From assembly GCF_000400465.1 (NCBI RefSeq), contig NW_008806298.1:1-32000 (forward strand): a stretch of DNA of 32,000 bases. Reading direction: 5' to 3'. Under the pieces are notes generated by a model that made no database searches, was not told the DNA's origin, and was given only the letters and a program-made list of their open reading frames with translations. The translations under genes were made by a program, and so were the position numbers. This stretch comes from Wallemia ichthyophaga EXF-994. Taxonomy: Eukaryota; Fungi; Basidiomycota. Below, in pieces: positions 1 through 32,000 of the stretch (its first letter is position 1; every line of letters starts with the position of its first letter).

Positions 1-108
1 TCAATTACGCTGAACCACCGGTAAAATTGATCCGGTGCTCGCCTCGGGTAATATGATTACCCGAGCCAGATGGCACATTATTTCCAACTATTTAAGCCTA
101 TGGCAGCA

Positions 109-189
109 GGTCTCTTAACTCAGTTGGTTAGAGTGTGGAGCTAATATTAGATCACTCCAAAGTCGCAGGTTCGAGCCCTGCAGGGACCA
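109..189 (+). tRNA. tRNA-Ile (anticodon AAT) with a 7-nt intron (147-153)
   Basis: The cloverleaf can be folded by hand: acceptor GGTCTCT/AGGGACC, D stem ACTC/GAGT, anticodon stem TGGAG/CTCCA, anticodon AAT at 143-145, T arm GCAGG-TTCGAGC-CCTGC, discriminator A189. Seven extra nucleotides (TTAGATC) follow position 37. Confidence 0.93.
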
Positions 190-193
190 ATTC

Positions 194-198
194 TTTTT
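194..198 (+). terminator. RNA polymerase III terminator (T5) of tRNA-Ile
   Basis: TTTTT run a few nt after the tRNA 3' end. Confidence 0.7.
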
Positions 199-639
199 GA
201 CTCCATTTTCGAATCAACCATTATTTTTGTGCGTTGACATGATTTTTCATTTCCAAGAAAACATTATTGCCAATTTTATGCATTCGAAACAACACAGTGT
301 TCGCAGATAAGCAAGAAAGGCGTAGAATATGATATACAAGTAATTAAATTGTAGAGTAGTGGGTAGAGATAGTATTCGGATGTGTGTTGTATTTGGTTGT
401 ATTCGATAGTACTTAGTATCCAGTACTCGTTGTAGTCGGTTCTGATTGATTTTACATTGTTGATAAGAAGGGATCCAAAAAGGAGGCTTGAAAGTAAGTG
501 ATGGAATTAACCGTGTGAGTGTGATTGAATAGATTTTATTAAGCGGAGCAATAAGCAGTGAGCAGTGAGCAGAGAATAATTAATGCAGTGAGTTAGATGA
601 GTGCTAAGACGATGCTGTGTGAGGTGTAAATTATGGTGT

Positions 640-2626
640 TTAGACGGGCTGATCGTGAGAGTGAGATTGAGCATGAGTATGAGTAAGTCTATCATGCTGA
701 TGTACATTCGCCTCATCAACACCGTCAACGCCCTCATCGTCATCCTCACCACCCGCCTCACTAGCATCGAAGAGGAGTCCCTTGTTAGAACCAGTCGATT
801 CACGCGCCGACCAGCTCTTGACAACCATAGTGAGAGCAACGCAGAAGATGCATAAGGCCGTCAAGCTAATGACGAGATTGAGGAGGAACATGAGATGAGC
901 AAAACCTCTACGATAAGCGGCGAAAGTAAACTGTTCGATAGAGAACATGAAGGCAATACCGCCAGCGGAGAGGAAGAAAGAAGCCAGTAGTTCCGTGACA
1001 GGTTTAGTAGGCCTCTCCGATGTGATAGGGGAGAGGTAAGTGAGAGCGTAAGTAGAGCATCTGCAGAGAGCAAACAGAGCGAGGAAGTTGCCGAAAAGGG
1101 CGTGTTGACTAACAGCGAAAGCGTACTCCTGGTGATGGGACGCCATAGCGAATCCAGTAATACCAATAGCTAACGCAGGGAATGGATTGGGGTTGGGCTG
1201 GTCGGGACGATAGCTGCCGAAGAGGCGTCTAACACTCCTCAGCTCTATCAATAGACCTAGTCCACCAACGAAGAAAAACATCACCGCTATAGACGCATGT
1301 TGCACTTGCTTCATCGACCATGGATCACCCGCTTTCGCACCGAATCGCTCCATGAACGTGTTCGTGCAGCCGTATGTGAAAATGACTAGACATTCCACGA
1401 ACTCTGCACTGACACAGCGCGCTTTCCAGTTGCGTAGGCTGCGGCGAGGAGTGAGATTCCATGCCCATCCAATGTCGGCATAAGCGCCGCAGTAGCGTCC
1501 GAAAGTGAGTAGACCATATCCGAAGAAAATACCGCCTTTAATGAGGTGGGCGAGACAGCCATTGAGATAAGTGGCGTGGCAAATACCGCTGTAGCTGACA
1601 ACACCGGTGGTTACACCAGCGAAACCCAAGGGGAAGGTAGTGCGGTCGAGGGTGAGTTTGAGGTAGTGTGCAATAGCTAAGCCACGCTCCTTCCAGGAAA
1701 GTTTAAGGGAAGAATAGTTGAGCTTTGCGAGGTGCTCTGGCTGGTCGTCATTGAGGGTCATTTCAGATCTGCGCGAGTCGGACGAAGCGGGAGAGTCAGC
1801 TTCGTCGTCGTAGTCGTGGAGGTGGGTAGTTTCGTAGAGAGGAATATTGTCATTTTCGGCTTGTGAGTGGTTTGAAGGGGGAGCGCGGTCAACATCCTCT
1901 AAAACGTTAACTTTAAAAGAGTTTAAGGATTTGTAGTTGGTGGATTTGTACCACGTCCAAGCTTTTTGAAGGAAACGGAAGCTGTCATATCCGGAGAGAG
2001 CGGCAATGAGGAATAGAGTGAACCAGCCAAGTTTACCGTGTGCGGAGTGAGAATATCTGTTCGTACGAGAGATTAGTAAATTGGATGACGTCAGGAGATT
2101 GGCTTACAAATCGGGCGTAAGTTTTTTGTAGATGGTGGAGAAGGCGGTGGAAGTGGAGATGGTAATGAGAAAGAGTAGATTGACTAAGCCGTATAGGCTG
2201 CTGTGAGATGCCTTCAAAGCGAGGGCTACTCGAGTTAGTTGGAGTGGATATAAAACTCAGGAACCCACCGAAAGGAAGCAAAATGGCAAAAGAGAAGGTC
2301 ATACCAATAGCGTGCATAATCATCCAAGCGGGTTTAGACGAGTTATCAGATTCATAGTCGTATTCATAGAAGCTCATTGAATCAGCGCCGTGTTTGATCA
2401 GTATTTCTGTCTCGTTGAGGGATTCCATGGTCATAGTCATGGGCATAGTCATGGGCATATTATTGGTGTGATTGGCTGTGTGTTCTGCGTGTTCTGCATG
2501 TTCTGCGTGTTCTGTTGTGAGGTTTGAACTGATATTGCTATTTGATGGGCTATCAAGCTGAGCCGTAGTAACACCCGCTAAAGCAGATAAAATCGATAAA
2601 GATGATAAGATAAATTTAAATTTCAT
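640..2626 (-). CDS. Secreted-leader multi-pass membrane protein, DUF2427 + Ytp1-like family (YCR061W-like), ~630 aa; exons 2626-2269, 2225-2108, 2056-640
   Basis: N-terminal signal peptide. Motifs LNETEIL..HG..MSFYEYDY, HAIGM, TPDLYSHSAHGKLGW, GGIFFGYGLLTFGRYCGA..DIGWAWN, SAEFVEC.VIF.YG..NTFME, QHASIAVMF and MASHHQ. Two GT-AG introns (43 and 51 nt) with CTAAC/CTAAT branch points join the ORFs in frame. Confidence 0.85.
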
Positions 2627-2703
2627 CTCCTCGTCGTTATGAAGATCCCCAATAAATGGAGCGCGCGAGATTTGAATTGGGCGCCGAGTTTTTAAATTGT
2701 ATC

Positions 2704-3516
2704 ATGATCACTGACAGGGAATTGGCAGATATTTTGACAGCGGAGGGTTTGGCGGGAAGGGGTGGTAGTGGCAGTGGCAGTGGGAGCACACATCCACCGC
2801 CTATCAATCAACGCTTTCTTCTTAACACGCTTAGATCAGTCGATGATCACAATAAGGGCGTGACTGGGAGTGGGAGTGGGAGCGGCAGTGCCAGTACCAG
2901 TGTCAGTACTAACACAAACACCAATAATATTCCCGGGGCCACCTCTCCAAATCACTCAGACCAACGCACACCCGACAGTAGATCATTCGCTGACTTCCAA
3001 AAGAAGAAGCGCAGGAGAGTGGATGATAAGCCATCTAAAAATTCTAGAAAAACCTCGAGAGAAACCACGACTATACCCTCGAAAATGGATAAATACTTTG
3101 AACACGACTATGATCCAGCCATTGATTTCACTCCTCCGGAAGACGCAAATGAAATGGATTTTGACGCATGGAATACCATGCTTGATACTATCGATCTGCG
3201 TAATAAACGGAGGCGGCAGCGTGAGGCTGAGCTCTGGGAGGAGGAGAAGCATCGTCAACGTCATCGCAGTAATCAGCAGCTAGGCAGGGAGAAGGCTAAA
3301 GTGGCTAAATTACTTGGACCAGATGCAGAGAAGGAGTACAAATCGCGTAAAAGGGAGGAGAAGAGGATAAGGAAGGAGCAAACGCGTGAGAGTATAAAGT
3401 TACAAGCAATAAATAGTGTGGGTAGCTATAATGAGGATAATAAATCAGATGACTTGTTCAATATGGAATATTCAAAGAAGGGATCAACTAGAGCATGGGA
3501 TGTTGGTAAGGAATAG
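2704..3516 (+). CDS. Conserved fungal hypothetical protein, K/R/E-rich and probably nuclear, ~270 aa
   Basis: Long ORF with family-like blocks (NQRFLLNTLRSVDDHN, SKMDKYFEHDYDP, WNTMLDTI, RAWDVGKE). ATG 2704 is preferred over 2656, which would sit only 29 bp from the divergent start at 2626. Confidence 0.7.
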   Translation: MITDRELADILTAEGLAGRGGSGSGSGSTHPPPINQRFLLNTLRSVDDHNKGVTGSGSGSGSASTSVSTNTNTNNIPGATSPNHSDQRTPDSRSFADFQKKKRRRVDDKPSKNSRKTSRETTTIPSKMDKYFEHDYDPAIDFTPPEDANEMDFDAWNTMLDTIDLRNKRRRQREAELWEEEKHRQRHRSNQQLGREKAKVAKLLGPDAEKEYKSRKREEKRIRKEQTRESIKLQAINSVGSYNEDNKSDDLFNMEYSKKGSTRAWDVGKE

Positions 3517-3538
3517 TTAGTTATATAGTTATATACAT

Positions 3539-4180
3539 CTATATCTTATTCACAATTTCCTCTACAAAATATACATGTAATCTATAATCGCGAGTTAGTT
3601 CTGGGTGGAAAGTTGTGCACATCTTATTGGCTTGGCGCAGAGCAACAACGTGACCTTGTGGAGCAACAGAATGGTCTACTGGGTTTGAAGGGAGCGAGGC
3701 TAGCTCTATAATATTTTTATTATCTGAATATGAGTGTAGAATGGGTGCTCTGATGAAAATACCATTTACAGGGCCACCATTGATGCAATTGAAAGGGATG
3801 TCTTCCTGGAATGACTCCAATTGACAACCATATTGATTTCTATTTACTATCATATCCATTCCACCGAATAACTCCTGACCGCCTTTCTTTGTTTGACTGG
3901 CTTCCTTAGCGAGTAGAATCATACCAGCGCAAGTACCCCAGACAGCTGTGTTTGGGTTACTGCAGAATTCCCTTAAAGCGCCTAATAAACCGGATCTACT
4001 CGCCACCAAGGACATTGTAGTTGATTCACCACCTGGGATAATCAAACCGCAACAGCTGCGTAGCTCTTCAATGGATCTAACTTGAATAATATTATAATTT
4101 GAAATAGACTTGAGTATGTTACAGTGTTCTTCAAATGCACCTTGAAGTGCCAGTACTCCAATTGTGCTCCTTATTGACAT
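3539..4180 (-). CDS. PDX2: Pyridoxal 5'-phosphate synthase glutaminase subunit (PDX2/SNO), 213 aa, intronless
   Basis: GVLALQGAF.EH, PGGESTT, WGTCAGMILL (catalytic Cys), FIRAP and FHPELT (His-Glu) motifs. Confidence 0.96.
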   Translation of the reverse strand: MSIRSTIGVLALQGAFEEHCNILKSISNYNIIQVRSIEELRSCCGLIIPGGESTTMSLVASRSGLLGALREFCSNPNTAVWGTCAGMILLAKEASQTKKGGQELFGGMDMIVNRNQYGCQLESFQEDIPFNCINGGPVNGIFIRAPILHSYSDNKNIIELASLPSNPVDHSVAPQGHVVALRQANKMCTTFHPELTRDYRLHVYFVEEIVNKI

Positions 4181-4201
4181 TGTTGATTCTATTCATTCAT
4201 C

Positions 4202-5319
4202 ATGGGTGAGTTATTCTGTTGATAGATTTTAATTTTAATTTCCTAAATCTACATCTTACAGCCAACCAATTATTTCAAAATACACAGCCATTTGGTGATG
4301 GATTTACTTCACACGGCGCCGATTCCACTCAAGCAGAGGAAAGAGATAGCGTCGGTGAGATGCACACCCAACCCAGTGATCCCGCTATTCAAATTAACAG
4401 GAGAACCTCCGTCTCCGCTGAATCCATTCAGCCTAACAAGAATCCTGTTAATCCTCCCAAATCTCACATCCCCAAATCACCAGATCAGAAAGCCAGGCTA
4501 CAGAAAGCTCTTGCAAAGAATTTCCTATTTAAAAATCTCCACGACGAGCAGTACGATGACGTACTCAACGCCATGAAAGAGGTACCCGTTCCGCATGGCA
4601 AGTGGATTATCGAGCAAGGCGACGACGGCGACTATTTCTACGTCGTCGAGAAGGGTGCCTTTTCTGCGTACATCCGCGAAAAAGTGGATTCTGAGAAAGT
4701 TGAGCAGCGTCAGGGTGACGTCACACCTCCTCAATCCTGTCCAGATGGCTACTTGCTAAAGAAAGTGCTTGACTATGGTCCAGGTGGTAGTTTCGGTGAG
4801 TTGGCCCTAATGTACAATGCACCACGCGCCGCTTCCATCCTCGCCACCTCCCCATCAACGCTATGGGCTGTCGACAGGCTCACCTTCCGCTCGATCCTTC
4901 TCAACCACACCTTTTCCAAGCGCAAACTGTATGATGCCTTCCTCGCCGAAGTTGGTCTCTTGCAATCGTTGCAACCCGCCGAACGCAGCAAGATCGCAGA
5001 TGCACTTGAATCTCGCTCTTACGCACCTTCTCAACATGTTATCACACAGGGAGAACAAGGCGACGAGTTTTTCTTCATCGAAAATGGTGAAGCGGATATT
5101 ATCAAGAGCGGTGTTAAAGTTGGTGCTTATCGTAAGGGTGACTACTTCGGTGAACTCGCCCTCCTTAATTCTGCTCCGAGGGCGGCGACCGTTGTAGCAA
5201 GTGAGTCACAGTCTACGGATGACGGTAGACTTAAGGTGGCTGCTCTCGACGAACCCGCCTTCACCAGATTGCTGGGCCCTGTCAGAGATATCATGGCGAG
5301 ACATGCTGAGACTTACTGA
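4202..5319 (+). CDS. BCY1: cAMP-dependent protein kinase regulatory subunit, ~353 aa; exons 4202-4205, 4262-5319
   Basis: Inhibitor site RRTSVSAES and two cNMP-binding domains (FGELALMYNAPRAA; FGELALLNSAPRAA). A 4-nt first exon ATGG is followed by a GTGAGT...TTACAG intron (56 nt) that restores the frame. Confidence 0.95.
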
Positions 5320-5513
5320 GTGTGCACACATACACACCCGCACACTCACTCTCACGACCGATAACGCGATTACATAACGAGATAACAAGGGAAGAAAACA
5401 AGAAGAAGCCTGTAGTAGTCACATAGTCATTTACTTATATAATTACATAGTCAAGCTCATTTTATATTCCATTTCACTCCCCACCTTGTTCTTCTCTCTT
5501 GCACAATACACAA

Positions 5514-7239
5514 ATGACGCACAATCTCAGCGCACACATGCACGATACAGGTGGGGGGTTTTACACGAGTGTAGATCTGCCTATGTTCCGCGTGAGTGAG
5601 CTTGGATTCTCGCAGCCGCCTACACACCACTCACACCAACCCATACCAGCTCGGATTCAGATACTATGCATGCGAAGCGTATCCAGAGAAGCCATCAGCG
5701 TTCCGCACTATCCCATACGCGGCGACAAATGTGGCCTTCTCGATGCAAGATCGCTCACCACACGTAGAGTTTAGCCGCGATCGCAGGAGTGTCCGTGCGA
5801 ACACGGGTTACCGGTCCATACGCACGCCCGAGCCTATGCGACAGGGTACGTATTATTACGAGGTGCGCGTTGACCGCGGAGGCGAAGAGGTGGTGGTGGA
5901 CAGTGGCAGTGGGCGTGATCGTGACGACGGCGGTAATGGCAGTAGGAGTGCTGCTACACCCACAAACGCCTCTGCAGAACCGCCAAACGCCCACGTGCGC
6001 ATTGGCGTCAGTCGCAGACAAGCAGAGTCGGGCGCACCGGTCGGATACGATGGCTACAGTTATGGATGGCGCGACGCGAATGGACACAAGGTGCATCTCA
6101 GTCGCTCCCAGCGCTGCGCAGAAGGGTTCAAGACGGGTGATGTGGTCGGAGTGTTGGTGCATTTGCCACAGAAAGGCGACTCACATGCCAACACCAGCAT
6201 CAGCATCAACAGATCGCGTATACCGATCAAATACAAAGACAATCTCTGGTTCGAGCTGCCTGAGTATGCGCAGAGCAAGGAGATGGAGCTGCTAATGGAG
6301 TTCGGCAGCGAGGAGGAAATACAGCTCCCGGTGGACCAGGGCGGAGGTAGTAATAGTAAGATGGGCAAACGGCCACCGAAAGGCATCAAAATACCCCGCA
6401 TCCCTGGCTCGTTTATAGAATTCTACAAGAACGGTAAAAAGGCACATACACACCCAGCCTTCACGGATCTACTTGATTACACTCCCACACCGACACCTGC
6501 ACCGCGTGAGCAGGCGAAGAAGAGGGGGAAGGACGCACCCGCACCTCAGCTCAAGCACGATATGGACTACGACGACGGTACATGCGGGTATTATCCGATG
6601 GTGAGTCTATTCGGCGGTGGACAGGCAACACTCAATCCCGGTCCTAATTTTGTTTGTCCGCCAGACACAGCGCATAGATATACCCCCCTCGCTGCGCGTT
6701 TCGAGGAATTCTGGTATGATGAAATGCGAACGCTAGACGACGCGGCGTGCGCGAATGCCCCCGTTTACTCACATCTCGACCAATACCAGCCACAACCTCA
6801 GCCCCAGATTCAGCCTCAGGCTAGTCCCCACACACTCCCGCAACCCAAGTCCGTCGACGACCCTCCGGCCAACCCCCTTCCAGGCGCGACCGACGCGACA
6901 CAGAGCCTCAACCAGCAAGTGCACAGTGAGGTGGATGCGTCGCAGATTGAGACGCAGTTACAGTTGCAATTGCAGACACAGACGAAGGAGCATGTCGCAC
7001 AAAACCACCTACAACCCAACTCACAGCCAAACTCAAATATACACGAACAGCGCACATTAAACGCCCTTCCACCACCACCGCAACCACCCACCCAGCTCTT
7101 TCACCCCACCTTCGACATACCGTATCCCATCGAAATACCAGATGCGCCGGATGTTCAGATGCACGACGAGCACATGGAATCTGACTCGGATTATGAGACT
7201 AACGGTAGCGCTGGGCGCAGGCAGCGCAGGGGTCACTGA
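5514..7239 (+). CDS. ASH2: COMPASS/Set1C subunit Ash2/Bre2 (SPRY domain), ~555 aa; exons 5514-5591, 5650-7239
   Basis: SPRY motifs YYEVRV, HVRIG..R......PVGYDGYSYG.RD, GF..GDVVG..VHLP, RIPIKYK..LWFE, IEFYKNG and GYYPMVSLF.G..ATLNPGP.F. A 58-nt intron joins PMFR|LGFRY in frame. Confidence 0.92.
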
Positions 7240-7298
7240 GGAGTGTAATTTCTATTATTTTTTTATGGTTTTATTTTTATGTTGAGTCACTATCTACC

Positions 7299-7350
7299 AC
7301 GCGACAACGCGACGCGGCCAGAAACGCGAAAGACGAAACTCGAAACGCGC
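7299..7350. promoter_or_regulatory. Cluster of MCB/SCB-like cell-cycle elements upstream of the TOS4-like gene
   Basis: Five ACGCG cores at 7299, 7307, 7312, 7324 (ACGCGAAA) and 7345, plus GACGAAA and CTCGAAA, ending 35 bp before ATG 7385. Confidence 0.7.
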
Positions 7351-7384
7351 TTCAAACTCGACGACGAGGAGAAGAAAAGTGAAA

Positions 7385-8860
7385 ATGTATTCAGCGCGCG
7401 CGGAAAGCAGCAGCTACAAAGACAGCAAAGACGGCAAAGACTACAAAGAAAAGGAGAACTATCTGCCTACGCCAGAACCGAGCAGCGATGCAGGAGTGTA
7501 TGGGGAGGGAAGTGCGTACGTGCCTGCGCCGGTGCACAAACCAGCACTCAAACCCATGCTTAAGAGAGGAATCCCGTGTATGGGCACAGCTGTCGGTGGC
7601 TTGAATGGTTTGGATGGTCTCGCACAGGTCGCTGGACTCGCTACACCTCCACCATCCTCGCCTGTGTCTGTGCACGCCGACATACAAAAGCAGGAGCAGG
7701 AGCACACTTACTCGGATTTTACCTCTATCGACAGCGACAGCGCCAGCGCGGAGAAGCAACGCGACGACAACGACGAACTGCTGACACGCGCCACACCAAC
7801 CAAACCAACACAGCCACCTCAACCAGAAACACACATCCACGCGTCGCCCACACGCACAACGGTGATTGGACGCGGACGGCAAGACTGGCAGAAGGCGCAA
7901 GGGTGGCATGCGCATCTGCAGCAGACGGACGGCCGTGCGCGCCACTACGTGTTTCCATCCACACATGGCCACGTGAGCCGGGTACATTTGTGCGTGTCGC
8001 CGGACGCGCCGCACAACAGCTACACGGTGCACGTACTCGGGCGCAACGGGGTGACTGTCAACGGGCGACACATAGCCCGTGGTGCCAGACTGCGGATGGC
8101 GCATAGACGCGGAGGCGTCACTGTTAGCTGTCTTGTGCCGCACCGACTCGCTGCGAGGCCGCGGTACAAACTCGTCGCTAGGTCGCAGACACCCGCTGTC
8201 GATGTCGCCCTCGGACACACTCGCTTTGCCTTTCATTGGAATGACCTCATTCAGCCTAAATCTGTCCTTAGCGATTGCGTCAGTGATGAGAGCGAGAGTG
8301 AGGAGTGCGACGCGGACGGCGCCCGCGCAGGGCCTGCCACACCTACTAAGCGCAAGAGGGGCGGCAAGCAGGAAAAAAATGTGGTGAATAGTGTAGATGG
8401 TGCAGATGGTGTAGACAAATTAAACACGGCGACACACACAGAACACCCAAACACTCACAGTCACAACCACACTCACACACTTCAACACCTCGGCTTGGTC
8501 GCGCAGACACTCGCACTCAACGTGCCCACATCGCTCACACCCGTCACGGATATCGTCGGCTGCCTCCTCGCAAACAACCCCTCGCTGAAAGATGGTAGGG
8601 CGCATTGGGAGGAGATGGTCGAGCGCACACTCCTAGACGCTCCAGGCGAGATGTTTGGCTGCGTCGAACGCTCCGGTCGCGACGCCGCTAATAGACCCCT
8701 CCCTAACCTCTACTACTACCAGCCTGCAAATGACCCCGACAGAGTGCGCGCTCAGTCTCTCGCCCCTCTCACTCGCGTACCCCGCCTCGCTTCGCGCGCT
8801 TCACAAGCTAAATCTATCTTCTGGAAACCTGTCTCTGTGCGTCCGAAGAAAAAGTGGTAA
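7385..8860 (+). CDS. TOS4: FHA-domain protein of the Tos4/Plm2 family, ~491 aa
   Basis: N-terminal PTPEPSS; FHA-like core (VIGRG...HVSRVH...VLGRNGVTVNG); C-terminal block VERSGRDAANRPL..LYYYQP..DPDR.R...R...K..FWKP typical of this family. The true ATG is two codons after the GTG used by the ORF track. Confidence 0.75.
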   Translation: MYSARAESSSYKDSKDGKDYKEKENYLPTPEPSSDAGVYGEGSAYVPAPVHKPALKPMLKRGIPCMGTAVGGLNGLDGLAQVAGLATPPPSSPVSVHADIQKQEQEHTYSDFTSIDSDSASAEKQRDDNDELLTRATPTKPTQPPQPETHIHASPTRTTVIGRGRQDWQKAQGWHAHLQQTDGRARHYVFPSTHGHVSRVHLCVSPDAPHNSYTVHVLGRNGVTVNGRHIARGARLRMAHRRGGVTVSCLVPHRLAARPRYKLVARSQTPAVDVALGHTRFAFHWNDLIQPKSVLSDCVSDESESEECDADGARAGPATPTKRKRGGKQEKNVVNSVDGADGVDKLNTATHTEHPNTHSHNHTHTLQHLGLVAQTLALNVPTSLTPVTDIVGCLLANNPSLKDGRAHWEEMVERTLLDAPGEMFGCVERSGRDAANRPLPNLYYYQPANDPDRVRAQSLAPLTRVPRLASRASQAKSIFWKPVSVRPKKKW

Positions 8861-8994
8861 CTTTGTTATTTGTAGTTTGATTGATTGCTGATGCATGTAT
8901 ACATATATCTAGAACATGTCGTATGAAAAGTGTAAAGTATAAAATGTAAAATGTAAAGCTCAAGTATAAAGTATTAGTGAAACAGTAAAAGCTT

Positions 8995-10505
8995 TCAAAT
9001 ATGCTTATACGACAGTGCAGGGTCTTGACAATCAAGATTGATGGTAATATTCGACGTCGTCAGTTCACTAATGGGCGGAAGGTGATCACTAGAGTCGAAC
9101 TTGTAAGCCACATCGACGCCCTCCTCTTGTTTCTTATTACGGTAGTGTCGTCTAAGCACCTCCTTTGTGAAAGTGCCGAAAGTCTCTTCAGGTGTTCCAA
9201 TCTGTTCCCACACATCAGGCTGCATGAACACTGCGAAAGTCTCTCTGCTAACGTCGCCGACGGCATCTCCAAGTCTGACCTGACCGGGACCGCCACCGCG
9301 AACGCAATGTGGGGTAGCGTGCAGCTTACCTCCAGTGAGCAACTCGAGTGCTTCTCCAGTCTGAAATGCTAATGCGTTCTCCGGTATCGTCACCTTCACC
9401 ACGTTGTTAGCCCGGTTACGAATGTAGAGCCCGGATCGCTCGTGAGGGTTTGCGATAGGCGTGTGCTTGTCGCCCTCCTCGAACATGTACATGGCGCTGA
9501 CGAGGCCCGTTATCAGCGAGTGGTCGAGGTGCCAGCCGCACCAGCTGTCCTGGTCGTCGTCGTTCTCGTCCCCGTCGCCTGATGGCGGCGGCGGGTAGTA
9601 GTGCAGCAGGCGCGCTTTATGCGCGGATGAACGCGCTAGCATGCCCTCGAGTATGTCTGTCTTGTTGGTCTGGATTTGTAGCTGGGGAGAGACGAATGAC
9701 TCGCATGCTCTGGTGAGCAGTAGTCCCACTGTAATCAGTGAGCTTCTTGGTGCGACTGTTAGTAGTGAATTAGTGCCCACCTTCGACCACAAACGATCCA
9801 AGCTTCTTGAATGATTGCTGAAAACCGTTTACTTCTGCATCCTCATCTTCGTTGGGCTGATGAGCAGCGTTAGTAGAATTGTATAGCTGCTTATTGGTAG
9901 CCCACCCATATATTACCCTTGTAGTACTCTGGATGCCTCCTCTGTATCGTTGGATCGACCTGCGGACGGTCGAGGAGGGGATTACCGTAGTAGCTACCTT
10001 TGAGAGTATCTGGCATGCCATTCTGGTTGTGTATCAGAATATGCCATTAGGACATACACAGTCTCCACCCACCATATACTCCTTGGCTCTCGACCAGCCG
10101 ACTTGTGCGGTGTAAGTGGTGCACTGCACTGCGCCATACAACACACTCACAGCTAAATGAGCTCTCTTCATCGGCGTAGCGCTCCTTCTTCTCCTCAGCC
10201 ATCCTGGCGAACTTGTTGGACAACTCGAGTAGCTCTTTACGCAGCCCATCAAACTCAGCGGGTAGATCAGTAATTATGATAATACCCAGACAAGACGGAT
10301 CTGGCCCAAATGCTGCCTTGATACACGCCAGCAAACTGACCGTCGTTATTGGGCTGAGTAGCGCGTTGAATGGGATTGACACCGGATTGGCGTGCACCGG
10401 CTCGGATGAGGCGTGAGGCGGATGCGATAGCACGGGCTTTGTATTCGTCTGTGAAAATCTACGTTTAATATTGCTGTCTTTAATTTTGGTGATGAGAGTG
10501 ATCAA
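8995..10505 (-). CDS. 2-oxoglutarate/Fe(II)-dependent dioxygenase (clavaminate synthase-like/DIOX); introns 10102-10150, 10023-10072, 9857-9905, 9729-9780; start codon unresolved
   Basis: The spliced product reads AFG.DP..LGII...DLP, SFGWSRAKE, DTLKGSYYGNP, RLLHYYP, WCGWHLDHS (HxD), GLYIRNR, FQTGEALE, LHATPHCV (distal His) and SRETFAVFMQP. No in-frame ATG precedes the conserved N-terminal block. Confidence 0.85.
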
Positions 10506-10579
10506 CTGAGGATGCAGAGCAAGCAGGCGTATTAAATCAGTATTGTTTATTAATCAATGCATTACAATGCCTGTTATTT

Positions 10580-11776
10580 TTACTTGTCCTCCTCCTTCAA
10601 TCCAACATCCGTGCGGGCGTCTGACTTGGAGTCTGTAACGATACGTGATGGATCGATGGTGAACTTCAATCTACCATCTGCGAGCTGCTCTGCTCTGACT
10701 GCTTCGAGGTTATGCACAAGATGCTGAGCACCTGCGTCCTTGATTTGGTGTTCTTCGTGTGAGGTGCACACAGCGAGTGTGATTGCACCAGAAGCAACAC
10801 CCGCTTTAATACCTGAAGGAGAATCCTCGACAACTAAGCACTTGTTGCAGTCGTAACCCAAACATTCAGCCGCTAAGAGGAATGGATCTGGGTGTGGTTT
10901 ACCATTCTTCAAGCGTGGATCTTCAGCAGTGATGGTTACTTCTGGAGCAACAATACCTGCTCTCTCCATAGCACCGTATGCATAAACGCGTGCTCCAGAA
11001 GTAGCCACTGCGTAACGACCTTTAGGAAGACTGTCGATGAGTGCTCTTACACCAGGCAGGATCCTAACACCCATATCTGGTCCAAGGTCTTCATCCTCCT
11101 CATCTTCCACTGCCTCATCATCGACGGCGCTGTTGTTTTTGTCGAGTGAGAGCGGCTCAAGCTGTTTAGCGAGCTGACCGGAGCTGACTCTGCCTTCTTT
11201 ACCCTGTGAGGTTGAATCCTTGCGTGTTTTGTCGATTGGAGTAAATGATCCAAACAGCTGGGCTTGTGATGGTCGTCTCGATGACGCAGACGATGACGCA
11301 CGTCTAGACGAAGATTGTGAAGATGAGCGACTGTCACGACGCTTCTTGTACTGGTCGGCGTGGTTGAGGATGCTCTGCTCGAATTTCTCTACTTCCCCGT
11401 CGAGCTGCTCGTCTTTAATTTGGGGCTTCCAGTCTTTGAGGTTGTCTGAAGCTCTGCGTCCGTGAGTGGCCTGTATTAGTAGTGTTATTTCCGATTCCCT
11501 TTTTATTCAAATTCCGAAGAAAAACGTACCTCGATGACGGACTTGCGCGGTTGACCAATCTCATCGGCCACGGCACCCCAGGCGGCTTCAACGGCTGCGA
11601 TAGAGTTTACAAGAGTACCGTCTGTGGTGGAATTAGAAGGTCGTGATTGGCTGAAGCTGCTATCCCAACTAACCCATATCGAATAGAACGGCATCGACCT
11701 GATTGATAGTGAGATATATGCGGCATTGAGGGAATATAATACTCACGATGAATTCAGCTGGTGCAGTTGATGACAT
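10580..11776 (-). CDS. GPP1: HAD-superfamily phosphatase, glycerol-3-phosphatase/Gpp-Dog type, ~345 aa; exons 11776-11747, 11698-11674, 11621-11530, 11470-10580
   Basis: Motif I FDMDGTL (split by an intron), THGRRA, ILPGV, motif II AVATSG, motif III GKPHPDPFL and motif IV VVEDSPSGIKAG. Three canonical introns (48, 52, 59 nt). The substrate (G3P versus other sugar phosphates) is inferred from family resemblance only. Confidence 0.82.
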
Positions 11777-12258
11777 TTCTGGGTTTATAACTTTTGTAGT
11801 TGGCGGTAAGTTGAAAAGATGTTAAGTAAGAAACATCGAATCGAATCCATGTGGAGTGAGATAGATGACGATACTTGTGAGGATATAGCGTGTGGGCGTG
11901 AGTGGGGCGCGTATATTGGGATTGACGCTGTATTTCTCCATGTCCCGTGCATCGTTTAAATTAATACGCTTGGCTGCGTAGATCTGCGTGACAATCCCTG
12001 GTCGTCATATCAGATCCTGAGGCTTGAAATCACTTGATCGCGTGTGTGGCCAGATCGAAGCTATCAGATGGCCAGCTGATTGGCTACAACTGCAAGTCCC
12101 GTCAAGATGCTTAAGATTTGGCGGAGGTGGCTGAGAGGAGCAGAACAAGATATACAAGAACCCCTCAACGCCTACGACAATCTCCTTTAATCTGGAATTC
12201 CACTCATCTCTCATCATTTCCCATCTCCATCGCCCATCTCTCCTTCAACTCAACTACC

Positions 12259-15200
12259 ATGAGCGCTCGATCAGACGAAGAAGGCGAGGCTATACCAATG
12301 CACGGCGACAGGGACAGCTCTGAGGAGGAGGAGGACAACTCAGACGCCGAGAGGGAAGTTAGAGAAGGTTTCATTGAAGACGAGATGAACGACGACAGCG
12401 CAGAAGCTGGCGTGGATAGCGCCGAGAAGAAGAAGAAGAAGAAAAAGAAAAAGAAGCGTGCGTTGGGCTTATTGTGTGCTAGCAATTACTTATTCCCTCC
12501 ATTCAGTCCGTAGAGCTTCAGAATTGCACGATGAGGAAGTCGATGAGGACGATTTGGACCTCATAGCTGAGAATACTGGTAGATCTAGGCGCAAGGATAC
12601 CTCACAGCTACGTAGATTGCATCGCAGGAAAGGTGATGACACGGACGATGAAGATCTAGACGCTCAACATGACGACGATCCTAAAGCTAAAAGCAATCGC
12701 AATAAGGGCGTCAGTGACCTCATTAATATGTTTAACGAAGATCCAAGCAGCAAGCAGCACGACGATGACGATGACGACCTTGGCAATTTCATTGAAGAGG
12801 ATGAGGAGGAGAACAGGGGCACCTCTGGCGCTACTGGGGACCGTAGAAAGAAGAAGAAGCAGAAGGCTCGCAAAAACCAGGGCAAAATCTCTGAACAGGC
12901 TGGTGTTGATCAAGAGACTATGGATGAGGTCTTTGAGGTCTTTGGTGATGGCACTGAGTATGCCTGGGCTATGGAAGTCGACGAAGACGAAGAATATGAT
13001 GAAGCCAAGGCTGATACTAAAATGGCTGATGTACGTGACCTTTTTTTCACTCACACACCGGCTAACCAGACTACAGGTCTTTGAGCCTTCGGAAATTAAA
13101 GCTCGTCTTATGACAGAAGAGGATGAGGTTATACGGTATACTGACCTGCCAGAGCGTATGCAGCTCCTCACACCTAGTATTTACACCTCCAACGTTATCA
13201 GAGATCACTTTGCCACCAACCACGAATACATCCATCGTCTTCCAAGCAAAGACAAAGCGGCTGCGTGGATAGCTCCAAGACTTTCTGAAGCATCGCAGAA
13301 GATGTTCTTGGATATCGTAGGTCCCCACTACAGTTTGCAAGATGAATTCCTTCGCGCTGTGACAGTCGCAGTCGAGAACATCCAAAGCGGTATGGAGGTA
13401 CCGTTCATCCATATCCACAGACGTGATCTTGTCTCTCACTTTGATCCCGCAAAACCATCTGTCCCTCTCGCACCTGACGAGCTCCGTCATGAATATCCAG
13501 CGGGAACAAGTGCAGTGTGGCGCAACAAGCACCAAATGAGCTTGCTGTCGAGGTCTGATCTCTGGAGAATTTACGATCTTTATCGCAAGTTCGTTTCTTT
13601 GCATATGCGTTTATCAGGTTTGGTGGAGCTAGCAGAGAAGGCTAATATCGTAGACACTTACCTCAGTAACACACTGATTTTGGCCGCGGAAAATGAGATT
13701 GAAGTCACTAACGACTTACACGAATGGCTGTTGGGAATGTTTCCTCGCGAGATCAAGATATTACAGGATGAGCAGAGATCGGTTTCTGAACGTCAATTTA
13801 AGAGACCTACAAAATCTTCCCCTTATGACCGCGCTAAGGGTATGCCATCAGCTGAGCTGATCAAGAGAGTCGTGCCTAGCGTTGCGGAGATTGTACATAA
13901 TCTACAATCTCCAACAGGCAAGATATTTACTCCAGACACACCAGCACTGGGACAACTCGAGTTAGCTGAGACTTTTTCCACTGGAACGATCAGTCCTCAG
14001 ATGTTGCTGTCAATGGCGAAACTGATTCTTGTTACAGACCTAGGTCGTGACCCACTAATCAAAAAGCACGTCAGAGATAGACTCACGAGTGAGGGTGTAG
14101 TGTCTGTACACCCGACTGAGAAAGGTTTGAATAAGGTAGACGACCAGCATCCATACAACCATTTCCTCTATTTAAAGAACAAGCCAATAGACAAGCTATC
14201 ACAGGACTCGACGCAATTCTTGTCAATCTTGGAAGCTGAGAAAGAGGACTTTGTGACTGTATCAATGGGCTTCCATTTAGATGTACAAGAGGGAATCATT
14301 GAAAAGATTTACGAGGCTAGCAAGGGCGAGGATATTGGAGAGGCGTCAGACAGCTGGAATGGCTTTATCAGAGATGCAGTATCAGAAGCATTCGAATCTA
14401 CACTACTCGATAGTGCGCGCAAGTACGTTCGCGAATGGTTGCGTGAAAAGCAGGAGGATTACCTTGCTCAACGCGTAACAGATCGTCTATCACAGCGCAT
14501 AGAAGTTGCAGCCTACACTCCCAAAGATTATGAAAAGGGTCAGACGCCATCGGTGCTCTCTGTCTCAGCTGGACAAGGTGATCCTCGCAAAGATGCAATC
14601 TTGCTCGTTTACCTCGATGAGAATGGTCGTATGAGGGAGCAACAAAAGATAGATAACCTCGTTGAAGACTCACCGATGGAAGCATTTGCTGATATCATGA
14701 CACGACGTAAACCACAGACTGTCGTAGTCGGCGGTATGGGTACACAGACCCACGGTCTCTTTCAACGTGTGAACGAACTCGTCAAGGCGCAGACTGGTGA
14801 GGAAATACCGCAGCAGTCAGCTGTCGATGAATGGAATATGCCGACTGGAGATGTCGATCCAAATGCAGGTCCTCAGTACGACCCAGAAAGTGGCACACCT
14901 GTGATATTGGTACATGACGATGTCGCTAGAATCTTCCAGCACTCCAAACGCGCTGAGGTGGAATTCGGACAACTGCCAATCACTGGAAGGTACTGTGTTG
15001 GTTTAGCTAGATATGTCCAGAGCCCACTAAATGAGTTTGCGGCGTTAGGAGAGGATATCACGGCTATTTCTATAGATCCTGATCAGAGGTTGCTATCCAA
15101 GGTGAAATTTTTACACGCTATTGAGAAGGCTATCGTTAATACGGTCAATTACATTGGGGTGGATATTAACACTGCCGTGCGCGATAATCATTATCAGCAC

Positions 15201-17119
15201 CTCTTGCCGTTTGTGGCAGGATTGGGACCACGTAAAGCTCAGGCTTTAGTGAGAAGAATAGCAGCTAGGGTGGGTTTCGCAGGCCTTTAAAAAGATACTT
15301 TGCTAACCGGATTATACAGGGAGGTTACATAATCAATCGCTCTGAACTTGCACACCCAGATCTCATGTATCTGAAAGAGTTCACCAACGCAGTAGCTTTC
15401 TTGAAGATAACTCAGGAGTTCGATTATAAACATGGTGATGAAACGCCTGACACGCTCGATCAGACACGTATCCACCCTGAAGATTACGAACTTGCACGCA
15501 AGATGGCATCTGATGCGCTTGAATTAGATGAAGAAGATTTGGTGGGTGAGGCAGAATCGGCGGTCGTCTCCCAGTTGATGAAAGATTCAAGCAATGAGAG
15601 CAAGCTAGATGAGTTGAATTTGGATGACTATGCACTCAACTTGCTTCAATTTCGTCACGATTACAAACGGTCTACACTGAATCTCATCCGTAACGAACTA
15701 CTCAATCCATTTGGTGACGATAGATTTGACTTCAAGCTACCTGAGAGCACTGAAATCTTCACTGCTTTCACTGGTGAAACTGACCAGACGTTGTCACCGG
15801 GTACGGTCGTTCCGGCTGTTGTCAAAGCAACTAAACCACAGTTTGCGTACTTTAGACTGGATTCTGGTGTCGATGCCTTTGTTAGCTCTGTTTATGCTAC
15901 TGATGAGGGTGACATTGATAGACGTATGGATAGTATCTTCCCGCGTGGCACTACTGTGCAAGGCATGGTTCTCAATATAGACTATAACACTTTCCAGGTA
16001 GAGTTGTCTACGCGTCCGCAAGATCTGGCAATGGCGCCTGAATACCGCAAAATTGTTGCACAAGATGACTACTATGATGTTGCTCGCTCGCTCGAAGATC
16101 GTGAAAACATGTCGAACCGCAAGCAGAATAAGGCGAACAGAGCGCCAAGGGTAGTTGATCATCCTAACTTCCACAACTACTCAGCTGAACAGGCTGAGAT
16201 GGTGCTAGAGAATAGCTCAGTAGGGGATGTGATAATCCGACCAAGTTCTAAAGGACCGGACCATCTTGTCGTGACGTGGAAAGTGGATGAGGATCTATAC
16301 CAGCACATTGACGTTTTGGAGATTGACAAGGCAAACGAGTGGACGCTTGGACGTCTGCTACGTATTGGTAATGCGACATATACCGATCTTGACGAAATGT
16401 TAGTCATGCATGTGCAGCCAATGGTGCGCAAAGTAGAAGAGTTGGTTAACCACGACAAATACCATGGTCCAACGGAAGATGATATGGCGAAACATCTCAT
16501 CGACTTTGTGAAAGCCAATGTAAATCGCAGTAACTACGCCTTCTGTTTGGACAGGAAGGAAGCAGGATCTTTTGTGTTAGGATTCATCGCTAACGCCACC
16601 TCCAAACTGAACAAGTGGAGTGTACAAGTGACGCCTGGGATGTATGTACTGAATGGTGCACATCTACCCACTGTAGCCGATCTATGCCGCGCTTTCAAAC
16701 TACAGTATATGGATATACTCAAGAATCCACGTAGCAAGCTTGCGAATGGGGGTAAAACGCCGCTGCCGACAGCGGGTGCACACACGCCAGGACTTGGCGC
16801 ACGCACACCTGGTCGCGGAGGTGCGTGGGGCGGTACACCAGCTGGTGGCAGAGCATCAGTGTGGGGTGGTGGCGGTGGTGGTAGTAGGACACCAGCTGCT
16901 TATGGCAGCCGCAATCCTGCACCTACACCTGCAGGTGATACTTGGGGCAACGCAGATAGTGGCTCGTCGTGGAATGCACCAGCTGATACTGGCAATAGCT
17001 GGGGCGTGACTAAAGATGAAGATGGCTGGGGTGGTGGTGGTGGCGCTCATGGTGGCTGGAACGCTGGAGAAGCCCAGGATAGCTGGGGTGGCGGTGGAGC
17101 TCAGGGTAGTTGGACGTGA
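12259..17119 (+). CDS. SPT6: Transcription elongation factor/histone chaperone Spt6, ~1570 aa; introns ~12458-12506, 13031-13076, 15270-15319
   Basis: Acidic N-terminus (DEDDLDLI.EN), FEPSEIK.R..T..D..IR..D.PERMQL, YqgF-like region, HhH (V.GLGPRKAQ), LDQTRIHPEDYELARKMA.DAL, S1 domain, tandem SH2 (HPNF, IRPSSKG.DHL.VTWKV). Confidence 0.97.
12427..12456 (+). repeat. AAG/AAA trinucleotide run encoding poly-Lys in Spt6
   Basis: aagaagaagaagaagaaaaagaaaaagaag read directly. Confidence 0.8.
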
Positions 17120-17245
17120 AGCACACCACATCACGTTTGCGGAATCAGCGAGATAGAGAAGGTTTAAATTGCTTGTAAATGTAACTTATATTCTATTTTT
17201 CCAGTTATAAAAAGTATTTCGTGTGTGTCTTACGAAATCGTCGCC

Positions 17246-17996
17246 ATGGTGGTGAGTCGGCGCTGGAGAAAGAGACATTGTGCTCAGGCAGCGGTAGAAA
17301 TTAGAACTGCAGGTGCTTATCGAGGGAGAGAATGTTTCTGGGGTGCAGCCAGCAGATTTTGCAGAGCACCAGTTCTGGCTAGAGGTGGGTGGAGCAGGCG
17401 AGCGAGACGGAGAGGGCTGAAAAGCGGCAGATAAAATGCACAATGTGCCACGAGGTGCATCCAAAGAACATGGCAATTATTCCTTCAGTGGGTTGAGCGG
17501 GAATGGTCGGTGCTTGGAGTCAGACGCAGCTAACAAGGCTGGCAGGAGGAAGAGCAGCTGCCGAACACAAAAGAAGGCAACACGGCCAACTTGATATTCA
17601 AGTGCTCGTTCTGCGGCAAGACGTCGCACGCCAAAGTGGAAAACAAACGCAGCGAAGCAGTCAGCAGCGAGGACATAGACAACCACCGCTACAGGACGTG
17701 GCTCGTGCTTGAGTGCAGGAACATGGAACCAATAGGGTTCGAAGCGAGGTATGAATCATCGGGAGAATTAATTAAGCAGAGCAGGGAAGCTAACGGAGTA
17801 CTTAGGGATGACAGCTACACGTGTTGCAGCGCACTGAGCGATGCCAAGTTCGCGGAGGTCACGCTCGACGGTGAGTGGAGTGACTACGACGAAAAGGTGG
17901 GTGTCACGCATCCGGATGTCAAAGCTAAGCGGTGAAAAGTCGGGCGAATCAGTTTCTATTGAGGGATACAAGGCTCGATTTGTAAAAGTCAAGTAG
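17246..17996 (+). CDS. DUF866 / CXXC-motif zinc-binding protein (CZIB/C1orf123-like), ~166 aa; exons 17246-17251, 17298-17384, 17431-17487, 17546-17748, 17806-17896, 17940-17996
   Basis: The spliced product reads MVKLELQV..., KCTMCHE (CxxC), ANLIFKCSFCGK (CxxC), LECRNMEPIGF, EWSDYDEK.GESVSI. All five introns keep the frame. Confidence 0.9.
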
Positions 17997-18297
17997 ATTT
18001 CAAGTGTTTATGAATACGTCTGACATGCCTGACACATATGCGTGGCCAATGCGTGCATGAACCGAGAAAACGGGGTAGGCGGTCTGAATCCGCGCCGAGT
18101 ATGCAACTGCAATACGATAGTACTCGCATGTATTTTTTATTTGCAATAAATCCCGCTGGCGTGAAGAAGCTAAAACACAGGTCACGTTTCACACTAAATT
18201 AATAATTCTGGAGAGTCCCGGCGTTGTCAGTGATGATCGACCAGGTTCTCAGACTTGCTTATTAATACGAATCCAAGCTTCTTAAAACGCAACAACC

Positions 18298-19444
18298 ATG
18301 TCCACAGCAGAGAAAGGTGCCGCCAACGACCAAGGCTTCGTCAACGGCGACAATAGCGCCAATGTGCGTGTGACTACAGCCGTGTAACACAAGCTGACAG
18401 CGCTACACAGGCCAACGTATCAAGATTCATAACCCCAGGTGGTCACCCTGCGGATAGCTCTCAGGTGCGTGTTCCCAGGTGTCTTCTCCAGCGCGTGCTC
18501 ACTCCAATCACAGCCTGCGTTCCCTATTTTCCACAGAAAGATTGCTAATCCTTCTCCACTCGGGTGTGTATTTCCTGGGAGCTGAATCGGTGGTGCTGGA
18601 TGTCTGACTTTCCCGTACAGACTGACGGCTTTCGCGACGACCACCTTTATGCTTTCGTAGGTAAATGTGTGGTGTTGCTTGCCCATCTTACACCGCAACA
18701 GACTCTACAACATCCAAACGAGAGGCATCAGTGCACCAAACGTCGTTGTCGGCCCAGCGCTCTTCTACGGTGGACTGTGTCAGCTTCTTGCAGGTGAGTG
18801 AGAGTGATAGTTTGCACTAATACTGCTCACAGTATCTCTAGGAATGTGGGAGTTCACCACAGGTAACACATTCGCTGCAACTGCCTTCTCTACTTATGGT
18901 GGATTCTGGTTGTGAGTGGGGTGATCTAGAGTGTCCTATCAGCTTATAAGACCTTGTTACAGATCTTACGGCGTTATTTACATCCCATGGTTTGGAATCG
19001 AAGCTGCATACGAGGGAGCACCGGATGAGTTAGCTTCAGCGCTCGGTATCTACCTAATTGGATGGTTTATCGGTGAGTGAAGCATGAGAGCAGTCAAAAA
19101 CACCCATGCAAACCCTCTAACGACGCAAATATTCAGTCACGTTCATGTTCTTGGTCGCCTCGCAGAGATCATCACTCGCGCTCTCTGGTGTCTTCTTCTT
19201 CCTGATGATTACCTTTATCTTGCTTGCGGCGGGTGAATTTACTGGATCAGTTGGTGAGTTTATTATGATTTGCTTCTATCTCGCTAAATAATGCTCTTTA
19301 GGCACCACAAAAGCGGGTGGTGTTTTGGGAGCAATAACCGCATTCAATGCTTATTATGTAGCAATGGCTGGACTGCTCACTCCTGACTCAAGTTACTTCA
19401 CACTTCCTACTCTTTCTTTGGACTTTCCTAACAAGAAGAAGTAA
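18298..19444 (+). CDS. ATO1: Gpr1/Fun34/YaaH (ATO/Ady2/SatP) acetate/ammonia transporter, ~245 aa, 9 exons (not visible in the ORF track)
   Basis: Introns at 18364-18410, 18465-18513, 18564-18620, 18657-18701, 18794-18841, 18912-18962, 19073-19136 and 19254-19301. The product contains FITPGG, QPAFPIFHRKIANPSPLGL, FYGGLCQLLAGMWEF..GNTF and YGGFWLS. Confidence 0.93.
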
Positions 19445-21008
19445 TTGGTCGCTATAAGATGTCTCGTGCAACTATTTGAGATAATCACAGCTACTTTACG
19501 ATATGACTCACTAATAATCTTGATCTACAACTTTTAATGAATGTAACATTTTTGTACTTTGATGGCTGCAACTTTTCCTTATTCTTATGCATCTATCACC
19601 TATCTCTATGTTAGAGATCAATCAAATCAAGTAGATGAAATGTTCATAATTAATAGCTATACACCAATTACAACCAATTAAAAGCATTCATAAGCAAATC
19701 CCAAAATGTCCCAAGCAATTCCATGAAGTTTCAAGCAGTTTCAAGATTCTCAACAATGTCTCTCTATTCACTCAGTCAATTAGACCTTTCTTGTCTCTTT
19801 GATCTCAGCTGAGAAGGTGGTGATACTGATTGACATTGGTATTCAGATTCTGATTCAACTACCATGTCCAGGTCTTGATAATCAGAACCTGCATCATCCA
19901 TGACAGAGTTGTCAATAGACACAGTTTCAGACTCAGAATCGTATTCGTACTCTGATTCAGAGTTGCTTAAAACTGATTCTATCACTGATGTTGTCGCCGA
20001 TTCAACAATAGGTTCCACACTAGACTCAATACCTATCTCATCACTACCTTCCCCTTGTTGATAGTTAGTGCTGCCTTCCCAGCTCTGAGTGGTAGATGTC
20101 TGCGCACTATAGAAGCTTGGCGTTGGAGAAGTTTGTTTAAAAAAGTAGATCCACAGGTCATAGTTGTTGTTGAAAATGGTATTTATGAATGGCTGTTTAG
20201 GTATTCTTCAGCCACGAATCCTGAAACACGGAAATCGATGTCTTCATGTTCGAGGTTGTTGAATTAGCGTCAGCCCATATGATTGTACACGGCTTGGCTA
20301 CACTCCTCAGCCCATATAATTGCACTATCTTAGACATGACAGCGATGTTGCTGGTAGAAAGTATGTACATTCCAACGACACGGGTAATGTTTGAGTTATG
20401 TTATTATTGATGTTACAACAATTTCTTTTTGTATCTCTTTCTTCTATCAATTCACCTCCTGTCTCATGATTGCAGCAGCTTCCACACTTTGATTCTCTTG
20501 AATTTTTCACAGCCGTAAAAATATCCTCATTGATCTGATTTTGCCCTTTTTCTGCTTTGTCTTGGTTTCATTTTGATATTCAGAGAGAGCGATGAGTGTA
20601 TTTAGGAATGTTTGTTATTGATAGCTCTCTAGAGCCATTTAGAATCATTATTGTTGCTTTCAACGTGCAAAGCTCCGACAATTGCCGTTGTTAGGTCGCT
20701 TTGTTTCATGAAAATGATTTAGCATAAAGACACTATTTCAAGCATTTAAGATGATAGATAAAGCAATGCGTATGATAATAAGCGTATCCCTGCATCTCAA
20801 ATCGCCTCCATCAGTCACACTTTCAATTACTCAGTACATCTCATCTCACAGCTCACAAAAAGCTCCTAAATATACATACAAGAACACTCAAGTCGCTCAC
20901 ATGTAAATATACACTCAAGCATCACCTTCTCTCCGCTATGTTTACCTAAGTTTTGCTCTTCACTCCAAGCCATCCACTTCGAACCAACTGCGTTTATTCA
21001 AAAAAGGA

Positions 21009-21957
21009 CTAGTTTACAAGTAATGCAGGGTCATTGAATGCGGCTGTAAAGTAAGGGTGTCTGAGTGCGTCCTCACAGCTCAATCTTCTGATGGGGTCGA
21101 ACTGGAGCAGTTTATCGAGGAGATCGATGGCTGGTAGGGTGTCAGCGTGATGTATCAGATAGAACAAAACACCAACCTAACGGATGTGCCTTAGGATAAA
21201 GGGTGTGCCAAGGCACCTTAGGGTAGCGTGGGAAGTTCCTAAGCTGAATTTCCGGGCTCTCAGCAGCGATCCTACGAAGTACGTCGTCTGATGGCGTACC
21301 GATGACCTTGATAATAGCGTTGAGTTGGTCGTTGTTATCTCTACCTCTAAACAGCGGCACGCCAGAGATCATCTCCGCGAGGATGCAGCCGGCACTCCAC
21401 ACATCTATGCTTGTGGAATACGTCTTGGACCCGAGGAGGACGTCTGGCGGTCTGTACCAGAGGGTGACGACCTCATTCGAGAAGGTGTTGACGGGTATAC
21501 CGAATGCTCTAGCGAGACCAAAGTCAGCGAGTTTGAGCTCGCCGCGCTTGTTTATGAGCAGATTTTGTGGCTTGAGGTCGCGATGCAGGACTCGATTCTC
21601 GTGACAGAATCCCGTACCTTTAATTAGCTGGTATGTGAAACTTCTGATGGTGTTAGGCTCCAGTGCACCTCTGTCGCCGTGACTGTCCATGTACTTTTTC
21701 AGATCCTGGTCCATGAACTCGAATACAAGCATCAGCTTAGTTTCTGTGTGTATTACGTCATGCAGCCTGACTATGTTGGGATGTTTGAGCTCCTTCATGA
21801 GAGATATTTCACGTATAGCTGTACTTGGTGTGCCTTCTTCCGCGTCGAGGTGTATTTCCTTAAGTGCGACAATGTCACTCGTGAGCCTCGATCTGCCCTT
21901 GTGGACAGAGGCGTAGGTACCCTCACCTAGCTTCTCGAGTTGTATATAATTCTGCAT
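21009..21957 (-). CDS. PHO85: Cyclin-dependent kinase Pho85 (PSTAIRE), ~300 aa; exons 21957-21177, 21130-21009
   Basis: [61 protein letters not shown] 46-nt intron supplies the C-terminus [14 protein letters not shown]...EDALRHPYF. Confidence 0.96.
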
Positions 21958-22075
21958 ATTTTCAGACCACTGTAATGGTAGTCGTCAAAGAGCACAGCGC
22001 TTCTCAACTGCTGTCAGCTTAGACGCGTCAAGCGATACTGAAATTGGAAAATATTAAAAATTCGGAAATAAAACA

Positions 22076-23064
22076 ATGGACGCAAATGATCAGGATGAGC
22101 AAGAGGTAGAATACTGTATCTGTAAATCTAATGGCGCCGACAATCTGCCAATGATTTTGTGCGAGGGGTGAGTTTGGTGGTATGTGTTGACACACCGGCT
22201 GAAGACACTCACGGCAGCTGCGAAATGTGGTACCATCTTCACTGTCTGGGATTTCAACCTGGAGATGATGAGCTGATCGATGTGTTCGTCTGTCCCGGTT
22301 GCGAAGAGAAGACAGCGCAAAGGACGAGCTGGCGTAGGAAGTGCAGCAGAGAAGACTGCAAACACGCTTCAAGACTGCCATTATCGATATACTGCTCGGA
22401 TGCTTGTGGAATCTACCTGATGAGTTTGAAATTACGTCAGGTGAATATACATCCCGAGTCTTTGGACGACGCAGCAGGTAAGATCGGCAACTACAACAAT
22501 ATTCCTTCGGTGGTTTTTGACGGCGATGGGAACAAGGTTTCCAGTGTAAGTCTTGCCGCTGAATCCAAGAAGGAAGACTGTTTGTCTAAGCTCTCCAAGC
22601 TCGCAAATCAGATAGAAGAATATACCAATCAAATTAGTCTACTCATAAAGCAAGAATCATACCATCAATTGGCGATATCACGCGCTAGTACTCTCTCAAA
22701 CCATTTGCTCACTCTCAACCAGAACACTTCTCCCGTAAAAACAAAGTCGAGAAAGGGAGCCCCACCACCGCCCAAAGGATATTGTGGATTCGACTATCGA
22801 CTGCTAGCAGATGACGATGAGTGGCCGGAATTCAACTCGCAGGACGTAGAAGCCATTCCCGTCGAGACGGATGGACTACTCTGCAACCTCAAAGAAAGCG
22901 CGTGCTCACGCCACAAGGAATGGAAGAAGATGATTGAGTATAAATTACAAGTTCATAGGTCTACTCTAGAAGCCAAGCAATTCAAATTACAATCAAGGCA
23001 GCAGGAATTAGTTTTGAAGGTGCGACATTTTGATAAAATTATTCAAATTAGCTTTAATATCTGA
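22076..23064 (+). CDS. SPP1: PHD-finger COMPASS subunit Spp1/Cps40 (CFP1-like), ~312 aa; exons 22076-22167, 22218-23064
   Basis: PHD finger YCIC...MILCEGCEMWYHLHC...FVCPGC, followed by KCSREDC...YCSDACG and a C-terminal C...C.RHKEW block. The 50-nt intron keeps the frame. Confidence 0.85.
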
Positions 23065-24055
23065 ATTGATTATGTTGCTGTTGTTGTTGTTGGTAGAATT
23101 GCTGCTGCTGGTGGTGGATGAAGCGTTGGTGCTGTTCAGGTGTGAGAATGGGTGTTTGTGGTGTTTGCATGGATTGTACGGGTTGCACACTTTGCGCATG
23201 TTGTGGCTGTTGAGCATGTTGCTGCGCGAGATGTTGCTGCTGTTGAGTGAATGCCATCTGCTGCTGTTGTGCCATAAGCATCTGTTGCTCTTCGATAGCC
23301 TTCAATTCACTCGCTTGCTGCTGCTGCTGTTGTTGGTGTTGCTGTTGTTGCATTATATACGCCCTCTGCTGCTCCATCTGCAACGCTGCTTCAGCTTCGG
23401 CTTCCAATTCCGCATCTCTCTTAAGCTGCTCAGCGTGTTGTACCTGCTGCTGTCTCGTGAATGCACTCGTCGATGGCTCGTGTCCGTAGTTGTGCACGTC
23501 TACGTCACCGTCGACCCTCTCAGTGCAAAATCCACGCTGTCTAAGTACAGCGTCTCTTACACTATCAGCCACCGCTCTATTTTCATCCAGTACAGCTGTT
23601 TTATTGAGAACGTCTTCAATTGGTGCTGATTTGAGTGGTACGACATCTTCGAAATCCAAGTCCTTTGAGGCGGGTGAGTTGGGCATCTCACTGGCAACTT
23701 GGAGACACTCACAACTTCACCCATCAGTACAACGTTCTCTCCTCTAATCAAGTATAACCCGCGCGGTATATCTGCGTATTCATCCTCTGCGTGTATTCGC
23801 TCAACTGCATCATTCAGGACCAAATTGGCTGGGAATTGATCGTATGAGATTGGCGTACCTATGCTAAGATGAGAAAACCCACCGAATTGATCATATGATC
23901 TCAGCACGCCGAAAATCTTCCTGCCATCTCTAAGTGCCACCAGCATCTTCTCTTTGCGGGAGTGTGAGGAGAGTTATTATGAGATAAAAAGCAAACTAAC
24001 TATCCACGCAGTTAAGCAGCTGCCCGGACGTCGTGAACGGCACCAGTGCTTCCAT
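23054..24055 (-). CDS. LSM1: Sm-like protein Lsm1 with a Q-rich C-terminal extension, ~282 aa; exons 24055-24001, 23951-23883, 23828-23713, 23662-23054
   Basis: [38 protein letters not shown]..AVERI...RGLYLIRGENVVLMGEVDLD is the Lsm1 Sm1/Sm2 signature. Three introns (49, 54, 50 nt) keep the frame. Confidence 0.93.
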
Positions 24056-24347
24056 AGGCTAATTGGGTGTTGGGTGGGAGTGAATGAGAAGAGCAGTCAC
24101 TTAGCAAAATCAATAAGCGCGTAGATATTGAAAATCAACTTAAATTTATTTCATTTCACATAAAATCTATAAAATACAAGTCTAAATGGCTAAATAGCCT
24201 TGTTAAATGTGCCGCAGGACATTGACGCATACAATCATGCGGTAGATGCGAAGATCACCGTTTGTCGCGTCACCCAAGTCCCGTTGCATTTTTTGCTCTC
24301 TGACGCATATACGACTGGCATGGTAACTGACTGCTCAACCGAAGGAG

Positions 24348-24432
24348 CTATCTATCAACCAGCGCCTGTGATTTGTTAGCTTTGTGCTGCTTCCTTGATT
24401 TGTATATTTCGACTCACTTTTTGAAGCGTCAT
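24348..24432 (-). other. Cryptic spliced micro-ORF (MTLQK|ALVDR*) with a canonical 52-nt intron
   Basis: TATAAA at 24479-24474, ATG at 24432, GTGAGT donor at 24417, GCTAAC branch point at 24380-24375, CAG acceptor at 24366. No recognisable product. Confidence 0.4.
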
Positions 24433-24618
24433 TCTTCTTTGCGTTAAAGAGGTAATTCTTAGCGGAGCTCAAATTTATAATCCGCGAAAATCTTCACTCT
24501 AGACACCTTTCTCGGTCATCATAGCGCAGGGCGGAGTAACGCATCCATTAACTCCTTTCCAGCGATCCTGAACTCTGTCGCTAATCACACGCCACCCATC
24601 TTTCTGACATCACCGACC

Positions 24619-25942
24619 ATGACTTCGCATACCAAAATAACGGATCCAAGCATATACACCAGATTACCCAGCCTAGCAGCAATGTATGATTATTTCACCA
24701 CAGATGATCCACACATGCTTCATCCAGATATCCGTGTACCCACAGCGGTACTCGTAGCCTATCTAGCCTTAATGGTACTCTGCGTCCTGAGTTTAGCAAT
24801 CCCACTGCCATCGCGTCAGCTCAAGATTATAAATCGCGGCCTAATGCTACCCGCAATCCTTTCCATATCAGCGTACATCTACCAAAAGTGTCTCTACTTA
24901 GACACAGCCGGAAACAGATTCTCTGTACCTAGCACCGCAGTAGTTAAGTATTAGCCGCGCACATCACTTCAAGCCCTTTAACGCTACTGCAGGCTTCACC
25001 TTGCGTGCGATCGACACACTCCTATTTTCAGGCGACCCACACAAGACATTCTTTCGTATAGACAAGCCCCACCCGCCCCGCACACTGCGCGAGGGGCTAG
25101 CATACTCTTTTTCCTTCTGGTTCACCTTCAGGGGCATCAAGTGGAATTGGAAATCGCGCAAGACGCCTACTTGGAGTGAGAATAACATTCCCACCCGCAC
25201 GCAATTTATACGCATGCACTTGCACAATTTGGCTTGGCGCTACGTCTTCATGGACGCGCTGGAGACGTTTCTTCGCAAGACCGGTTTCCTAGCATACCCG
25301 CCCCTGCTGATGAATGACTTGTCTTTGTTATCGCCACTGAGAAATGCAGCTGGTTTGGCACACGGTGTCCTTCTGTGGCAGGTCATTGATATGACTTACT
25401 CACTCTTTGTCATCCCTTGCGTCCTTCTTCGCATCAGTCATGTCGACGAATGTCCCCCTCAGTTTGGTCGCTTAGCAGACGCTACGACTCTAGCTGCCTA
25501 CTGGGCAACCCTATGGCATAGCAATTGGAAAAAGCCTTTCGTTGGTGTGTCATTAGGTGTTACTAGATTCTTCAAGTTACCCGCCATGTTCGGGGTTTTT
25601 GGTACTTTCATTATTAGCGGTATTTTTCATTCTCTTATTGCCTTAGCTGCGCATGGAGGTGATATACGAAGTTGGTCAGGCGCTGGTGCGATGCTCTCAT
25701 TCGCCGTTCAACCTATTGGACTCATTGTAGAGAGGTGTTTCATGTCTCACATTCTTCCACTCCTTCCAATTTCTGTCAGGAGATCCAAATTATTCAAGTC
25801 GTTATCTTATCTTTGGGTCACACTCTGGCTGTCCACCACAGCTAGTTTCGCATTCGACGAAGTCAACCAAGCCGGTTTAATGGCGAAACCACTTCTACCC
25901 TTCTCGCCTGTGCGATACATCCTCGATCAGATATATGCTTAA
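24619..25942 (+). CDS. MBOAT_2/wax-synthase-like membrane acyltransferase (Tri7-like), ~424 aa; exons 24619-24924, 24974-25942
   Basis: Multi-TM protein with FRGIKWNW, PPQFG, YWATLWHS.W and GTFIISGIFH (putative catalytic His). A 49-nt intron joins the two ORFs in phase 0. Confidence 0.8.
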
Positions 25943-25977
25943 ATAATAACCATTCTATAGATCTTTCTAAGGCTTTT

Positions 25978-28441
25978 CTACAATTTCAATCCTGATGCAT
26001 TCTTGCCTTCTTCACTATTACCCTTCTTCTTCTTAGCGTTGGCCTCTCCCTTTCCAACAACAGTGACTCCTTTGCCCTGTGAAAGTTTCTTGAGAGCATC
26101 ACGCTTCTCATCTCCCACTGACATTCTCTGTTTGCGCGATTTGTCGTCGACCACATTTGCAATCTTAGCTCTATCTTTAGCGCGGGATTTACGAATCCTG
26201 CTACGTTGAGCACGTTTCTCCTCAGGTGCCATCTCTTCCTTAGACACATTACCGAATCGCGGACCGCTGTAAACTTCCTCAGGAGCTGCGCGACTAGCGT
26301 TCGATTGTGCAGTCGGCAGTGCATTCTCCAGACTAATAGATGGGGTGTTAGAAACTGTCTCAATCTGCGCCTTTGGTGCTGGTGGAGTGAAGTGGGCGTT
26401 AGATAGCGCGTCAAGTTTCGAAGAGAGCTGGTTCCACATTTCATCTATCTCTCGGTGCTCCTTGGTAAGTTTTTCGTCATCATTTATAGTGTTGCCCGTG
26501 TGCTCATTTGCGTAGAGATCTCCTAAACCTTGCGACGATTGTTGGTCACTCAACTCGAAAAGCCTAGATGGGAGGAATGGTTTTTCGTTCACTTGACTCA
26601 CCCTCTCCACATCGTTGAAGTGCTCATTTATTATACGCTGCTTGATTAAATCTTCGAGCGTCGATTGCTTCTCTTCAGTATTCTCAGGCGTAATTTTGTT
26701 GATGGTTTCGAAATCTAAATCTTCAGCTAACAGACTGTTTTCCGGGCGCGCTTTAGACGAGACTTCTCCTTTCAACGTCCATTCCTTCGCTGCGACATTC
26801 TCATCTTCGAGATCGGCTATTTGACGTGCGAGGGCTGTTCGTCTGCGACCATGAGCAGATGCAGGTGCTAGGGTAGTGTGAGCATTGATGTAAATATTAA
26901 AATGGTAGGAGGACCCACCTTCATCTCCATCTTCTTCCTCTTCTTCCTCGGCGAAGAGATCAGAGTTGAACTTCTCCATAGTAGCGTTCTCTGGATCATC
27001 TCCAGCTTCACCTTCCTCTTCCTCTTCCTCGTTTTCCTCAGCTTGCTCATTGTCGTCGCTGTTTTCCTCGTGGTCCATCTCCTCGTCAAGATCCTCCGCC
27101 TTCTCACCAAGAGCGTCCTCATCAAGCATATCGAGATCTCCATTCTCAAGATCGTCTGCATCGTCGTCGAAAGCCTCATCACCTTCCTCATCATCATCAG
27201 CGCTATCATCATCGTCATCGTCGCGCATGCTGCCTTTGCCTGGAAAATTGTGAGATGGACAAGTACAAGAGTGTGTCACCCACTTTTGTTCTTAATTTTT
27301 TGCACTTTGACGGAATCATCGAAGCGTACAGAAGATCTCCTTTTCTCCCTTTTCTCCTTCTTATCCTTCTTTTCTTTCTTATCCTTCTTATCCTTCTTAT
27401 CTTTCTTGGCATTGGGTTGTGTATCAGCGAGAGAGTAGCTTGGAGGTTTGGCATGAGACCATCCTTTACGAGGTGGAGCGAAAAAGTCGTTGAAGAAGAC
27501 GTCGTTTGCATTCTCGTCGTCATTCTCTAGTTGAGCTGCAGCCTCAGGGGAGAAGATGTCGACGTCCTCCTCTTCTTCACTATCTTCGTCCTCATCATTC
27601 CTCCTTCGCAGACGATCGCTGACCTCTTGATCTTCTGTCATTCTGTTGAAATCGTCTATGGAAAAGAAAGCATCATCAAGCCCCCAGACATCCTTCTTGG
27701 GCGGTTTGCCTGTGCTCTTCTTTCCTGCGGTCTCCTCTTCATCACTGCTATCTTGTTCTTCGTCGTTGAGTTTCTGATAACTGATTTCACCAATTGTAGG
27801 GTCGTCTTCACCATCAAAACTTGATTGGGAGCTACTTTCGTCCTCCTCGGCGTCATCGCTCCCGTCATCATCTAACAATCCCTCTGCTCTCAAAGCTTCA
27901 ATCTCTTCTGGTGAGAGATCATCCAAATCGATGTCTTCCTCTTCCTCATCTTCCTCGCCGTCGATAGCATCCTCGTCATTATCGTCTGGAATATCAGTCT
28001 GATCACTTGCGTCTACCAGTCTCTCCACCAAATCGCACATAACCTTGGCTCTGAGATCGAGTTGGTGGTAGATTTGATCATCGTTGAAGCCATCGATAAA
28101 GAGCTCATCTAAGGGAGTTTCTTCGATCTCCATATGCTCTTCTTGATCCGCACCGCCTCTCTTCCTTTTCTGCTGCTTCTTTTGGCGAGTTTCAACAGCG
28201 GGAATTTTGAAAGTTTGGAGGATATCGTTGATGTACTTGAGAGAATTCTTTTCGTCTTTAAGTCCTGTGGCCTTGTCAGTGCCGTGTTGGGCGAGTGCAA
28301 ATACTCCCACGCACCACGATCGAATAATTCTTTACTGGCTTCGAGTGAGGAGTGCTTGAGCTCATCGTCGCCGTTTACGAAAGCGCCTGATTTTGTGGAT
28401 AATATATTTATGTAGTTATCCAATATTCCATTCCGTGCCAT
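25978..28441 (-). CDS. MPP10: U3 snoRNP/SSU processome subunit Mpp10, ~772 aa; exons 28441-28315, 28264-27284, 27239-26919, 26867-25978
   Basis: L.IDGF..DQIY.QLDLR, LDD.FFSIDDFN, WTLKGE....RPENSLL.EDLDFE, LEDLIK.RI....F.DV.R, KLDALSNAHFTP and APEEV motifs; very acidic composition. Confidence 0.94.
27340..27408 (-). repeat. Imperfect 9-nt coding tandem repeat (KKD/KKE)n in Mpp10
   Basis: Repeated cttatcctt-like units on the + strand encode KKDKKDKKDKKEKKDKKEKREKRR. Confidence 0.75.
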
Positions 28442-28557
28442 CTTCGCGGTACTTGATAGAGATGTGAGGGAGGTGAGACGCGGCGTAAACCCAATCGCTT
28501 TCTTAATTTGATTTGCGTTCCTCTAAGAAGCGTACATCTTAATCTCCAACTTCCAGC

Positions 28558-29707
28558 ATGTCATCAATCAGAGAAGCGACGCACGCAGGCGCCTGGTACT
28601 CAGCCAATCGTGGGTATATCCAACGAATCCGCTCGCTTCTAATCGCCACACAGCATCCACGCTCACCAATCAGCTAACTGGCTGGTTCAGCGATGCAGCC
28701 GACGCAGGCGTGACCAGCGATCCGAAATGCAGAGTGGTAATTGCACCGTCAGTCTCTTCGGCTAACGAAGCCCTGCGCCTCCAAAGCTAACCCTGCACAC
28801 AGCCACGCTGGCTTATCTTTCAGCGGTCGCACAGCAGCGCACGCATACTCTGCGGCTACGCTGAGCAACTACAAGCGCATCATTATGCTGGGGCCCAGCC
28901 ACCACGTCTATCTCGACTCCTGCGCCCTGTCCCCTTTCTCCTCCTACGATACGCCTTTCGGTCCGCTCAGCGTAGATAAGGGAGTGAATGACGATCTGGC
29001 CAAGTGCGGCGCGTTCAAACGCATGAGCAGATCTACCGATGAGGATGAGCACAGCTTCGAAATGCATACTCCGTTTATTAAGACCTTATCTAGGGAGTGG
29101 GTACTTTTTCCGACACATCCGGCCATTTCACTCATAATGCAAAAGACACGATATAAAAATCGTCCCAATCCTCATTGGCAGTCTCTCGCACGAGCAGGAA
29201 GTGGAGTTTGGCGCTTATCTGTCCAAGTACATCAACGACCCTGAGACACTCTTCGCTATTTCGTCTGATTTCAGTCATTGGTGGGTGCTTTCGACACAAA
29301 ACGCTTTATCCTGACGTCTCATGCCTAGGGGATCGAGATTCAGATACACCTACTACAGACCATCGCCCTCCTCAGACGGACGCAGACTAGCGAAATCAGA
29401 CAGCACACATAAAGACGAAGATGCTGTACATGAGAGCATAACAGGGTTAGACCACGAGGCATGGGATATACTCAGTGGTGCCCTCTCCAACCCCCAACGC
29501 TCACATGAAAACTTTACCAAGTATCTGCGCAAGACAGGCAACACCATCTGTGGAAGACATGCGTTTGGCGTGTTGCTGGGTGCAATCAGACATGCAAACA
29601 AAGATTATGACGGTCATGTGCAATGGACGCACTACTCTCAATCCTCCAAGGCACTTTCCGCCAACGATAGCAGCGTCAGCTATTCTGGAGGCTATATGGC
29701 ATTTTGA
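28558..29707 (+). CDS. MEMO1: Memo1/Mho1 family protein (AmmeMemoRadiSam protein B), ~317 aa; exons 28558-28609, 28654-28747, 28803-29096, 29146-29280, 29329-29707
   Basis: REATHAGAWYS, IAPHAGLSFSG, LGPSHH, DEDEHSFEMH, ISSDFSHWGSRF, NTICGRH..GVLL and YSQSS.......SSVSY motifs; four frame-preserving introns. Confidence 0.94.
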
Positions 29708-29985
29708 TCACGTTTCCTGGATATGTCAATGTAATGTGTAATTCAAATTTATATCTATACAAGAGTTGTTTGGCTACAGAACTATAGCTGCTACAAGTTA
29801 ATTTCGTAATTTAGGATAAGTTTGTATCAACGAGATTCCATTGAGTCACAAATGAGTATTATAAATAAGTTTGCTTTATCTGGTAAGTTGCTGAGTCTAT
29901 TGTAATTTTAATTGAGTATGCGCTGAAAGTAGTGAAAAGTTTGACTTTAATGGTAAGATTTAAAGTTTCCACTAATGCATAATGT

Positions 29986-31113
29986 CTACTTAGTATGGAC
30001 GCTCTTCATAAGAGCGCTCAATGCTTCACTTCCAAATTTACCCTTAGGATAGCATATGAAGAGTGGTTGATGTTTTACATCGAATTTCTCCCTGAATGCA
30101 CCGCGATTGGTGAGTCCAGCAGCCGAAACGATAGAGTTGTACATCTTGGACAACCATGCCATCCTCATACTGCTTAGATTGTGCGTCGGAATAAGCTGAT
30201 CAGCGGCACTTATTCCGAAGCTACAATAGAGCACGCCTTGCGCTTGGAGTGACTCGAGGACATGATGCAACTGGTGCTCGCTCACGCCTCGAGGCGCGTT
30301 AGGGAACACTATCGAGTGTTCGATTTGATGACAACTTGATGAAATTTTCGATAAAACGGTGAATCCCCATATCTAGGATGTGCGTTAGAGCGATACAAAC
30401 AAGTTGAACTCCTACCCACTTTCCTAGAATCTCCATGACGCGCGTAGAAAAGACGACGATGATTAAGATCGACCCATGGTTGCAGGTCTTGAGTAGCGAT
30501 CTGGATACCGGTACGCTTCTTCTTCCAATCGTGAATACCTTGTTCAACAGCCGCTTTGTCGCTGTCTGAGATTTCGTGCACCTCATCCACTACAATTCCT
30601 TCTTTTATCGATCTGCGTACATTGCTACGAACATCCCTAGAACGCATGAGGTTGACAGTGGATAAGTCGACAATGTCCTAATAGAAACAGTTCAGCTGCA
30701 ATACACCTATTTAACGCGCAACACACCTGTCTTATACACGATAAACTCGACCAATTGAGATCAGGCTCAGACAAAACGCGCTCAAATTCCTCCCCGACGC
30801 ATGTCCACACACAAACTAGCCCATTGGACTGGCAGAAATGGATAAACTTTCTCGCGACAGTTGCCCAGCGTGATTTGTCGCAAATGGGAGATCCCCATGC
30901 AATGACATAGTCCTTGTGCTTCGTGTATCCCTGTATACCTTCCCTAACGTTGCCCGTGTCATCCTCGTTATCGTCCTCGGATGAGCTGCTCTCCAGACCG
31001 TTAGCATCCATTTTGGTGAACTCCTTCCAAATTTCATAACGCTTATCCAACCACGAAGGACCGGCTGGCTGGTTGTAGCTGTTGCTGATACTATCTGCGA
31101 TATCTGACTTCAT
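29986..31113 (-). CDS. Free-standing DUF2156 (LPG_synthase_C/aminoacyl-tRNA transferase) protein resembling the ErdS transferase domain, ~343 aa; exons 31113-30727, 30677-30420, 30372-29986
   Basis: The spliced product contains SWLDKRYEIW, WGSPICD, LNWSSLSCI, W...R.G.QI....LQPWVD..HRR.FYA, HSIVFPNAPRGVSE, SFG and FREKF......LFICYP. I recognise these blocks from fungal DUF2156 domains. Two canonical introns (49, 47 nt) fuse three ORF fragments in frame. Confidence 0.78.
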
Positions 31114-31436
31114 TTGGTATCTGCGCTGTTTAATGTGAAGATACAAATTTCGGCTCCATCGAATACGTGCTAATTTTTTTGCCTATGATTCATACGTGAT
31201 ACGCAGTACCGTGCAAACGAAGAATTTCAAAGTCTTTGAAGAAATCGTATTTATTTTGCTGCTCTCTCGCACACTCAATTCCAATCCCACTCCCATAAGG
31301 ATAAATTTTCCTTTAGTTCCTCCCAATGACTTCATCTCACCTCGATCAGCACAGTGATTATCCGAAGAGCTTGGCTGTTTGGCGGACGCATTGGAATAAA
31401 TTTACTTTTGCTCATTTTCTACATGAGTTTTTCAAG

Positions 31437-31643
31437 TTAATTTTCCCCGTTCATTCCTGCACCAGGGTACCCATTGGAGTAATGGTAACTGGCCGGTTAG
31501 CAATTCGCAATAATGTAACCTGTGAAGTTATGTCCGCTAGCCAGCTACATGCGCCCAACTATATCCCCACATATTTATAATCAAGCTGCTTACGCGATTG
31601 CAGTTGGTGCCTCGCCAGGCTCAGCACCGCTATTTATAGTCAT
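31437..31643 (-). other. Possible spliced 33-aa micro-ORF
   Basis: ATG 31643, GTAAGC donor 31593, GCTAAC branch point and CAG acceptor 31489 give MTINSGAEPGEAPTAIAYHYSNGYPGAGMNGEN*. The intron (105 nt) is long for this locus. Confidence 0.3.
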
Positions 31644-31797
31644 AGGATGGTAGACAGAAAAACACTTCTAATATCTTCTTATTGCTTCATAAAATTCTTT
31701 ACACTACCATATGGGAAAGCAAAAAAGCAAGAAAATTTATTTAAAACGAAGAATATTGTACTTGTGTTTAGAATGAATATCATGAGTAATAGCACCA

Positions 31798-32000
31798 CTA
31801 CTGATTACCACCAGCACCAGCCGCTTCTTTCTCCTTCTCCTCCCTCATCTCAGTTTCTTGGTCTGGCGTAGCCGGGATATCAAATCTGTCTCTGACCTTC
31901 TCGAACTCTTTAAGCATCTTTCTGCGTGCACCCACAGCTGCTACACCCTTTGCTTCCAAATCTGCTCCACACATATTCACCATTTCCTTCCAGTTCGACT
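31798..32000 (-). CDS. VTS1: 3' end of a SAM-domain RNA-binding protein (Vts1/Smaug-like); runs off the window
   Basis: NWKEMVNM..ADLEAKGVAAVGARRKMLKEFE matches the Vts1 SAM C-terminal signature. Confidence 0.8.
   Translation of the reverse strand, partial: SNWKEMVNMCGADLEAKGVAAVGARRKMLKEFEKVRDRFDIPATPDQETEMREEKEKEAAGAGGNQ

What the first reader, a model, noticed from the sequence alone, without database searches (positions are those of the whole stretch)
29986..31113. Stand-alone ErdS-like DUF2156 aminoacyl-tRNA transferase with no AspRS domain: candidate new tRNA-dependent lipid aminoacylation system
Seen: a three-exon, ~343-aa soluble protein that begins right at the DUF2156 domain boundary and carries an acidic insert (ESSSSEDDNEDD). 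Only ~680 bp separate it from the VTS1 stop, so there is no room for an aminoacyl-tRNA synthetase domain, and no alpha/beta-hydrolase lies next to it. Known: fungal ErdS is an AspRS-DUF2156 fusion that makes ergosteryl-3beta-O-aspartate and is often paired with the hydrolase ErdH; the free-standing ErgS makes ergosteryl-glycine and was described in ascomycetes; the domain is related to the MprF/aaPGS transferase. Inference (family call from remembered motifs, no search run): a basidiomycete-type fungus encodes a split or AspRS-independent transferase that takes aa-tRNA from the cytosolic pool, possibly with a different amino acid or sterol/lipid acceptor. This could be a membrane adaptation.
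Basis: partly seen in the sequence, partly recalled or inferred. Interest (0 to 1): 0.8.

Follow-up and report, generated by a model that had tools for sequence, protein, structure and literature searches.

The report
Free-standing ErdS-like aminoacyl-tRNA transferase gene
This is a real, conserved gene of the salt-loving fungus Wallemia ichthyophaga for a small soluble enzyme of the family that moves amino acids from tRNA onto membrane sterols; it belongs to a large, so far undescribed basidiomycete branch that lacks the usual fused tRNA synthetase and has alanine where the proposed catalytic histidine sits.

Summary
On the minus strand, 29986-31113, there is a three-exon gene (introns of 49 and 47 nt, GT..AG) for a 343-aa protein. 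It passes Pfam PF09924/DUF2156 (61.6 bits) and matches the transferase domain of A. fumigatus ErdS (PDB 9w9e-g, E=1e-37). It is the annotated 'hypothetical protein' of Wallemia ichthyophaga.

There is no AspRS and no ErdH-type hydrolase in the 32-kb window or in 10 kb beyond it.

It is not a one-off. Its nearest relatives are about 60 clusters of free-standing proteins. All the named ones are from Basidiomycota: Tulasnella, Agaricales, Microbotryomycetes and Wallemia. This branch is distinct from AspRS-fused ErdS. It has Ala instead of the proposed general base His795, and GTSE instead of GAIE in GNAT II. The CCA-pocket residues and most sterol-pocket residues are kept.

The AlphaFold model (pLDDT 92.6) has the double-GNAT fold of aminoacyl-phosphatidylglycerol synthases.

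Most likely it is a tRNA-dependent sterol aminoacyl transferase that draws aa-tRNA from the cytosolic pool. The amino acid cannot be predicted.

Two tests could not be run: a tree that includes ErgS sequences, and a genome-wide search of Wallemia for ErdS and ErdH. It is a new variant of a known kind, of moderate to high interest.

The parts
30727..31113 (-). Exon 1 (aa 1-129): start codon, N-terminal sterol-pocket motif, acidic loop, first GNAT half
   Evidence: The start is shared with the W. mellicola orthologue.
30678..30726 (-). Intron 1, 49 nt, GT..AG, phase 0
   Evidence: The W. mellicola gene has an intron at the same codon, with a diverged sequence.
30420..30677 (-). Exon 2 (aa 130-215): positively charged alpha(+) helix and CCA-pocket motif
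30373..30419 (-). Intron 2, 47 nt, GT..AG, phase 0
29986..30372 (-). Exon 3 (aa 216-343 plus stop codon 29986-29988): GNAT II core
31039..31077 (-). aa 13-25, YNQPAGPSWLDKR. This corresponds to ErdS Y637...R649, the N-terminal strand of the sterol pocket. Y13, S20, W21, D23 and R25 are kept.
   Evidence: Alignments. Residue roles come from PMC13219428.
30958..30993 (-). aa 41-52, ESSSSEDDNEDD: acidic/serine insert in a loop between two strands. It is Wallemia-specific.
   Evidence: pLDDT is 60-79 in this stretch. The insert is absent from ErdS and from the other free-standing relatives.
30603..30644 (-). aa 141-154, RSRDVRSNVRRSIK: the alpha(+) helix between the two GNAT folds, the tRNA-binding element
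   Evidence: The model has a helix at 143-154. R150 and R151 align with ErdS R752 and R753.
30492..30527 (-). aa 180-191, WKKKRTGIQIAT: CCA-pocket motif. W180, R184, G186 and Q188 are conserved. A190 sits where ErdS has His795, and T191 where ErdS has Leu.
30274..30294 (-). aa 242-248, PRGVSEH: GNAT II loop. G244 and E247 are nearly invariant across the family. S246 marks the subfamily (ErdS has Ile).
30085..30096 (-). aa 308-311, FREK: corresponds to ErdS F913, R914 (oxyanion stabiliser) and K916
   Evidence: PMC13219428
31114..31797 (.). 684-bp intergenic/promoter region up to the stop codon of the upstream Vts1-type gene. It is too short to hold an AspRS domain.

Best explanation
The gene encodes a soluble, free-standing aminoacyl-tRNA transferase with the double-GNAT (DUF2156) fold. 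It belongs to a distinct subfamily, widespread in Basidiomycota, that is sister or basal to the transferase domain of ErdS.

Proposed mechanism (inferred):
1. The positively charged helix (aa 141-154) and the W180/R184/G186/Q188/F308/R309/K311 pocket bind the acceptor end of an aminoacyl-tRNA. That tRNA is charged by an ordinary cytosolic synthetase and taken from the free pool.
2. The pocket built from Y13, S20, W21, D23, R25, E109, C126, W197 and Q231 holds ergosterol or a close sterol.
3. The aminoacyl group is transferred to the sterol 3-beta-OH, giving a steryl-amino acid.

The proposed general base of ErdS (His795) is Ala in this subfamily, the next residue is Ser/Thr rather than Leu, and the GNAT II loop reads GTSE rather than GAIE. 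The chemistry around the ester is therefore arranged differently. The amino acid transferred is open and need not be Asp.

Shown here: gene structure, purifying selection, family, fold, absence of any fusion partner, subfamily membership and residue pattern. Inferred: tRNA dependence, the sterol acceptor and the in-trans supply of aa-tRNA.
For: Family and fold:
- PF09924 scores above its cut-off.
- The ErdS transferase domain is the best solved relative: E=1e-37 for the single sequence and 390 bits with the family profile, against 60-78 bits for bacterial aaPGS/MprF.
- The AF2 model has pLDDT 92.6 and pTM 0.89. Foldseek top hits are A-PGS 4v34/4v35, L-PGS 4v36 and MprF at TM 0.70-0.75, then FemX.

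Residues:
- All nearly invariant family residues are present (P76, W180, R184, Q188, G244, E247, G268, K311).
- Residues that reduce or abolish ErdS activity when mutated are mostly kept: W785, R789, G791, Q793, F913, K916, Q836, S644, W645 and D647 (with for the mutagenesis).

Subfamily:
- Wallemia scores 314 bits against an HMM of the free-standing basidiomycete proteins that was built without it, 227 bits against the ErdS-domain HMM and 175 bits against the bacterial HMM.
- Grouping with ErdS appears in 0.5% of NJ bootstraps.
- 63 of the 150 representative hits fall in this subfamily. None carries an AspRS piece, and 42 of the 47 with a readable motif have Ala at the His795 site. In the ErdS class, 37 of 44 have His.
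- The longer members have no other Pfam domain.

Selection: intron positions are conserved, and pN is 0.13 against a saturated pS.

Precedent for in-trans supply: the ErdS transferase domain can use Asp-tRNA made by a separate AspRS, and ErgS uses Gly-tRNA from a separate GlyRS (PMC7334510; PMC8913301).
Against: - His795Ala strongly lowers ErdS activity (R<0.5 against 1.42 for wild type), so the natural Ala could mean low or different activity.
- K790 is Thr and K838 is Glu in Wallemia. K790E and K838E weaken ErdS.
- The isolated ErdS transferase domain is poorly active in yeast and inactive in A. oryzae.
- Bootstrap support for placing Wallemia inside the Ala-type clade is only 47% (75% for the clade without Wallemia).
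- Specificity cannot be read from sequence (PMC8913301).
- No lipid or enzyme data exist for any member.
Confidence: 0.55

Rival explanations
1. It is a functional equivalent of ErdS that works without fusion. It takes Asp-tRNA(Asp) made by the ordinary cytosolic AspRS and makes ergosteryl-aspartate, so the product is the known one.
For: ErdS is the closest characterised relative. Sterol-pocket residues are shared. The ErdS transferase domain can capture Asp-tRNA supplied in trans.
Against: - The protein does not group with ErdS domains (0.5% of bootstraps, and 88 bits lower on the ErdS HMM).
- The fixed differences lie at the active-site motif (H to A, L to S/T, I to S).
- Both types occur in one order, Agaricales: Lentinula has ErdS, and Marasmius, Flammula, Pholiota and Dendrothele have free-standing proteins. 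This suggests paralogues with separate roles.
- The unfused ErdS domain is inefficient.
Confidence: 0.15
2. It is an orthologue of the ascomycete ErgS and makes ergosteryl-glycine from Gly-tRNA(Gly).
For: It has the same free-standing architecture. One basidiomycete 'ErgS' (Trichosporon oleaginosus) is reported, and basidiomycete sampling in that study was three species.
Against: - ErgS is reported as about 20% identical to the ErdS transferase domain, whereas this protein is 30-33% identical to ErdS domains.
- Every named member of the subfamily is a basidiomycete. The only ascomycete free-standing hit, Saitoella, falls outside the fungal clade.
- This is indirect: no ErgS sequence was available for a tree.
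Confidence: 0.1
3. It aminoacylates something other than a sterol, such as a glycerolipid as bacterial aaPGS do, or another hydroxyl or amine acceptor.
For: The fold equals that of A-PGS and L-PGS. The GTSE loop is the bacterial state. The nearest prokaryotic relatives are free-standing bacterial proteins of unknown acceptor. The missing His could reflect a different nucleophile.
Against: Ten of the sixteen residues that the ErdS study picked in its sterol cavity are kept or conservatively replaced, including Q836, S644 and W645, which had the largest effects. The family profile scores ErdS five times higher than any aaPGS.
Confidence: 0.1
4. It is a catalytically weak or dead relative that binds tRNA or sterol and has a regulatory or scaffolding role.
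For: Ala sits at the proposed general-base position, and K790T and K838E are also present.
Against: The other catalytic and CCA-pocket residues, including R309 (R914) and K311 (K916), are strictly kept across about 60 diverged clusters. Bacterial relatives also lack His at this site (21 of the 37 readable bacterial motifs have Tyr, 11 have His), so His is not required by the family. Purifying selection is strong.
Confidence: 0.07
5. It is an annotation artefact: the 3' part of a full ErdS whose AspRS exons lie elsewhere or were missed.
For: An earlier survey noted that many 'stand-alone' DUF2156 hits are truncated ErdS models. Several truncated ErdS fragments also turned up here.
Against: - There is an in-frame stop upstream of the ATG and only 684 bp to the next gene.
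- tblastn finds no AspRS in the window or in 10 kb upstream, in two species.
- W. mellicola has the same N-terminus and the same synteny.
- The subfamily signature differs from ErdS.
Confidence: 0.03

Closest known systems
ErdS, ergosteryl-3beta-O-L-aspartate synthase (A. fumigatus; PDB 9w9e/9w9f/9w9g)
   Same: The transferase (ATT/DUF2156) domain is the best solved match (E=1e-37). The two share the N-terminal YG..SW..RY.IW motif, the alpha(+) helix, the CCA-pocket residues W, R, G, Q, F, R and K, and most sterol-pocket residues.
   Different: - This protein has no AspRS domain and no long N-terminal helix, so tRNA cannot be handed over within the molecule and must come from the pool.
- His795 is Ala, Leu796 is Thr, the GAIE loop reads GVSE, K790 is Thr and K838 is Glu.
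- There is no divergent erdH neighbour.
- It falls in a separate subfamily by HMM score and by tree.
ErgS, ergosteryl-3beta-O-glycine synthase (free-standing DUF2156 of Ascomycota)
   Same: It is free-standing and soluble, and would rely on an aa-tRNA made by a separate synthetase.
   Different: ErgS is reported only in Ascomycota (plus T. oleaginosus) and is about 20% identical to the ErdS domain. This subfamily is basidiomycete-wide and about 30-33% identical to ErdS domains.
Bacterial aminoacyl-phosphatidylglycerol synthases (MprF C-terminal domain: A-PGS 4v34/4v35, L-PGS 4v36)
   Same: The double-GNAT fold is the same (TM 0.70-0.75), and both belong to Pfam family PF09924.
   Different: Sequence identity is only 12-18%. 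This protein has no N-terminal flippase or membrane domain. Its pocket residues are those of the fungal sterol enzymes.
Bacterial free-standing ~325-aa DUF2156 proteins (uncharacterised; e.g. loci L005, L007)
   Same: They are free-standing and of similar length, with the same W...R.G.Q and GTSE motifs. They are the nearest prokaryotic relatives (21-28% identity).
   Different: They have Tyr or His at the 795 site and Trp instead of Arg at the R914 site. They lack the fungal N-terminal sterol-pocket motif. They sit in intron-less, operon-like contexts.
FemX-type peptidoglycan aminoacyl transferases
   Same: The fold is a distant version of the same double-GNAT fold (TM about 0.55), and both bind the CCA end of an aa-tRNA.
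   Different: The acceptor is a peptidoglycan precursor amine, and there is no detectable sequence similarity.

Membership tests
DUF2156 / double-GNAT aminoacyl-tRNA transferases (PF09924) | Significant match to the PF09924 profile | tested here: met
   61.6 bits against a cut-off of 27.5, aa 63-323
DUF2156 / double-GNAT aminoacyl-tRNA transferases (PF09924) | Two GNAT folds joined by a positively charged helix | tested here: met
   The AF2 model has pLDDT 92.6. The helix at 143-154 carries R143, R146, R150, R151 and K154. Foldseek gives TM 0.70-0.75 to A-PGS, L-PGS and MprF.
DUF2156 / double-GNAT aminoacyl-tRNA transferases (PF09924) | Family-wide conserved residues of the CCA/ester pocket | tested here: met
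   P76, W180, R184, Q188, G244, E247, G268 and K311 are all present.
DUF2156 / double-GNAT aminoacyl-tRNA transferases (PF09924) | tRNA-dependent transfer of an aminoacyl group | not testable with these tools
   This needs an enzyme assay.
ErdS (Erg-Asp synthase) | AspRS domain fused N-terminally to the transferase domain | tested here: not met
   The protein is 343 aa and starts at the domain boundary. tblastn finds no AspRS in the window or in 10 kb upstream.
ErdS (Erg-Asp synthase) | Transferase domain groups with ErdS domains | tested here: not met
   227 bits on the ErdS HMM against 314 on the free-standing HMM. The protein groups with ErdS in 0.5% of bootstraps.
ErdS (Erg-Asp synthase) | His795 (proposed general base) and the KQVHLTE motif | tested here: not met
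   Ala190, in the motif GIQIATQ
ErdS (Erg-Asp synthase) | Sterol-pocket residues of GNAT I and the GNAT I/II interface | tested here: met
   Y13, S20, W21, D23, R25, E109, C126, W197 and Q231 are kept, and E798 is Asp. Four differ: T641-T643 are A, G and P, and K838 is Glu.
ErdS (Erg-Asp synthase) | Divergently transcribed erdH (alpha/beta-hydrolase) neighbour | tested here: not met
   The neighbours are a Vts1-type gene and Memo. No Abhydrolase family appears within 10 kb on either side, or in the window.
ErgS (Erg-Gly synthase) | Free-standing DUF2156 protein without aaRS or membrane domain | tested here: met
ErgS (Erg-Gly synthase) | Membership of the ErgS phylogenetic clade | tested here: inconclusive
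   No ErgS sequence could be retrieved. Two word-index searches failed to bring any in, and no supplements were held for the papers. Indirectly, identity to ErdS is higher than that published for ErgS.
ErgS (Erg-Gly synthase) | Gly-tRNA(Gly) specificity, Erg-Gly product | not testable with these tools
   This needs biochemistry.
MprF (bifunctional flippase/synthase) | N-terminal multi-pass membrane flippase domain | tested here: not met
   There is no hydrophobic segment (maximum KD19 0.96). NCBIfam MprF scores 18.9 bits against a cut-off of 600.

The most novel reading that the evidence does not exclude
The Ala-type free-standing proteins of Basidiomycota, this Wallemia gene among them, are a third class of fungal steryl-amino-acid synthase. 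They make a conjugate that is neither Erg-Asp nor Erg-Gly, by a mechanism that does not use the His general base proposed for ErdS. They represent the unfused, bacterial-like ancestral state from which the AspRS fusion (ErdS) arose.
Probability: 0.3. Interest if true: 0.8.

Novelty: new variant of a known kind. Interest (0 to 1): 0.6.

Why it matters
tRNA-dependent sterol aminoacylation in eukaryotes rests on two enzymes: ErdS in Dikarya and ErgS, described as ascomycete-only. The papers held here state that free-standing transferases are absent from Basidiomycota apart from one species, and they ask where the AspRS fusion came from.

This gene shows that a free-standing, ErdS-like transferase is conserved under selection in Wallemia. 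It also shows that this is one of about 60 diverged clusters across Agaricomycotina, Pucciniomycotina and Wallemiomycetes, with a consistent change at the proposed catalytic histidine.

That gives three directly testable questions:
1. Is there a third steryl-amino acid?
2. Is His795 really the general base?
3. Did ErdS evolve by fusing an AspRS to such a free-standing enzyme?

Several members score below the Pfam threshold, which may explain why domain-based surveys overlooked the group. A link to salt tolerance in this extreme halophile is possible, but nothing here supports it.

Tried and rejected
- Word-index homologue searches. The single-sequence search found only Wallemia and one fragment. 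The search with the Saitoella free-standing protein returned nothing. The search with a 38-sequence profile returned 11 hits, none from Ascomycota. ErgS sequences were therefore never obtained, and no Wallemia ErdS could be looked for by name.
- Supplements of the three key papers are not held.
- Wallemia genome-wide search for ErdS or ErdH: none of the collections on offer holds fungal genomes, so this was not testable.
- 'Truncated ErdS model': rejected.
- 'Split ErdS with an adjacent AspRS': rejected.
- Membrane protein or MprF: rejected.
- A fusion partner in the longer relatives, as a hint to the amino acid: none found, only low-complexity inserts.
- Spatial clustering of the subfamily-specific positions: the model's coordinates are not exposed to scripts.
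- Foldseek could not return ErdS, because its PDB copy predates the release of that entry.
- tRNA genes in the window: none.
Full report
**What is there.**
On the minus strand a start codon at 31113 opens a reading frame interrupted by two short introns: 30726-30678 (49 nt) and 30419-30373 (47 nt), both GT..AG and phase 0. The frame closes at 29986. The spliced CDS is 1032 nt and gives 343 aa. An in-frame stop lies 24 codons upstream of the ATG. The previous gene on the same strand is a Vts1/SAM-type gene in the public gene calls, and it ends at 31798, 684 bp away. The string ESSSSEDDNEDD is residues 41-52.

**Whose gene it is.**
The protein is the 'hypothetical protein E3P91_00192' of Wallemia ichthyophaga, differing at one residue (K2Q). 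The window is 99.26% identical to a contig of assembly GCA_004918235.1. W. mellicola has a 77%-identical orthologue in the same gene order: FGGY/PMI/Vts1, then this gene, then Memo (convergent), Mpp10 and MBOAT_2. Both introns sit at the same codons while their sequences have diverged completely. Synonymous sites are saturated (pS 0.85), whereas only 13% of non-synonymous sites differ. The gene is real and under purifying selection.

**Family and fold.**
- Pfam PF09924 (DUF2156, 'LPG_synthase_C') matches at 61.6 bits, against a cut-off of 27.5. NCBIfam's MprF and LysX models give only traces.
- Among solved structures the only single-sequence hits are the three A. fumigatus ErdS entries, 9w9e, 9w9f and 9w9g. 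At E=1e-37, residues 66-337 align to ErdS 668-942, and a second short stretch (12-33) aligns to ErdS 636-657. The protein therefore begins where the ErdS transferase domain begins.
- A family profile scores ErdS at 390 bits and bacterial aaPGS/MprF at 60-78 bits.
- An AlphaFold2 model built on a 38-sequence alignment is confident (pLDDT 92.6, pTM 0.89). Only the acidic loop (residues ~36-55) dips, to pLDDT 60-79.
- Foldseek against the PDB returns A-PGS (4v34/4v35), L-PGS (4v36) and MprF at TM 0.70-0.75, then FemX. That PDB copy predates the ErdS release.
- There is no transmembrane segment.

**No partner domains or genes.**
tblastn with the AspRS part of a basidiomycete ErdS finds nothing in the 32-kb window. 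It also finds nothing in the four fetched loci, each of which holds 10 kb of upstream flank, in W. ichthyophaga and W. mellicola. No alpha/beta-hydrolase is among the called genes within 10 kb on either side, or among window ORFs of 150 aa or more. The window's other genes are ordinary housekeeping genes: Ytp1, SNO/Pdx2, a cNMP-binding protein, SPRY, FHA, HAD, Spt6, a kinase, MBOAT_2, Mpp10 and Memo.

**Relatives.**
An exhaustive phmmer search of 1.84 billion representative proteins gave 403 hits at E<=1e-3 and 33 at E<=1e-30.
- The best full-length hits are free-standing proteins, not ErdS fusions. Wherever a name exists, they are from Basidiomycota: Tulasnella, Flammula, Pholiota, Marasmius, Dendrothele, Pseudohyphozyma, Rhodotorula, Phenoliferia and a Microbotryomycetes species.
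- AspRS-fused ErdS proteins follow at 30-33% identity: Laetiporus, Lentinula, Filobasidium, Acaromyces, Ceraceosorus, Tilletiopsis, Tilletia and a dothideomycete.
- Below them lies a large group of ~325-aa proteins. Two fetched loci show these to be bacterial. Both genes are intron-less; one lies beside nuoN/M/L/K and the other beside an IS200-type transposase.

**A distinct subfamily.**
- In a neighbour-joining tree of 72 domains, the eukaryotic proteins (apart from the two outliers P0113 and P0115/Saitoella) separate from the bacterial ones in 100% of bootstraps.
- The free-standing basidiomycete proteins form a clade in 75% of bootstraps without Wallemia and 47% with it. Wallemia groups with ErdS domains in 0.5%.
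- An HMM of the free-standing group, built without Wallemia, scores the Wallemia protein at 314 bits. The ErdS-domain HMM gives 227 bits and the bacterial HMM 175.
- Five alignment columns are fixed differently in the two fungal groups. Given as Wallemia position, free-standing state, then ErdS state, they are: 190 Ala/His; 191 Ser or Thr/Leu; 225 Ile/Leu; 246 Ser/Ile (GTSE against GAIE); 305 Arg/Lys.
- Across all 150 listed representatives, 63 fall in the free-standing class. None has an AspRS fragment, and 42 of the 47 with a readable motif have Ala. In the ErdS class 37 of 44 have His. Of the 37 bacterial motifs that could be read, 21 have Tyr and 11 have His.
- The longer members (up to 665 aa) contain no other Pfam domain. 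Several fall at or below the PF09924 threshold, so domain-based surveys would miss them.
- Both types occur within Agaricales, which argues for paralogues rather than lineage-specific loss of AspRS.

**Reading the residues against the ErdS structure paper (PMC13219428).**
- The CCA-pocket residues whose mutation cripples ErdS correspond in Wallemia as follows: W785, R789, G791, Q793, F913 and K916 are W180, R184, G186, Q188, F308 and K311, and R914 is R309.
- K790 is Thr.
- His795, proposed as the general base that deprotonates the sterol 3-OH, is Ala190.
- The alpha(+) helix keeps R752/R753 as R150/R151 and adds R141, R143, R146 and K154.
- Of the 16 residues the authors selected in the sterol cavity, Y637, S644, W645, D647, R649, E712, C728, W802 and Q836 are identical, and E798 is Asp. 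T641-T643 are Ala-Gly-Pro, and N677, E731 and K838 differ.
- Q836 (mutation abolishes activity) and S644 (strongest of the other effects) are both kept.

This supports a sterol acceptor and an aa-tRNA donor by inference. It also points to a differently arranged catalytic centre. Bacterial relatives lack the His as well, so the family does not require it.

**Mechanism proposed.**
The enzyme binds a cytosolic aminoacyl-tRNA through the alpha(+) helix and the GNAT II pocket. It holds ergosterol or a close sterol in the GNAT I/II cavity and forms a steryl-3-beta-O-aminoacyl ester. With no fused synthetase it cannot use the 'swinging-arm' handover shown for ErdS. It must work like ErgS, on aa-tRNA released by a separate synthetase. 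The amino acid cannot be named: the authors of the ErgS paper state that DUF2156 specificity cannot be predicted from sequence. The fixed changes next to the ester site make a specificity different from ErdS plausible, but that is inference.

**Literature.**
Full-text searches find three primary papers on fungal steryl-amino acids.
- They describe ErdS in Dikarya and ErgS as ascomycete-only, with one basidiomycete exception, after mapping three basidiomycetes.
- The first paper mentions that 23% of hits were 'stand-alone' DUF2156 and 'often' truncated ErdS.
- None describes a basidiomycete-wide free-standing clade or the His-to-Ala signature. The ErgS paper explicitly expects further cryptic transferases.

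Within what I could search the subfamily is undescribed, but subscription literature was not covered.

**Limits.**
- I could not obtain any ErgS sequence. 'Not an ErgS orthologue' therefore rests on identity levels and on the taxonomy of named hits.
- I could not search whole Wallemia genomes for ErdS or ErdH.
- The trees are neighbour-joining with moderate support.
- No biochemical data exist for any member.

**Verdict.**
The family and architecture calls are right. 'Split ErdS' and 'unique to this fungus' are not supported. A new amino acid or acceptor remains an open but well-posed hypothesis. I rate it a new variant of a known kind, interest 0.6.

Noticed in passing
P0020 (Planoprotostelium fungivorum, 631 aa), domain aa 312-612: A fungus-eating amoeba encodes an ErdS-like DUF2156 domain that falls inside the fungal clade (100% bootstrap for that clade). 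The site aligned with His795 is Phe. The literature says such enzymes occur only in Dikarya. Transfer from fungal prey is possible.
   Followed up: partly
P0115/P0156 (Saitoella complicata): This early-diverging ascomycete has a free-standing 348-aa DUF2156 protein, which another gene model merges with a pps1 phosphatase. It lies outside the fungal clade and has a divergent CCA-pocket motif (F, S, A and K instead of W, R, G and Q).
   Followed up: partly
L007:113-1129 and L005:2700-3689: The nearest prokaryotic relatives of the fungal enzymes are free-standing ~325-aa bacterial DUF2156 proteins, not membrane-fused MprF. One lies beside nuoN/M/L/K and one beside an IS200-type transposase. This suggests the unfused state is ancestral.
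   Followed up: partly
P0025, P0052, P0109, P0151: Several members of the free-standing basidiomycete subfamily score below the PF09924 gathering cut-off (26.5 and 25.1 bits) or not at all. Pfam-based censuses would therefore miss them.
   Followed up: yes
window 25001-25942 (+): A gene of the MBOAT_2 family (membrane-bound O-acyltransferases) lies 4 kb from the transferase gene, separated from it by Memo and Mpp10. The arrangement is the same in W. mellicola. It may be coincidence, but both are lipid-acylating enzymes.
   Followed up: partly
L001:1-9316; L002:3670-9356: The public gene models upstream merge FGGY sugar kinase, phosphomannose isomerase and Vts1/SAM domains into one product of 1569 aa. 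In W. ichthyophaga the model also takes in kinase and WD40 domains and reaches 2314 aa. This is probably mis-merging of neighbouring genes.
   Followed up: no
window 19968-32000 vs L001: The window is 99.26% identical to GCA_004918235.1 contig SPOE01000002.1, and the protein differs at residue 2 (K against Q). The window therefore comes from another strain of W. ichthyophaga.
   Followed up: yes
window 30958-30993 (-), aa 41-52: The Ser/Asp/Glu-rich insert is present in both Wallemia species and in metagenomic relatives (P0003, P0004), but not in other genera. From general knowledge, runs of S-x-x-D/E resemble casein-kinase-2 sites. Its function is unknown.
   Followed up: partly
window 19000-21000: GC content falls to 39-40%, against about 47% elsewhere in the window, and there is no ORF of 150 aa or more. 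Only short acidic ORFs are present.
   Followed up: no
window 25978-28310 (-): The Mpp10 homologue is split over two overlapping ORFs, 25978-27279 and 27276-28310. This is most simply explained by an intron or a frame change at about 27.28 kb.
   Followed up: no
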